In this document: positions 1-64,000 of the stretch, one piece after another
How the letters are laid out: the number at the start of each line of letters is the position of its first letter
Position numbering within the stretch: position 1 is the first letter of the stretch
Source: Dehalococcoidia bacterium
GTDB lineage: Bacteria > Chloroflexota > Dehalococcoidia > UBA2979
Direction: 5' to 3'
Assembly (NCBI GenBank): GCA_965262725.1
Contig: OZ253555.1
Location: 1 to 64,000 of the forward strand
Length of the DNA: 64,000 nt
Made by a program: the position numbers and the translations under genes
Notes under the pieces: model-generated
The model's database searches: none
What the model saw: only the letters and a program-made list of their open reading frames with translations
Told to the model about the DNA's origin: nothing

Positions 1-2
1 GT

Positions 3-440
3 GTTCCTTGGTCTTGGCCGGACTGGAGTCAGGCCCACGCCGATGGCACCTTCGCCAACAGATGGGACGATCCCGAGGGGACGTACCGTGCGCTCTACGC
101 AACTTCGACCCGCTTCGGCGGCTTCCTCGAGATCCTGTCCCGATTCCGTCCCGACCGTGCGGTCGTCGCTGAGCTCCAGGCGATCGGGGGTGGCGGCGAC
201 CCGGTCGCCGCCGGGACAGTTCCACGGGAGTGGTTCCCGCGCAGGCTCATCGGCATCGCGGAACTGGACGGGCTCTACGCCGACATCGGCGCCGCTTCCT
301 CGCTGGCCCTGCTGCGCTCCCGGTTTGCGGCGAGAGCGATCCACCACGGCCTGCCGGATGTTGATGCTGCGGCGCTCCGGATCATCGGTGCCGCATGTAC
401 AGTGACGCGACCGGGCACCGACGTTGGGATGGCGCGATGA
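3..440 (+). pseudogene. RES-domain protein, open at the window edge and apparently C-terminally truncated
   Basis: Frame 3 reads PWSWPDW...GTFANRWDDPEGTYRALYATSTRFGGFLEILSRFRPD (RES-like R and E motifs). It lacks the C-terminal SR motif. Stop overlaps the next ATG (ATGA 437-440). Confidence 0.6.
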
Positions 441-2947
441 AGCGCAGCGCCAGGCCGAAGATCGCGATCCTCGGAGCATTGCTGCTGCTGGCTGCCGCCG
501 CTGCCCCCGGCAGCGCCGGTGCGCAGAGCGGGACCGCTGACGGGGACACCGTCCGCATCGAGCTGCGCGTCTTGCAGGACCTGGACGACGACCTCGGCAT
601 CTCCGTCAGCGCCCGACCGGCAGACGGCGCGTGGCAGACGCTGGGAGTGATCGCGGTGCCGCTGGATGGCAGCAGCGGGCCCTACCGCTACGGCGACATC
701 ACCCTTGCGGTTCCGCTGTCGAACCGGGCAACCCCCGCGCACATCGAGATGCGGGTCTGGCAGCACGTGGAGAACAGCCGCCGCATCTACCTCAGCGCTC
801 GGCCACGAGGCGGCTCGTGGCCGACGCTGGGCACGATCGCGCTGCCGCTGGACGACGGCATCGACTCCCTCCGCGGTCTTCGCTACGGCGACACAAGCAT
901 CGACGCGCCGCTACCCGAGGACGAGGTGTCGACGCTCGCGGGGCGCGCGGGCGTGCGTGGGTATCAGGACGGTCGGGGCGACGAGGCGATCTTCGGGCGG
1001 TTCGCCGACGATCTTGGCCTGGGTGTGGGAGTCGATCACGACGGGAGCGTCATCGTTGCGGACCGGCAGAACCGCGCGATCCGGCGCATTGCCCCCGACG
1101 GCACGGTGACAACCATTGCCGGAGGGAACGGCCGGGGTGTGCGCGACGGCCCCGCCTCGGTCGCGCAGTTTGCCGGACCGACGGACGTGGCCATTGCCGC
1201 TGACGGAACGATCTACGTGGCCGACTACTATGGCCACCGCATCCGCAAGATCGCGCCGGACGGGATGGTGACGACAGTCGCCGGCGGCGGCCCCATCTTC
1301 GGACCACCATTCGGGGAGGGCGCCTGGGGCAGCTTCCGCGATGGACGCTCCGCCGAGGCGAGGTTCGGCTTTCCCCACGGGATCGCGCTGGATGGGAACG
1401 GCAACCTCTTCATTGCTGAGGACTACAGGCGCATCAGGCGTATCTCCCCGTCCGGCGATGTCTCGACCCACGCGGGAGGAGGCGCGCTTGGCTACCGCGA
1501 TGGCCACAGGGGAGAAGCGCAGTTCTTCAATCTGCTCGCGATTGACGTGGACGCCGACGGGAACATCTACGTCATCGACAACCACTTCCACAGCGGCATC
1601 GCCATCCGCAAAGTCGACACCACTGGCGTCGTGTCAACACTCCGTCGCGGAACCGCTTCGTTTCGCAGTGGAACGCTCGCCTCTGCGGTAGGTCTTGCCG
1701 TGACAGGCGATGGCGCCATCTACGTCGCGAACACCGGGCGGCACCAGATCCTCGAGTTGACGTCCCGGGGCATCCTGCGCGCCGTGGCGGGCACCGGCGA
1801 GCAGGGGTACGCCGACGGGTCTCGGTCTGAGGCGATGTTCAACCTGCCGGGTGCGATTGGGGTCGCGGACGATGGCCGTCTTGTCGTGGCCGATGAGGGG
1901 AACAATCTGATCCGCACGATCGCCCCCACGGCGACCAGTTCTTCCGCACGCGGCCAGACGCTGGCAGTCGCTGGGCAACTCCCGCGGCTGGAAGACGTGA
2001 AGGTCACGGTCTTCGCCAGCGGGTCGCTCCTCTCGCGGCCGTCGGGGATGGCGCTGGATCTCGAGGGGAACGTGATCGTCGCGGATTCCGGACGCCACGC
2101 GATCCGTCGCATCTCGCCGAGAGGGACTGTGACCACGATTGCCGGTGGCAGGGGGCAGGGCCTTCGCGACGACGTGGGTAGAGGCGCCCAGTTCTCCGAG
2201 CCAGAGGGTGTCGCCGTGCACGCGGATGGCTCGATCTACGTTGCCGACTCACGGAACAACCGCATTCGCAGGATCGCGCCGGACGGGTCGGTCACGACAG
2301 TCGCGGGGGGCGGCCCGCCCGCGACCGAGGAGAATTGGGGCGACTTCCGCGATGGCCCGGCCAGCGAAGCGAGATTCCGCGGCCCGAGCGCACTCGCATT
2401 CGACGGAGCGGGAAACCTGGTCATCGTTGATACGGAGAACAGCCGGATACGACTGCTCTCGCCGGACGGCGAGGTCTCGACCATCGCGGGAGCGGCGTCC
2501 ATCCCCGCTCCTGACCGTCACCAGGGAAACCCCGGGAGTCAGGACGGGCCGGGGAGTCGGGCGCTCTTCCACTCGCCGCACGGGATCGCCCTCGCCGCCG
2601 ACGGCAGCATCTTCTTCGCCGAGAGCAACTCCGCCATCCGCATGATCGACGGCAGCGGTTTCGTCTCGACGGTGTTGAGGACTCCGCACACTCGCTATGG
2701 GGGAGCGCTCTCGCCCTTCCTCGGGGGGATCGCGCGAGGGAGTGATGGTGCGCTGTATGTGACGGACCATGACTACGATCGGATCGTCAGGGTCACCCGG
2801 GACGGAGAGGTATCGATCGTTGCCGACCTTGGGTTCACCAGGCCGCTCGGGATCATCGTCACCGCCGATGGCGATCTCCTCGTGTCCGACAGCGGCGTGA
2901 TCTGGAAGATCACGCTCGGAGACGGGACCGGGACGGCGGCAGAGTAA
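437..2947 (+). CDS. Secreted NHL-repeat (beta-propeller) protein with two N-terminal copies of an unnamed domain
   Basis: Signal peptide MKRSARPKIAILGALLLLAAAAAPGSAGA and many F..P.GIA.D.DG.IYVAD..N.RIR.I..DG.V.T.AG repeats. Confidence 0.9.
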   Translation: MKRSARPKIAILGALLLLAAAAAPGSAGAQSGTADGDTVRIELRVLQDLDDDLGISVSARPADGAWQTLGVIAVPLDGSSGPYRYGDITLAVPLSNRATPAHIEMRVWQHVENSRRIYLSARPRGGSWPTLGTIALPLDDGIDSLRGLRYGDTSIDAPLPEDEVSTLAGRAGVRGYQDGRGDEAIFGRFADDLGLGVGVDHDGSVIVADRQNRAIRRIAPDGTVTTIAGGNGRGVRDGPASVAQFAGPTDVAIAADGTIYVADYYGHRIRKIAPDGMVTTVAGGGPIFGPPFGEGAWGSFRDGRSAEARFGFPHGIALDGNGNLFIAEDYRRIRRISPSGDVSTHAGGGALGYRDGHRGEAQFFNLLAIDVDADGNIYVIDNHFHSGIAIRKVDTTGVVSTLRRGTASFRSGTLASAVGLAVTGDGAIYVANTGRHQILELTSRGILRAVAGTGEQGYADGSRSEAMFNLPGAIGVADDGRLVVADEGNNLIRTIAPTATSSSARGQTLAVAGQLPRLEDVKVTVFASGSLLSRPSGMALDLEGNVIVADSGRHAIRRISPRGTVTTIAGGRGQGLRDDVGRGAQFSEPEGVAVHADGSIYVADSRNNRIRRIAPDGSVTTVAGGGPPATEENWGDFRDGPASEARFRGPSALAFDGAGNLVIVDTENSRIRLLSPDGEVSTIAGAASIPAPDRHQGNPGSQDGPGSRALFHSPHGIALAADGSIFFAESNSAIRMIDGSGFVSTVLRTPHTRYGGALSPFLGGIARGSDGALYVTDHDYDRIVRVTRDGEVSIVADLGFTRPLGIIVTADGDLLVSDSGVIWKITLGDGTGTAAE

Positions 2948-3320
2948 CTGCCGGGCCGCCTGAGCCTCCGCGCCCAACCCCCGCGGCGGCGGCGGCGCAC
3001 CGCAGCGTTCTGATGGGGATCGTCCGCGCCGCCGACGCCGCCCTGGCAGCGGGGGCGGCGCATCGAGTGGTGAATGCGCCTGGGCCCAGCGACCATCTCG
3101 TCTGCGAGCGCCGGCACATCGCGGCAGCCCGCGAGCGCGGGCAGGTCGCCGTCGACGATCGCCGCCGGGCCGCTCAGGGCCGCCCCGCTTCCCGGTCGGG
3201 CACGCGCCCGGCGTCCGGCCCCTGAGCCTCAGCCAGGGAGACTGAGGCTCACGCGGGCGCCGGGCGGCCTCGCACCGGGTCCACACCGCCGAAGGCCCCG
3301 TTCGCGCGCCGGCCGCCGCG

Positions 3321-3740
3321 GTGGAGCGGATACGCCGCCGCGCCTGGACGGCGCTGACGCAGCAGCGCCCGGAAGTGCGTTCCCCCGTGGCCGGCGGCGC
3401 CATGCTCGTGCTCCCGATCGCGGCGGTCGTGGTGGCGCTCCGCGGCTACCTGTGGTGGGAGCTGGGTGAACTGCTCGCGCTCGCCGCCCTGGGCGGCCTG
3501 GTTGCCGCCGGGCTGGGTCTGCTCGCGTTCGGGGCGCAGTGGCTGCGACGGCGCGCGGAGCCGCTTTCGCCGGCGCTCGTCGAACGTAAGCCCACTCAGC
3601 CGCTCTTCCGCGCCGCGCTCGAGGTCGTCTGCATCGGGCCGCGCGGGAGCGGGCCCGAGCGGCTCCGCGCGCTTGTGCTCGGGAGTCGCTGCGCGCTCTC
3701 GACGACCCCGGGGGCGGCGGCCTCCGGCCGTTCCGGCAAG
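3321..3740 (+). pseudogene. Fragment of the N-terminal membrane region of a VirD4-like coupling protein
   Basis: PLSPALVERKPTQPLFRAALEVVCIGPRGS matches PLAPALAERKLAGPLFSASLRVTAIGPRGS of the 7404-9932 protein. Confidence 0.7.
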
Positions 3741-3742
3741 GG

Positions 3743-3995
3743 TTGGACCGGATTTGGACTGCTCCGTGGCCCTCCGGAAGAAATCCGGAACAAATCCGGA
3801 ACGTTTTGAACTCTCATGGAACGCAGCCGGAACTTTCTGTGAACGCCTTGCGGCAGGCTTTCCCTGTATCGCTGCGCGCCGGTCACGTGTGCCGGCGTGA
3901 GGCGATGCGGAAGGAGGGCGACCGGTGCGGTTGAGCGTGCGGGCGCGGGAGGCGGACACGGAAAGGAGAACACGATGCATGAGGTGAACACGCTT
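3743..3995 (+). promoter_or_regulatory. Transfer-operon promoter copy 1 (YGGAAC repeats), followed by virB6 and pilin start stubs
   Basis: GGAAC-like cores at 3776, 3787, 3798, 3807, 3818, 3829 and 3840; CAGGCT at 3854; then gcgATGCGGAAGG; then RBS + MHEVNTL (pilin-like start). Confidence 0.65.
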
Positions 3996-4059
3996 TTGGG
4001 GGCATCCCCATGCGAGGGGACCCCGGGCCGCGAGGAAGCGCCGGCCCGGCGAACTGGGA

Positions 4060-4173
4060 ACGCTGTGACCGAATTGAGACCGATTGGGACTGCCATGGGA
4101 CCTCTGTGGGACTTCCGTGTGACCGCCCTGCGGCAGGCTTCCCCTCTATCGCTGCGAGCCGGCCACCTGTGCC
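4060..4173 (+). promoter_or_regulatory. Transfer-operon promoter copy 2 (GGGACY repeats); leader interrupted by IS21 and resumes at 6777
   Basis: GAC cores at 4067, 4078, 4088, 4099, 4110 and 4121; CAGGCT at 4134; leader homologous to copies 1 and 3. Confidence 0.65.
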
Positions 4174-4269
4174 TGTCGATCGCCAGGGTCATTGAGCCAC
4201 GCGTCGCCACGGTCATTGGACCACCCGGGACGCCGGTAGGCGGCTTGATATCAGTGAGCGTCTAGCGCG

Positions 4270-5043
4270 TCAATCACCTCCCGTCTGCGCCTCGAGCAGG
4301 GCGCGGTGCGGCGAGAGCCGCTGGCGGTAGCTATCGCCCTCGATCACGATCTGGTAGCTGGCGTTCGCGAGCCGGTCGAGGGCGCTGTTGCCGAGGATCG
4401 GGTCGTCGAAGAGACCCAGCCATTCCTCCACGGCGCGGTTCGAGGTGATCACGAAGCTCGAGCTGCGGTGGCGCCCGATGACCAGCTCGTAGAGGTCGAT
4501 GGACTGCTGCGCGCTGAGGCGATGGAGCCCGAGGTCGTCGAGGATGAGCAGGTCGGGCGCGAGGAAGCTTCGGAAGACCTTCTCGGCCGAGTGGTCGACG
4601 CGGGCCTGCGCCATCTCGCGGAAGTAGTGGTCGGCCGGGGCGAAGCGCACGGTGCGTCCGGAGCGGACGGCTGAGTAGCCGAGCGCCTGGGCTAAGAAGC
4701 TCTTGCCGACGCCGACGGGGCCGACGAGCAGGACGTGCTCGCGGCGGTCGAGGAAGTGCAGCGAGAAGGCGGCGTCGAGCAGGCGGCGGTCGAGCCGGAT
4801 GGCGGCCGCCCAGTCGAAGTCCTCGAGGCGGCAGAGCTGCTCGAAGCCGGCCTGGCGCAGGCGCAGCTCCAACCGCCCGTGGTCGCGGCGGCTCACCTCG
4901 TCGACGAGCAGGATCTGCAGGAAGTCCGCGTAGTCGAGGTGGTCGCGCCGCGCGAGGGCGATGCGCTCGGGCAACGTGTCGAGCATACGGCCGAGCTTGA
5001 GGCGCTTGAGCAGCGGACGGAGGTCTGAGGTGGTGGCGGTCAT
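4270..5043 (-). CDS. istB: IS21 helper ATPase
   Basis: GPVGVGKS Walker A, LLILDDLG Walker B, ITSN, LDRL...IEGDSYR. Confidence 0.95.
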   Translation of the reverse strand: MTATTSDLRPLLKRLKLGRMLDTLPERIALARRDHLDYADFLQILLVDEVSRRDHGRLELRLRQAGFEQLCRLEDFDWAAAIRLDRRLLDAAFSLHFLDRREHVLLVGPVGVGKSFLAQALGYSAVRSGRTVRFAPADHYFREMAQARVDHSAEKVFRSFLAPDLLILDDLGLHRLSAQQSIDLYELVIGRHRSSSFVITSNRAVEEWLGLFDDPILGNSALDRLANASYQIVIEGDSYRQRLSPHRALLEAQTGGD

Positions 5044-6620
5044 CGTGGTGCTCCTGTCGGGGTCTGCGTGCGGGACTGTGCGAAGACGGAGCCCGAGTGG
5101 GCGAAGCGCCCCGGAGGCGGCGGCAGCTCGGGCTGGTCTGGGGTGCTCTCCTGGTCGAGGGCCTCGACGAGGATGCGCTCGAGGCGGCGCACGTCGATGA
5201 GGTCGACCTCGAGCGCGCGGCGGCAGGCGGCGTCGAGGCGGTCCGGGGAGTAGCGCTCGGCGAGGCGCAGCAGCTTGTGGCCCTGCCGCAGCTTCGCCCA
5301 GGGCAGGGAGCCCTCGAAGAGACGCTCGGCGTAGGCGCCCACGGCCTCCCCCAGCTCGGCGGCGCGGCGCTGTATCCAGTCGGGCGCCCGCCTGGTGTAG
5401 GGGGTGAGCTCGGCCGGGTAGTCGTTCGGGTCGGTGGCGCGGCCGCCCCGGCGCTGGCGCGGGTGGACCTTGATGAGCTGACCGCGGTGGTAGATGCGCA
5501 CCAGCTTCGAGCCGAGCTGCACCTCGACCTTCTGGCGGGGCGGGCAGGCCGTGGACGGCACCGAGTACAGCGCGTACTGGCAGGCGATGTGGTGGTCGGG
5601 ATGGACCGTGGCGGTCCGCCAGTCGGGGACCTCGTAGGGCTCGCCGTCCCAGGGAGCGAGGAGAGGGAGCTCCTCCTCCCGGAAGACCTCGAGCGGCCGG
5701 CGGCGGGTCGTGCCGTGGATGCGCTGTCCCGCCACCTCCAGGCACCAGCTGCGGGCGGCGGAGCGCAGGTCGACGACGTCCCGGAAGTCGCCGCCCTTGA
5801 AGAGGCGCTCGCGCACGTAGGGGATGCTGCGCTCGACGCGCGGCTTGTCGCGGGGATGACGCACGCGCGCGGGGTCGGTGATGAAGCCGCGGTGGCGGGC
5901 GTACTCGAGGAAGCCCCGCGTGAAGCGCGGGTGCAGCGCGTCGGCCCCGGCGACGGCGGCCGGGAAGTTATCGATGACGAGGTAGCGGGGCACGCCCCCG
6001 AAGAAGGACCAGGCCTCCTCCAGGCCCTCGATCACAGCGTCCAGCTTCTGGCTGGTGGTGGGCCACACAAAGCAGTGGCGGGAGTAGCGCCAGACGACGA
6101 CCAGCGCCCACACCGCGCGCCGGCGGCCGCTCTCGGGGTCCCGGATGAAGCCGAGGCGGCCGAAGTCCATCTCCGCCACCTCGCCCGGCGGCCCGTCGTC
6201 CATGCGCACGGTCGACGGCAGCCGGTGGCGCCAGCCGCGGCGCCGGATGAAACGCCGCAGCGTGGTGTAGGAGACCTCGCAGCCTCGTCCGGCGAGGAGC
6301 TCCTGGATGCGCGTCAGTTGCAGGCGGTCGGTCTCAAGCCAGCGCTCGATCTGCTCCGCCCAGGGCGAGAGCAGCTCTTCGCTCGGCGCCTCGACCTGCC
6401 GCGGGCCGGAGAGGCTCAGCGTCGCCAGCGCGGCGAGCTGCTCCTCACTCGGCTCGGGACCGTCAGGTGTGAGGCCGGCCGCTTCGGCCGCGTCGATGTA
6501 GCGGCGGACCGTCTGACGCGACAACCCCATCCCGCTGGCGATGCGGCGCTGGCTGAGCCCCGCCTGCCAGCGACGAATGATCTCCTGAATCTCCACCCCG
6601 TGTACCTCCCGGTAGGCCAT
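5040..6620 (-). CDS. istA: IS21 transposase
   Basis: N-terminal HTH, AEMDFG, VIDN, KPRVER DDE motifs. Confidence 0.95.
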   Translation of the reverse strand: MAYREVHGVEIQEIIRRWQAGLSQRRIASGMGLSRQTVRRYIDAAEAAGLTPDGPEPSEEQLAALATLSLSGPRQVEAPSEELLSPWAEQIERWLETDRLQLTRIQELLAGRGCEVSYTTLRRFIRRRGWRHRLPSTVRMDDGPPGEVAEMDFGRLGFIRDPESGRRRAVWALVVVWRYSRHCFVWPTTSQKLDAVIEGLEEAWSFFGGVPRYLVIDNFPAAVAGADALHPRFTRGFLEYARHRGFITDPARVRHPRDKPRVERSIPYVRERLFKGGDFRDVVDLRSAARSWCLEVAGQRIHGTTRRRPLEVFREEELPLLAPWDGEPYEVPDWRTATVHPDHHIACQYALYSVPSTACPPRQKVEVQLGSKLVRIYHRGQLIKVHPRQRRGGRATDPNDYPAELTPYTRRAPDWIQRRAAELGEAVGAYAERLFEGSLPWAKLRQGHKLLRLAERYSPDRLDAACRRALEVDLIDVRRLERILVEALDQESTPDQPELPPPPGRFAHSGSVFAQSRTQTPTGAPR

Positions 6621-7001
6621 CGCTGCTCCCTCCGCTGGGGATGCAGGCGATGGTGGCCGTACCGGCGGCCCGAGTGGTCAGACCCCCCGGAGGGGTGGCT
6701 CAATGACCTTGGCGAAGTGGCACATAGACCCTGGCGATCTCGCCGTTTGCTGGTCTATAGATCCTGGCGATTCACAGTGCCGGCGTGAGGCGATGCGGAA
6801 GGAGGCCGGCCGGTGCGGTGGAGCCTGCCCGCCGCTTACCCGGCGCTCGGCTGCGGGCCGGCCGCGCTCGCGGATCGGCCCGCTGACCCGGGCCGGGAAG
6901 TGCGCGCTGGTGGGCGCAGCTCCGCCTCCCGGCTCGCGCCTCGCCGGCGCTGTGGATCTGGCGGGGAGGAAGCGCCGGCCCGCCGAAGTTTCGAGCGAAT
7001 C

Positions 7002-7140
7002 TGGAGTTCTCCGTGAAATTTGGACCGTTTTTGGACCTTTCGTGGACCTCCGGTGGACCACCTTGCAGCAGGCTTTCCCTGTATTGCCGCGAACCGGCCA
7101 CCTGTGCTTGGCGTGAGGCGATGCGGAAGGAGCCGACCGG
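7002..7140 (+). promoter_or_regulatory. Transfer-operon promoter copy 3 (TGGACC repeats)
   Basis: TGGACC at 7021, 7032, 7043 and 7054; CAGGCT at 7069; upstream of the pilin gene. Confidence 0.7.
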
Positions 7141-7188
7141 TGCGGTGGCGTGTGTGGGCGCAGGAGGCACGGGGAAGAGGAGGACGCA

Positions 7189-7407
7189 ATGAATGAGCTG
7201 AGCACGCTTTTCGGAAATCTGCTCGAGCTCGGGACCGTGGTCGCGGCCTGCTTCGTGATGTGGGGGGTCTTCCTCTACATGACCGCGGGCGGCTCGCAGC
7301 GACAGCTGGAGACGGCGAAGTCGGCGATCCCCAGCGCGCTCACCGGGCTGGCGGTCGTGCTGCTCGCGCGCGTGATCGTGTCGATGGTGCAGGGAGCGGT
7401 GGCATGA
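7189..7407 (+). CDS. TrbC/VirB2-like pilin
   Basis: GAGGAGG RBS; two hydrophobic helices around YMTAGGSQRQLETAK; paralog at 34701-34931. Confidence 0.8.
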   Translation: MNELSTLFGNLLELGTVVAACFVMWGVFLYMTAGGSQRQLETAKSAIPSALTGLAVVLLARVIVSMVQGAVA

Positions 7408-9932
7408 TCGGGCGCCTTGGTATCGCGATTGGCCGGGGTGACGCCGCCGGCGCCTCCGGTGACCGCGCGGACCGCGGCCTGCTCGCCGAGGTCGTGCCGC
7501 CGCGGCGGCTCGAGGAGGGCGAGCGCGCCGCACGGGACTTCTTCGCCACGCTCGCGGGGGGCGAGGCGCTCGGCCTCCAGGTCGTGATCACCGCGGCCGG
7601 CCCGCGCTTCCTGCTGCGCGCCGGCTCGGAGCGCGCCCTGGAGCGTGCGCTCTCACAGCTCGGCGCCGCCTACCCGCAGGTGGGCGTGGAGCGCCTCGAT
7701 GCCGCAGGGCGCCCCGACCTCGACCCCGCGCTGTGCGGCTCAACGGAAGAGGCGGCCTCGCTCTCGCTCGCGCCGCGCGAGGACGCGGCGCTCCCGCTGC
7801 TGCGCGCCGGCAGGGGGGAGGAGTCGCCGCTCGCGGTGGCGCTGGCGGCGGCGCCGCTGCGCCGCGGTGAGCGCGTACTGCTGGAGCTCGAGATCGCCTC
7901 CGCGCCCCCCCGCGCGGCGTCGCGCCTGCGCGCACGCGCGCAGCCTCGGGTCGCCCCCGCACGCGAGGAATCGCCCGGCGCCGTCGCCGATGCCGCCCGG
8001 CTCGTGCTCCCGCTCGCCGCCGCGCTGGTCGGGGTGCGCCTCTACCTCTGGTACCAGGCGGGCGAGATCCTGCCGCTCGTGCTCTCCGGCGCCGGCGTGC
8101 TCGCCGGGGGCGCCCTGTTGGCACTGGCGCTGAGGGCCGTGCACGCCCGCTCGGCCCCGCTGGCCCCCGCTCTCGCCGAGCGCAAGCTCGCGGGCCCGCT
8201 CTTCTCAGCCTCCCTGCGCGTGACCGCGATCGGCCCGCGCGGGAGCGAGGGTGGCCGCCTGCCAGCGCTGGCGCGGCAGGTGGCGGATGGGCTCTCCGCT
8301 CTCGACGACCCCGGCGGGGGCGGTCTGCGCCCGGGCGCCCGGCGCCGCCGGCTGCTGCTGAACGCAGAGGAGGCGGCCGCGCTCTGGCATCTCCCGACGA
8401 CGGGAGAGGGAGCAGACGGGACGCGGCGCATGCGCGCGCGCCGGCTCCCGCCCCCGCCCGGGCACGCGCTCCGCGGCGCCCGGGTTGGCACCGTTAACTC
8501 CGGCGGTCGCGGGGAGGCGGGCCCGGGCGGCGTCTTCCTCCCCGCGCCCCTGCTCCACCGCAACCATCTCGTCGTCGCGAAGACGCGTCGCGGGAAGTCG
8601 ACGCTGCTCGCCCACCTGGCGCGCGGGGTGATGGAGCGCGCGCTCGACGACCCGCGGGGCGCTTCGCTCGTCGTCGTCGACCCGCACCGCGATCTCGCCG
8701 AGGCGGTGCTCGACTCGGTTCCGCCGCAGCTCGCGGGCGACACCGTCTACCTCGACATGGCGCACCGCGAGCGCCCGGTCGGGCTCAACCTGCTCGACGT
8801 CGGGCTCTTCCCCGACCGCGACCTGGCGACCGAGCATGTCGTCACGGTGATGAGCCGGATCTGGCCCGACAGCTGGGGTCCGCGCATGGAGGGGGCGCTG
8901 CGCGCCTCGGTCGCGACGCTGATGGAGCTGAACAGCGCCCTCCCGCGCGATCGCCAGCACACGCTGCTCGACGTCGCGCCCCTGCTCGCCGACGCCGAGT
9001 ACCGCGAAGCGCTCCTGGAGCAGCTCGACGACGCGGTGCTCCAGTCGTGGTGGAAGAACAACTACAACCGCCTGAACAGGACGCTCCAGCAGCAGGTGGC
9101 GACCCCGGTCACGAACAAGATCGGCCGCTTCGTCGTGAGCGAGGCCTCGCGCCTCCTGCTCGGGCAGTCGTGCTCGACCATCGATCCCCGCCTGGCGCTC
9201 CGCGAGCGCTCCGTGCTCGTCATCAACACCGCGTCGGGCGCGCTGGGCGAGGGCGCCTCGGCGCTCATCGGCGCGACCTGGCTCAACCTGCTGGGGCTGA
9301 TGGTGGAGGAGCAGGCGATGCTCCCGCCCGAGGAGCGGCGCCGCGTGGTGGTGCTCGTCGACGAGTCGAGCACGCTCGCCGCCGTTGACTACCGCCGCAT
9401 GCTCTCCGAGCTCGTGAAGTACGGGGCGAGTTTCGTGCTCGTCACGCAGGGGCTGGCGATGCTCGACGCCGTCGACCGCCAGCTCGCGCCGTCGATCATC
9501 TCGAACATCGACGGCCTCACCGTCTTCCAGGTGAGCGCGGAGGATGCCCGCCGGCTCGCCCCCGAGCTCGGCGGCGACCTCGACGTCGAGGACCTGACCG
9601 GGCTCGACGACTTCGAGTGCTACGCCCGGTGGTGGGACGGCCGGACGCGCCCGAGGGCCTTCTCGTTCCGGGTCGACCCTCCGCCCCGCGCCCGGGCCAG
9701 CGCCCGCGCGCAGCTGGCCGAGCGCTCGGCCGCCCGCTTCGGGCGCCCGCGCGAGGAGGTCGCGGCGGAGGTCGCGCGCGCGCTCACGGCGCCGGGGCGC
9801 GCGGCGAGGCGCATCCCCTCGGCCCCGGTCACCGTCGCCCCGGAGGGCGTCGACCCGCTCGGGCCGGGCGACGGCGGGGCGGAGGTCGACGGGGGCGGAT
9901 TCTCGCCGGCGCCGTGGGAGCGCGGCGGGTGA
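7404..9932 (+). CDS. Type IV secretion coupling protein / VirD4-HerA-like ATPase
   Basis: Transmembrane pair, AKTRRGKST Walker A, VVVDPHRD, VVLVDE Walker B, LVTQ. Confidence 0.85.
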   Translation: MIGRLGIAIGRGDAAGASGDRADRGLLAEVVPPRRLEEGERAARDFFATLAGGEALGLQVVITAAGPRFLLRAGSERALERALSQLGAAYPQVGVERLDAAGRPDLDPALCGSTEEAASLSLAPREDAALPLLRAGRGEESPLAVALAAAPLRRGERVLLELEIASAPPRAASRLRARAQPRVAPAREESPGAVADAARLVLPLAAALVGVRLYLWYQAGEILPLVLSGAGVLAGGALLALALRAVHARSAPLAPALAERKLAGPLFSASLRVTAIGPRGSEGGRLPALARQVADGLSALDDPGGGGLRPGARRRRLLLNAEEAAALWHLPTTGEGADGTRRMRARRLPPPPGHALRGARVGTVNSGGRGEAGPGGVFLPAPLLHRNHLVVAKTRRGKSTLLAHLARGVMERALDDPRGASLVVVDPHRDLAEAVLDSVPPQLAGDTVYLDMAHRERPVGLNLLDVGLFPDRDLATEHVVTVMSRIWPDSWGPRMEGALRASVATLMELNSALPRDRQHTLLDVAPLLADAEYREALLEQLDDAVLQSWWKNNYNRLNRTLQQQVATPVTNKIGRFVVSEASRLLLGQSCSTIDPRLALRERSVLVINTASGALGEGASALIGATWLNLLGLMVEEQAMLPPEERRRVVVLVDESSTLAAVDYRRMLSELVKYGASFVLVTQGLAMLDAVDRQLAPSIISNIDGLTVFQVSAEDARRLAPELGGDLDVEDLTGLDDFECYARWWDGRTRPRAFSFRVDPPPRARASARAQLAERSAARFGRPREEVAAEVARALTAPGRAARRIPSAPVTVAPEGVDPLGPGDGGAEVDGGGFSPAPWERGG

Positions 9933-11893
9933 CGGCGCCGCACCTGCAGCCGCAGGCACTGCTGCGCGCGCTCGAGTGCGTGGTGCGCCTCCCGCTCCTG
10001 GCGACCGTGAGCTGGGGCTGCTGCTGGGCGTCACCGAGCACGAGGCGCTGTCTTTGCGCCGGGAGCTGGAGCGGCTCGGGTGGGTGGAGTGGGTCATGCC
10101 GGACTCGGCCCAGATCCAGGCGCGGCGCCGGGCGTTCCTGCGGCCGGAGGCCGTGCCGGAGCTCGCGGCGCTGCTCGGGCGGCCCCGGGAGGAGATCACC
10201 GGGCGCCTCGCCGTCAGGCGCCTCGACGCCGTGGCCGGGATCGCGGCGATGGAGGCGGCGGTGGGGGTGAACGCGCTCCTCGTGGGGCTCGCCCGCGATG
10301 CCGGCGCGCGCGCGGTGTCGCTCGCCGACGCCCGCCGGCTCCCGGCGGATCGGCGCGAGCCGCCCCGCGCCGGCGGGGCAGGCCCGCGGGATCCCGGGCG
10401 GCGTCGCCGCCTACGGCTGCCTGCGGTCGGGCGATCGCGTCGCCCCCTTCTTCGTGGCGTGGGACCGCGCCGGCGCGCCCGCCTGGCACCGGCGGAGCCA
10501 GCTCCGGCGCTGGGCCCGCTTCCGCCTCAGCGGGAACCCCTGGGGCCCCGGCGGCCTCCCGCCCGTCGTGATCGCCGCCGCGGGCGAAGCCGAGCTCGCC
10601 CAGTGGCGCGACGCCGCGATGTGGCGCGAGTCGCGGGCGGGCGAGCCGCTTCAGCTCGTGCTGGCGACGGTGCCGGAGCTCGCCTCCGCCGGCCCGGGCG
10701 GCGCGCTCTGGCGCACGCCGTCGGCCCCCGGGCGCGCCCTCCTCGCCCGGCACCTGAGCTGGCGACCCCGTGAAGCGCTCCCGCCCGCGTCCGCGCCCGT
10801 CGCCTGGCCGGCCCGGGTGACGGCGCTGCCGCGCCGGGAGGCCGCCGCCTCGCCGCCGCTCCGCAGCCGCGGCCGCCTCCTGAGGCGCCGCCGCCTGGGC
10901 GCCCGCTCCGGCCGCGAGCGTGTAGCGCTCGTCTCGCTCGCGACCGACGCGGCGGAGAAGCGCCTCGTGGAGTACGTGGGGCGCAACCCCCTGCTCGATG
11001 AGGAGCAGCTGGCGGTGCTCCTGGAGCTCTCCCCGGCGGCGACGCGCCGCCGCCTCGCGAGGCTCCTCGGGCTCGGGGTGATCGCGGCGGTGTCGCGCCG
11101 CGCGGCCGGCGAGGAGCAGCCGCCTGAGCGCTTCCTGCTCTTGACGCCGGGTCTGCGCTGGCTCGCCGCCCGTGACCGCGTGCCGTTCTCCCTCTATGCC
11201 CGGCACGGCGCCGCGATCGCCCTCTCGGGGAGCGACGGCACGCGGCTCACGCGGCCCACGCGCGCCTACCGCGACTTCGATCACACGCTGGGCCTGAACC
11301 GCGCCCTGGTCCGCTTCGCCGTCGACGCGCGGGCGACGGGCGCCCGGCTTCAGGCCTGGCATCCCGAGGCGGCCTCGGAGCGGCGGTTCGTGCTCGCCGA
11401 TGGTCGCAGCGCCCGCATCTGCCCGGACGGCGTGGGCGTGCTGGTGCGCGGAGCCGAGACCTGCTCCTTCCTCTTCGAGTACGACCGCGGCACGATGGAC
11501 GTCGTCCACTACCGGCAGAAGCTGGCGGGCTACCGGGCGTACTTCGCGCTGGAGCGGTGGCGGGCCGACTTCCCGAGCAGACCGCTGCTCCTCTTCGCCT
11601 GCGCTCGCTACCGGTCGGAGGCGACCGTGATGCGCGCGGCGGCGCTGTGGAGCCCGGGGCAGGAGCTGCTGCTCGCGCCCGAGTGGCGCTACGGGCACGG
11701 CCGGGAGGGCGGGATCCTGGGGCCTGTCTGGCGCCGGAACACGGGGCCCGATCTCCGCGGCACGCTCTTCCAGTGGAACGCGGTGATCGGCGGGCAGGCC
11801 GGGAACGGATCCGGCGGCGGCTCGCCTCCACCGATCCGCACACCGCTTGAGCCGGGCACCGGTGCGGGCGTTCGCGCCGCCGTGTCCGGTTAG
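9929..11893 (+). pseudogene. Replication-relaxation (Replic_Relax) family protein with two tandem domains, frameshifted at ~10000 and ~10380
   Basis: C-terminal domain has wHTH + DHTLGLN...ICPDGVG...FLFEYDRGT...KLAGY. N-terminal copy is degenerate (AYG...FFVAWDRAG). GTGA overlap with the coupling protein gene. Confidence 0.75.
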
Positions 11894-12962
11894 GGGTTCT
11901 CTGAACAGGTCGCCACGGCGCTCGATTGCCATCCGGTCACCGTCGGCAAGTGGCGCCGGCGCTTTGCACAGTGGCGGCTCGATGGGCTACAGGATGAGCC
12001 GCGCCCCGGGGCGCCGCGCACGATCACCGATGCACAGGTGGAAGCGGTGATCGTCACGACGCTGGAGGAGCAGCCTCCCAACGCGACGCACTGGTCGACC
12101 AGATCGATGGCAGCCGCGCTCGGGATGTCGCAGTCGGGGATCTCCAGGATCTGGCGCGCCTTCGGCCTGAAGCCGCGCCTCGTGGAGAGCTTCAAGCTGT
12201 CGCCCGACCCGCAGTTCATCGACAAGGTCCGTGACGTGGCCGGGCTCTATCTCAACCCGCCCGACGCGGCGGTTGTGCTGTGCGTGGACGAGAAGACCCA
12301 GATCCAGGCACTCGACCGCACCGCTCAGACGGTGCCGATGATGCCCGGCGTCCCCGCCCGCCAGACGCACGACTACATCCGTCACGGCACGACGAACCTC
12401 TACGCGGCGCTCGATGTCGCTTCGGGATGCGTGATCACGGAGATGACCCCCCGGCACCGGGCTCGGGAGTTCCAGCAGTTCCTCACCCTCATCGACCGCA
12501 GCGTTCCCCGTGAGCTGGCGGTGCATGTCGTGCTCGACAACGTCTCCACGCACCGCACGCCCGCCATCCAGCGCTGGCTCCAGCGCCATCCCCGCTTCAC
12601 CTTGCATTTCACGCCGACCTACAGCTCCTGGATGAACCTCGTGGAGCGCTGGTTTGCAGAGCTCACCAGCAAGTGGCTCCGGCGCGGCACGCACCACAGC
12701 GTCCCTGATCTGATCCGCTCAGTGGAGATGTGGGTCGCCAGCTGGAACGAGAATCCGAGGCCCTTCATCTGGCACAAGACCGCGGACCAGATCCTGGAGT
12801 AGGGTCAGGGGCTGGCGCGGTGCGAGCCGTAGGCGGTGGCGCATATTGCCAGGCCGGTTTCCCGGTGGCGCCCATCTCCACAGCCGTAGCATCGTCCGTC
12901 TCCAGCCCCTGCCGCCTCGAACCGGACGTGAGGTTTTCCCTCATCCGGCTCACCGATGCCCT

Positions 12963-15183
12963 TCACCGGGCGGCATGCGGGGTGCCCCGCCACGGTCGAT
13001 ATGGCCGTGGTGCCACGACGCGCTGTCCAGCTAGCGAGATGAGCCCCAGACGGTCGGCGACGGGAAACGGGTGCCCGCGATGGCGTCGCCGCCAACGCAA
13101 CCGCTTCCCCAGCCAGAGTTTGAGTCTCCACATGGCAAACCAGTGCAGGACGTCGAACGCCCTCGCCGAGTTGCCGTAGCGGAAGTAGCTCATCCAGCCG
13201 CGGAGGTAGCGATTGACTTCCTCCACGACCTGCCGGGGACTCAGCAGCAGACGCAACCGCGCCGTGATTTCACGGATGCGGTCCCGCGCCCGCTGCATCG
13301 CTCGCCGTGAGGGCCAGCGTGCGAGGAACTGGATATTCTTGTTGCGCTTCGCACGTACCCAGCGATGCTCGAAGCCGAGGAACTCCAGCCCCTCGCCTCC
13401 CTCCCGCAGGTGCACGATGCGCGTCTTCTCCGCCTTGAGCTCCAGTCCGAGCTCACCCAGCAGGTCACGCAGCAGGGCCAACGCCCGCTCCGCTTCCTCC
13501 CGGCTCCGGCAGAGCACCACGAGGTCATCCGCATAGCGCACCAGCACGCCATCACCCTTCGCCTCCCAGTCCCGGTCCAACCGGTGCAGGTAGACATTGG
13601 CCAGCAGCGGGGACATCACCCCGCCCTGCGGCGTACCCGTCGCGCTGTGCTGCACGACCCCCGACTCCATCACACCGGCACGCAGCATCGCCCGTACCAG
13701 CTTCAGGAGATTGCGGTCGCATATCCGTTCCTCGACGGCCGTCATCAGACGGTCGTGTAGGGTCAGGGGCTGGCGCGGTGCGAGCCGTAGGCGGTGGCGC
13801 ATCAGTTCCAAGCCGGTTTCCCGGTGGTGCCCAACTCCACGGCCATAGCAGCGTCCGTCTCCAGCCCCTGCCACATCGAACCGGACGTGAGGTTCTCCCT
13901 CATCCGGCTCACCGATGCCCTTCACCAGATGGCATGCAGCGCTCCCCACAACGTGGGTCGTGCCTTGGCCAGCCGGTACAGCATGTGCGGAGAGCCTCGA
14001 ACCCTACCAAGTGGTTGCTAGCCCCGAGGGGCACTCACCAGTCCACACCCCCAGCAACATGCACGGACAAAGTAGGGGTCCTTCCCATCACCGGCGGTTA
14101 TGTTGTCCGTCCGGCTCCAGCGGTACTACGACCCCCTCCGCCACCCTTCCGGCTGGCTGTCCACTTCCCGGCTCTGACCGGTTATAGGACGCCTCGCTCC
14201 GACGCCCTCTCACAGGGTGCCGGGCCGGGGAGGGCTTCTCCGGTTCCCGTCGCTACCTTCCGTACGTTCCACGTCCCATACGCCGGGAGGTTTCTTGAGG
14301 CTGCATTCCAGGATCTTCACCTCGTCCATGGCCTTCGCCCTGACCACCCGGGCTCGGCTCCTCCTTGGTCCTGTCAATAGACAGGCGAGTCTCACGGCGC
14401 GGCAGACTTCGCGTCATGCTGCGGACCGCACGTTTGCTCCCCCTCATAGGGCTCTTGACGTCGGGCTTCGACGCAGACCGTTTCCCGTCCACGCCGCCGA
14501 CCTGCTAACGGGCCTCCTGACAGTTACCCGTGCCGGACTCTCACCGGCTGGCAGCAACGAGCATGTCTCCGGACCGGTCACGTCATCACGTCACCACCCC
14601 TTCGACTTCCGGACGCACGCGGTATCGACTCGAAACACGAGGCGATGTCCGTCTCCACTACCCACCGCCTGCCCCGCCACGCCTCGTCAATGAGGACCTG
14701 CAGGGCGTCATGGGCCGAACGCTTCGGGCGGAAGCCGAAGCTGCATGGCAGGAAGTCGGCCTCGAAGACCGGCTCCGTCACGAGCTTCAGCGACGCCTGC
14801 ACGATGCGGTCGCGGACCGAAGGAATCGAGAGCGGGCGCTCTTCCGACCGACCGGGCTTGGGTATCCAGACCCGGCGGCTCGGCTGCACCCGGTATCTTC
14901 CCTCCTTCAGTTCCGTGGCCAGTTCATCCAGCAGGCGCTCCACGCCGTAGCGCTCGACCTCGGCGAGCGTGACGCCGTCGATACCGGCTGCGCCGCGATT
15001 GCGACGCACCTGCTCCCACGCGCGCTCCAGAATGTCTCTGCGATAAACCTTGTCGTAGAGCGCATGAAAGCGTCTATTGGGGTCGGCCTTGGCCGCCCGG
15101 TAAAGCGTGCGTTGTAGTGTTCGGACCTTGTCTTGGATGGAGTTAGCCGCTTGGGCACTCACCGATTCATCCCTACTCCCCAC
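12963..15183 (-). CDS. ltrA: Group II intron reverse transcriptase/maturase, join(15183-14619, 13756-12963), ~452 aa, no endonuclease domain
   Basis: GAAGIDG, RPLSIPSVRDR, SFGFRP, GTPQGGVMSPLLAN, YADD, FLG, GWMSYF. Spliced junction reads DIASCFESIP-H-DRLM. Confidence 0.92.
13757..14618 (-). ncRNA. ORF-less group II intron (inner, 862 nt)
   Basis: Starts GTGCG, ends CCCTAC, has domain V, is homologous to the outer intron RNA, and has only a short sequence in place of the RT ORF. Confidence 0.92.
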
Positions 15184-16162
15184 GCGTGAGCAAAGCAGGG
15201 GTCCTTCCCATCACCGGCGGTTGTGTTGTCCGTCCGGCTCAAGCGGTACTACGACCCCCTCCGTCACCCTTCCGGCTAGCTGCCCACTTCCCGGCTTTGA
15301 CCGGTTATAGGGCACCTCGCTCCGACACCATCTCGCAGGGTGCCGGGCCGGGGAGGGCTTCTCCCGTTCCCGTCGCTACCTTCCAAACGTTCCACGCCCC
15401 TTACGCCGGGAGGTTCCTTGAGGCTGCAGCGCAACGCGCATTCAGGATCTTCACCTCGTCCATGGCCTTCGCCCTGAATTGCCGGGCTCGGCTCCTCCAC
15501 TATCCGTTAACGACGCGGCAGGCTTCGCTTGATGCTGCGGACCGCTTGGTTGCTCCCCCTGATAGGGCTCTTGACGTCGGGCTTCGACGTGGACCGTTTC
15601 CCGTCCGCGCCGCCGACCTGCTAACGGGCCTCCTGACAGTTACCCGTGCCGGACTCGCACCGGCTGGCAACGACGAGCATGTCTCCAGACCGGTTACGTC
15701 ATCACGTCACCCGCCCTTCGACTTCGGGACACACCAACCTCGCCGGATATCTAGAGCGCATCCCTGACTCGGGACACTAGCACCACTCTGGGCTGGGCAG
15801 GGCGATTGGCTGCGATCTGAGGACGGGAAAGCGGGGCTGGACTCGCTGGACGTCCAAAAGGTTCGGGCGAACCCGAGCGCCCCGTGGACCTCGAACCGTT
15901 GAGGCCATCTACGGATCTTGCGGCATCGCCTCCTTCAGTCGAAAACCGTCACGCCGGGCGGCTGCTGCCGTCGGCCGTGGTGCCCTGGGCAAAGGGACGG
16001 CCCGGTACCGGCTTCTTCGATTTGGCCAGCGACTTGGGTCTCGACGCTGTGCAGGCCCCCAGTCTGCGAGGGCGGTCACTCGCCATAGCGTCACTTTGCA
16101 CCCTTCCTCCCCTTGGGTAGGCTGGTCGGCGGGTTCAGCGCGAATCTGGCGGTGTGTGGACC

Positions 16163-16324
16163 ATGAACGATGTCTTCTTGCTAGGTGCCGGCTTCTCCAA
16201 GGCCATCGCCAAGGCGATGCCGACGATGCGGGAACTGTATGCCGAGCTTGAGGGCCTGATAGGTCCCGCCGATGGCTTAGCCGCAGGCACTCCCGCTCCA
16301 GGATGTTGTCGTGAACCCACCTGA
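16163..16324 (+). pseudogene. 5' stub of a SIR2-like defence protein
   Basis: MNDVFLLGAGFSKAIAKAMPTMREL (SIR2 GAGxS motif); stops after 53 codons. Confidence 0.6.
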
Positions 16325-16594
16325 GAGAAAAATCGCGTTCAAGGTCGAGTTGTCGCGGATCCTCGAACTCCTCGCCGTCATCGGCGGCTTCCAGACCCCG
16401 ATGGGGACGCCGGCATCACGCATGGCCCGGGCGAGATCGTACGTCTTGAGGACGAGGTCGCCGGGGCAGCGCTGGGAGCAAAAAGAGCGCTGTCAGCGGC
16501 TCGTCGAGCAGGCTCAGCGTGCCCACGTGCGCCGTCCCCGGCGCCAGCCGGGGGGTGGGACGTGCGGGGTCATCGCGGAGCTGAGAGCGCGCCT

Positions 16595-16963
16595 TCATAT
16601 CGGCAGCACTCGGACCCGGCTCCGGCCTTCGTCGACCACGACAAGGGCTCCAGACAACAGGTCTTCCTCATGCTGACCCAGCGCGGCTACGACCGCGGCG
16701 CCCAGGTGGTCGGGCAGGACGTTCTCGGCTCGGACCTGAAGCACGCTCGGGCCGGCTTCGTGCGAGAGCGCGAGCATGGTGCCGAAGTCGAGGTCGTGGG
16801 TGAACACGACGTATTGGTTGGCGGCCGCCCAGTCCATCATCTCCCTGTCGGGGGCTCGTGGGTTGCCGACAGTGGACCAGTGCACAGCCTCCCAACCCTG
16901 CTCTCGCAGCATTGGCACCCACTCGGGCGACAGGTTCATGTCGAGGAGGAGCTTCAGCCTCAC
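16595..16963 (-). CDS. DUF5615 PIN-like toxin
   Basis: LLLDMNLS...HW...DRE...VFTHDLDFG. Confidence 0.88.
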   Translation of the reverse strand: MRLKLLLDMNLSPEWVPMLREQGWEAVHWSTVGNPRAPDREMMDWAAANQYVVFTHDLDFGTMLALSHEAGPSVLQVRAENVLPDHLGAAVVAALGQHEEDLLSGALVVVDEGRSRVRVLPI

Positions 16964-17199
16964 GGCGTCGAGAGGGGGACCTCGTGTTCCTCCAGCCTCC
17001 AGGCTGCGTAGGCCAAGGCCTGGTCGATGTCCTCCCGTTCAAGGTAGGGATAGGCACCAAGGATTTCCGCGGGCGAGCGGCTGGCCGCCAGCAGGCCGAC
17101 CACGGTCCCCACGGTTACCCGCAGCCCGCGTATGCAGGCCTTACCGCCCATGACCTCGGGATCGATGGTGATCCTGTCCAACGTCTTCATGGTCATCAC
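16960..17199 (-). CDS. DUF433 antitoxin
   Basis: RITIDPEVMGGKACIRGLRVTV...YPYLEREDI. Confidence 0.92.
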   Translation of the reverse strand: MMTMKTLDRITIDPEVMGGKACIRGLRVTVGTVVGLLAASRSPAEILGAYPYLEREDIDQALAYAAWRLEEHEVPLSTP

Positions 17200-17569
17200 C
17201 TCTCAATGCTGAGGCGTGAACGCGGCCGAGCGGATACTCCGGCCCACCGGGAGATCGGAATGGTCGGGCTGCACCCCCGACCGTGTCTGCTTGCAGGACA
17301 GCTAGTCAACTCGACGACGCCAGTGTACCGCCCGGTAGGATAGGCGTGGCGCAAGGGCAGGATCACCTCTTCTCGCATGCGCTGGCGAGTTCAGGTGACT
17401 CGGCGTCGGGGCCGCCCGGTGCTAATCTGAGTGAGGCAACCTACGTTCGCCCGCTGCGGACAGTAGCAGCGTACCGAGGGGTTTCTCGTGGCCCAGCGAT
17501 TCAGTGCTCTCGAGTGGGAGAGAATCCATCAACTGATGGATGCCCACGGTAGTCAGTTCGGTCACGCCC

Positions 17570-17745
17570 GGGTCGCCGGTACGGCGACCATCGCCTGCAT
17601 CCCCAGCGGAGGGAGCAGCGATGGCCTACCGGGAGGTACACGGGGTGGAGATCAGGGAAGTCATCCGCCGCTGGCAGGCGGGGCTCAGCCAGCGCCGCAT
17701 CGCCAGCGGCACGGGGCAATCGCGCGTGACGGTGCGCCGCTACGA
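17570..17745 (+). pseudogene. IS21 istA 5' remnant
   Basis: Near-identical to the start of istA at 6620 (MAYREVHGVEIREVIRRWQAG) including its leader. Confidence 0.85.
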
Positions 17746-18008
17746 GCGGCCTGCCGGGGAGCGGCCATTGCGGTCAGGCCGGCGGCGCTCACCGCCGTGT
17801 AGGGGCCGGCCGGGGCCTCGAGGCGGGCGAGGGAACTCAGGCCCCAGCAGTGCACGACGGAGCGGGATCCGGACACCGTCCCTCCGTCGTCCCCACCGGT
17901 GCCCATCTCGGCCGGCACAGAGGCCACGGCGCGATCCTTCTCGTGACCGGAACGCCTAGGCTCCATGGAGCCACCTGAGGGCGTGCCCGGCAGGGTCGGG
18001 GTGCCGTC

Positions 18009-19985
18009 TTGACACGCAGCGCGATCTGTCGCCACGTCTCGGAGCGAGGCGACCCCGGGTCTCTGCACCGCTCCGCGCTGGGCTCTCACGGGCGCGCTGC
18101 GCTGCTCCTGGGCGCCCTCGTCCTGGCGTCCGCCTGCACGAGCGGCGGCGAGGCCGTGCCGTCCGTGACTCCCGGACCGGCGACTCCGACGGCCGCGACC
18201 GCACCGTCCCCGGCCACGCCCGCACCGACGCCGACACCCGCGACCGCACCGTCCGCGACGGCCGCGACCGCACCGACACCGGCGCCCGCGCCTGCACCGC
18301 CCCCGACGGCCACGCCCGCACCGGCGCCGACGCCCGCGCCTGCACCGCCCCCGACGGCCACGCCCGCACCGACGCCGACGCCGGATCCGGGCACGACCCT
18401 CCTGGATGTGCCTCCCGGTCGCTTCGCCTCGGTGAGACTCGGATGGACCCACGCCTGCGCGCTCACAGAGGCGGGAGAGGCGGTCTGCTGGGGGAGCAAC
18501 TCCTCCGGGCAAACGGACGTGCCCGCAGGACGCTATGTCGATATCGGCGTGACGTACGCCGGTACATGCGCCCTGACAGGGTCGGGCGAGGCGGTCTGCT
18601 GGGGCAAGGACCCGTATTCGGTGCAACCGCCCACAGGCCGCTACGTCGCCATCGCGTCGGCTCCCACCTTCCATTGCGCGCTGACCGGGGAGGGCGGGAC
18701 GGACTGCTGGGGCGAGCGGTGGTTGAACTCGCGGCATGAGGCGGGGGCAGGCGCCACCATCGACGTCGGCTATCACGGCACCAACGCGTGGTTTGGCGCG
18801 AACATGTGCTCGCTCACCGACGCGGGCGAGGTCTCCTGCTCGGATCGCTCTCCGGAGGGGCAGACATCGAATGTCCCGCCCGGGCGCTACAGGTCGATCA
18901 GCGCGGGGGGCTCCCACACGTGCGCGGTCACGGAGGCGGGAGAGGCGGTGTGTTGGGGCGATTACCGCCAGAGCCCGCCTCCGCCCGGGCGCTACACGTC
19001 CATCAGCACCTGGTCAGGGCATCGCGAGTACCACACCTGCGCGCTGACCGACTCCGGGAAGGCGGTGTGCTGGGGCAACCTCCGCACCGTGCTCACCCCG
19101 CCGGACCCCGGGCCGGGTGGCTACACCGTGATCGATGTATCCATGGGGCGCGCCTGTGCGCTGACCGGGGCGGGGGAGGTGGTCTGTTGGGAGGCGCAAC
19201 GGAAGGTCTTCGCGACGCCGGACCCGGCGCCCGACCGGTTCGTGGCCGTGGGCGGCACCGACACGCACACGTGCGCCCTCACTGACTCGGGGAGGCTCGA
19301 GTGCTGGGGCCTCAACTTCTCCGGGGAGCTCGACCCTCCGCCGGGCACCTACACATCCATCGGGCCCCGCGGCATGTGCGCGCTCACCGACGCCGGCGAG
19401 GCGGTCTGCTGGGCGCCCGCCCACTCCGGGGCGGTGCCGCTCCGGCCCGGTCCCTACGTCGCCGTCAGCGGAGGGTGGGGGCACCGCTGCGCGCTCACGG
19501 CGGCGGGGGAGGCGGTGTGCTGGGACCTCTCGGGGGAGACCGAGGTGCCGCCGGGTCGCTACGCAGCGATCGGCACCGGCTGGCGCTATGCGTGCGCCCT
19601 TACGGATTCGGGCGGAGCGGTGTGCTGGGGGGACGACGAGTACGGCGAGGCTCCCCCGCCCGGGGACCGCTACAGGTCCCTGAGCGTCGGTGGTCAACAC
19701 AGCTGCGCGCTCACGGACGGGGGCGAGGTCCACTGCTGGGGCCTGAACCACGTCGGCCAGGCGAGTGCGCCGCCGGGCCGCTACACCGCGGTCTCGGTCG
19801 GAGGGAGCAGGAGCTGCGCGCTGACCGAGGGGGGAGAGGTGGTCTGCTGGGGTGCGGGATGGCCTCCGCCACCGGGACAGTACGTGGCGCTGAGCACGAA
19901 TGAGCGACGCATCTGCGCCGTGACCGAGGGTGGGGAGGTCGTCTGCTCGGGCGACGACGAGTACCGGGAGCCGGACGTCCACTGA
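18009..19985 (+). CDS. RCC1-like repeat lipoprotein with a Pro/Thr/Ala linker
   Basis: Lipobox LASAC, PTPAPAP linker, ~14 HTCALT..GEAVCWG repeats. True start uncertain. Confidence 0.88.
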   Translation: MTRSAICRHVSERGDPGSLHRSALGSHGRAALLLGALVLASACTSGGEAVPSVTPGPATPTAATAPSPATPAPTPTPATAPSATAATAPTPAPAPAPPPTATPAPAPTPAPAPPPTATPAPTPTPDPGTTLLDVPPGRFASVRLGWTHACALTEAGEAVCWGSNSSGQTDVPAGRYVDIGVTYAGTCALTGSGEAVCWGKDPYSVQPPTGRYVAIASAPTFHCALTGEGGTDCWGERWLNSRHEAGAGATIDVGYHGTNAWFGANMCSLTDAGEVSCSDRSPEGQTSNVPPGRYRSISAGGSHTCAVTEAGEAVCWGDYRQSPPPPGRYTSISTWSGHREYHTCALTDSGKAVCWGNLRTVLTPPDPGPGGYTVIDVSMGRACALTGAGEVVCWEAQRKVFATPDPAPDRFVAVGGTDTHTCALTDSGRLECWGLNFSGELDPPPGTYTSIGPRGMCALTDAGEAVCWAPAHSGAVPLRPGPYVAVSGGWGHRCALTAAGEAVCWDLSGETEVPPGRYAAIGTGWRYACALTDSGGAVCWGDDEYGEAPPPGDRYRSLSVGGQHSCALTDGGEVHCWGLNHVGQASAPPGRYTAVSVGGSRSCALTEGGEVVCWGAGWPPPPGQYVALSTNERRICAVTEGGEVVCSGDDEYREPDVH

Positions 19986-20183
19986 CTCCGTCTGCGGCTG
20001 ACCACGTTGCAAGTCTTCCTCGCGGCACTCCGGGACTTCTGCCGAGAGCAGGACAGTGAGGACCTCGCGGACGAGTGCAATGCTTTCACCTTCAACCGCG
20101 GCATGATGGCGCGCCCGGTGGGAATGACAACTCCGTTTGGCCCCACTTGATCCTTCGAAGTGGCCCCACCCCCGGGGCCGCGA

Positions 20184-20966
20184 TCAAGTGGTCGATGCAC
20201 CCCCCTTCGCGGCGGAGGTGACCCGCAGACGGTAGGACTCGCTGCCGGTCTCGATGATGTGTGCGCGGAAGGTCAGCCGGTCGACGACGGCGGCGGCGAG
20301 CCGGGGGTCGGCGAAGGTCTGGCCCCACTCCGAGAAGGGGGCGTTGGAGGCGACCGCCACCGAGGCCCGCTCCTCGCGCTCCGTCAGCACCTGGAAGAGC
20401 AGTTCCGCCCCCCGGCGATCGAGCTGCAGGTAGCCCAGCTCGTCCAGGCACAGCAGGTCGAGCCGCCCGTAGCGGGCGACCAGGCGCGAGAGCACGCGCT
20501 CGTCCGAGGCCTCGGCGAGCTCGTTCACCAGCTGTGCCGCCGTCGTGTAGCGCACGCGCAGCCCGCGCTGGCAGGCGGCCAGGCCGAGGCCGATCAGCAG
20601 GTGCGACTTGCCGGTGCCGCTGTCGCCGAGCAGCACCACGGGCTCGCCCCGCTCCACCCACTCGCAGCGCTCGAGCGCGGCGAGCAGCGCCGGGTCGACC
20701 GTCGGCGCCGCCGCCAGGTCGAAGTCCGCCAGGTGCTTGAGCCGGGGGAAGCGCGCCTCGGCGGTGCGGCGCTCGCGGCGGCGCGCCTCGCGGTCCTCGA
20801 GCTCGGCCGAGAGCAGCTCGCCGAGGTAGGCGAGGTGGCTCAGGCGGTCGCGCAGCGCCGCCTCGGCGAGGGGACCCGCCTGCTCGCGCACGGTGGGAAG
20901 GCGCAGCGCGCGGCTCGTCGCCTCGACCGCCAGCGCCGCCGCCTGTTCGGTGACCGGAGCCCTCAT
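20184..20966 (-). CDS. istB: IS21 helper ATPase
   Basis: GDSGTGKS, CLDELGY, VDRLTF...ETGSESYR. Confidence 0.95.
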   Translation of the reverse strand: MRAPVTEQAAALAVEATSRALRLPTVREQAGPLAEAALRDRLSHLAYLGELLSAELEDREARRRERRTAEARFPRLKHLADFDLAAAPTVDPALLAALERCEWVERGEPVVLLGDSGTGKSHLLIGLGLAACQRGLRVRYTTAAQLVNELAEASDERVLSRLVARYGRLDLLCLDELGYLQLDRRGAELLFQVLTEREERASVAVASNAPFSEWGQTFADPRLAAAVVDRLTFRAHIIETGSESYRLRVTSAAKGGASTT

Positions 20967-22492
20967 CGCGTGCTCCCGGCGAGCAGCGCGTCGTAGTCCG
21001 AGAGGCTCGGGGCCGGGCGGTCGAAGCGCCGGAGCGCCGGCCGCTCCACGACGGCGGCCGTCCGGCGGCCGTCGGCGATGCGCCGTGCCTCGATGGCGAC
21101 CAGCGCCGGGTCGACCGAGCCGATGCGCTCCACCGCGTCCAGCGCGGCGTGCACCGGGATGAAGGGCAGGCGGCGGTGCAGCAGCAGCACCTCGATCAGC
21201 GCGCGCGTCCCCTCGCGGTCGCCGAGCTTGCGGCGTGCTCGCTTCCAGAAGCGCTCGTGCGCGGCCGTGAAGCGCCCCGAGGCGCGCGCCTGCGCGAGCG
21301 CGACCGCGCCGGGGAGCGCACCCGGCTTGTGCGAGAGCACCTCCAGGTAGTGGTCGAGCACGAGGATCTCGGCGCCCTTGCGCGTGCTGCGCTCGTGGCG
21401 GGCGATCTCGCGGCCCTCGGCGTGCACGGTGAGCATCGCGCCGCCGAGGCGCACGTCCACGCTGCGGCCAGCGCAGGCCGCGGGGACCGAGTAGCGCGAG
21501 CCGCGCACCGAGATGCGCGCCTTGCGGTCGGCCTTCGCGCGCAGCGGGACCGCGGAGTCGAATGGCTCGGCGGGGAGCGGCCGCAGCGAGGGCCGCTCGG
21601 TCTCCGCCGCCTGGCCGACGGTCTGGAGCCGGCCGCTGATGTGGCGTGCGTCGTCCGCGCGGTCGGCGGCCTCGAGCAGCGCGTTGAGCTCGGCCAGGCT
21701 GCCCACGTGCGGGACCGGCACGAGGTGGCGGCGGCGGAAGCGCCCGACCTCGCCCTCCACGCCGCCCTTCTCGTGGGCGCCGCCCGGCCCGGGCTCGCAG
21801 AAGAAGGCGTCGAAGCCGTAGTGCGAGCGCAGCGCCGTGAAGCGGTCGCTCTCCACGCGGTCGCGGCCGCGCAGCACGCGCACCACGGCCGCCTTCAGGT
21901 TGTCGTAGCGGACCCGCCGCGGCACGCCCCCGAGACGCCGGAAGGCGATGGCGTGGCCCTCGAGGAACGCCTCCTGCCCCTCGCCGGCGAAGCAGACGTG
22001 GACCGCCCGCCCCGAGTGCGAGAGACGCATGAGGAACATCGACAGCTCGGTCAGCTCCCCGTCCAGGTAGACGCTCACCGTGCCGAAGTCGACCTCGGCC
22101 TCCTCGCCCGGGGGATGGACCTGGGGGATGGTCACCTCCGCGCGGCTGGACTCGAGCTCGCGGCGCAGGCGGCTGACGCAGGCGCGGACCGTCGCCTCGG
22201 CGACCGTCGCGCCGTGCTCATCGACGAGGCGCTCCCAGATCCGCCGCGCCGTGTGGCGCTGCTTCCGAGGTGCGCCCACGTCGGCGACCAGCCACTCGCG
22301 GATCGTCGCCTTGTGGGGACCGAGCTTCGGCGCGGCACGGGCCGCTGGTTTGCGCGGCGGCGGCAGCGCCGACCGCAGCGCCTGCCGCACCGTGCGCCGG
22401 TGTACGCGGTGGCGGCGCGCCAGCGCGCGGATGGACACGCCCCCCTCGCGCCGCTCACGTCGGATATGCTCGAACAGCTTCACCCTCGACAA
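20963..22492 (-). CDS. istA: IS21 transposase
   Basis: AEVDFG, RYDN, HEKGGVE. Confidence 0.95.
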   Translation of the reverse strand: MSRVKLFEHIRRERREGGVSIRALARRHRVHRRTVRQALRSALPPPRKPAARAAPKLGPHKATIREWLVADVGAPRKQRHTARRIWERLVDEHGATVAEATVRACVSRLRRELESSRAEVTIPQVHPPGEEAEVDFGTVSVYLDGELTELSMFLMRLSHSGRAVHVCFAGEGQEAFLEGHAIAFRRLGGVPRRVRYDNLKAAVVRVLRGRDRVESDRFTALRSHYGFDAFFCEPGPGGAHEKGGVEGEVGRFRRRHLVPVPHVGSLAELNALLEAADRADDARHISGRLQTVGQAAETERPSLRPLPAEPFDSAVPLRAKADRKARISVRGSRYSVPAACAGRSVDVRLGGAMLTVHAEGREIARHERSTRKGAEILVLDHYLEVLSHKPGALPGAVALAQARASGRFTAAHERFWKRARRKLGDREGTRALIEVLLLHRRLPFIPVHAALDAVERIGSVDPALVAIEARRIADGRRTAAVVERPALRRFDRPAPSLSDYDALLAGSTR

Positions 22493-22807
22493 CTCCTCTT
22501 CCTCCGCTCGGGGAGGTCATGTTCACCCGAGCGTAGCGATTGGATCGGTCGGGGATGGGGCCAGATCAGAGGATCAAAACGGCTCCAGGTGGGGCCAGAT
22601 CAGAGTAGCGTTCCCAGCCCGGAGGTAGATCGATTCAAGGTGCGGCCAACGCAGGCGGACCGGCCACAGTTTGCGGACGTGATGGCGTCGGGTTTGTTGC
22701 GATCGGTCTTGATCTAGGCCACGACACAGTGATCGGCCTAAAAGTGATCCACCGCAGCAAGACGATCCCTGCCCATCGGTTCTCCCAGCTCCACCGTTAC
22801 GTCAGCC

Positions 22808-22930
22808 CTACGTTCTGGACCGCGTGCGGTAGGAGACGCCGCGCGTGGTGAGGATGTGGGCGTGGTGTCCGAGGCGGTCCCGCAGCGCCTCGGGCACCGT
22901 CACCGCCAGGGGGGTGGTCGAGCGGGTTGC
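22808..22930 (-). pseudogene. istB C-terminal remnant
   Basis: EALRDRLGHHAHILTTRGVSYR. Confidence 0.6.
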
Positions 22931-22938
22931 TCGCGGGG

Positions 22939-23586
22939 TCACCAACCCCGGGGCTTCGTGATGGGCCCTTGAGCGTCGGAGACGGTGTCGGGGAAGAGGC
23001 TGGCGCTCAAGGGACCGCGGCGCAGTGGCCTGTACCAGGAGGCGGCTTTGTCCAGTTGGAAACTCCGTCTGCGACTCGGGTCGTAGACCCCGACCTTCTT
23101 GCCGAGTTTCGTTCGCGCCATCTGGATTGGCAGTTGCAAGTCGGAGTCGTTGGACACCACGACGGCCATTTCGTAGTCGTCCTCGAAGGCATCCATCAGC
23201 AGGTAGGACGCGAGGTTGACGTCGGATCCCTTCTCCTCCGTGTCCAAGATTCCGACGATGCGCGGGCCGGTTCGCGGCCGCTGCGCCAGGGGTCGGAGTT
23301 TGGTCTTGTCGAGCAGGTGGCCGTAGTGGATGGTGAGGTTTGGGACGGTCTGCAGGGCGCGCAGATATGCCTGCTGCCGCTGTGCCACTGTAGGATCACC
23401 GGGGCGGTCGGTAACAGCGGCCGTGAAGTAGCGTATCCGACCCACGCTGTGCTGCGGGAGCAGGAGCCCGGCCAGCTTCCCGAGATCCAGCCAGCGATAC
23501 GGCGTGCCACGCAGCGCGCGGTAGTAGAGATTGAGACCGTCAAGATAAGTGTTGGTGCGGCTGGGGTGGTATCCCCAAAAAGCCAA
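22939..23586 (-). CDS. NYN/LabA-like PIN-fold ribonuclease (start codon doubtful)
   Basis: YLDGLNLYY, IRYFTA, EEKGSDVNLA, VVVSNDSD. Confidence 0.85.
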   Translation of the reverse strand: MAFWGYHPSRTNTYLDGLNLYYRALRGTPYRWLDLGKLAGLLLPQHSVGRIRYFTAAVTDRPGDPTVAQRQQAYLRALQTVPNLTIHYGHLLDKTKLRPLAQRPRTGPRIVGILDTEEKGSDVNLASYLLMDAFEDDYEMAVVVSNDSDLQLPIQMARTKLGKKVGVYDPSRRRSFQLDKAASWYRPLRRGPLSASLFPDTVSDAQGPITKPRGW

Positions 23587-23642
23587 GGCTGCCGCAAGGC
23601 AGCCTTGCGCCCTGCTGCCGAGGCATGCAGGGGGTGTACACA
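23575..23642 (-). repeat. Two-hairpin leader upstream of NYN; further copies at ~27304-27371 and ~31048-31115
   Basis: CCCTGC...GCAGGG hairpin, then AAGGCTGCC-N4-GGCAGCCTT followed by a T-tract on the minus strand. Confidence 0.75.
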
Positions 23643-24050
23643 GTGACGGTATCCAGCGGTCCTACGGGTGTCAAATAACGGGTGATCGCGCCGGCGTTGA
23701 TCTCCAGGCGGCCCGGGGACCGCGTGAAGACCGACCGTCGCGACGCGCGCAAGCTGGTGCACCAACGGCACGTAGACCTCGGCCTGGCGGCGGCGGCACT
23801 CGCGCAGTTGGTACGCCTCCCTCGTCGACATCACCGACACGACGAGGTGATGGCGACCTACGGACGGCACGACCGCCCGGCTCCTCATCCATAAGTCCGA
23901 CGCCGACAGCGTATCGCGGGCGGCCCACTACTACTCGTTGGAGGCGGGCGGCCTCTTCGAGTGGCGTCGGAGCGACGACTGCCTCGTGCGCCACCAGGTG
24001 ACGGGGGTTCACCGCCGATCGCGCAACCCAGGCCATGGTCGGTGAGTGTG

Positions 24051-24210
24051 CTAGCGAGCACTTCTGCGAGGTACGGGCAGCAGCGAGTCCATCAGATCCG
24101 CAGCCTGGCGCTGCTGATCGGGAAGGACGTGCGCGTACGTATCGAGCGTGAACGCCACGCTCGCATGCCCGAGGCGCTCTGAGACCACCTTCGCAGGAAC
24201 GCCGGCCTGC
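24051..24210 (-). pseudogene. Integrase 3' fragment (copy A)
   Basis: QAGVPAKVVSERLGH...TYAHV, same as the end of 31524-32663. Confidence 0.9.
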
Positions 24211-24362
24211 GCCAGCGCGTCCAGGCCGTCGAGGCCGACGTAGCCGGTGGCAACGGCGAGCGGTCCCTCGTAGTAGGCGGTCAGCCAGAGCAGCGCGTCG
24301 CGGTGCCGGCCGTACTCGTCGTTGTCGACGATCTCGAAGATACCTGGTGCCGGTACGGCCAC
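24211..24362 (-). pseudogene. 5' stub of a PLD-like/helicase-associated protein, fused in frame to the integrase fragment
   Basis: IVDN...LAVATGYVGLDGL resembles the N-terminal PLD-like domain of RM-associated helicases. Confidence 0.45.
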
Positions 24363-24372
24363 GCGCGGCGGC

Positions 24373-24930
24373 CTATGTGTCGAAGACGGCGCTCACCGCG
24401 CAGGAGAAACCGGGCAGCACATCCAGGCCGTCAAGCGAGTCATCCTCGCCCAGCGTGGCAACCGCGCCGTCCGCTTGATGCACATCCACGGTGCGCGCGG
24501 CGGGATGCACGACCCAGACCAGCCGCACCCCGTGGCGCAACCACATCTGCGCTTTGTCGTGGATCTCGCGGCGGCTATCGCCGGGGGACGCAACCTCCAC
24601 CACCAGGTCGGGCACGACCTCGGCGTAACCCGTGATCCTGGCGTCCAGAGGGATTTTCTCCGCCGACGTAAACACGATATCCGGCTCACGCACCGTGTCC
24701 GGATCGCGCTCCAGCCAGACACCCGAGTCAGAGGCGACCACCGTGCCCAATTGCCGCGACTTGAGGAAGTAGCGGAGCTCCGCAGCCAGATTGACAACGA
24801 CCCGGCCGTGCTCATGTCCTGTCGGCATGGTTTCGCAGAGCACCCCCCGGATCAGTTCGCCGCGCACGCCCTCGCTGTAGAGCCGCAGCAGGTCGCCGGC
24901 GGTCAGCAGCCTCGTGTCGGTTGTCGTCAT
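24373..24930 (-). CDS. Uma2 (DUF820) family endonuclease
   Basis: GELIRG, VREPDI, PDLVVEVASP, VWVVHP. Confidence 0.92.
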   Translation of the reverse strand: MTTTDTRLLTAGDLLRLYSEGVRGELIRGVLCETMPTGHEHGRVVVNLAAELRYFLKSRQLGTVVASDSGVWLERDPDTVREPDIVFTSAEKIPLDARITGYAEVVPDLVVEVASPGDSRREIHDKAQMWLRHGVRLVWVVHPAARTVDVHQADGAVATLGEDDSLDGLDVLPGFSCAVSAVFDT

Positions 24931-24957
24931 CTCTGGTAGCTCCCGCGCTCGGTCATT

Positions 24958-25478
24958 CTACAACGCGTCGAACGCTGCCATCACACGCGCACGGTAGGCG
25001 GGTGTGACCGCATCCTCGGTGAAGTCCTCGAACACGAAGCGCAGCTCGTCGGCCACCAACCCGTATCCCCGGGCCACTAGGGCGTCGATCTCCGCGCGCA
25101 TGGTCTCGCGTTCATCATCGCCGAGTAGCGCACACTCCACGCCAGCCTCCGCGGCGAAGTAAGTAAACCGCTCGTCGACGCACGACAGCCGCGCTGCCAG
25201 CTCGCCGACGCGTTGCCACGCCGTGTCCTCCCACCGCGGGAAGCCGAGCATGTCGAGAATGAAGAAGTTGACGTTGGTTTCGATATACCTACGGGCCAGC
25301 CAGTCGAACGGAAGGCTGTTCAGCACGCCCAGGACGCTTGTCCGTTCCAAGGCACCCCAACCGGAGAAGATGAGGTAGGGAGCCTTATTCGTGAGCGGCG
25401 TCCGAGGCGGCACGAGGCAGGCACGCACTGTGCGAGAGTCGGTTGAGCGGGACACATCCCGGAAGGCGATGCGAGCCT
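24958..25478 (-). pseudogene. C-terminal fragment of a type IIG restriction-modification enzyme
   Basis: RIAFRDVSRSTDSRTVRACLVP, LGVLNSLPFDW, RAEIDALVARGYGL. Confidence 0.75.
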
Positions 25479-25489
25479 GACCGCGTCGA

Positions 25490-25693
25490 GGATCTGGTCG
25501 CGGCGGGGCCCGCCGTTGCGATACGCGGATCCAGGGCGTGATCTGCTGTCCAGACAGTCGCTGACGCGTGCTGGAGCGCCTCGAACTCGCCGACCTTGCT
25601 CTGGAGCGCCGGGACGTAGCCCCGCCAGCCGTCCGGAAGGATGCCGTCAGTGTTCCCTTGAAGCAGAGGTAGGTCTTCGTAGGTCTCAGGCAT
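25490..25693 (-). pseudogene. 5' stub of a beta-family protein
   Basis: YVPALQSKVGEFEAL resembles the YVP.Lk.K.GE..AL start of beta-family proteins that neighbour ImmA/IrrE genes. Confidence 0.45.
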
Positions 25694-25752
25694 GCGCTCG
25701 CCCCCGAAGGCGGATCCTACTACACTTGCACCCTTAGGGTTATAGGAGGCTG

Positions 25753-26097
25753 GTGGGCGACATCGAAATCGCGTGGGCGGATCCCAAGATGGGCCGGACG
25801 GCAGCCCGCGAGTCGCCCGCCCTGCGAACCTGGGGAAAGGACCGCTGGACCGTGATCAAACGACGGGTCGCGTCGCTCGAGGCCGCGCCGACGCTTGCCG
25901 ACATGCGCGGCGTCCCTGGCCGTTTCCACCAGCTCACGGGTGATCGCGCGCACCAGTTCGCGCTCACGATCAACGCCAACGAGCGACTGGTCTTTGAACC
26001 GGACCATAGCCCACTGCCCGCTCTTCCCGACGGTGGGGTCGATCTGGCAGCCGTCACGCGGATCAGAATTGTCGAGATGGTGGACTACCATGCCTGA
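25753..26097 (+). CDS. higB: HigB-like (RelE-fold) toxin
   Basis: PGRFHQLTGDRAHQFALTI...RLVFEP...VDYH. Confidence 0.8.
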   Translation: MGDIEIAWADPKMGRTAARESPALRTWGKDRWTVIKRRVASLEAAPTLADMRGVPGRFHQLTGDRAHQFALTINANERLVFEPDHSPLPALPDGGVDLAAVTRIRIVEMVDYHA

Positions 26098-27160
26098 CGC
26101 CGGATGGCGACCGGAATGGTCTGTCCCGCCTGGAGACGTTCTTCGGGAAGCGCTTGAAGAGCGGAGCATGAGCCAGTCTGAACTGGCTCGTCGTCTGGCC
26201 CGGCCGCTGAAGACGATAAACGAGATCGTCAACGCGAAGGCGGCGATTACGCCTAAGACCGCGCTTCAGCTGGAGCTGGCGCTGGGGATCAGTGCGGACT
26301 TCTGGAACGCGCTGGAGACTCAGTACCGAGCAGCGATCGCCAGGCAGAACGAAGCCGCGGAACTTGCCGCAGATGAGGAGTGGGCCCGCCAATTCCCGAT
26401 AAGGGAGCTGGTCCTGAGAGATGCGATTCCCGCCGGACTCTCGGGTGTCGACCTCGTCAAGGCGCTTCTCAGGTTCTTCGGCGTGAGCTCGCGAGGGGCG
26501 TGGCAGCGACAGTCGGGACGGACAGCGGTTCGATTCCGCCGGACCCGCGCATACGAATCGTCACCGACTGCAGTTGCGGCATGGCTACGGCTCGGCGAGC
26601 TCGAGGCCGGGGAGATGGACGTAGCGACTTACGAAGCCAGGCGATTCGAGGAAGCGCTCGAACGGAGTCGCACTCTCACTCGTCGCCGGCCGTTTGCACT
26701 GGCTATTCAGATGGCAGCTCGCGAGTTCGCATCGAGTGGGGTGGGGCTCGTGGTCGCTCCGGAGCTCCCCGGCACACGACTTAGCGGTGCCGCGAGGTGG
26801 CTCGGTCCGCGGACGGCACTGATCCAGGTGAGTCTTCGCTTCAAGACGGCCGATCAGGTCTGGTTCAGCATCTTCCATGATGCTGCCCACCTGCTCCTGC
26901 ACCCGCGTGACACTGATTACTTGGACGACGAGGGAGTCGAAGGTCCGCGGGAACAGGAGGCGGATTCATTCGCTCGTTCCTGGCTCGTTCCCGATCGCGA
27001 GTACGATGCGTTCGTGGCAGACGGACACTTCACGGAGTCAACGGTGCGCGAGTTCGCTGAGCTGATCGGTACAGCCCCCGGCATTGTCGTTGGACGTCTA
27101 CAGCATGACGGTCACGTCCAGTCTTCGGTGCTGAACTTCCTGAAGGAACGCCTCAAGTGA
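26090..27160 (+). CDS. higA: HigA-like HTH fused to an ImmA/IrrE-like peptidase domain
   Basis: PPGDVLREALEERSMSQSELA...INEIVNAK...FWNALE; WFSIFHDAAH; EQEADSFA. Confidence 0.85.
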   Translation: MPDAGWRPEWSVPPGDVLREALEERSMSQSELARRLARPLKTINEIVNAKAAITPKTALQLELALGISADFWNALETQYRAAIARQNEAAELAADEEWARQFPIRELVLRDAIPAGLSGVDLVKALLRFFGVSSRGAWQRQSGRTAVRFRRTRAYESSPTAVAAWLRLGELEAGEMDVATYEARRFEEALERSRTLTRRRPFALAIQMAAREFASSGVGLVVAPELPGTRLSGAARWLGPRTALIQVSLRFKTADQVWFSIFHDAAHLLLHPRDTDYLDDEGVEGPREQEADSFARSWLVPDREYDAFVADGHFTESTVREFAELIGTAPGIVVGRLQHDGHVQSSVLNFLKERLK

Positions 27161-27394
27161 CGGGCTGACGAGGCTGAAGGGGCGCGGGATCGCAACATGG
27201 GTCGCTGATGCACCGTCCTCGCATTCACCGTCCCGAGCACTCAATCGGATCCGGTACTTCACGGCTGTCGTCATAAATGTTGGTGCGGATGGGGTGGTAT
27301 CCCCAAAAAGCTAAGGCTGCCTTGCGGCAGCCTTGCGCCCTGCTGCCGAGGCATGCAGGGGGTGTACACAGCTACGTGTATCCAGCGGTGCTAC

Positions 27395-27630
27395 GGGTGT
27401 CAAATGGCGGGTGATCGCGCCGGCGCTGATCCCCAGGCGGCCCGGGGACCGCGTGAAGACCGACCGCCGCGACGCGCGCAAGCTGGCGGAGCTGCTGCGC
27501 GCGGACCTGCTGACGGTCGTGCATCCCCCTACTCCCGACCAGGAGGCGGTGCGCGACCCTCTGCCGGGCGCGCGAGGACACCGTGGCCGACCGCATGCGG
27601 GCGCGCCACCGGCTGGCGAAGCTGCGCCCT
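27395..27630 (+). pseudogene. IS110 transposase fragment; shorter copies at ~23680-23760 and ~31155-31232
   Basis: [30 protein letters not shown]. Confidence 0.85.
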
Positions 27631-27877
27631 CGTTCGTCCATCTCCCCCCGTTCCGGAACCGGATCGCCGAGACCACCGCCGCTGCTGCTTGACAACCGGT
27701 CACTCCATATCAGAGTCCCCGACCACGTCGGCAACGCGGCCGCGGGAGCACACACCCAATTCCGGCACTACTGCATGGAATCCCCAGTGGAGTGAGAGCG
27801 ACGACTGCCTCGTGCGCCACCAGGTGACGGAGGTTCACCGCCGATCGGCGCAGCCCAGGCCATGGTCGGTGAGTACG

Positions 27878-28889
27878 CTAGCGGGCGCTTCTGCGAGGTA
27901 CGGGCAGCAGCGAGTCCATCAGATCCGCAGCCTGGCGCTGCTGATCGGGAAGGACGTGCGCGTACGTATCGAGCGTGAACGCCACGCTCGCATGCCCGAG
28001 GCGCTCTGAGACGACCTTCGCGGGCACGCCGGCCTGCAGCGCCAACGTTGCCGACGTGTGTCGCAGGTCGTGGAAGCGGAAGCCGGTGAGTCCGAGCCTC
28101 CGCACGACCTTCCGGAACTCGGCGGACGCGGAGTAGGGCGCCACCAGCCGGCCATCGTGCCCGGCAAAGACGACCCCATGATCCCCGTATGAAGGTCCCA
28201 TGCGCAGCCGTCGCTCGTTCTGCGCAACCCTGTGCTCACGGAGCACGACAACCGTCGACGGCGACAGCGAGATCGTGCGCCGGCTCCGCGCCGTCTTGGG
28301 TGCTCGCAGCTTCACCCCGCCCGGTCCCAGGTACTGGGAAGTCCGCCGAACGGCTGCCGTTCCCGCCTCCAGATCGAGGTCTACCCACCGCAGACCGAGC
28401 AGCTCACCGAGCCGGAGACCCGTCGACACCGCAACAAAGACCAGACGGCGCTGGTCGTCGTCTTCGCAGGCATTCACCAACCGCTCGACCTCATCCGCGT
28501 CGAGCGCCCGCATCTCCACCCGCTCGGGACGAGGTGCCGACACGGCATCCGCCGGACTACGTTCAAGAAGCTGCCAGCCGACCGCGTGGCGCAGGGCCTC
28601 CTTCAGGACGCGATGGTGGTGGAGGATGGTGCGGGGAGCCAGGGCGTGCTCCCGGAGCCGCGAGTACGTCGTCTGGATGTGTGCCGGCCGCAGGGCCTGT
28701 AGTCTCAGAGCGCCGAGGTGTTCAACGAGCCGCCTGCATATCTGCTGGTAGCGCTGGAGCGTCGATGGTGCGACGTTCGGCTCGGCGTAGTCGCTCAGCC
28801 AGCGTTCGAGGTACTCCGCCACGGTGATGCGGCTCGGTGCAATGTCGATCCCCTGGTCCCGCAGCCTCAGCGCCTCGGTCAGCGCACGC
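27878..28889 (-). pseudogene. Integrase copy B lacking the first ~43 codons
   Basis: Nearly identical to 31524-32535; begins immediately after the stop codon of the 28890-29681 gene. Confidence 0.9.
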
Positions 28890-29681
28890 CTACAGCTCCG
28901 ACAGGAACGACGACTGGATGACTCTTGGCGGGTAGAACAGGCCAACGACCATCCAAGTCGGGAACTGACTGTGCGTGCCGACGTAGAAGTGAGTGTCCAG
29001 CTTCTCGATCATCTCCCGTTCGAACCGATTTCGGAACGGGACTTCCCAGTCCTCACCGTATGTTCGCCTCCAGCTCCGGTACGCCTGAAGCATCTCCCAG
29101 TCCGTGCAGCGCTGCTTATGGCCTTTGATGCACGAAGCGTCGGCGCAAAGGTACTCGTACGAGAACTTGAAGGGGATCTTCTCAAGCTGCTGTTTCGGGA
29201 CTGGGCCGCTGAGAGGTCGCTGTTGCAATTTCAGCAGCTCATCGGGCGTCCAGTCGGGTTTGTCGGGCCTAATCCTCAACCGTGTGATTTCGCGTGGCCG
29301 GACGAGTCCGAGCGTCGGTCCACTGCTGCCCTGTCTCTGGAGGGCACACATCGACTCGGCGAGTAGCGGCTCGACGATCTCGCGCCGCGCCGCCCAGTTC
29401 CGCTCCCTTCCGAGCGTTCCCGAAATGACCTGGATGGAGTCAAGGTCAGGCGTGTAGCTCTCACGTCGATGGTCACTGGCCTTGCTGACGCGAGCTTCGA
29501 TCCACTGGTACTTGGCGAACCGCTGATCATCCTCCAGGTACCGATACGGGATCGGATGGAGCCGAATCCAATCTCCCGACTCAGTCACACCGGCCGTGCA
29601 CGAAGTTTCGATCCCCTTGCGCGCGGGTGTCGGGTACGTGCGGACCGTGACGAGGATTTTCTTAGAGGCCCACTTAGCCAC
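28890..29681 (-). CDS. Conserved DUF488-associated protein (possibly dual-OB-like)
   Basis: ILVTVRTYP...CTAG...WIRLHPIPYR...KYQWI...R.ES; lower GC than flanks. Confidence 0.6.
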   Translation of the reverse strand: MAKWASKKILVTVRTYPTPARKGIETSCTAGVTESGDWIRLHPIPYRYLEDDQRFAKYQWIEARVSKASDHRRESYTPDLDSIQVISGTLGRERNWAARREIVEPLLAESMCALQRQGSSGPTLGLVRPREITRLRIRPDKPDWTPDELLKLQQRPLSGPVPKQQLEKIPFKFSYEYLCADASCIKGHKQRCTDWEMLQAYRSWRRTYGEDWEVPFRNRFEREMIEKLDTHFYVGTHSQFPTWMVVGLFYPPRVIQSSFLSEL

Positions 29682-29689
29682 GCATCACC

Positions 29690-30223
29690 TCAGAGGTCGA
29701 AGCAGTCCAGACCGTGGCGTTCAAGCGCGAGCGCAAGACGATGGCGGTGACATGCCGTGGGATCGACTTCCAAGCACATGAACGCAACCGGGTGGGCTGC
29801 CGCGTTGAAGAACCAGTGGAGGTTGCCGGTCGTGAACTCGGGTAGAACGACCTCGTCGTACCACTCCCAGATCGCATCACGCGTTCCCGCGCGGGACGCG
29901 AGCCCTCGGATGTCACGCGGGACGCCCAGGTCTGGCACGTGGATGTAGTCGATGCCGATCTTACTCAACGCGGCTTCGAGGTTCTTCTGGGCGAATGCGG
30001 GCTTGTACATGCTCGCCGTCGTGTGTCTGATGTCGATCAGCGTCTGGATGTCCGCGCTTTGGAGAATCTTGGCGAACGCTCCGAAGTCACGGCCGGAGTA
30101 GCCGATCGTGTAGAAGTCGGCGATCGCAAGCGATCGCGATTCGTTCCACTCCAACTTGTTCGACGCCTGGACGCGGGGCGGGTCTGTGGGGAGACTCAGG
30201 CTCGCCTGCTGACTCACGATCAC
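29690..30223 (-). CDS. DUF488 family protein
   Basis: YTIGYS, LIDIR, YIHVPDLG, MCLEVDPTACHR. Confidence 0.9.
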   Translation of the reverse strand: MIVSQQASLSLPTDPPRVQASNKLEWNESRSLAIADFYTIGYSGRDFGAFAKILQSADIQTLIDIRHTTASMYKPAFAQKNLEAALSKIGIDYIHVPDLGVPRDIRGLASRAGTRDAIWEWYDEVVLPEFTTGNLHWFFNAAAHPVAFMCLEVDPTACHRHRLALALERHGLDCFDL

Positions 30224-30227
30224 TCCT

Positions 30228-30572
30228 CTACTGCATTAAATGCCAATGGAGTATACCGTGCTCTCGCACTCGCAAGAGGCCGATGTCGCTCTGCAGGCGA
30301 CGGACCCAGGCGTTGTTCGGCAGCTTCTGGGGCAGACGTGCCTGCGTCCGGATTTCGGTCCATGTTAGCCCGTCGGGATTCTGCTTGAGTACATCAGCGA
30401 TCCGATCCCGGAAGTCCTCGTACGTCGTGGCTGACTTCTTCCGGGGTGTGTTCCAGTACGCGCTCTTGCACTTCGGACAGACGCGCGGTTCATTCTCTAT
30501 GTCGCGGGGAATCCACTCGTGCTCGCATCGCTCGCACCTGTAGCCCATCACCGTTATGGGAACCCGGGCCAT
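30228..30572 (-). CDS. Small zinc-ribbon plus winged-HTH protein
   Basis: CERCEHEW...CPKCKS; VLKQNPDGLTWTEIR; AAAGGGGG RBS-like sequence upstream. Confidence 0.7.
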   Translation of the reverse strand: MARVPITVMGYRCERCEHEWIPRDIENEPRVCPKCKSAYWNTPRKKSATTYEDFRDRIADVLKQNPDGLTWTEIRTQARLPQKLPNNAWVRRLQSDIGLLRVREHGILHWHLMQ

Positions 30573-30662
30573 GTGACCCCCCCTTTCCTCTCTAGTGTAC
30601 TACTCACAAGGGACCCCTGCCGGGGTAGCCAATTGACCAGTAGCCATCTAGCCGGTATATTA

Positions 30663-31035
30663 CTAGCCCGATCTGTACGGTGCGAGGCGCCGCCAGTTGA
30701 CATCGTCCTCCCTGTCCAAGATTTCGACGATGCGCGGGCCGGTTCGCGGCCGCTGCGCCAGGGGTCGGAGTTTGGTCTTGTCGAGCAGGTGGCCGTAGTG
30801 GATGGTGAGGTTTGGGACGGTCTGCAGGGCGCGCAGATATGCCTGCTGCCGCTGTGCCGCGGCAGGATCACCGGGGCGGTCGGTAACAGCGGCCGTGAAG
30901 TAGCGTATCCGACCCACGCTGTGCTGCGGGAGCAGGAGCCCGGCCAGCTTCCCGAGATCCAGCCAGCGATACGGCGTGCCACGCAGCGCGCGGTAGTAGA
31001 GATTGAGACCGTCAAGATAAATGTTGGTGCGGACG
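30663..31035 (-). pseudogene. NYN gene copy, truncated before the EEKGSD motif
   Basis: Nearly identical to ~23240-23570, then diverges. Confidence 0.88.
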
Positions 31036-31523
31036 GGGTGGTATCCCCAAAAAGCTAAGGCTGCCTTGCGGCAGCCTTGCGCCCTGCTGCCGAGGCATGC
31101 AGGGGGTGTACACAGTGACGTGTATCCAGCGGTGCTACGGGTGTCAAATACCGGGTGATCGCGCCGGCGTTGATCCCCAGGCGGCCCGGGGACCGCGTGA
31201 AGACCGACCGTCGCGACGCGCGCAAGCTGGTGCACCAACGGCCCGTAGACCTCGGCCTAGCGGCGGCGGCACTCGCGCAGTTGGTACGCTTCCCTCGCCG
31301 GCATCACCGACACGACGAGGTGATGGCGACCTAAGGACGGCACGACCGCCCGGCTCCTCATCCATCAGTCCGACGCCGACGGCGTGTCGCGGGCGGCCCA
31401 CTACGACTCGCTGGAGGCGGGCGACCTCTTCGAGTGGAGTGAGAGCGACGACTGCCTCGTGCGCCACCAGGTGACGGAGGTTCACCGCCGATCGCGCAGC
31501 CCAGGCCATGGTCGGTGAGTGCG

Positions 31524-32663
31524 CTAACGGGCGCTTCTGCGAGGTACGGGCAGCAGCGAGTCCATCAGATCCGCAGCCTGGCGCTGCTGATCGGGAAGGA
31601 CGTGCGCGTACGTATCGAGCGTGAACGCCACGCTCGCATGCCCGAGGCGCTCTGAGACGACCTTCGCGGGCACGCCGGCCTGCAGCGCCAACGTTGCCGA
31701 CGTGTGTCGCAGGTCGTGGAAGCGGAAGCCGGTGAGTCCGAGCCTCCGCACGACCTTCCGGAACTCGGCGGACGCGGAGTAGGGCGCCACCAGCCGGCCA
31801 TCGTACCCGGCAAAGACGACCCCATGATCCCCGTATGAAGGTCCCATGCGCAGCCGTCGCTCGTTCTGCGCAACCCTGTGCTCACGGAGCACGACAACCG
31901 TCGACGGCGACAGCGAGATCGTGCGCCGGCTCCGCGCCGTCTTGGGTGCTCGCAGCTTCACCCCGCCCGGTCCCAGGTACTGGGAAGTCCGCCGAACGGC
32001 TGCCGTTCCCGCCTCCAGATCGAGGTCTACCCACCGCAGACCGAGCAGCTCACCGAGCCGGAGACCCGTCGACACCGCAACAAAGACCAGACGGCGCAGG
32101 TCGTCGTCGTCGCAGGCATTCACCAGCCGCTCGACCTCATCCGCGTCGAGCGCCCGCATCTCCACCCGCTCGGGACGAGGTGCCGACACGGCATCCGCCG
32201 GACTACGTTCAAGAAGCTGCCAGCCGACCGCGTGGCGCAGGGCCTCCTTCAGGACGCGATGGTGGTGGAGGATGGTGCGGGGAGCCAGGGCGTGCTCCCG
32301 GAGCCGCGAGTACGTCGTCTGGATGTGTGCCGGCCGCAGGGCCTGCAGTCTCAGCGCGCCGAGGTGTTCGGTGAGCCGCCTGCATATCTGCTGGTAGCGC
32401 TGGAGCGTCGATGGTGCGACGTTCGGCTCGGCGTAATCGCTCAGCCAGCGTTCGAGGTACTCCGCCACGGTGATGCGGCTCGGCGCGATGTCGATCCCCT
32501 GGTCCCGCAGCCGCAGCGCCTCGGTCAGCGCACGCTCCGCCTCCTTCTTCGTCCCGCGAATCGTGAACGTGCGCTTGCGGCGCCGGTGAATGACGGGATC
32601 AGGTGCCAGTTCCACGGTGATCCGCCAACTGCCCTTCCCGCGGCGCTCCATGTGACCAGTCAT
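31524..32663 (-). CDS. int: Tyrosine recombinase/integrase (ICE/phage type), full length
   Basis: Arm-binding N-terminus, TGLRLGE, FHDLRH, LGH, TY. Confidence 0.95.
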   Translation of the reverse strand: MTGHMERRGKGSWRITVELAPDPVIHRRRKRTFTIRGTKKEAERALTEALRLRDQGIDIAPSRITVAEYLERWLSDYAEPNVAPSTLQRYQQICRRLTEHLGALRLQALRPAHIQTTYSRLREHALAPRTILHHHRVLKEALRHAVGWQLLERSPADAVSAPRPERVEMRALDADEVERLVNACDDDDLRRLVFVAVSTGLRLGELLGLRWVDLDLEAGTAAVRRTSQYLGPGGVKLRAPKTARSRRTISLSPSTVVVLREHRVAQNERRLRMGPSYGDHGVVFAGYDGRLVAPYSASAEFRKVVRRLGLTGFRFHDLRHTSATLALQAGVPAKVVSERLGHASVAFTLDTYAHVLPDQQRQAADLMDSLLPVPRRSAR

Positions 32664-32772
32664 CGTCTCCCGCTTCCTCGACGCGACCGTCCGCTCGTGT
32701 CCACTCCAACCACGAGTCCCCCGGTCAGAACAGCCATTATATCCGAACGTTAGTGCTGTTTCCCAGGCTTGT

Positions 32773-32955
32773 TCAGACGTCGCTGGCCTCCGCCTTGATC
32801 CGGGCCGTGAGTTCGTCCCGGGGTATCCGGATCACCCTTCCCAACCGAACGGCCGGCAGCTCTCCCCGCGCCACCAGCTCATAGGCGAGGTTGCGCGAGA
32901 TCCGAAGCAGCTTCGCGGTCTCGGGAACTGTCAGCAGCAGTGAGTCGTCGTTCAC
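32773..32955 (-). CDS. Excisionase-like HTH protein
   Basis: LLTVPETAKLLRISRNLAYELVARGELPAVRLGRVIRIP. Confidence 0.88.
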   Translation of the reverse strand: MNDDSLLLTVPETAKLLRISRNLAYELVARGELPAVRLGRVIRIPRDELTARIKAEASDV

Positions 32956-33269
32956 CTGTCACCCCCGGTGAGCGGCCTCGCGCGCGGCGCCAGGCCAGGC
33001 AGGTCGAGATCGGCGCGGTCCGGCGGGATCCGCTCGGCCCGGGCCTGCGGGTAGGCGGCCCGCAGCTGCGTGAGCGCTCGCTCGAGGCCCTCCTCGGTGC
33101 CGGAGCGCACGTACCAGCGCCCCCCGGCGGCACCCGTCGCGATCTTGAGCGAGATCGACTCGCCGGCCAGCGCGCCGAGCATCCCCCGCGCCGAGGCGAC
33201 GCTCGCCTCGAGATCCCGGGGCGCGACGACCTCGGCGAGATGGGTTGTCTCAGCTGGAGCTCGCGACAT
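32952..33269 (-). pseudogene. 5' stub of a coupling-protein gene
   Basis: LAEVVAPR...LERALTQLRAAYPQ matches the N-terminus of 7404-9932. Confidence 0.75.
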
Positions 33270-34339
33270 GCGCTTCCCTCCTCCCTGCATCGAGCAGCCG
33301 GAAGAAGGTGTCGCGGCCGCCGGGACGCGCGCCGAGCTCGCTCACGTCCTTGACGCCCGCGGGCAGCTCGAGGACCTGCGCGCGCCCTCCGAGCTCTGCG
33401 GAGAGCCACCCGGCGGCGTCGCGTCCGGCCTCGTCGTTGTCCATCACGAGCACGACCGAGCGCGCGCGTTCGAGCAGCCGCAGCACGCCGCGGCCGGGCT
33501 GCGTCCCGAGCAGCGCGCAGGCGGGCAGTCCCCAACCCGTGAGCGTCAGCCAGTCGAATGGCCCCTCGGTGAGGAAGAGGCGCCGCCTGCCGCGGTCGTA
33601 GCCGAGCAGCGGCTTCGGGAGCGACAATCCGCGGTACTTCGGCCCCGGGCCGCCGTCCGGCGCGCGGCCGACCATCCAGCCGCAGTGCGCGCCCCGAAGC
33701 TCCGGGATCACGATGCGGCCGCTCATCGCCTCGTCGCCGGAGCGGAACAGCAGGCCGAGCTCCCCGGCGCGCTTCAGGCTGAACCGGCGCCGCTTGAGGT
33801 AGGGCACGAGCCTCCGGCCGTCGCTCGTGCCGAGCCGGCAGCGCTTGGCGACCCAGGGCTGCACCCCCCCGCTCATCCAGATAGCGCAGCGCCCCGGGCG
33901 TCTCGAGCAGCGTCTCGTGGTAGAGCTCGCAGGCCGCCGTGAGGATCAGCCGGTCGTCGAGCGAGAGCACCGGGGCCCGGTCGGCCTTCTCGGGCACACG
34001 GGCCCGCGGCGGGGGCGGGGGTGCGTTGGCGGCGGTCCCGATCGAACTGCCACCGGAACCGCCGCCAGCGGCTCCGCCTCCGAGCCGCAGAACGGCCTCG
34101 CGGAAGCCCAGGTCCTCGGTGCGGAGGACGAAGTCGATCACGTCGCCTGCGGCGCCGCAGCCGAAGCAGTGGAAGGACTTCGTCTCGGGATAGACGCAGA
34201 GGCTCGGGGTGCGATCCTCGTGGAACGGGCAACGTCCCGTCAGCCGCCTCCCCTGCCCGCGCAGCTCGACCCCGTGGCGCCGTACGACCTCGGCGATCGG
34301 GTTGCGGCGCTTCAGTTGCTCGATGTCGACGTGACTCAT
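33250..34339 (-). pseudogene. DNA primase (CHC2 zinc finger plus TOPRIM), frameshifted in a G run at ~33870
   Basis: CPFHEDRTPS...FHCFGC; PKY; LTEGPFD; MDNDEAG; KDVSE. Confidence 0.88.
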
Positions 34340-34701
34340 GGCTGCACCTCCGTTACCCCGCTAGCGAGGAACTCCGGGTCTGTGGTCGCCAGCGCGTGTT
34401 CCAGCGGGCTCGCCTCGACGCGCAGCGCGATGTGGTTGCCGCGGGCCAGAAAGAGGCCCTCGCCCCTGCGGCAGGCGAGCAGGACCTCCCGCTCCGCGGC
34501 CGAGAGCCCGAAGGTCTCCGCGACGAGCCCGGCCGTGGAGCTGTCCTGCCGCATCAGGAGCTGCAGCGGTAGCGGCAGGTTGCTCGCGGCGCCGTGGGCC
34601 AGCGCCAGGCCGGCGGCGGCCGAGAGCAGCTGGCGCATCGTCAGGCCGAGGACGGCCCTGTCGGCGACGCCGAGGTGGGTCGGGATCTCGTGGCGCCTCA
34701 T
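34336..34701 (-). pseudogene. In-frame deletion fusion of a PrgI-like 5' end to a VirB4-like 3' end
   Basis: MRRHEIPTHLGVADRAVLGLTMRQ joined to LLMRQD...FGLSAAEREVLL...GEGL...VEASPLEH...TTDP. Confidence 0.75.
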
Positions 34702-34931
34702 CACGCCATCGCCCCCTGCACGATGCCGGCGATCGCGCGCGCGAGCAGCACGATCGCAAACCCCGCGAGCGCGTTGAGGATCGCCGTCTTGCCCGCCTCC
34801 ATCTGGCGCGGCGACCCGGCCGCCGACATGTAGAGGAAGGCCCCCCACATCACGAAGAACGCCGAGACCGCCGCCGCCACACCGATGCCGATGTCGAGCA
34901 GGTTCCCGAACAGCGCGTTGACCTCTTCCAT
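34701..34931 (-). CDS. TrbC/VirB2-like pilin
   Basis: Paralog of 7189-7407. Confidence 0.8.
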   Translation of the reverse strand: MEEVNALFGNLLDIGIGVAAAVSAFFVMWGAFLYMSAAGSPRQMEAGKTAILNALAGFAIVLLARAIAGIVQGAMA

Positions 34932-34945
34932 CCCTGGCTCCCTTC

Positions 34946-35491
34946 TCAGCCGCCGCCCCGTGCGCCGGCTGGCTCTTCCCCAAGCAGCACGACGTCCGTC
35001 ACCAGCCAGCGGCCGCCCTCGCGGACGAGCCGCAGGCGGACCTGCTGCGTGACCTCCTCCCCGGCGGCGCGACCGCTCGCCGGGTCGAGCCAGCTCCGCT
35101 GCTGCAGCGAACGGACCGTCGCCTCCGCGGCAGTGCCGGAGAGCGCTTCGACCGAGACCGACTGGACGGACGCGCGGCTCCGGCGCCGTCCGGAGGTGGC
35201 GGCGGGATCGACCGCGGCGCCCGCGAGCGCGGTGCGCATCTCGCCGCCGGTGAGCCCGGCGAGCCGCGCGGTGTAGCCATCCGGATCGCGGTAGTCGAAG
35301 CCGCCGTAGGCGGAGACGAACGCGGACGCCGCGGCCTCCACGGCGGACGCATCGGCGGCCCGGCGCGCGGCGCCGTCCTCACCGCGCCCGGCGAGGCGCG
35401 AGGCCCCGCTCCAGGCGGAGGCGACGGCTAGCACCGCGAGCAGCGCGGCGAGCCCGAGCAGCGCGTAGCCCGGTCCGCGCCCGGCCGTCAC
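34946..35491 (-). CDS. Single-TM conjugation protein (VirB8/TcpC-like NTF2 fold, inferred)
   Basis: TM helix, AFVSAYGGFDYRD, C-terminal LVREGGRWLVTD. Confidence 0.6.
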   Translation of the reverse strand: MTAGRGPGYALLGLAALLAVLAVASAWSGASRLAGRGEDGAARRAADASAVEAAASAFVSAYGGFDYRDPDGYTARLAGLTGGEMRTALAGAAVDPAATSGRRRSRASVQSVSVEALSGTAAEATVRSLQQRSWLDPASGRAAGEEVTQQVRLRLVREGGRWLVTDVVLLGEEPAGARGGG

Positions 35492-35781
35492 GACGCCGCC
35501 CCGGCAGACGCGGTCGGCACGGGCGGGGGTGCCGGCATGAATGCGGCGTCGGCGGCGCTCACACCGGAAGTGAAGGCGACGTGTTCGGGCGGAATCGGAG
35601 GCGGCTCGGGGCCGTCGACGCCGGGAAGTGCCGCGAGCAGCGTCGCCGCCAGCGCCGCCACGGCGATCACGACCACGAGCACGGAGGCGAGGACGAGCAG
35701 CAGGAGCGCACCGGCGATGCGCAGTGCCTCGCGCGGGAGGTCGCCGAGCAGCGAGCTGGCGATGAGCGCGGCCTGGAACAC
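35488..35781 (-). pseudogene. Membrane-anchored stub, probably a truncated cell-wall hydrolase of the transfer operon
   Basis: Only a TM segment and IPPEH remain; call rests on position in the operon. Confidence 0.35.
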
Positions 35782-35784
35782 ATG

Positions 35785-36972
35785 CTACCTCCCCACCGCG
35801 CCGGCGGCGGCGGTACCGCGACCGGCCGCGACGCCGGCAACGCGGCCGGCCACGACGAGCGCGACGCCCGCCCCGGTGCCCGCCTGCTGCAGCTGGCCGT
35901 TCAGGAGCGAGGGCACCCGGAGCGTCAGGGCGGCGACGGCGATACCCAGGAGCAGGGTCAGCAGCGCGTCCGCGGCGCCGCCGGGCACCAGCTCCACCAT
36001 CAGCGCCGCGCCGAGGCGCAGCACGACGAGCTGGACCACCTGCTGGAAGACCGTGATCGGGAAGAGATGCGCCCACCAGCGCGTCCAGCCCTGCGTCTGC
36101 GGCAGCACCCAGCAGAGCACCATCAGCGGCGAGAGCACGATCAGGACGTCCAGGAGCGCGAGCCGCATCAGCATCTGGAAGACCAGCAGCAGCGCCATCA
36201 CGGCGTACGCGATCGCCACGAAGACGAGAGCGATCCCCTCCTGGGCGGCGTTCGCCTGCTCGTAGCCGGGCAGTCCGACCTGGCCGATGGCGGCGGCGAA
36301 GGCGTTGTTGACCTCGATGAGGAGGCGCGCGAACGCGAGCGTGAGGTTCACGGCGAGTGCGGCGAGGATGACGCGGGGAAGCAGCTCCATCGCCCCGTGG
36401 TAGGGGCTGCCGATGTGCTGCCTGACCATCACGTTGAAGCCACCCCACATCACCACCAGCGCGAGGCCGGCGTTGGCTAAAGCGCGCGAGAAGTCCCAGA
36501 GGGAGCGCACGGTCGGGCTCTCGTAGGAGCCCGCTGCGGGCGTGCGCGTCACGAAGTTGAGCGAGGAGTCCCCGAAGCCGAGCGCCCAGTCGATGAAGCT
36601 GCGCATCGCCCCGAGCAGCTCCCGCCCGAGCGCGCTCACGACGCCGTCGAGGATCGCGACCGCCCACTCGCGCGGGTCGAGGCCGCTCAGGAGGTCGGAG
36701 GGGCTCGGGAGCCCGGGAATGCCGATTGCGGGCGCGGTGCCCGGCGCTGGTGCTACCGGGGCCGCTGTGGAGGCCACCATCGGCGCCGCCGGTGGGGTGG
36801 GGCCGGCGGATGAGGGCGGCGCCGCGGCGACGAGAGGCGCACCGGCCCGGGTGAGGGCGGCAAGCGGGTCCGCCGCCTGCTCAGCGGAGGCGGGCGCGGC
36901 CAGCAGCAGCCAGCAGACGAGCGCAGCGGCGACGGCGAGCAGCGGACCCCGCACGGCCAGCCCCTTCCGCAT
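35785..36972 (-). CDS. VirB6/TrbL-like multi-TM conjugation protein
   Basis: Multiple TM helices; LLPRVILAALAVN; LSPLMVLCWVLPQTQGWTRWW. Confidence 0.8.
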   Translation of the reverse strand: MRKGLAVRGPLLAVAAALVCWLLLAAPASAEQAADPLAALTRAGAPLVAAAPPSSAGPTPPAAPMVASTAAPVAPAPGTAPAIGIPGLPSPSDLLSGLDPREWAVAILDGVVSALGRELLGAMRSFIDWALGFGDSSLNFVTRTPAAGSYESPTVRSLWDFSRALANAGLALVVMWGGFNVMVRQHIGSPYHGAMELLPRVILAALAVNLTLAFARLLIEVNNAFAAAIGQVGLPGYEQANAAQEGIALVFVAIAYAVMALLLVFQMLMRLALLDVLIVLSPLMVLCWVLPQTQGWTRWWAHLFPITVFQQVVQLVVLRLGAALMVELVPGGAADALLTLLLGIAVAALTLRVPSLLNGQLQQAGTGAGVALVVAGRVAGVAAGRGTAAAGAVGR

Positions 36973-37004
36973 CGCCGCCCGCTCGCCCTGTTGGCGGGGT
37001 GCGG

Positions 37005-37103
37005 CGATGCAGGGCTAGCCTCCGATCAGGTGGTCCAGCGGAAGTCCACACGAACACCAAAATCGGTCCAAACGGTCCACCGTAGGTCCAAATCTGGTCC
37101 AAA
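37005..37103 (-). promoter_or_regulatory. Transfer-operon promoter copy 4 (TGGACC repeats) upstream of the virB6-like gene
   Basis: GTCCA on + at 37033, 37044, (37055), 37066, 37075, 37086 and 37097; GAGGCT on the minus strand, then ATGCGGAAGG. Confidence 0.72.
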
Positions 37104-37134
37104 GTCGCGTATTCGCGGCGAATACTGCCCCCGG

Positions 37135-37660
37135 CGAGAGAGGCGGCCGCTCGCGCGGCATCGAGAAGGCGCCGTCGGTAGTCCATGCGGTACGGGTCCA
37201 GCCACGTGAAGAACTCCCCCTCGAGGAACTCCCCCGCGTGGAGACGGAGCGCGCGCTCGTACTCGCCGAGTACCTCCGGAGCGAGGAGGTCGGCGGTTCG
37301 CCTGATCGGCCCGTCGAACGAGTCGATATCCACCGTGAAGAGCGAGGGCGGCAACTGGAACCGCTGGCGTGCCGCGAGGAGCGGCTGCATGTCACCTGAT
37401 GAGGCAGCAGCCCGCAGCGTGCTCCTCAGGGTGGTGACCGCGTTGGACAGGATGTGCTTGAGGCTCGCGTCCCAGTCGCAATCCGGCCAGAGCGCCTCGG
37501 CGACGACCTCGCGGGCAACCGAGGCGGGGCCGTGCGCGGCCAGGAACGCCAGGAGTTCGCGGGACTTCTCGAGCCGCCACCTATCGACGGGCGTGTCGTG
37601 CGCCAGAACCCGCAACGGACCGAGGCACTGGATGTGGAAGAGCGGTTCGGCCGTCTTCAC
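37135..37660 (-). pseudogene. SARP-type regulator fragment (OmpR-like wHTH plus start of BTAD)
   Basis: IQCLGPLRV...KSRELLAFL...VAREVVAEALWP...LRSTLR...VDIDSF...ALRLHAGEFLEG...W. Confidence 0.85.
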
Positions 37661-37974
37661 CTCGACTTTCAGATCGCTCATCTCCCGCGCGCTGAAGAGC
37701 GTGGCCGGCTGGGTCGGTCCGGCAGAGTACGCCCCGTGGTTCTTCTCGCTTCGTCTGATCGAACTCGCCGAGGATCCAATGCCCGAAGTTGGTTTGACAG
37801 GAACTGCGGCACTGACCGCGCGAAAGTGGTTCGACATACACGTCGATCGGGTTCGGGGCCATCTCAAGCCAGACGACGGACTCACTCTGGATGAGCGTAT
37901 CGCGATAGTCCGGGACTGGCTGCGTTCCGCCGCAGGCCCGTCTGGTTATCCCGCTCCGAGAACCCCGGACTCAG

Positions 37975-38140
37975 ATTGAGGACCACGACGCGCGCCCGCG
38001 GGTGGCCGATGAAGGGGGTTGGCAGTAGCTCGGTATGTAGTCCGAACTTGTCCGGCACCCGCAACATGGGGCCGCTGCGACTGTGCGCCTCAATCCCATC
38101 ACGGTCGATCGGGAGGCCATAAGGCCGATGTCTGGGAAGA
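37975..38140 (-). pseudogene. Uracil-DNA-glycosylase-like fragment
   Basis: LHTELLPTPFIGHPRARVVVLNLSPG. Confidence 0.4.
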
Positions 38141-38210
38141 TCGCCCACGGGTTGCCGATACGGCTGCGCACTTTGTCGCCTCCGGTAATTCTGGCACGCC
38201 GCCCAGGGGT

Positions 38211-38555
38211 TTAGGGGCGCGGGTTTGGAGGGAGTGGCGGCTGCGGGAGGGTTCGGATGGCTCTGTGTGCCTCGTCGGCAATCTTGTCTAGCACATCGCT
38301 CACGTCGCTTCGGAGCTTGCTGAGATGCGCCGGGTTAGCAACTTCAGCCCCCGTGTAGCTGTCCACGATGATGCTGATCGCATGGCGCGCATCCTGATAC
38401 GCAGCATCCACAGCTGACCTGACCATGCTCTCATTCACGCCGGGACCCTCCGCGCCCTTCCTGCTGACGATCTCCGAACCCCGTAGCTCCGGGTTCCGCT
38501 TCCACTGCCGGTAGCGCGCCTCGGGATAGGCCGTGACGGTGACGCGGCAGTCCAT
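38211..38555 (-). CDS. Hypothetical protein
   Basis: ATG-started ORF with protein-like composition; no family recognised. Confidence 0.4.
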   Translation of the reverse strand: MDCRVTVTAYPEARYRQWKRNPELRGSEIVSRKGAEGPGVNESMVRSAVDAAYQDARHAISIIVDSYTGAEVANPAHLSKLRSDVSDVLDKIADEAHRAIRTLPQPPLPPNPRP

Positions 38556-38657
38556 GAGGCGTCGCTCATCCGCTCCGCCGGCCGCGTGCGGGACGGGCCT
38601 CGCGGTCGCTACAGACGCGCGCGTAGAGGGCGACCGGGTTGGGTATGGCGCAGTCGG

Positions 38658-39038
38658 TCATCCGTTCGGCCTCGTTTCCACGTCGAGGTCAGAGAGCGCC
38701 CGGATCAACTCTCTCGCGTCGTCGATACCGCCTCGCACAGACTCCTCGTCGAGGAACGCCTGATAGAAGTTCGCGTGCATGCCTTCCAAGGATCGCACTA
38801 GCCTCCGTCTGGACTCACTGTGGGCGGAGTCCCGGTCGATCATTCTATTGGCATTCTCGATCAAGGCCCTGTGCGAGCCGAGGGGCCAGTGGTTCCGACG
38901 AGCAACAGAGTTCACGTAGTGGGAGAAGGCACCCCAAGCCTTTTCGGAGGCTTGGAGCAGATCGCCTTTCCGAAACTCTTCCTCGGCTTGATCCAGGAAC
39001 TGTGTACTGATCTCTTGGTGCTCCTCGGATGTCGCCAC
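38658..39038 (-). CDS. PaREP1/HEPN-like protein
   Basis: FLDQAEEEFRKGDLLQASEKAWGA...SH...MHANFY. Confidence 0.8.
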   Translation of the reverse strand: MATSEEHQEISTQFLDQAEEEFRKGDLLQASEKAWGAFSHYVNSVARRNHWPLGSHRALIENANRMIDRDSAHSESRRRLVRSLEGMHANFYQAFLDEESVRGGIDDARELIRALSDLDVETRPNG

Positions 39039-39040
39039 TT

Positions 39041-39562
39041 CTACTCCGCCGCGTACGCCGTGGGTTCCGTGTACTCGATAAGGGAGAACTGGCCTTCGAC
39101 GACTAGGAATCGAATGGTAGTCTCAACACCGTACACGTCGACGAGATGGAGAGGTTCACCTATCTTGAAGTGTGCCGCAGGCGTCGCGAGTCTGCCGTTA
39201 ATGGCGATGTTGTCGGCGTATACATAGCCATCCTTATGCGGATTCAGACGGCCTTCAATACCCGGTATGTAGCCGGTGCTCTTGTCGAATAGCATCGCCT
39301 TGCGCCCCTCTTTGGAAGGCTCCAAGCTCAGATGGACCCGCGCCGAGTCGCCGGTCATGAGGATGGAGTGGAAAGGCAAGTATCCCTCCGCAGCTACAAG
39401 GACCGTCATGTCTTGGTCGGTTCGGTACAGGTGGAACTGGCACTCCCCGTTGGCATCGGTCTGGCCTCTGACCGATACCCCGCTGGGGTAGGCTGCCAAC
39501 ACGGCGGCACCCTGGATCGGCTCTTGCTGAAGGCCGTTGATCTCAAAGGTGATATCTGGCAT
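39041..39562 (-). CDS. Hypothetical protein with a carboxypeptidase-regulatory-like beta domain
   Basis: PIQGAAV...GQTDANGEC...VAAEGY. Confidence 0.65.
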   Translation of the reverse strand: MPDITFEINGLQQEPIQGAAVLAAYPSGVSVRGQTDANGECQFHLYRTDQDMTVLVAAEGYLPFHSILMTGDSARVHLSLEPSKEGRKAMLFDKSTGYIPGIEGRLNPHKDGYVYADNIAINGRLATPAAHFKIGEPLHLVDVYGVETTIRFLVVEGQFSLIEYTEPTAYAAE

Positions 39563-40111
39563 GCGCAACCACCTTCGCTACACCCAGGGTGTACCGGATG
39601 TCTGCTAGTGCGCGAGACCCTGACTACTGTCCCACTCTCGCCCGCTGGCTCGCAAGACTGGCGACTGTATGGAGGCGACTGGCACTCGCGCTCCGGGGAG
39701 TCTGAACCGCGGTCAGCAGCTTCGCCTCAGTCGTCATCGTCATTCCGGTAGCTCCCGCGCCGCTCCGTCGTCGCCCCCAACAGGCCCGGCTCGGTCCGAA
39801 TAACCCGTCCGACGCCGAACGGGCGTTCATTAGCCCGGCGACGGCGTTCTGCACCAGTTGTCCACTGATCGCGCTGGGGAGGTCGAGGGCGAGCGCAACA
39901 TCCGTATCAGCGCCCGCCGGTTCGCTGGGCTAGTGGCGACCAGCCCGAGGCCGCCCCAGCGGCGCGATGCTCGCCGACGGCGACACCCACGCCCCCGCTG
40001 GCGGAACCAGGGTTGGGGCCCTCCGCTGCGCTCGTCTGCTGGCACGCTACCGCGAGCTCTCGCCGGCCGCGCGAGCGACGTGGCTGAACATCAGTCGTCG
40101 CTAGTGGTCGC

Positions 40112-40860
40112 CTCGTACTCGCCGAGTACCTCCGGAGCGAGGAGGTCGGCGGTTCGCCTGATCGGCCCGTCGAACGAGTCGATATCCACCGTGAAGAGCG
40201 AGGGCGGCAACTGGAACCGCTGGCGTGCCGCGAGGAGCGGCTGCATGTCACCTGAGGAGGACGCGGCCCGCAGCGTGCTCCTCAGGGTGGTGACCACGTT
40301 CGACAGGGTGTGCTTGAGGCTCGCGTCCCAGTCGCAATCCGGCCAGAGCGCCTCGGCGACGACCTCGCGGGCAACTGAGGCGGGGCCGTGCGCGGCCAGG
40401 AACGCCAGGAGTTCGCGGGACTTCTCGAGCGGCCACCGATCGACGGGCGTGTCGTGCGCCAGAACCCGCTGCGGACCGAGGCACTGGATGTGGAAGATCG
40501 ATTCGGCCGTCAGGGGAAGGTTCGAGTTGGGGCTGTCCTCCCTAATCGTTGAGGAGGTTGCAGCCGGCCATTCCGAGTTCGGTCCGAACGTGCACCCAGA
40601 AACCCACGAGATGCCCCGTCGTCTCCTCCGGCTCGTAGTGGGCGTCGTCCGCGGGCATCACAGACTCCACCATCGCCCCGGGGAGCAGGCAGGCGAGGCT
40701 CGCCGACGCAACGTCGGGAGCCTCGCGCAGGGGCAGGCACGTCCCACCCGCGTCGACCTCGAGGGCGGTGAGGGCGGCGAACGGCGGCTGATCAATCACG
40801 GGGGGAAGCACCGGGATGTAGCCGCTGCCCTCGTAGGGTCCGCCGGGGACGAGGTGGATT
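40112..40860 (-). pseudogene. Second SARP/BTAD regulator fragment, with degenerate upstream region
   Basis: 40112-40500 is nearly identical to 37256-37640. Confidence 0.8.
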
Positions 40861-40959
40861 CGAAGCTCGTCGCTGGTGAGGCCCAGGACGTCCGGGCGAA
40901 GTAGTGGCCGGGGACGAGTCGCAGCGTCAGTCGTACAGAGACCAGTTCACGGTCGCTTA

Positions 40960-41270
40960 CGTCCACAACCCGCGAGCGCAGGATGCGGCATTCGCTGTCG
41001 TCGCCGAGCAGCTACTGCTACCGGACCCGATCGTGGCCGAGGTGCCCCATGTGCTGCAGTCCTACTACGAGGTCGCGCGCCATCAAGTAGCAGGGGCGCT
41101 GCGCGCACCCTCTCGTTCCGCGCCACGCGCGTGGTCGACGCTGCACTCCTGCATCGCGCCGTTGAGCTCTACGACGTGCACCGGTTGGACTTCGCCGATG
41201 CATACCTGGTAGCCACGGCAGAGCGCACGGGCATCGGCGTGGTCGCCTCCTTCGATCGCGGACTCGAGTG
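40960..41270 (+). pseudogene. VapC-like PIN toxin, frameshifted
   Basis: [18 protein letters not shown]...[10 protein letters not shown]...VASFDR. Confidence 0.75.
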
Positions 41271-41439
41271 GCTCCTGACAGCCACGACGGCCACCGCGCG
41301 TGGATCCTCCTGCGTCCTCACTCCAGCCTCCGTACCGTCTGGGGCCGCGGCAGTCCGCGTCGCCCGCACGGCCGCCAATCGCCGAACGCTCGACCCTCAG
41401 TACACGAAACTGAGGCTCATGCGAGCCAGGAAGCGCTCT

Positions 41440-41970
41440 GGACACGGCGTCCACACCGATCGCGCCGAGCTGCGTGAGCCGCTCCAGGCGGCGACTGGTC
41501 AGTTCTCCCGATTGGTCGGTGAGCGCCGCGAGCTCGGCGGCGCTAAGGAGCGGATGGCGCGCCGCCCATTCGATGAGGGTCTTCTCGGCCGGGCTTGTCA
41601 CGAGCGCGAGATCGCCGAGGCGTCGCGAGACCGGTTGCGCCTCGCCGCCCGTCGCCCACGCACGCGGGGTTCTGCTCGGCGCTGCGCCGGTGCGGCGGGG
41701 CGGCGGCCTGTAGCCTTCGAGCGTTCGCGCGATCCGGGCCGCGTCCAGGACCGGTGCCTCCCCCCATCCGAGCAGCTCGACGAGCGGTGCCGCCGCGCGG
41801 CCGGGCCGCCACCACCGCGCATCGCCCGCGCCGGCCGCGTGCAGCTCCTTGCGAATCGTGAACAACAGGTCGATGCGCCCGTAGCCTGCTTCGTCCCGCC
41901 TCGCCAGCGCCTCCTCCCACACCCGCCGCTGCCAGGCGGAGCGGCAGATCACGAGCACGGGCGGCAGGCC
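41440..41970 (-). pseudogene. Replic_Relax family internal fragment
   Basis: GLPPVLVI...[23 protein letters not shown] parallels GLPPVVIA...DAAEKRLVEYVGRNPLLDEEQLA in 9929-11893. Confidence 0.7.
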
Positions 41971-41984
41971 ACCACGACCCCACC

Positions 41985-42132
41985 CTCGCACGTGCTGTCC
42001 CGCGTGCGCCCCGGCGCGATCGTCCTCATGCACGATGGTGGCGGCGAGCGCTCGCAGACCGTCGCCGCCCTCGAGACCGTGCTCGACGGGCTGACAGAGC
42101 GCGGCTACCAGTTCGGCCTGCTGTGCCGCTGA
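41985..42132 (+). pseudogene. Polysaccharide deacetylase C-terminal fragment
   Basis: [21 protein letters not shown]...GYQF. Confidence 0.8.
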
Positions 42133-42363
42133 GCCGGGACGCGACGTGCCTCGTCACGACGGGCCTCACGCTGCTCTTCCTGCGGAACGCTCCCAGAACT
42201 CCCGACCCCAGTGCCGTGCGCGTTCCGAGGGGGCACGACGCGGTCGGGCCCAGCCTCGCGGTCCCGGGCGCCGCGACGACCGCCGGCAGCACTGGAGGCC
42301 GACGAGGACGGTGACGGTATCGTGTGCGAGGGTTTGGGCTCGAACACCGAGGAGGGCGCCGTC

Positions 42364-43589
42364 GTGAAGATCGTGGTCATCGCCGTGTTGGTCCCCCTGG
42401 TCGCGATTGGCGGGGCGATCAGCGCCTTCGCCGCCGACCGGACTCTCGAGACGAACGCGAGCGTCGAGGTGCGGGTCTGGCAGAACCTGCTCGACCGCTC
42501 GCTCTACCTGAGCACCCGCCCGGAGGGGGGAGAGTGGACGACCCATGACGCCCCGATGGAACTGCGCGGCGCCCGCAAGTCGGGATACTACGAGCTCAGC
42601 AGCGCCGCGACGATCTCCGTGCCCGTCGTGGTGGAGGTCCCCGAGCCGGAGCTCAAGCGCTCGGAGACGACGGATGTGCCCGTCTCGGCCGGTGGCCCAC
42701 CCTCCGGGCCGGCCAGCTGCTGCACGGTGCGGGGGATGTCCGACAGCCCCGCGACACGGAAGGCCGTCGTGGCGGCGATGCGCGGGTGATCGCCTTCGCC
42801 CGGGAGCACTTCGGGTTCACGCACAGGGGGCCGATCACCATCAACATCGCGCACACGACCGGGGGCCTCATCGCGCGCCACGAGGAGACGTTCGGGGAGG
42901 GCCTTCGCGAGCTGCCGAGCGAGTGCTCGTTCCAGCAGGGCGAGCACATGTTCTTCGGACCCGCGTGCAGGTCGGACGAGCGTGCGATCGTCACGGAGTG
43001 GATCAACCGCGCGACGGATGCGCCCCACGTGAGTCCGAGATGGGCGAGCATCGCCACGGTCGAGTACCACCTGGCGCACTACCTGGAGGAATCTCCTCCC
43101 ACCCTGCGGGATGATCGTTTCCGGCGGGTCCTCTTCTACGAGGATGCCACGGACTTCCGCGGCGGCCAGGCGAGTGACGAGATGACGACCGCGGCGATGC
43201 TGTACGCGATCCGCGCGTACGGCTCGATCGAGGACTGGCTCGAGTTCTATCAGGAGGTCCGGGACGGCGGGGAGGAGGACGCGGCATTCGAGGCGGCGTT
43301 CGGCGTTTCCCTGCCCCGATTCTACGCGGACTTCGAGGAGTGGGCCGCGCGGCAGAAGGCGATCCTCCACACGACAGCGTACGGTTCGTGTCTGGATGCG
43401 TCGCGCCATCTCCGCCCGCGGCCGTTGCCCGAGGGCGGAGGGTTTGCCGACTACCGCGTACCGCTGGAGTGGGACGATGACGGCAACGGGTATGTGTGCG
43501 AGGACTACTCGGCGTTTCCCACGGAGACGCTGGCATGCCTGGTGGTCGGCGAGGGGCCGGCTGACGACGGGGCCGGTGGCGGCCAGTAG
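42364..43589 (+). CDS. Secreted protein, frameshift at ~42785 (possibly a sequencing error)
   Basis: GAGGAGG RBS; signal peptide; VEVRVWQ..LYLSTRPEGGEW domain; C-terminal DDDGNGYVCE Ca-binding-like motif. Confidence 0.65.
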
Positions 43590-43725
43590 GGAGGTTCACC
43601 CATCACCCGCGGGGCACGGCCGTGAACTCCGGGCAGTGTGCTCTCCCGCCGGGATCCTGCGACCGATCCTGCCCGGAACCAGCCGTGGCTACGAGTGAGA
43701 CCGGAGCGGGGCAGACGCGCCACGT

Positions 43726-45303
43726 CTACTCGTCGCAGGGCGCGAGGCCCAGGCTCCCGAGGTCGGTGTCATCCGCGCTCCACAGGGCCGGCGGAACGCA
43801 GCCGGTCAGGGAGTTCCCGCCCAGGCGGAGGACCTGCAGCCTGAGAAGGTCGCCCAGTTCTTCTGGGATCTCGCCCGTCAGACTGTTGTCGCTCAGCGAG
43901 AGCCCCCTGAGCCTGCGAAGGTCGCCCAGCTCCGCGGGGATCTCTCCCGTGAGATCGTTGCCTCCGAGCCACGGGTACCAGAGGCGTCCCAGAGCGCCGA
44001 GCTCGGGCGGGATGGGGCCGGTGAGCTCGTTCTCGTCCAGCTGGAGGGACCAGAGGTTGCCCAGCTGGCCCAGCTCCCCGGGGATGGGTCCTGAGAGCCG
44101 GTTCCGGTCCAGCCGCAGGTAGAAGAGGTTGGCCAGGTTGCCGAGCTCGGGCGGGATGGAACCGGTGAGCTCGTTCCCGTCGAGCCGGAGATCTCGCAGC
44201 CCGGTCAGGGCGCCCAGCTGTGGCGGAATACTGCCGGAGAGGCCGCGCGAGGGCAGTTCCAGCGTCCACACGCGGCCCGGCTGGCCGATCGAGGGGCCAC
44301 CGATGGTGACGCCCTCCCACTCCGCGATCGGCGTTCCTGCATCCCAGTTGAGCACGGCGTCGCCAGCGAGCACCTGCTCGGACTCGAGCAGGGCGGCGCA
44401 ATCGCTGACGAGGCCGGGGTTGTCGTCGGGGCTCGCCACGGCCGCGCCGGACTCACAGGCGAAGGCGTTGCCGCTCAGGAGCGAGAATTGCAGGCTGGCG
44501 CGGTCGGCCAGCCCCGCCGGGATCACCCCGGTCAGGGCGTTCCCGCTCAGGTCGAGGAATTGCAGGTAGCGGAGTCCGCCCAGTTCCGCGGGGATATCGC
44601 CTGCCAGATTGTTGTCGCTCAGTGAGAGTCCCCTGAGCCTGAGAAGGTCGCCCAGCTCCGCGGGGATCTCTCCCGTGAGATCGTTGCCTCCGAGCCACAG
44701 GTACCAGAGGCGGTCCAGAGCGCCGAGCTCGGGCGGGATGGGGCCGGTGAGCTCGTTCTCGTCCAGCTGGAGGGACCAGAGGTTGCCCAGCTGGCCCAGC
44801 TCCCCGGGGATGGATCCCGTGAGCCGGTTCCGGTCGAGCCGCAGGTAGAACAGGTTGCTCAGGGTGCCGAGCTCGGGCGGAATGGGCCCGGCGAGTTGGT
44901 TCCCGTCGAGCCGGAGCTCCCGCAGCTTTGTGAGAATTCCCAGTTGCGGCGGAATGCTGCCGGAGAGGCCGCGCGAGGGCAGTTCCAGCGTCCACACGCG
45001 GCCCGGCTGGCCGCTCGAGGGGTCGCTGAGGGTGACGCCCTCCCACTCTGTGATCGGCGTTCTTGCGTCCCAGTTGAGCACGGCGTCGCCAGCGAGCACC
45101 TGCTCGGACTCGAGCAGGGCGACGCAATCGCTGACGAGGCCGGGGTTGTCCGGGGGGCTCGCCACGGCCGCGCCGGACTCGCAGGCCGCGCGAGCGTCGG
45201 AGGCGACTGTTGCACTTGAGGTTTCGGACGGTGGCTGCGGCCACGGCGCGAGGAACGCTGCCAGCAGGGATGCGAGGATCACGGCCGGGTAACGAATGCG
45301 CAC
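43726..45303 (-). CDS. Secreted plant-type leucine-rich-repeat protein with an internal duplication
   Basis: LxxLxLxxNxLTGxIPxELG repeats; two copies of an ACESGAAV...LVSDC..LL...LNW...WEGV cap. Confidence 0.93.
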   Translation of the reverse strand: MRIRYPAVILASLLAAFLAPWPQPPSETSSATVASDARAACESGAAVASPPDNPGLVSDCVALLESEQVLAGDAVLNWDARTPITEWEGVTLSDPSSGQPGRVWTLELPSRGLSGSIPPQLGILTKLRELRLDGNQLAGPIPPELGTLSNLFYLRLDRNRLTGSIPGELGQLGNLWSLQLDENELTGPIPPELGALDRLWYLWLGGNDLTGEIPAELGDLLRLRGLSLSDNNLAGDIPAELGGLRYLQFLDLSGNALTGVIPAGLADRASLQFSLLSGNAFACESGAAVASPDDNPGLVSDCAALLESEQVLAGDAVLNWDAGTPIAEWEGVTIGGPSIGQPGRVWTLELPSRGLSGSIPPQLGALTGLRDLRLDGNELTGSIPPELGNLANLFYLRLDRNRLSGPIPGELGQLGNLWSLQLDENELTGPIPPELGALGRLWYPWLGGNDLTGEIPAELGDLRRLRGLSLSDNSLTGEIPEELGDLLRLQVLRLGGNSLTGCVPPALWSADDTDLGSLGLAPCDE

Positions 45304-45664
45304 CGGTGGCTCCGATGGGTTGCATCCTGCGGGCGCAGCTACTCTACAGGAGCGTGTGTGGCCTTTCGAGCCCGCGTGTGCGCACGAGACCCCGGCGTCT
45401 CAACCGTCGGCCATCGGCACCGCTCCCGTAGCGGGCAGATTGGGGTGCGTCACCATTGGTGGCACCGGGCTCCTTCGTGGCTCGCGCGTCTGACACTCAT
45501 CGCTGCGGCTCGGCGTGATGGACCGTGTTCCTGTCGGACCGGATTGCCCGGGACACCACGTCGTGAGAGTCCGGCGGTTGCTGCCTGCGTTTCACGAATG
45601 CGGCTCGTGGTGCGGTGGCGGATCCCGGAGGCGCGTGTGTGCCTTGCCGCGTGGGTGAGGACCG

Positions 45665-46315
45665 CTAGCGGACGCGGATGGCAACGATGTCGTCGCGGTC
45701 GACCCACAGATAGTCGCTGACGATGGAGGGTGCCCCCGGAATATAGATGCGGTAGCTCTGGCTGGTCACGTCCCAGTAGCCCACGGACTCGATGTCGCGC
45801 GGGATCGTGGTGACCGCGGCCGCGATGGGGGTTGCGGAGGCGCCTGTCCAGCGCATCAGCCCGATACCCGGGCCAGGAGGCAACTCGCCGACGAATGCTC
45901 CGAACGTGGCATCGGCGACTGGTGAGAGATCGAGGCGCTGAGTGCCGACTCTCCACGCCTGCGTCTGTGCGGCGGGTGATCCGGAGTCCACTTCCCCGGC
46001 CAGGAACAAGAACGTGACCGGAGCGTCTTCCACTCCGCAGCCCACCTTCGTATCGGCGGAGGCCACCGTGAGGAGGTAGAAGCCGAGCCCGTTCTCGAGG
46101 GGTGTCACGTCCGCCGTACCGCAGGTGACGTCGGAGACGGTCGCTCGCACCTTCGGGGGGATCACGCCCTCATCGCCGGGGGAGATGAAGCCGTAGAAGA
46201 TCGAGGCGGTCGTCACCTGCGCGTGAGCGCGGGAGACGACCGCCTCGGAACTGGCCATGACGGCCAGGCCGGCGGCGATGACGAGCGCCGCGACGAGTGT
46301 CGAGCGGATCGCCAT
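45665..46315 (-). CDS. Secreted hypothetical protein
   Basis: Signal peptide ending AHA; domain with paired Cys similar to the neighbouring 46337 protein. Confidence 0.75.
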   Translation of the reverse strand: MAIRSTLVAALVIAAGLAVMASSEAVVSRAHAQVTTASIFYGFISPGDEGVIPPKVRATVSDVTCGTADVTPLENGLGFYLLTVASADTKVGCGVEDAPVTFLFLAGEVDSGSPAAQTQAWRVGTQRLDLSPVADATFGAFVGELPPGPGIGLMRWTGASATPIAAAVTTIPRDIESVGYWDVTSQSYRIYIPGAPSIVSDYLWVDRDDIVAIRVR

Positions 46316-46336
46316 ACCGCCGGCCACTACTCCACG

Positions 46337-46927
46337 CTAGCGAGACCGGCCCGTCACCGAGCGCGCACCCGCGAGCATCGCCACGGCGAGGGCGCCGAGG
46401 CCAAGCGCGAGCCCGTTGCTCGAGGACGAGGTGCCGGCGAGGCCGGCGTTACCGGTGTCCGGTGGCTCCGGCGTCATGGTTTCCGTCGGCATTTCCGTCG
46501 GCATTTCCGTCGGCATTTCCGTCGGCATTTCCGTCGGCGTCTCGCCCATGTCGTAGGTCAGCGTGATGCCGTTGAAGACATCCTCCGGCGTGCCGCCAGC
46601 CGACCACTCCAGAGTCTCGGCAGCGGCGTTGCCGTCAACCGTGAAGGAGATCTCGGAGCCACCGCTGGCCTCGCACTCGCCGTCGCCGATCGTGGTCGAC
46701 CACAGGTAGCCGGTGGCACTGTCGGATGTCGCATCGACACCGGCAGTCTTGCACTCCACGCCGTCGACGGAGACGACGATCGCCGAGTCCGCAGACGCTG
46801 CGGGTCCGTAGAGGGTCATCGGCGCCTGAGCGAGCGCTGATGTCACGGAGGCGAGACCAAGGCTGAGCATGAGTGCCGCAAGAGCGAACACTCCACCCAG
46901 GCGGGTCACGCCCTTTCTGAGGATCAT
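46337..46927 (-). CDS. Surface protein with a sortase-like C-terminal signal
   Basis: Signal peptide, PTEM repeats, PPDTG + TM helix + basic tail. Confidence 0.8.
   Translation of the reverse strand: MILRKGVTRLGGVFALAALMLSLGLASVTSALAQAPMTLYGPAASADSAIVVSVDGVECKTAGVDATSDSATGYLWSTTIGDGECEASGGSEISFTVDGNAAAETLEWSAGGTPEDVFNGITLTYDMGETPTEMPTEMPTEMPTEMPTETMTPEPPDTGNAGLAGTSSSSNGLALGLGALAVAMLAGARSVTGRSR
46479..46538. repeat. 12-bp tandem repeat (ATTTCCGTCGGC x ~5)
   Basis: Seen directly; encodes PTEM. Confidence 0.9.
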
Positions 46928-47057
46928 ACGTTTCTCCCTTGTGCCTGGTGAGGGGTTCGAGGCCCCGTCCCCAGGAGTTTGGTGGTGCCTCCGGACCGCG
47001 CCTTTCTGCGCGATCCGGAGGCGATGTGCTGGTCTCAGCAGCTACCTATGCAGCTAC

Positions 47058-48956
47058 CTACCTGCACGACACGTACGCGCCTGCGTTCTCGAGCGGGAAC
47101 TCGACGTTAGCCGCGAACGCTGCGTTCACAACCGACGGCGCACCCACGATGTAGGTACCATCGTTCAGCGTGACCGTCGTGCCGGCCTCACCGCCACAGT
47201 CGAGGGCTCCGAGGAGAGCCTCCAGGCTGTCGGCGTTCAGGACGACTACCAGACCCGACTGCCCCACGACCGACGCTGCCGGCGCAGGCGGCGCAGGCGG
47301 CTCCGGCGGAGCCTCCGTGCCGATGTTCAGCGTCAGGGACTCGCGGTAAGGAGTTGTACCCTTGCCGGCGTCGATGACGAACGTCACCACGCCCGGTCGC
47401 GACGGAGCGGTGAAGGTGACCGACGCCTGACCATCCTTGGTCGTGGTGCCGTCATCACCCGTCGCGGCGCCCTCGACCAGGCCGCCGCCCTCGAGCCTGC
47501 GGATCCGGAGCTTGGTCGCGCCGACGAGCACGCCCTCGTCGTCCGTGACCGTGACCGTGATCTTGGTCTCGCTCAGAAGACCCACGTAGGAGCCTTCGGC
47601 CGGGTCGGTCGAGATGTCGGCCGGCGCACCGGCAACCTCGATCTCGGCCGAGGCCGTGAGCTTGGCCAGCGCGAAGTTGAGCGTGTGCACGCCGCGGGTC
47701 GCCGCCTCGTCGGTACCCGTCGTGGTTGCGTCGTCCTTAGGCGCCTTCACCTGGACGACACACTGGCCGGCGTTGTTGGTACCGGTCGACGCGAACACAC
47801 CCTGAACGACCCGGTCCACGGTGGAGTCACCTTCAACAGCCTCCACAGGCCCACAGGCCGGGATGTCGCCCTTGTCGACCGCGCCGTCGCCGTCGACGTC
47901 CTTGTTGACGTTGTACGGCGAGGTGGCGGCCTGGTTGTCATCTGCAACCTGGCTTGTCGTGACCTTGTTGGCATCCTTATCCGGACCGACGATCGCATCC
48001 TTGGCCGCCGGCTGGGGCTGTGCCATGGAAACCGGGTTGCCCGCGCCGTCGGTCACCGTCAGGACGACGAAGACCGACCCGCTGATCTCGACCGAGCCCT
48101 GCTCGGCCTCGGCCGTCAGGTTCTTGGCCTCGCCGAACATCGTGACCTCGACGGTCGCGGGGTCGAGGGTCCCGTGTGTGACCGTGACCACCGCGGTGCC
48201 CTCGCGTCCGGCGCCCGACAGCGTCACGACGGCGTTGCCGTTGGCCATGGGGGTGCCGCTGTCGCTGGTGAGGATCTGGCACACCTGCACGTTATTGGCC
48301 GCATTGATCTCGCTAGCGCCAGATCCGGACTGCGGGCAGTTCAGCGTGCCGAGCGTGGTGACGAACGTCAGTCGCTGATCGTTCATCCCAACCGCCGGGC
48401 TTCGGTCGTTCTTGACGTTCGCCGTGACGCTCGTCGAGCCCTCTGTGGCATCGATCGTCGTCGCTGCCGCCTTGGCCGTCAGAGAGGCCGGTTTCGGCTG
48501 GGTCTTGACCGAGATGACGATATTCGTCGCTGCAGTTGTGACGACGGCGCCGCTACCGTCCAGCACGATTTTCTGACTGACGATGATGAAGCCGTCCGCC
48601 GAGTCGTCATCGACGTTCAGCTTCACCGTAACTTCGTCAGGAGTGTTTACGCCCTCGGCGTTAGCATCGGTGTCGCAACTGCCGCTGTCGCTACAGGCGA
48701 GTGTCTGGCCGCCGCCCGAGGCGAAGCTGCCGGTGGACGTGCTGTTCTCCCCGTCGATCGTGAGGCGCACGATCCGGGCGTTTTCGACGCGAATAACCGC
48801 AGTGTCGCCCGGCTGGACGGTCGCCACACTTTGTACCACGGTGATGTCTGCGGCCTCTGCCGCCGGAGTCGAGGACGTCACTAGCACCGCGAGCGCCACA
48901 GCGAAGGCTGCGGCGATCACGAGCGCGGATGCGCCCATCCTTGTTACGTAACTCAA
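47058..48956 (-). CDS. Ig-like/S-layer-type surface protein
   Basis: GAGAGGG RBS + TTG; signal peptide; Ala/Thr/Val/Gly/Asp-rich beta repeats (TTKDGQASVTFTAP). Confidence 0.75.
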   Translation of the reverse strand: MSYVTRMGASALVIAAAFAVALAVLVTSSTPAAEAADITVVQSVATVQPGDTAVIRVENARIVRLTIDGENSTSTGSFASGGGQTLACSDSGSCDTDANAEGVNTPDEVTVKLNVDDDSADGFIIVSQKIVLDGSGAVVTTAATNIVISVKTQPKPASLTAKAAATTIDATEGSTSVTANVKNDRSPAVGMNDQRLTFVTTLGTLNCPQSGSGASEINAANNVQVCQILTSDSGTPMANGNAVVTLSGAGREGTAVVTVTHGTLDPATVEVTMFGEAKNLTAEAEQGSVEISGSVFVVLTVTDGAGNPVSMAQPQPAAKDAIVGPDKDANKVTTSQVADDNQAATSPYNVNKDVDGDGAVDKGDIPACGPVEAVEGDSTVDRVVQGVFASTGTNNAGQCVVQVKAPKDDATTTGTDEAATRGVHTLNFALAKLTASAEIEVAGAPADISTDPAEGSYVGLLSETKITVTVTDDEGVLVGATKLRIRRLEGGGLVEGAATGDDGTTTKDGQASVTFTAPSRPGVVTFVIDAGKGTTPYRESLTLNIGTEAPPEPPAPPAPAASVVGQSGLVVVLNADSLEALLGALDCGGEAGTTVTLNDGTYIVGAPSVVNAAFAANVEFPLENAGAYVSCR

Positions 48957-50486
48957 ATCGTTTCCCTCTCTCTTGGAGGTACTCGCCATCTTGATTCGGA
49001 TCACATCGAGCCCTTCGATCGCCCTCCTCGCGCGGTGGTCCCGGGGCGGGTGGATGCGGTACGGGCTTGTGCCGCCGCTCGAGCTGGACGCCGCAAACAC
49101 GTCCCGCCGTTGCCGCCTGCCGGAACCGGGCTGCCCTTCCCACGCCGAAACCACCCGGTTGGCAGTTCCGGCGCACATGGGAGTTAACGCGCCGCGAAGC
49201 CCCCGGGTTAACGGGGGCGCCCCGCGCTTCGCTCGCCACACACGTTGATAGCGCAGGCAAGCGCAAGAGTCGAGGATGCGGGCCGGGGGCTCCGCCGCGG
49301 CACGCGTCACGATCCGCAAGGGCGGGGTGACGATCGGGAGGAACGCGAGGGGCGCCGGCCATCATCACGCAGGTGCAGTGTAGCGAGGAGCTGCGTGAGT
49401 TCGCGCCTCTCCGCGCCAGCGGCGGGCAGCCAGCGAGGCTGGCGGCTCCGCGCTGCGAATCCGGCCGCCTCCCCGTCCGCGGGAGCACACGAAGGGGTTG
49501 GGACCACCCCGTCGCACGTGCGCTGCCGCCGCGTCCACACGCGCGCCGGATACGGAGCACCGCCTGCTTCCGCCCGCACCCGTTCCGCCGCGACCTGCGC
49601 CGCCGCCTCTGACCTCGCCCGCGGGTCGCGCCGGCCGGTGGAGCGAGGCGCGAGGATGCGTCCGCCCGCAGCAGGAGCGAAGCCCCGGCGCCGCGGAGTG
49701 CGGGGCGGGAGCGCGGATCCCCGCAGCCGCGGCGGCGCACGCAGCGCAGCGGACGGCGCCGCGCGCGGGGGACGCCACCATTCGCCGCGAATGTCGGGGG
49801 ACGTATTCGCCGCGAATATCCGGCGCCGCGTCCTGCGAGCGGACCTCGCGCGCAGGGGGGTCGCGCGGCAGTAGCGACCGCCGGCGAGCTCGGCGAAGGA
49901 GGCCGGCCGCGAGCACCGCATAGCTGCCGCGCGTCCGCGCGTTCCGCCGCCCGGGGCCGGGGCCGGCGCCGTGTCCGGGGAGAGGGCGCGGGCGGCGAGG
50001 CATGCCGCGGGTGCCGAATCTATACTGCCCGCGAAACCTGCGGAGGCCGCCCTGGCAGACGCATCGCCCGCGGGCCGCGCTCGCACGGGGCTCCCGCTCG
50101 CGCGTGAGCGGGAGCGGGTCCGCCCGCTGCGGGCCGATGGCGGCGACGCGTTCACCAGTGCCCGCGGCCACTCACTCCCGTCGTCAGGCCGCTGCTGCCC
50201 CGGCGCGCGCGCGCAGGCCGCGCTCCATCACCGCGGGGATGTGCGGCCCCTCAGCCGGCGTCCCCCCGGCGGGCGGCGAGGCCACCGGAGCTCGCGGGGC
50301 ACGGCGAGGGGAGCGAGCAGGCCTGCGGCGCCGGGCCGGGGTGAGGCGGGCGCCGCGAGGTGAGCAGGGCGAGGCCCGGTACCGCCGCGGCCGTCCCCCG
50401 GGGCGCGCATGCGGGCCGGGCGGCGTTCCCGCCGGGCCGGAGGGCGAGGCGGCGCCGGGGGCAGCAGGACAGAGAGGGCGTGCACC

Positions 50487-51688
50487 GTGGAGTACGAGAG
50501 CCTGACCCGGGACCGCATCAGGGCGGCCCTGGGCGACGGTCGCGCCGCCGCGTTTCGCAGCGTCACCGACTACCAGCCGGCGGGCGGTCCCGGCGACAAG
50601 GTGTTCCCGCCGACCTACGAGGGCGGGGTGTACGCCCTGGAGGAGCGCCACATAGACGGCGCCGTCGTTCCCTGCGTGCTGCTCGACGCCGTCCAGTCGC
50701 AGGCCAACCGGATGGAGCTGGCCCTGCTCGCTGACTGGAGGGCGGGGAACATCACCCTCCCGGTCGTCACGGTCGACTTCACGGGCTGCGATCTGCCGCG
50801 GCTGTTCGCGGTCACCAGCCTGGAGGCCCCGCACCGCATCGCGGATGCGCTGTTCCGCGACAGCCTGCTCGAAGGTGTTCCGTTCCGGCGCTCCGAGCCC
50901 GGCACGCGCCTCGACCTCGTGGACATCGACGACGCCACCGGCCTCTTCGAGCTGTGCCCGACGGCGCTCGTGTTCGGCTTCTGAGACTCCACCGGCCCGC
51001 GGGGCGGGCAGGGCGTCACGCTCCAGCGCGCGATCGTCTCCGAGTTCGTCGGCCTGCATGCCCGGCGCGGAGTGATGACCACAAGCCGCATCGATCCGGC
51101 CGGGATCGTGGGAAGCGCCGGCCCCATCTACCGGACCGCCGGCGGCGGGCTGTCGCTGGCCGCCTCCGACGCCGCCCCCGGCGGGGGGGCCGGCCTGCGC
51201 CCGGCCGCGGTCAACCACGGCAACCTCACGCCGAGCATCTCCGCCCCGGGCGGCGTCACGGTGAGCAAGGCCGTCCAGACGACCGTGCTCTCCCTGCCCG
51301 CGCTGAGGAGGCTCCGCTTCCCGGTCGACGGGGCCGGGGGTCCAGCGCTGGACCTGGCGGCCCGCACCGTGCTCGCGGCGCTGGCGCTGCTCGCGGCGGC
51401 GCTGGTCAGGGAGCAGGGAGCGGACCTGCGCAGCCGCTGCCTGCTGGTCGCCGAGGCCCCGGCGGTCTGGGAGCTGCTCGACGGCTCCGGCGGGGCGACC
51501 ACGTTCGCGCTGCCGTCCCAGGCGGCCCGCGAGGCGTACGAAGGGGCCGTCCTGGCCGCGCGGGCCGCCGGCCTCCCCTGGATGGATGAGGAGCTGGTGC
51601 TTGAGCCGAGCCCCTCCTGGTCGAGCTGGTGCGCCGCAGCCAGCAGCTCGCGGCCGACCCCGCGGAGGACGAGGACCCCTCCGCCTGA
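50487..51688 (+). pseudogene. csb1: Type I-G (I-U) Cas7/Csb1, in-frame TGA at 50982 and frameshift at ~51612
   Basis: QPAGGPGDKVFPPTYEG, LLDAVQSQANRME, EAPHRIADA, PTALVFGF*DST, NHGN. Confidence 0.9.
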
Positions 51689-53149
51689 TGCTCGCCCTCT
51701 CCGTCCGCTACCTGATGGGCTGGGCGATGGCGACCGATCCGACCGACCGGAGCCGCCCGGAGTGGCCCCCGCATCCCGACCGCGTCTTCATGGCGCTGGC
51801 CGCCGCCTACTTCGAGGGAGGGCGGCCGCGCGCCGGGCGCGAGGCGCTCACGTGGCTGGAGCGACAGCGCCCGCCCTCCCTGTGGGCCAGCGAGCACACC
51901 GAGCGGAGCCCCGCGACCGCGTTCGTGCCCGTCAACGATTCGGCGCTGCCCCGCACCCGGCCCGGGCAGGCGATCTCCCGGGACGCGGCCAGGCGCGCGC
52001 TGCAGCTCGTGCCGGAGCACCGCCCGAGGCAGCCCCCGGCAGTTCCCGGTCGCCGTCCCCCGCGACCCCACGATGCACCTGATCTGGGACGCCGATCCGC
52101 CGGCGGAGATCCACGGCGGCCTCGACGCACTCTGCCGCAGGGTCGTCCGGGTGGGCCATTCCGCGTCGCTGGCGGCGGCGCGCCTGGAGGGGGATCCCCC
52201 GGCTCCGAACCTGGTTCCCCGGGAGGGCTCGGGGCGGATGCGGCTGCGCGTGCCCGCGCCCGGCAGGCTGGAGCACCTGGCGGAGCAGCACCGCCGCGGC
52301 CTGCGCCCGGAGCATGCGCGGTGGGTGGGATACGGGGCGTCGGCGCACGAGCCGCCGGCGCCGGCCGCTCTGTCCGTGTTCGACTCCCGGATGCTGCTCC
52401 TGCGCAGAGTGGCCGGCCGCGAGCTGGGGCTTCCGAGCACCCTCGCGCTGACGGCGTCCTTCCGCGACGCCCTGATGGCCCGCTGCCCTGAGCCGGTGCC
52501 GGAGTGGCTGAGCGGCCACGCCCCCGGCGGAGGCCCGTCGCGGGATCCACACCTCGCGTTCCTGCCGCTCGCCCGCACCGCGGGCCCGCGCGCCGACGGC
52601 GAGCTGCTGGGAGTCGCGCTGGCCGTGCCCCGGCGGGTGAGCGTCGCCGAGCTGGCCGCGTGCCTGGGCCCGGTGATCGGACCCGGGCCCGACGGCTCGA
52701 ACCGGAGGATCCGCCTCTACGCGGGGCCGCTCTTCGAATGGGAGCTCCAGGTGGAGGAGCGCGAGGCTCCCCCCGCCCCCCTGCGCAGCGAGACCTGGAC
52801 CCGGCCCTCCGCGCGCTGGGCGACCGTCACGCCGGTCGCGTTCGACCGCCATCCGAAGGGACGGGACCAGGAGCGCCAGGTGGAGCGGATGGTGGGGCGG
52901 GCGTGCGAGCGGATCGGCCTGCCGCATCCGCTCGCCGTCGCCGCCTCCGCGATCTCGCCGCACGCGGGCGTCCCGCACGGCCGCGCCTTCCCGCCGCTGA
53001 GCCGGCGGCCGGCGGGCGGGCGGCGCCATACCCATGCGGTCATCACCTTCGAGGAGCCGGTCGCCGGTCCGGTCGTGCTCGGGGCGGGGAGGTACCGGGG
53101 CTACGGGTTCTGCCAGCCGCTGGACGGGGCCGGGGCGGGTGACCCGTGA
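51688..53149 (+). pseudogene. csb2: Type I-G Csb2 (Cas5/Cas6 fusion), frameshift at ~52035
   Basis: EWPPHPDRVFMAL, FVPVND, VGHSASL, WATVTP, GPVVLGAGRYRGYGFC. Confidence 0.9.
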
Positions 53150-55803
53150 CGGCGCTCTCCCCGGATCGCTTCTCCGAGTTCTTCCGGGCGGTGCACGGCA
53201 CGGAGCCCTTCCCCTGGCAGGAGCGGCTGGCGCGGCAGGTCGCCGGCGCCCGGCCGGGCGAGCCGTGCTGGCCGGACGCGCTCGCGCTGCCCCCCGCCGC
53301 CGGCACGACGGCATGCGTCGACATCTCCGTGTTCGCCCTCGCCTGCCAGGCCGGCCGCGCGCCCCCGGACCGCACGGCGCCGCGCCGCATCTTCTCCGTG
53401 GTGGACCGGCGCCTCGCCCTCGACGCCACCCTGGAGCGGGCGCTGGTGCTGGCCGGGGCGCTGGCCCGCGCCACGGGCGGCATCCTGGGGGAGGTCGCCT
53501 CCCGCCTGCGCTTCCTGGCCACGGGCGGCGAGACGGGCGCCGCCTCCGCGGAACCTCTCTCCGTCTTCGGGCTGCGCGACGGGATGTACCGCGACGACCG
53601 GTGGTTCCGCTCGCCCCTTCAGCCCGCCGTCGTCACCGCCACCGTGGACCAGTTCGGCTCGCGGCTGCTGTTCCGGGGGTACGGCCCGAGCAATTACATG
53701 TGGCCGGTGCACGCCGGCCTCGCCGCGAACGACAGTCTCGTGCTGCTGGACGAGGCCCACTGCGCCCGGCCGTTCCGGCAGACGCTTCGGCGCGTCATGC
53801 AGTACCGGCAGTGGCGCTCCGCGCCCGCGGCGGTCCCGGGCGCTCCCTTCTCCGTGACGCTCGCCTCCGCCGCCCCGCCCCCGGACGCCGGGAGCACGTT
53901 CACCCTCGGGCCGGGCGATCGCTCCCACCCGGTTCTGGGGCCGCGGCTGAGCTGCTCCAGGCCGGCCAGGCTCGTCCTGGTGCGGAGCCCGCGGGGGGAG
54001 GATGCCGCCGCTGCCTGGGCGTCGCGGATCGCCGGCGAGGCCGCCTCGCTCGCCGGGTCCGGCCGCACCGCCATCGGCGTGATCGTCAACCGCGTCCAGA
54101 CCGCGAGGGCGGTCCACGAGCAGCTGGAGCGGCTCGGGCACCCGGCGGTGCTGCTCAGCGGCCGCATGCGGCCGCTGGATCGACACCAGGTCGCCGCCGG
54201 GCTGGGAGCGCTCGGGACGGCCGAGCCGCGAGGCTCCCTGGAGCCGATCTTCGTCGTGGGCACGCAGGCGCTGGAGGTCGGCTCCGATCTGGACGTCGAC
54301 GGGCTGGTCACCGAGTGCGCGAGCCTGGATGCCCTCAGGCAGCGCTTCGGACGCCTCAACCGGGCGGGCCGCCCCGTCCCGGCCCGCGCCGTCATCCTGG
54401 CCGAGTCCGCGCGGATCGGCCGGAGGAGCGGCCCCGACGTGGTCTACGGCGGGGCGCTGGCGGCGACGTGGCGGTGGCTCGAAGGCCACGCCTCAGGCGG
54501 CGAGATCGACCTCGGGCAGGAGGCGCTCCAGCGCCTCCTGCCGGCGGAGCACGGCGAGCGGGCGGCGCTGCTTGAGCGGCTCTCCGCCCCGGCCGCCGAC
54601 GCGCCGGTGATGTTCCCGGCCCACCTGGACGCCTGGAGCCAGACCTCGCCGGTGCCCGCTCCCGACCCGGACGTCTCGGTCTTCCTGCACGGCCCCGGGC
54701 GCGGAACGCCCGACGTGCAGCTGTGCTGGCGCTCGGATCTGCCGGCCGCGCTGACGGGCCCGCGGGCGGCGGACCCCGCCGCGTCCATCGTCAGCCTCTG
54801 CCCGCCGGCCTCCGGGGAATGCCTGCCCGTGCCCCTCTCCGTCTTCCGCCGCTGGCTCCGGGGCGACGACCGGGCGCAGCCCTCGAGCGACGTCGAGGGC
54901 GGGGGCCCGGGTGACGGCGACGGGCGGCGCGAGGTGCCCCGCGGCGCGCGCGTCGTGCTCAGGTGGCGCGGCCCGGAGGAGAGCGCGCTGGTCGGCGCGG
55001 AGGACGCAGGCGAGCTGCAGCCCGGCGACACCCTGGTCGTGCCCGCGGAGCTGGGCGGATGGGATCTCCTCGGCGCCGTGCCGGCGCCGCACGCAGCGCC
55101 CCTCGACATCGGTGACGCGGCGCACCGTGAGTCGCGGTCGGTGCCGCTCCTGCGCGTGCACGAGCGCACGCTTCAGTCCTGGCCGCAGGGCCCGGAGCGC
55201 GATGCGCTCTCCGGCATGCTCCGCCGCGGCGAGATCCCGGAGGAGGCCGACGAGTTGCTGCCGCTCGTGTCGGCGATCGCCGGGCGGGACGACGCCCCCG
55301 GCTGGCTGCGGGCGGCCGCGGCGGCCTGGGCCGGCGGGCACAGGCGGACGATACTGCCGCACCCGGGCGGCGGCTTCGTGCCGCGCGGCGCGCGCGACCC
55401 GGCGTCCGGTCTCGAGGCGGGGACGCCCACCGACGAGGACGACGCCTACTCCGCGACCGTGGAGGTGGCGCTTGAGGATCACGTCGCCGGCGTCGCCGCG
55501 TGGGCGACGCGCTTCGGGCGGGGGGCGGGGCTCCCCGAGGAGCTGACGCACGACCTCGCCCTGGCCGCGCGCCTCCACGACCGGGGGAAGGTGGACCCCC
55601 GGCAGCAGGTGATGTTCCACGGGGGCAACCCCTTGGCGGCCGCCACCCGCGCGCCCCTGGCCAGGTCCGCGCGGTACCCGTCGAGCCGCGCGGAGTACCG
55701 GCGGGCCTGCCGGGAGAGCGGCTTCCCGGTCGGCGGCCGGCACGAGCTGCTCTCCGTCGCCCTCGCGGGGAGCGCACCCGACCTGCTCGCCTCCGCCCAT
55801 GAT
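53146..55803 (+). pseudogene. cas3: Type I-G Cas3 (helicase plus C-terminal HD), degenerate and truncated
   Basis: PFPWQ, VVDRR, TVDQ.GSRLLFRGYG, DEAH, QRFGRLNR, LEDH...LHDRGK...RHE. Walker A reads PPAAGTT. Homology ends at ~55800. Confidence 0.88.
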
Positions 55804-56086
55804 CCGACGGGGCCGCGCGCGCAGGGGGGGGGGTCGGACAGAGTTCGGCGCCCGCCGCGTGGGGGCCGGTCGCGAGGGCGCCGCGCTCCCGGCATGCGGC
55901 CGGCAGGAGACGCAGAGGGGCCGCTTCAGCCGGATGCTCAGCCGTCGGTTCCGCGTTGGGGGCGGCTCTGCCGGGCGGCGGCGTCGTACCCACCTCCGAT
56001 GCGGGCCGGGCGTGCCGCGACGTGCCGGGCGGCCGTGTTGCGACGAGCACCGCTCGCCGCCATCCTGAAATCTCGGCCTCGCGCGC

Positions 56087-56151
56087 GCGCCGGTAGCTCA
56101 GGGGACAGAGCATCAGTCTTGAGAGATGAGGGTCGAATCCCTCCCGGTGCG
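56087..56151 (+). pseudogene. tRNA pseudogene (Arg-like body, ~10 nt deleted)
   Basis: GCGCCGG/CCGGTGC acceptor, GCTC-AGGGGACA-GAGC D arm, GAGGG-TCGAAT-CCCTC T arm; anticodon/variable region too short. Confidence 0.65.
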
Positions 56152-56443
56152 TATCCTTCCCTCTCGCTGCCTGCCGAGACCCACAGAATCGAGGCGCGCC
56201 CCACCGACGCCCCACGTGCTCGCGCCAACGTGCTCGTCGTCTAGGCCGAACTCGCCTCGCACGACTGCCTGCGCGCGGCCTGCGGAGAGCTGAACCACTC
56301 CCGCGTCAACGTGCCGCTGCGGGTCTCGCACCGGGGCGGCACTGGAGCACGGGGGCCGTTGGGAGCGGCCTGACGAACGGTGACCTCCGCTGGGCCGTCG
56401 CTCCCCTTGGCAGGAGTCCGCCTGAGGCCGGCCCATGCGGCGG

Positions 56444-56800
56444 TCACTCCTCCGGCGGTCGCGAGATGCGGATCCTCCCACCGCGAATCGTGATCACCGC
56501 GCGTTCGTCCAGGGCGCCGCCGTGATGCGCGATCACATCCGCCATCAAGGCGATGCGCCGCTCCGCCGGGACGTCCGGCAGCCGCACCAGTCCCGCGTGC
56601 GGCACGTCGTGCACGTAGATCAGCTCCCCGAAGTCGGTGTCGATCGTGACCAGCACCCGGTCCAGCGTCTCGGCGAACTCCAGCAACGCCCGGTCACCGG
56701 GGTCGGGGCCGAGCCTGCGCGCCTCCAGGACATCGTGGCCGCCACTGCGAAGCGACTCCGCGACATGCCGTCGGGCGCAGCGATCGACAAGGAACCTCAC
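56444..56800 (-). CDS. DUF5615 PIN-like toxin
   Basis: MRFLVDRC...GHDV...D...LVTIDTDFGEL. Confidence 0.85.
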   Translation of the reverse strand: MRFLVDRCARRHVAESLRSGGHDVLEARRLGPDPGDRALLEFAETLDRVLVTIDTDFGELIYVHDVPHAGLVRLPDVPAERRIALMADVIAHHGGALDERAVITIRGGRIRISRPPEE

Positions 56801-57048
56801 TACCCGGCGACGGAGACCGTGGCCAGCGTGTCGCGCGCGATGACCGCGTGCGCGTAGGCGGTGCAGGCGAGGATGTCATCGGGCTCAAGGTCCGGGTAGT
56901 CGTCGAGGATAGCCCCCGGTTCGACGCGCTGAGCGAGCAGGCTCAACACCAGCTCCACGGAGATGCGGAGGTCGCGAATGATCGGCTTTCCGCCGAAGAC
57001 ATCGGGCCGCGCGGTAATGCGCTGCAGCAGTTCCTCGTTCGCCGACAT
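56800..57048 (-). CDS. DUF433 antitoxin
   Basis: RITARPDVFGGKPIIRDLRISV...YPDLEPDDI. Confidence 0.9.
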   Translation of the reverse strand: MSANEELLQRITARPDVFGGKPIIRDLRISVELVLSLLAQRVEPGAILDDYPDLEPDDILACTAYAHAVIARDTLATVSVAG

Positions 57049-57555
57049 GATCCACCTCCGGCTCCATCGCCGCGGGACTCTCGGCTGCGACTCCCAGCAT
57101 ACCGCGCCCTGCGCGGAGGGAACGTGAGCGCGGCGTGCCGCCCCGCAACTCGCGCTCCTCAAGCGGGCAGTCGACGATTCGCTTCAAGCCAGCGTCGACG
57201 CCTACCCCAGCGAACAGAGGGACTGCTCGCGGGCCGTCCTTCCGGTGAGAGCCGGGAGTCGTTTCGGCGTTGGCTCCAGGCGAAGCGCGTCGGCCGGCCG
57301 CTACGCTCGACGCCCTCTTCGATGGGGGCGACGGAGAACCGTCCCGGAGCAGCCGCGGTTCGAGTCCTTCCCGGCGCCGGTCGACGATACGCTCCCGGAG
57401 AGTCGGCAGCGCGTTCAGGACCGCGGCCGGGTCCTGATCGCCGAAGAGATGTCCGCGCGCGACCTCCGGAGCGCGGTGCCGTTGTTAGCGACAACGCTGT
57501 CGGTCGATAATAGCGAACACGGCTATTCTCACCGTCGCTAACAAGGAGCCGCCTG

Positions 57556-58728
57556 GTGATCCACCGGCAGCGACAGCCCCACGGACGCCTCGTGGACTGC
57601 CCCGGCAACTACCGCGCCTTCGTGCCGGCTCCACCCCCGCCATCCCTCTCCTAGGATGAGCATCTCACGCTTGGCCTGTCCGCCGCCGACCGCGCCATCG
57701 GCAGACTCGCCGGTGAAGGACGGCGACTCCCCCACCCGCATCTCCTGATCCGGCCCTTCGTCCGCAGGGAGGCCGTGCTCTCCAGCCGCATCGAGGGCAC
57801 GCAGGCGACTCTGGGGGAGTTGCTTGCGGCCGAGGCCGGCGCCGCCGTCGACCGCAGCCCGGACGACCTGCGTGAGGTCGGGAACTACGTCACTGCCCTC
57901 GAGTACGGCCTGGAGCGCCGTGCAACGCTGCCCGTCTCGCTGCGTCTCGTGCGAGAACTCCACGAACGACTCATGCGGGGGGTCCGTGGGGACGTGGCTA
58001 CCCCGGGAGAGTTCCGGCGCAGCCAGAACTGGATCGGGCCACCGGGCTGCACCCTCTACGAGGCGAGCTACGTCCCGCCCCCGCCTGCCGAGCTGATGCC
58101 GTGCCTCGACGCCTGGGAGCGGTTCCTTCACGATCAGTCCCTCCCCCCGCTCGTGCACGCCGCCGTCGCCCATGCCCACTTCGAGGCGATCCACCCCTTC
58201 CTCGACGGCAACGGCCGCGTCGGGCGCCTGCTCATCACGCTCCTGCTGATCGCGCGCGGCGTCCTCCCCTCACCCCTGCTCTGCCTGAGCGCCTACTTCG
58301 AGTCGACGAGGGACGCCTACTACGCTCACCTGCTGGCACTGACGGAGCGGGGGGAATGGGAGGAGTGGCTGACCTACTTTCTGCGAGGGGTCGTGCTGCA
58401 ATCGGAGGATGCCCTGGAGAGGATCGAGCGGCTCGACGACCTGCTGGCGGGCTGGAGGCGGGGGCTCGCGGCCGCGCGCTCACGACTGCCCGAGCAGGCA
58501 CTCGACCTCTTCGCCGAGAACCCCTTCTGGACGGTGCGCGGCGTGTCCTCACGCCTCGGGGTGGCCTTCACGACCGCTCAGCGGGGCATCGAGCGCCTGC
58601 AGGCGTCCGGCATCGTCACCCGCGTGGGAGAAGGTCGCCGCAACCGCGTCTACTGTGCGGAGGCCGTCCTGAACATCCTGGAGCAGCCCTTCCCTCCTCA
58701 GAGAGGTGCTCCGGCCGCGACGTCCTGA
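57556..58728 (+). pseudogene. Fic family protein, in-frame TAG at ~57652 (the 57775 ORF is its 3' part)
   Basis: YRAFVPAPPPPSLS*DEHL...EAVLSSRIEG...HPFLDGNGRVGR. Confidence 0.85.
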
Positions 58729-59057
58729 CCACACCCCGAGGATCCCGCTGCGAGGACTCGCGATTCAGCGCACGATTGCGGATCGTGACGGACCGGGGCC
58801 CGCCTCGGCTGCATCCGCGGGCTGCTTCGATGACCTGCTGCGCTCATCGTCCAGGATGAGCTTCTCGCGCATGCGACGCTGCTCGAGGCGTTCGGGCCGA
58901 CGCTCGGCCGGCCGCACGTGGACACACTGAATGGATCGCGCCACAGCAATATGAAGGAGCTTCGCTTTGGGGATTATATGGGAAAGTGCCACGAGATGAT
59001 AGGCTAGAGCGGTGACCCGCAACGTCCTGAGACAGGCGGGCCACCGCTCTCGACGAT

Positions 59058-59128
59058 GGGGCGTGCAGGCTTGCCGGGGTAGACTTACACCCTGCCCCCG
59101 CCGGGTTCGACTCCCGGACGCTCCACCA
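59058..59128 (+). ncRNA. Non-canonical tRNA-like / tmRNA tRNA-like-domain-like RNA
   Basis: GGGGCGT/ACGCTCC-A-CCA acceptor with G3.U70; CCGGG-TTCGACT-CCCGG T arm; GGGGTAG/CTGCCCC stem; no proper D stem. Confidence 0.75.
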
Positions 59129-59287
59129 TCACCTTACCAGAGGGAGGGGCAGCCGCCGACTTTGCCGGCAGGCCGAGTACAGCCCGCGCCAACTCCTGCG
59201 GCGACGCGTCGATCCGATTATCTACTCGCTTCGGCACGTCTCAGCCTCTCTTCCCACATCTAGGGTGTTGGACGCGTTCGGCGTTTG

Positions 59288-59782
59288 TCAAGGTGCGTCC
59301 GAGGGGGCGATCTCGACATGCCAGGCCCCGTCGCAGAGCACCAGGAGCTCGATGCGCGCTGTGAGCCGGGCTGTGAAGGTGACCACCTGCACCGCCTCCC
59401 AGTGACCGCGCTCCTTGTTCCAGCCGACAGAGGTGTCGCGAATCGCGACGATGGACGTGCCGTACTTGCTGTGGTCCTCGACCCACTTCGACGCCGAGCG
59501 GTCGAGCACGTGCATGCTGCACAGGTCGAGGAACTCGGTGTGCTCTGCGTCCAGCCACGTGGAGCGGGCAGTGTATCTGCCGGGGGCGAGCACAAAGGAG
59601 TCGCTCGTGAAATCCCCCACCCCGTCAAATGTCCCGGCCGGCGGATCTGGCTCGGGCACCGCGCTCTTGACGAGGGCGCGGTGTTCGTCGGTCAGGTCGT
59701 CCGGAAACAGGGCGCTCAGGTCGCTGCCAGCGAGGTGGGACGCGATCACGATAAGCACGGCCAAGATGAGCGACGACAGCAC
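59288..59782 (-). CDS. Passenger hypothetical membrane-anchored/secreted protein
   Basis: N-terminal hydrophobic helix; TFDGVGDFTSDSFVLAPGRY beta-sandwich-like segment. Confidence 0.6.
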   Translation of the reverse strand: MLSSLILAVLIVIASHLAGSDLSALFPDDLTDEHRALVKSAVPEPDPPAGTFDGVGDFTSDSFVLAPGRYTARSTWLDAEHTEFLDLCSMHVLDRSASKWVEDHSKYGTSIVAIRDTSVGWNKERGHWEAVQVVTFTARLTARIELLVLCDGAWHVEIAPSDAP

Positions 59783-59977
59783 GTGGAGCCCCCTCGCGGA
59801 GCAGGTCGGGGATTGACCGCTCTCGCCAGATGGCCCTTACACCGGCACAGCCCCGCGAGGAGACATGGGTCTCCCCGACCTCTGAGAGGTGCCGATGCAG
59901 GTCGCTCTGGCGAGAGCTGCGGGATGCTACCACAAATGGCGTGTCGCGCGGCGACACGCTCCGGTACAATCACCGGT

Positions 59978-60322
59978 ATGACCCCCAAGCAGACCGATCA
60001 GGCGATCGCTGAGCTTGTGACGAGCTTTGCTGCGAACCAGCAGGCTCGCGGGTTCGCGCAGATGCGGCTCCAGTCGGTTGGACGCCAGCTACAGGAGCTT
60101 GGGAAGGCTCTCGTCGACACACCCCGCGCCGTGTGCCTCAAGGATGGCGTTATCGCCAAGAACTACGCTGATGCAGGCGCAACCGTCGAGGACGTTACGT
60201 GGGATGGCCATTCTCTGCGAGACATGATCGAAGCCTACCATGAGGCCCTCACCGAGCAGGATCGTCTCTCCGCGACAGCGAGGACCTGCGGGCTGGATAA
60301 CGTCCTCCGGATCGACCCCTAG
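59978..60322 (+). CDS. Passenger hypothetical protein (114 aa), probably leaderless
   Basis: TACAAT at 59965-59970 lies 7 nt before the ATG; helical composition. Confidence 0.6.
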   Translation: MTPKQTDQAIAELVTSFAANQQARGFAQMRLQSVGRQLQELGKALVDTPRAVCLKDGVIAKNYADAGATVEDVTWDGHSLRDMIEAYHEALTEQDRLSATARTCGLDNVLRIDP

Positions 60323-60340
60323 CTCGGGGGTCTCACGCGA

Positions 60341-61279
60341 CTAGGCCACAAGGTCACAGTAGCGCAGGCGCTTGCCCTGCATCCCCCGCCAGATCGCGGC
60401 CATCTGATCGATCGTGTCCATCGGGCGCTGGTTGTGGCGGCCCGCGAACTCGGCGACGTAGCGGTCGAGGTGCTTCGGGCTCATGCGGTGGTACGTCCCG
60501 TAGTAGCCGCGCTTGAGCATCGACCAGAACGACTCGATACCGTTCGTGTGAGCTTGACCGTTGACGTACTCGCCCACGCTGTGGGCGACCGTCTCGTGAT
60601 TCGGGAGGCCCCGGTACGCGCCGTGGTCGTCCGTGTAGACATCGGCCTCCTGCGCGATGCGCGAGAGGACGAACGGCTTGAGCGTCGCGCCGTCGGTGCG
60701 CTCGACGACGCGGGCGCTCACCTGGCCTGATACACGATCCTTGACGCCGGCGACGGCGGTCTTGCCGACAGGCCCGCGGCCCGCGCGCAGCTTCATGCTC
60801 GCGTGCTTGTTGTGCTCCTTACCGCCGATGTAGGTCTCGTCCGCCTCGACGGGGCCGATGAAGCCGTTGAGGTCGCCCTGCGCCTCCCATGCCTGGCGGA
60901 TGCGGTGTACGAGGTGCCACGCGGACTTCTGCGTGACCTCGAGGTCGCGGTGCATCTTCATCGACGAAACACCCTTGAGCGAGGTCGAGAGCACGTAGAT
61001 CGCGATCGCCCATGTCTGGTAGCCAAGCTTCGAGGACTGCATGGCCGTGCCGGTGCGAACGCTGAAGCGCTTCTTGCAGTCGCGGCAGCGGAAGGGCATG
61101 GACTTGTGGACGGCGTCGGTCTTCACGTCTAGGGAGCCGCAGGCTGTGCAGGCGGGAGAGCCGCCCCAGCGGGTCTCTACGAACCAGTCCTCGGCGGTCG
61201 TGTCGTCGGGGAACAAGCGAAACAACTCTCGCATGCTCATCCCCTTGCGGTGGTACTGGCCCGGCGCCTTCTGCGTCAT
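60341..61279 (-). CDS. IS1595 family transposase
   Basis: CTAC...CRDC zinc ribbon, HTH, EADETY, YTDD, HTNGIESFW. Confidence 0.95.
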   Translation of the reverse strand: MTQKAPGQYHRKGMSMRELFRLFPDDTTAEDWFVETRWGGSPACTACGSLDVKTDAVHKSMPFRCRDCKKRFSVRTGTAMQSSKLGYQTWAIAIYVLSTSLKGVSSMKMHRDLEVTQKSAWHLVHRIRQAWEAQGDLNGFIGPVEADETYIGGKEHNKHASMKLRAGRGPVGKTAVAGVKDRVSGQVSARVVERTDGATLKPFVLSRIAQEADVYTDDHGAYRGLPNHETVAHSVGEYVNGQAHTNGIESFWSMLKRGYYGTYHRMSPKHLDRYVAEFAGRHNQRPMDTIDQMAAIWRGMQGKRLRYCDLVA

Positions 61280-61533
61280 CTCCGGATTCTCCTTGCTACA
61301 CAAGGATCATATCATCTCGTGGCAGTTTTGTATATAATCCCCTTCGCTTTCGGGCCGCTGGAGGCGTGTGGCGCGTCGCCTTCGCGTTCGACCCACGGCG
61401 GCGGGCCATGCTGCTCGCAGCCGGTGACAAGGCAGGTCTGGATGAGCGGCGCTCCTACCGCCAGTTGATCAGGAGGGCGGACCAGCGGTTCGACTCCCAT
61501 CTCGAGCGGCTGGGGTGAAGCACGGAGGTGACC

Positions 61534-61869
61534 ATGTCGACACTCAACCAGCGGTTGGACGGACTTGCGCCTGAGCGCCGGCAGCGCGTCGAGGACCGCG
61601 CGCGGGTTCTGATTGCCGAAGAGATGTCCCTGCGAGACCTGCGACGAGCCCGGGAGCAGACCCAGGCGAGCGTCGCGGCGAGGCTCGGGATCAACCAGGA
61701 GAACGTCTCACGACTCGAACAGCGCAGCGATCTGCTCCTCTCCACGCTTCGCAGTTACGTCGGAGCGATGGGCGGCACGCTGAACATCGTCGCCGAGTTC
61801 CCCGACCGCCCGCCTATAGCGCTGACCGGTATCGCGGCTCTGGACGGGGAGCAGGACGAGCCGGGTTAG
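61534..61869 (+). CDS. XRE-family HTH antitoxin (degenerate stub copy at ~57360-57480)
   Basis: LRDLRRAREQTQASVAARLGINQENVSRLEQRSDLLLSTLRSYV. Confidence 0.9.
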   Translation: MSTLNQRLDGLAPERRQRVEDRARVLIAEEMSLRDLRRAREQTQASVAARLGINQENVSRLEQRSDLLLSTLRSYVGAMGGTLNIVAEFPDRPPIALTGIAALDGEQDEPG

Positions 61870-61891
61870 CCCGGGGGGCGCTTCACCCGTC

Positions 61892-62440
61892 CTATCCCCG
61901 TCTGCGCGGGACCCGCCTGAGAGGTTCCGAGGAGCGGGTGGCTCCTCTGGGACTCGCGAGCTGCCGCTCCAGCGCCGTGAACGCCTCGATGAGTTCGGGA
62001 GCCTCGAACGCACGGTTTCGGCGTCCGACGGTCAACTGCGTGAGGATGCCGGCCTCCTCCAGCCGGTTAATGGCCTGGCTTGTCGCCTGGTACGACCGGC
62101 CGATCAGGTCCGCCGCCGACGCGCGGCGCACCGGCCCCAGCCGCCCGCGCCAGGCGTCCTGGAGCGCCCGCACCTGCTCCTCGAAGCGCCCGGCGTCCTC
62201 GGCGGCGCGTCTGTATGCGCTCGCGAAGAGCGCGATCCAGCGGTTGACGCCGGCGCGGGCATCGTCCGAATCGGGCACGCCCTCGTAGCGCGTCGCCGTG
62301 AGGCCACCCACGTAGTCGCCGGGCCACGTGGCGAGGATCAACGAGATCGGCGGGAGGATGCGTGGTGCGAGCCCGCGTCGTCGTAGCACGAGGTGGATGA
62401 GCGCGCGTCCGGTTCGCCCGTTCCCGTCGATGAACGGCCT
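61892..62440 (-). pseudogene. Fic family C-terminal fragment
   Basis: PFIDGNGRTGRALIH; GRRNRAFEA. Confidence 0.8.
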
Positions 62441-62499
62441 GCTCGACCATCCCGGTTCTCCGGCGCCCGATCTTCCGCTGGCTCTATCCAGCCACGGCC

Positions 62500-62645
62500 G
62501 CAGCTGCGGGCGTAGTCGAGGAAGCCCCTCGTGAGGCGCTGGTGCAGCGCGTCGGGCGTCGGCCACGGCGGCCGGAACGTTATCGACGGCGAGGTAGCGG
62601 GCACGCTCTCGCAGAAGGCCCAGGCCTCCTCCAGGCCCCTCGAGC
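62500..62645 (-). pseudogene. IS21 istA internal remnant
   Basis: GLEEAWAF...DALH.R.TRGFLDYAR matches istA at ~5900-6030. Confidence 0.8.
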
Positions 62646-63080
62646 ACCGCGTCGAGCCGCCGGCTGGTAGTGGGCCAGACGTGGTGGCTCCTGATCCGAC
62701 AGGCAATCGCGGCGCGCGTCGACGAGGGGCGCGACCTCCACGAGCCAGGGAATCTCTGGGTGGGCCTACCGCACGGCGTCGGGGACGTTGTCGACCGCGT
62801 CCCCGAGCGCCGCGATGTGCCCGAGCGACATCGTGGAGCACCCGCGCGCCGCTAGATCAGGGGACACTATCGACGCGGCGTGATCGATATGACCGCCCCC
62901 AGTTGTCCGCGTCGCTGGATGGAGCGGTATCACTTGACGAATCCCGGGGCCGGATGCGGCGATCGCAGCCGACCCTGCTCCGCCACCCTCGGCCCCTGAG
63001 TGATCGAGGACCCCCGCCGCTGGCGGCACTGCAACTGGCCGGCCACGCCCCGGACACCCGTGGCCACGTTGCGTCTGGTC

Positions 63081-63752
63081 TCACGCTGACACGATGGCGA
63101 CACGGTAGGACGCCAGAATCTCTTCGACGTAGAGACGCGCGGCGCCGGTACCGAGACTCCGGTCTCTGAGGGGCACAGGCAGCCCGCCCGTCACCTCCTC
63201 GAAGCAGCCTGCCGGACAGCGGTCGCCGAAGAAGACGTACGCGAAGCCGTCGGGCTCCCGGTGTGAGCGCCACGTCAGGCCGCGTGCCCAAGGAGCCCAC
63301 AGGCGGATTGCCGATGCCCATCGCCGCGTGTTCGCGTAGTCAGCGGCAGAAGACGACGTCAGCCAGCTGTCCTGACCAACTGCTGCGAGCTCCTCGCCCG
63401 AACGGAGACCCACGAGTTCCACATCGAGTGTCGTCCGCAGCCAGCCGATGCTCACGTGCGACAGACGAACTCGCGGGAGCAGCCGTGCCCCACGCTCATC
63501 GATGGGGAGGTCGCGGAGCAGCGCCTCCGAGACCGCCGTCGCGTCGCGATCGGCCGCGTACAGGAACGGATAGTGGTCGCCCGGCACGGCATCGAAACGC
63601 CCCCCGCGAAGGTCGCTCTGGGCCACGGTCGGATTGAAAGCGGTGACGCCGAAAGAGGTGCTGTGGATGCGGGTGAGCATGGTGCCTGCGGGGAGCAGGA
63701 AGGGGGATGGCGTGCCGTTGTACTGCGAAGGTGGCCGTTGATCGGGCGGCAA
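63081..63752 (-). CDS. RES-domain toxin
   Basis: LTRIH, GGRFD, LYAA...AVSEALLR, GLTWRS. Confidence 0.85.
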   Translation of the reverse strand: MPPDQRPPSQYNGTPSPFLLPAGTMLTRIHSTSFGVTAFNPTVAQSDLRGGRFDAVPGDHYPFLYAADRDATAVSEALLRDLPIDERGARLLPRVRLSHVSIGWLRTTLDVELVGLRSGEELAAVGQDSWLTSSSAADYANTRRWASAIRLWAPWARGLTWRSHREPDGFAYVFFGDRCPAGCFEEVTGGLPVPLRDRSLGTGAARLYVEEILASYRVAIVSA

Positions 63753-63758
63753 TCGCGT

Positions 63759-64000
63759 CTAGCCGATCAGTTCGGTGGCCGCTTCGGCAGCAGCGACGAG
63801 GTCGTTCGCCCGCCGAGTCCCGACGAAGTCGGCGGGGCGGGCACCGAGGCGCGCGTGACGGGCGATCCACCACGATGCAACGCCCCACGGATCGTCCGCC
63901 GCCTCGAGTCGCTCGTTGACGGCCCGCACTTCGGCAAAGACATCGCGCCGCTCGGGGTCGAACTGGAAGGCCGGATACACGTAGCCGCGGCCAGCTGGAA
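63759..64000 (-). CDS. MbcA/Xre-like antitoxin C-terminal part (runs off the window)
   Basis: YVYPAFQFD...DPWGVASWW...LGARPAD, directly upstream of the RES gene. Confidence 0.7.
   Translation of the reverse strand, partial: PAGRGYVYPAFQFDPERRDVFAEVRAVNERLEAADDPWGVASWWIARHARLGARPADFVGTRRANDLVAAAEAATELIG

Follow-up and report, generated by a model that had tools for sequence, protein, structure and literature searches.

A compact tRNA-type RNA gene with predicted alanine identity inside an IS1595-family element of a Dehalococcoidia genome

An IS1595-family element with cargo was found at positions 58969-61342 (2374 bp) of the window, which is the whole stretch of 64,000 nucleotides that was analysed, its borders being set by blastn of a second copy and by the ends read from the sequence. 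The second copy (genome positions 1979203-1981577) is 99.7% identical by blastn within the same genome. The left terminal inverted repeat (58969-59001, + strand) starts with GGGGATTATAT, has a tip common to related IS1595 elements in other genomes, and equals the reverse complement of the right terminal inverted repeat (61310-61342, - strand). An 8-bp target-site duplication, TTCGCTTT at 58961-58968, is repeated after the right end at 61343-61350, and the second copy is flanked by a different 8-bp duplication, ATTGTTTT. The transposase gene (320 aa, 60341-61303, - strand) was identified with Pfam and NCBIfam profiles, the product scoring 131.9 bits against DDE_Tnp_IS1595 (PF12762, cut-off 27), 173.6 bits against transpos_IS1595 (NF033547, cut-off 75) and 24.7 bits, slightly below the cut-off of 25.4, against Zn_ribbon_IS1595. 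The right inverted repeat carries a promoter-like site for the transposase, detected by a consensus scan as TATACA-17-TATGAT with an upstream TG (- strand, 61334-61306). With a transposase of the DDE type, inverted repeats, an 8-bp duplication and more than one copy, this is a true IS1595 element, in agreement with the assignment made in a preliminary description of the locus.

The element also carries passenger open reading frames. One (164 aa, 59288-59782, - strand) encodes a hydrophobic N-terminus and has a GC3 pattern consistent with coding on the - strand; the other (144 aa, 59889-60322, + strand) is intact in the second IS copy, and in the window copy a 1-nt indel at 59944 shifts its start region. 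Neither matched a family in Pfam, NCBIfam or PADLOC. By tblastn the 164-aa frame was absent from other RNA-bearing IS1595 elements, the 144-aa frame has a 47%-identical homolog in an IS1595 element without the RNA (L234), and none of the passenger frames was common to other RNA-bearing IS1595 elements.

A compact tRNA-type RNA of 71 nt (59058-59128, + strand) starts 89 nt inside the left end, as delimited by sequence, RNAfold and covariation in relatives. Its strand was fixed as + by G.U pairs, and its sequence is identical in both IS1595 copies. The 7-bp acceptor GGGGCGU/ACGCUCC (59058-59064 and 59118-59124) includes G3.U70 (59060 and 59122), and is followed by the discriminator A73 (59125) and an encoded CCA (59126-59128). 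The T arm CCGGG/UUCGACU/CCCGG is located at 59101-59117, while an anticodon-type arm at 59076-59098 consists of a 7-bp stem, GGGGUAG/CUGCCCC, closing a 9-nt loop, ACUUACACC (59083-59091). All these elements had been noted from the sequence and are confirmed here. The D stem, on the other hand, had been described as lacking, but RNAfold places a 3-bp stem GCA/UGC with a GGCU loop at RNA positions 8-17 (59065-59074), and all three pairs change on both sides in relatives. Upstream of the RNA, a leader hairpin (59006-59050, + strand, RNAfold of the leader) ends 7 nt before the RNA 5' end, and a possible extended -10 promoter element, TGATAGGCT (58997-59005, + strand), was recognised by eye; TGnTAGnCT-like strings occur at the equivalent place in L073 and L082. 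A consensus scan detected no + strand promoter at the IS left end, and none of the 18 sequencing runs listed for the stretch is recorded as RNA. Among IS-linked relatives, a hairpin was located 4-10 nt upstream of the RNA in every one inspected, often flanked by an A tract on its 5' side and a T tract on its 3' side.

The cloverleaf is both the MFE and the centroid structure in RNAfold, with an energy of -33.7 kcal/mol. Since this value is not significant against shuffled sequences (z = -1.57; 13 of 200 shuffles fold as well), folding energy was not used as support. Two standard detectors gave no match at the locus: ARAGORN reported 0 genes, neither tRNA nor tmRNA, in the 64-kb window, and Rfam at the gathering score matched only group II introns elsewhere in the window. 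In E-value mode, the best sub-threshold Rfam matches at the locus were mascRNA (24 bits) and tRNA-Sec (18 bits), and up to E = 10 neither the tRNA (RF00005) nor the tmRNA families appeared there.

The case for a conserved RNA rests instead on homologs with covariation. With the R1 model, strong matches of 43-92 bits were detected in 7 of 98 other genomes of the same taxonomic family, ordinary tRNAs scoring about 30 bits with the same model, and three further members in the class were found by BLAST. On the R2 model the window RNA scored 95 bits, and 22 further members at 21 loci scored 34-94 bits. The relatives set A6 was defined by E <= 1e-5, leaving out weaker matches (L130, L165, L167, L036, L038 and L017) and three ordinary tRNAs. 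In an alignment of 23 members, which was fitted to the covariance model, 96.0% of cells were paired against 64.6% in shuffles, and changes on both sides were observed in 17 of 20 pairs, including pairs of all four helices. The covariation score was 0.707 against 0.137 for shuffled alignments, a value reached by 0 of 500 shuffles, and slid controls gave 0.07-0.12. Structure-conserved homologs were found, among other settings, in other IS1595 elements, where the preliminary description had suggested looking for them, and judged by this comparison the RNA at 59058-59128 is real as a conserved RNA.

Members of the family show a 7/5 acceptor/T-arm branch, a canonical T arm and a length of 70-74 nt with CCA. 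The D stem of 2-4 bp abuts the acceptor directly, and its loop of 3-5 nt contains GG; a single linker nucleotide separates the D arm from an anticodon-type stem of 7-8 bp, after which comes a variable region of 0-2 nt. The window RNA has every feature of this compact Ala-identity scaffold, a class defined in the present analysis. Some relatives (L080, L414) have no encoded CCA or a mutated T loop, and two degraded look-alikes are located in the same genome at 2414553-2414624 and 3613902-3613967.

The G3.U70 pair is established as sufficient for AlaRS. The window RNA has this pair together with A73, G2-C71 and a free CCA end. G1-C72, G2-C71, G3.U70 and A73 are kept in all of the 10 relatives that were found by BLAST or covariance model without a forcing pattern, while acceptor pairs 4-7 covary in the same 10 relatives. 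The alanine-type identity proposed earlier holds on this sequence comparison, and charging by AlaRS is predicted; the sufficiency of G3.U70 is also stated in passages of PMC5389517. Three pattern scans were excluded from this argument because the pattern, with 5' GGG and 3' TCCACCA fixed (and TTACA in the third scan), forces the G3.U70 counts. The first scan gave at least 120 stretches, mostly ordinary tRNA-Ala or 3' parts of tmRNA, with about 14 compact candidates among the matches listed; the counts of the second scan are lower bounds as well.

The loops of the anticodon-type arm, in contrast to the constant identity set, vary among relatives, including CUCCAAA, UUUGGAU, CUUCUCA/CUUGUCA and UUACA-type loops, and this combination fits the prediction of anticodon-independent charging. 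Within the 9-nt window loop, the inner CUUACAC corresponds to a Val UAC loop, in which U33 and A37 are obtained only with an A.C pair as the closing pair. Most relatives, among the 37 distinct TTACA-bearing sequences scored (duplicates and sequences with fewer than 6 acceptor pairs being dropped), have a 7-nt NUUUACA loop with UUA in the anticodon position, and several have 9-10-nt loops. The dominant 7-nt register puts C at position 37, which is unusual in working tRNAs. The register of the window loop is ambiguous between UAC (Val) and UUA (ochre). An Ala-charged tRNA with a Val anticodon had been one of the options offered in the preliminary description: a non-Ala anticodon is the best supported reading, while its assignment to UAC rather than UUA is ambiguous. 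The inner loop of L073, UUUACAC, is the same as the loop of the host tRNA-Val(UAC), which was counted as support for a tRNA, and the L082 loop CUUACAA is one base from CUUGCAA. GUA accounts for 3.5% of Val codons of the host and UAA for 95 of 1939 stops, both being the rarest codons of their class in a genome of 70.6% GC. The L074 loop corresponds to Trp CCA, for which the codon is common (13.9 per 1000); such loops would mean costly misreading, counting against decoding. As to the transposase gene itself, a role of the RNA as suppressor of a stop in its frame was considered and rejected, the gene ending with TAG and the sequence beyond it looking non-coding.

The relatives are located in a variety of genomic settings. 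Four other IS1595 elements carry relatives, making 5 of 15 IS1595 elements with the RNA. A sister IS1595 element in the same genome (2128009-2131139, duplication AATGCGAA) carries a canonical tRNA-Asn(GUU), which lies 93 nt in from the corresponding end, equally oriented and preceded by a leader hairpin; this use of the equivalent slot was counted as support for a tRNA cargo. An IS1-like transposase homolog is present in 35 of 50 metagenome RNA loci, mostly directly downstream of the RNA, a linkage count that is conditional on the choice of these loci by RNA pattern. In the 19 loci measured, the RNA and the transposase gene share a strand, and the transposase start follows the RNA at a distance of 1-51 nt. 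Homology between the IS1-like units extends from the RNA 5' end (-7 to 0) to near the transposase stop (about +928), and the unit of RNA plus IS1-like transposase is shared across genomes of different families. Within the class, 3 of 30 IS1-like transposase loci have the RNA, the three being the closest to the query. Local alignment of 19 loci, with the RNA taken as inside or outside, gave terminal inverted repeats of the IS1-like unit no better than shuffled controls, and only a single copy of the unit per genome was found in G035 and G146. At L080, a perfect TTGACA-17-TATAAT promoter is followed by the hairpin, the RNA and the transposase gene.

Other relatives occur in tRNA arrays and on phage contigs, where the anticodon is mostly Ala UGC. 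In two actinobacterial tRNA arrays (L134, L160), the compact RNA with a CUUGCAA loop is the only tRNA-Ala seen; on phage contigs the compact scaffold with CUUGCAA is common, and ARAGORN calls it tRNA-Ala(tgc) of 71-73 nt. Because the same scaffold stands there with an Ala loop, it plausibly works as tRNA. In candidate-phyla bacteria the relatives are lone genes with their own terminators. The neighbours of non-IS members had nothing in common between loci.

Compared with canonical bacterial tRNA-Ala, including the host's own tRNA-Ala genes, the window RNA shares G3.U70, G1-C72, G2-C71, A73, CCA, the 7-bp acceptor, the 5-bp T stem and the GUUCGA-type loop. It differs in escaping detection by the standard models and in having no two-nt connector after the acceptor, a D arm of 3 bp plus 4 nt instead of a D stem of 3-5 bp closing a loop of 7-11 nt, a 7-bp stem with a 9-nt non-Ala loop instead of a 5-bp anticodon stem whose 7-nt loop has U33 and a purine at 37, and a variable region of 2 nt. 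The compact tRNA-Ala(UGC) of phage contigs and actinobacterial arrays shares the scaffold, the length of 71-73 nt with CCA and the setting on mobile DNA, but has the cognate UGC in a 7-nt loop, whereas the window RNA has another loop and sits in an IS. IS1595 elements with passenger genes share the transposase, the inverted repeats, the 8-bp duplication and cargo between the ends; the difference here is that the cargo includes a tRNA-type gene with a fixed place beside one end. The host tRNAs and the host tmRNA were considered as parents and rejected. The best global alignment to a host tRNA covers 56 of 71 RNA positions and is to the 97-nt tRNA-Sec, and the host tmRNA gene (ssrA, genome 2110198-2110550) differs in acceptor and T stems and gives no collinear alignment as the source of an internal-deletion copy.

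Non-canonical tRNAs with related properties have been described. Passages of Mukai et al. 2017 (PMC5389517) report bacterial allo-tRNAs, a subset of which has G3:U70 with non-Ala anticodons (GCG and UUA being named); the G3:U70 allo-tRNAs inserted Ala in E. coli after anticodon change, and for some allo-tRNAs a link to transposable elements or toxin-antitoxin loci was suggested. As given in passages of PMC5389517 and PMC7609411, however, the acceptor/T branch of allo-tRNAs is 8/4 or 9/3 and their variable arm is long; the window family, in which the branch is 7/5, the variable region nearly absent and the D arm miniature, falls outside this class. A parallel in shape is described in passages of PMC7609411: the M. 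alvus tRNAPyl is active without an acceptor-D linker, its D loop having 4 nt and its 6-bp anticodon stem being broken. According to the same passages, tRNAPyl and mammalian mt-tRNASer(UCN) are active in translation and share with the window RNA an acceptor-D gap of 0-1 nt, a D loop of 4-5 nt, an anticodon stem that is lengthened and in some cases broken, and a variable region of very few nucleotides. They differ in that tRNAPyl has G73 and CUA identity, that the anticodon stem of the compact-core tRNAs is 6 bp, not 7-8 bp, and that they have neither a sequence relationship to the window RNA nor a link to an IS.

Taking these observations together, we tentatively favour, as the leading reading but short of being probable, that the locus is a compact non-canonical tRNA cargo gene in the IS1595 left end, the product of which would be charged by AlaRS and would read a rare codon as alanine. 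The RNA may be transcribed from inside the IS together with the leader hairpin, with RNase P acting in its maturation. The synthetase AlaRS, whose recognition rests on the acceptor stem rather than the anticodon, would then charge it with alanine, and, if competent on the ribosome, the RNA would deliver alanine at the codon matching its loop. The target would be GUA (Val) through the inner CUUACAC, or UAA through the UUA register of most relatives; because these codons are the rarest of their class, little cost would fall on the host. The RNA would be accessory cargo, not needed for transposition chemistry. Counting against this reading are the 9-nt window loop and the 9-10-nt loops of several relatives, the C37 of the dominant register, a folding energy no better than that of shuffled sequences and the failure of ARAGORN and the Rfam tRNA model to detect the RNA, and for a 7-8-bp anticodon stem we know of no tested precedent on the ribosome, which counts against decoding. 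The tight linkage to the IS1-like transposase gene is also a hint of some role in the element beyond what decoding accounts for.

The alternative that best survives, although unlikely, is a decoy, as also offered in the preliminary description, or sponge: a tRNA mimic acting outside decoding, with a loop modelled on that of a genuine tRNA (Val UAC in the window RNA; in relatives also Trp, Pro and others). It would absorb a nuclease that cuts anticodons, a toxin that modifies tRNAs or a defence system, to the benefit of the host or of the element. In its favour, the family sits on mobile DNA, the expanded 9-10-nt loops and C37 suit a mimic better than a decoder, and genuine anticodon loops are copied (L074 CUCCAAA, L075 UUUGGAU and the Val loop of L073). 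A decoy, however, has no need of the strict AlaRS identity set that all 10 relatives keep. The RNA is linked to neither a nuclease nor a toxin as partner, the passenger frames differing between elements and giving no PADLOC match, and the contexts of the lone genes are mutually unrelated.

Rather less likely is a cis-acting tRNA-shaped module, i.e. a processing or insulation signal (RNase P cleavage, the leader hairpin as terminator) that shapes or limits transcripts into the IS or transposase mRNA and has no aminoacylation role. The position of the RNA immediately before the IS1-like transposase start in the 19 loci, the promoter-hairpin-RNA-transposase order at L080, the hairpin before the RNA in IS-linked members inspected and the tRNA-Asn in the equivalent slot of the sister IS are all in agreement with such a module. 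It leaves the kept G3.U70, A73, CCA and UUACA loop unexplained, and it does not account for the lone genes with terminators in candidate-phyla bacteria. Furthermore, in the window IS there is no downstream mRNA to process, because the next gene downstream lies on the opposite strand.

Non-coding RNAs are known in IS110 and IS200/605 elements, comparable in position beside the transposase gene. An RNA cofactor of transposition or of its control, or a sensor coupling transposase activity to a tRNA-like charging state, would agree with the presence of the IS1-like transposase homolog at most of the pattern-selected metagenome loci, with the extent of homology across the whole unit and with its occurrence in genomes of different families. 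We consider it improbable: most IS1-like loci and IS1595 elements are without the RNA, which is therefore dispensable for both transposase families, and members also reside in tRNA arrays, on phage contigs and as lone genes.

Even less credence is given to a decaying tRNA pseudogene or integration-site remnant hitch-hiking in the IS without function. The failure of tRNA finders, the two degraded look-alikes and the loss of CCA or mutation of the T loop in some relatives would be expected of decay. Compensatory changes in all four helices among 23 members and the kept identity set stand against it. No host tRNA or tmRNA aligns as the source of a decayed copy, an alignment of that kind being what the preliminary description had named as refuting its view, and its argument against a simple att remnant is borne out, since both IS copies hold the RNA internally between different flanks and both acceptor strands are present. 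Finally, tmRNA is characterized by a tRNA-like domain without a D stem and a long helix that joins it to an mRNA-like domain, which comprises a resume codon and a tag frame as well as pseudoknots. A mini-tmRNA as put forward earlier, i.e. the tRNA-like domain without the mRNA part, entering stalled ribosomes with SmpB or titrating SmpB, shares the alanine identity set (G3.U70 and A73), T arm, CCA end and small D region, but is hardly credible for a 71-nt RNA that has a covarying D stem, a closed anticodon-type hairpin, neither tag frame nor pseudoknots, no tmRNA match in ARAGORN or in Rfam up to E = 10, acceptor and T stems unlike those of the host ssrA, and relatives with ordinary Ala anticodon loops in tRNA arrays.

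The reading as an alanine-charged cargo tRNA may be extended to the IS1-like units. In this extension, which is conceivable but doubtful, two unrelated DDE families (IS1595 and IS1-like) carry near one end a miniature AlaRS-charged tRNA that would convert a rare codon (UAA or GUA; others in relatives) to alanine. Such a tRNA would be a mobile device for recoding, passed on as one unit with the transposase gene and perhaps tied to transposase expression or activity.

Phages and large tRNA arrays are known carriers of tRNA genes. In the main texts of the published papers searched, no description was found of small insertion sequences with a tRNA-type gene in a constant position, nor of a compact Ala-type tRNA borne by an IS; the supplementary files of PMC5389517 may list further G3:U70 tRNAs. 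Since neither ARAGORN nor Rfam detects the compact scaffold, annotation has probably missed many genes of this type. The linkage with the IS1-like transposase gene offers a testable case of an RNA gene co-inherited with a DDE transposase. Should the RNA indeed be charged and active in decoding, transposition would carry from genome to genome a tRNA that inserts alanine by missense or nonsense reading, and the family would be a natural counterpart to engineered suppressor tRNAs and allo-tRNAs.

The compact tRNA-type RNA of the window, a 71-mer at 59058-59128 (+), has its 5' end 89 nt inside the left end of an IS1595 element whose inverted repeats, beginning GGGGATTATAT, have their tips at 58969 and 61342. 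The transposase ORF is located at 60341-61303 (-) (Pfam, 131.9 bits; NCBIfam, 173.6 bits), and the two passenger ORFs between it and the 71-mer gave no protein family match. A 2387-bp stretch is duplicated elsewhere in the 3.67-Mb genome with 99.7% identity, the two IS copies being set apart by a 1-nt indel at 59944 and carrying different 8-bp duplications (TTCGCTTT and ATTGTTTT); the sequence of the 71-mer is the same in both. The insertion is flanked on both sides by ORFs with Fic/DOC domains, 57775-58728 (+) and 61892-62647 (-), the Fic match of the latter being weak and partial. Elsewhere in the window, a repeat of about 185 bp at 62497-62680 has some 20 scattered genomic copies (84-86% identical), and group II intron domains were detected by Rfam at 12886-15666 (-) (RF02003 twice, 102.8 and 95.3 bits; RF00029, 41.5 bits), which suggests that the intron is present twice or in tandem.

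The preliminary description had proposed a tRNA/tmRNA mimic with alanine identity, and the elements it named are present: all seven acceptor pairs form, G3.U70 among them, A73 precedes an encoded CCA, the T arm is canonical, and the anticodon-type arm has a 7-bp stem and a 9-nt loop, ACUUACACC. Its statement that the D stem is absent has to be corrected, as RNAfold, with the cloverleaf as both MFE and centroid structure, gives a 3-bp stem (GCA/UGC, loop GGCU) directly after the acceptor, and all three of its pairs covary in the alignment of relatives. The folding energy is no better than that of shuffled sequences (z = -1.57; 13 of 200 shuffles equally stable). ARAGORN called no gene in the window, and Rfam gave no match at the locus at gathering score. 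The best Rfam matches in E-value mode were mascRNA (24 bits) and tRNA-Sec (18 bits), tRNA and tmRNA families being absent up to E = 10.

Descent from a host gene was rejected. The acceptor and T stems of the single host tmRNA (genome 2110198-2110550, tag GERQLALAA) differ from those of the 71-mer, with no collinear alignment, and none of the host tRNAs aligns as parent of a decayed copy. The same genome contains two degraded sequences that resemble the compact RNA. The one at 2414553-2414624 (L036:1501-1572, -; 31 bits with R2, the covariance model that includes the D stem) has a leader hairpin, but its acceptor and T loop are broken; the other, at 3613902-3613967 (L038:1501-1566, +; R2, 28 bits), retains an Ala GGC-type loop on a stem of 8 bp, but its 5' acceptor strand is poor.

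Relatives of the 71-mer, as sought in the preliminary description, were found. With the left end of the IS as query, BLAST on 401 genomes of the class detected them in G163, G234, G035 and G378. Of 98 other genomes of the family, seven (G163, G455, G146, G454, G180, G362 and G456) gave strong matches of 43-92 bits to R1, a covariance model without a D stem built from three sequences (ordinary tRNAs score about 30 bits). G1-C72, G2-C71, G3.U70 and A73 are kept in all ten relatives found by BLAST or R1, with compensatory changes at acceptor pairs 4-7. The structure covaries in the 23-member R2 alignment: standard pairs fill 96.0% of the cells (64.6% after shuffling), both sides have changed in 17 of 20 pairs, and the covariation score is 0.707 versus 0.137, reached by none of 500 shuffles (slid controls, 0.07-0.12), these figures being biased towards structure because the model was used to fit the alignment. 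The sole member without G3.U70 is a CAU-loop RNA in a Pseudonocardia spinosispora tRNA array (L160:6609-6680, +), with C1-G72 and no encoded CCA, on which ARAGORN makes no call.

The compact RNA is carried by 5 of 15 distinct IS1595 elements. The four further carriers, L073/G455, L082/G163, L075/G180 and L074/G454, hold it 85-105 nt inside the left repeat, and their transposases share 95%, 85%, 74-75% and 65-66% identity, respectively, with that of the window; nine related elements (L233-L241) lack it (R1 with filters off, best score 17 bits). In a sister IS1595 element of the same genome (2128009-2131139; L004:2010-5140; 3.1 kb, 8-bp duplication AATGCGAA, transposase 62% identical), the corresponding place, 93 nt from the same end, is taken by a canonical 77-nt tRNA-Asn(GUU) that is preceded by a leader hairpin and oriented like the compact RNA; it is not identical to the housekeeping tRNA-Asn (3463787-3463862). 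Other, irregular ARAGORN calls in IS1595 cargo regions are an 88-nt 'tRNA-Trp' (L073:7954-8041, +; G455) and a 'tRNA-???' whose anticodon has 4 nt (L235:3110-3186, +; G451). At genome 702346-704240, in a geometry unlike that of the window's IS, an IS1595-type tip (702346), an extra tRNA-Phe(GAA) (703373-703449) and a transposase fragment (703662-704240) are found.

The RNA also precedes, on the same strand, the gene for an IS1-like DDE transposase (NCBIfam 67.8 bits, under the cut-off of 100), whose start lies 31 nt (L078/G146) and 25 nt (L080/G035) downstream, and L080 has a perfect TTGACA-17-TATAAT promoter upstream of the leader hairpin. A metagenome scan, whose pattern fixed the acceptor ends, the T arm and TTACA, gave 50 loci, and 35 of these pattern-selected loci have a homolog of this transposase. 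In the 19 measurable loci, 17 from metagenomes and 2 from genomes, the transposase starts 1-51 nt past the RNA, and no terminal repeats were found; homology between the units extends from the RNA 5' end to near the transposase stop. In the reverse, unbiased direction, 30 loci of the class with an IS1-like transposase include only 3 that have the RNA, and these are the nearest to the query. The close linkage suggests a role of some kind connected with the element. A 74-nt ARAGORN 'tRNA-Ser' lies between the RNA and the transposase gene in one subgroup from the metagenomes (L362:3654-3727, L386:6190-6263 and L389:399-472, gct; L376:42-115, act), and may be another irregular tRNA since it is short for tRNA-Ser.

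Outside the insertion elements, the actinobacterial arrays L134 and L160 each show a single tRNA-Ala in the stretch examined, a compact member whose loop is CUUGCAA. Among the matches listed, phage contigs carry many compact 71-73-nt tRNA-Ala(UGC) genes and a few members with other loops, and single compact genes with their own terminators occur in some candidate-phyla bacteria and other lineages. In L176, a contig of a Phycisphaerae MAG, a gap of 3 nt separates the compact RNA (4535-4607) from a downstream 73-nt tRNA (4611-4683; anticodon UUA, ARAGORN 'tRNA-Stop', Rfam tRNA 65 bits). The viral contig L325 (+) encodes a 69-nt RNA of Ala identity, with an apparently unpaired, tmRNA-like post-acceptor region, a long hairpin and a T arm, which may be a true tRNA-like-domain-only molecule. 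Three 391-nt ARAGORN 'tmRNA' calls with an odd 26-residue tag and the compact RNA as 3' end (L079:6006-6396, L370:4381-4771 and L392:955-1345) are most likely artefacts of the tRNA-like 3' half.

The loops vary among the IS1595-borne members: 9 nt in the window and in L073 (CUUUACACC), UUACA-type in L082, Pro-type UUUGGAU with U33 and A37 in L075, and CUCCAAA, tRNA-Trp by ARAGORN, in L074. The best stem register gives the 7-nt loop NUUUACA, with UUA at the anticodon position and C at 37, in 19 of 37 distinct TTACA-bearing sequences, and L080 has CUA in the same frame. The inner 7 nt of the window's loop, CUUACAC, form a standard Val UAC loop provided that an A.C pair closes it (host tRNA-Val(UAC) loop, UUUACAC). 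Of the two candidate codons, GUA is the rarest Val codon of the genome (3.5%) and UAA its rarest stop (95 of 1939); read-through of the transposase was rejected as a role, its frame ending in TAG.

AlaRS determinants that stay constant while the anticodon-type loops vary are what would be expected if charging must be independent of the anticodon. The compact scaffold arguably works as a tRNA, because its versions in tRNA arrays and on phage contigs bear a UGC loop and because an ordinary tRNA fills the same slot in the sister IS. Passages of PMC7609411 describe similar compaction in M. alvus tRNAPyl as compatible with translation, and passages of PMC5389517 describe irregular bacterial tRNAs with G3:U70 that insert Ala in E. 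coli. We therefore interpret the locus as a cargo gene for a compact tRNA-type RNA that has alanine identity but a loop of another type, whose preferred role would be that of a putative decoder inserting Ala. Counted against decoding are the 9-nt loop of the window, C37 in the relatives and the 7-8-bp anticodon-type stem. That the RNA acts as a decoy is unlikely but deserves a place; a processing module is less probable still, and a cofactor is quite improbable. The mini-tmRNA proposed in the preliminary description is scarcely credible, since the defining features of tmRNA are missing from the 71-mer.

Full-text literature searches turned up no description of IS1595 or IS1-like elements with a tRNA-type gene as fixed cargo, nor of the compact Ala scaffold.
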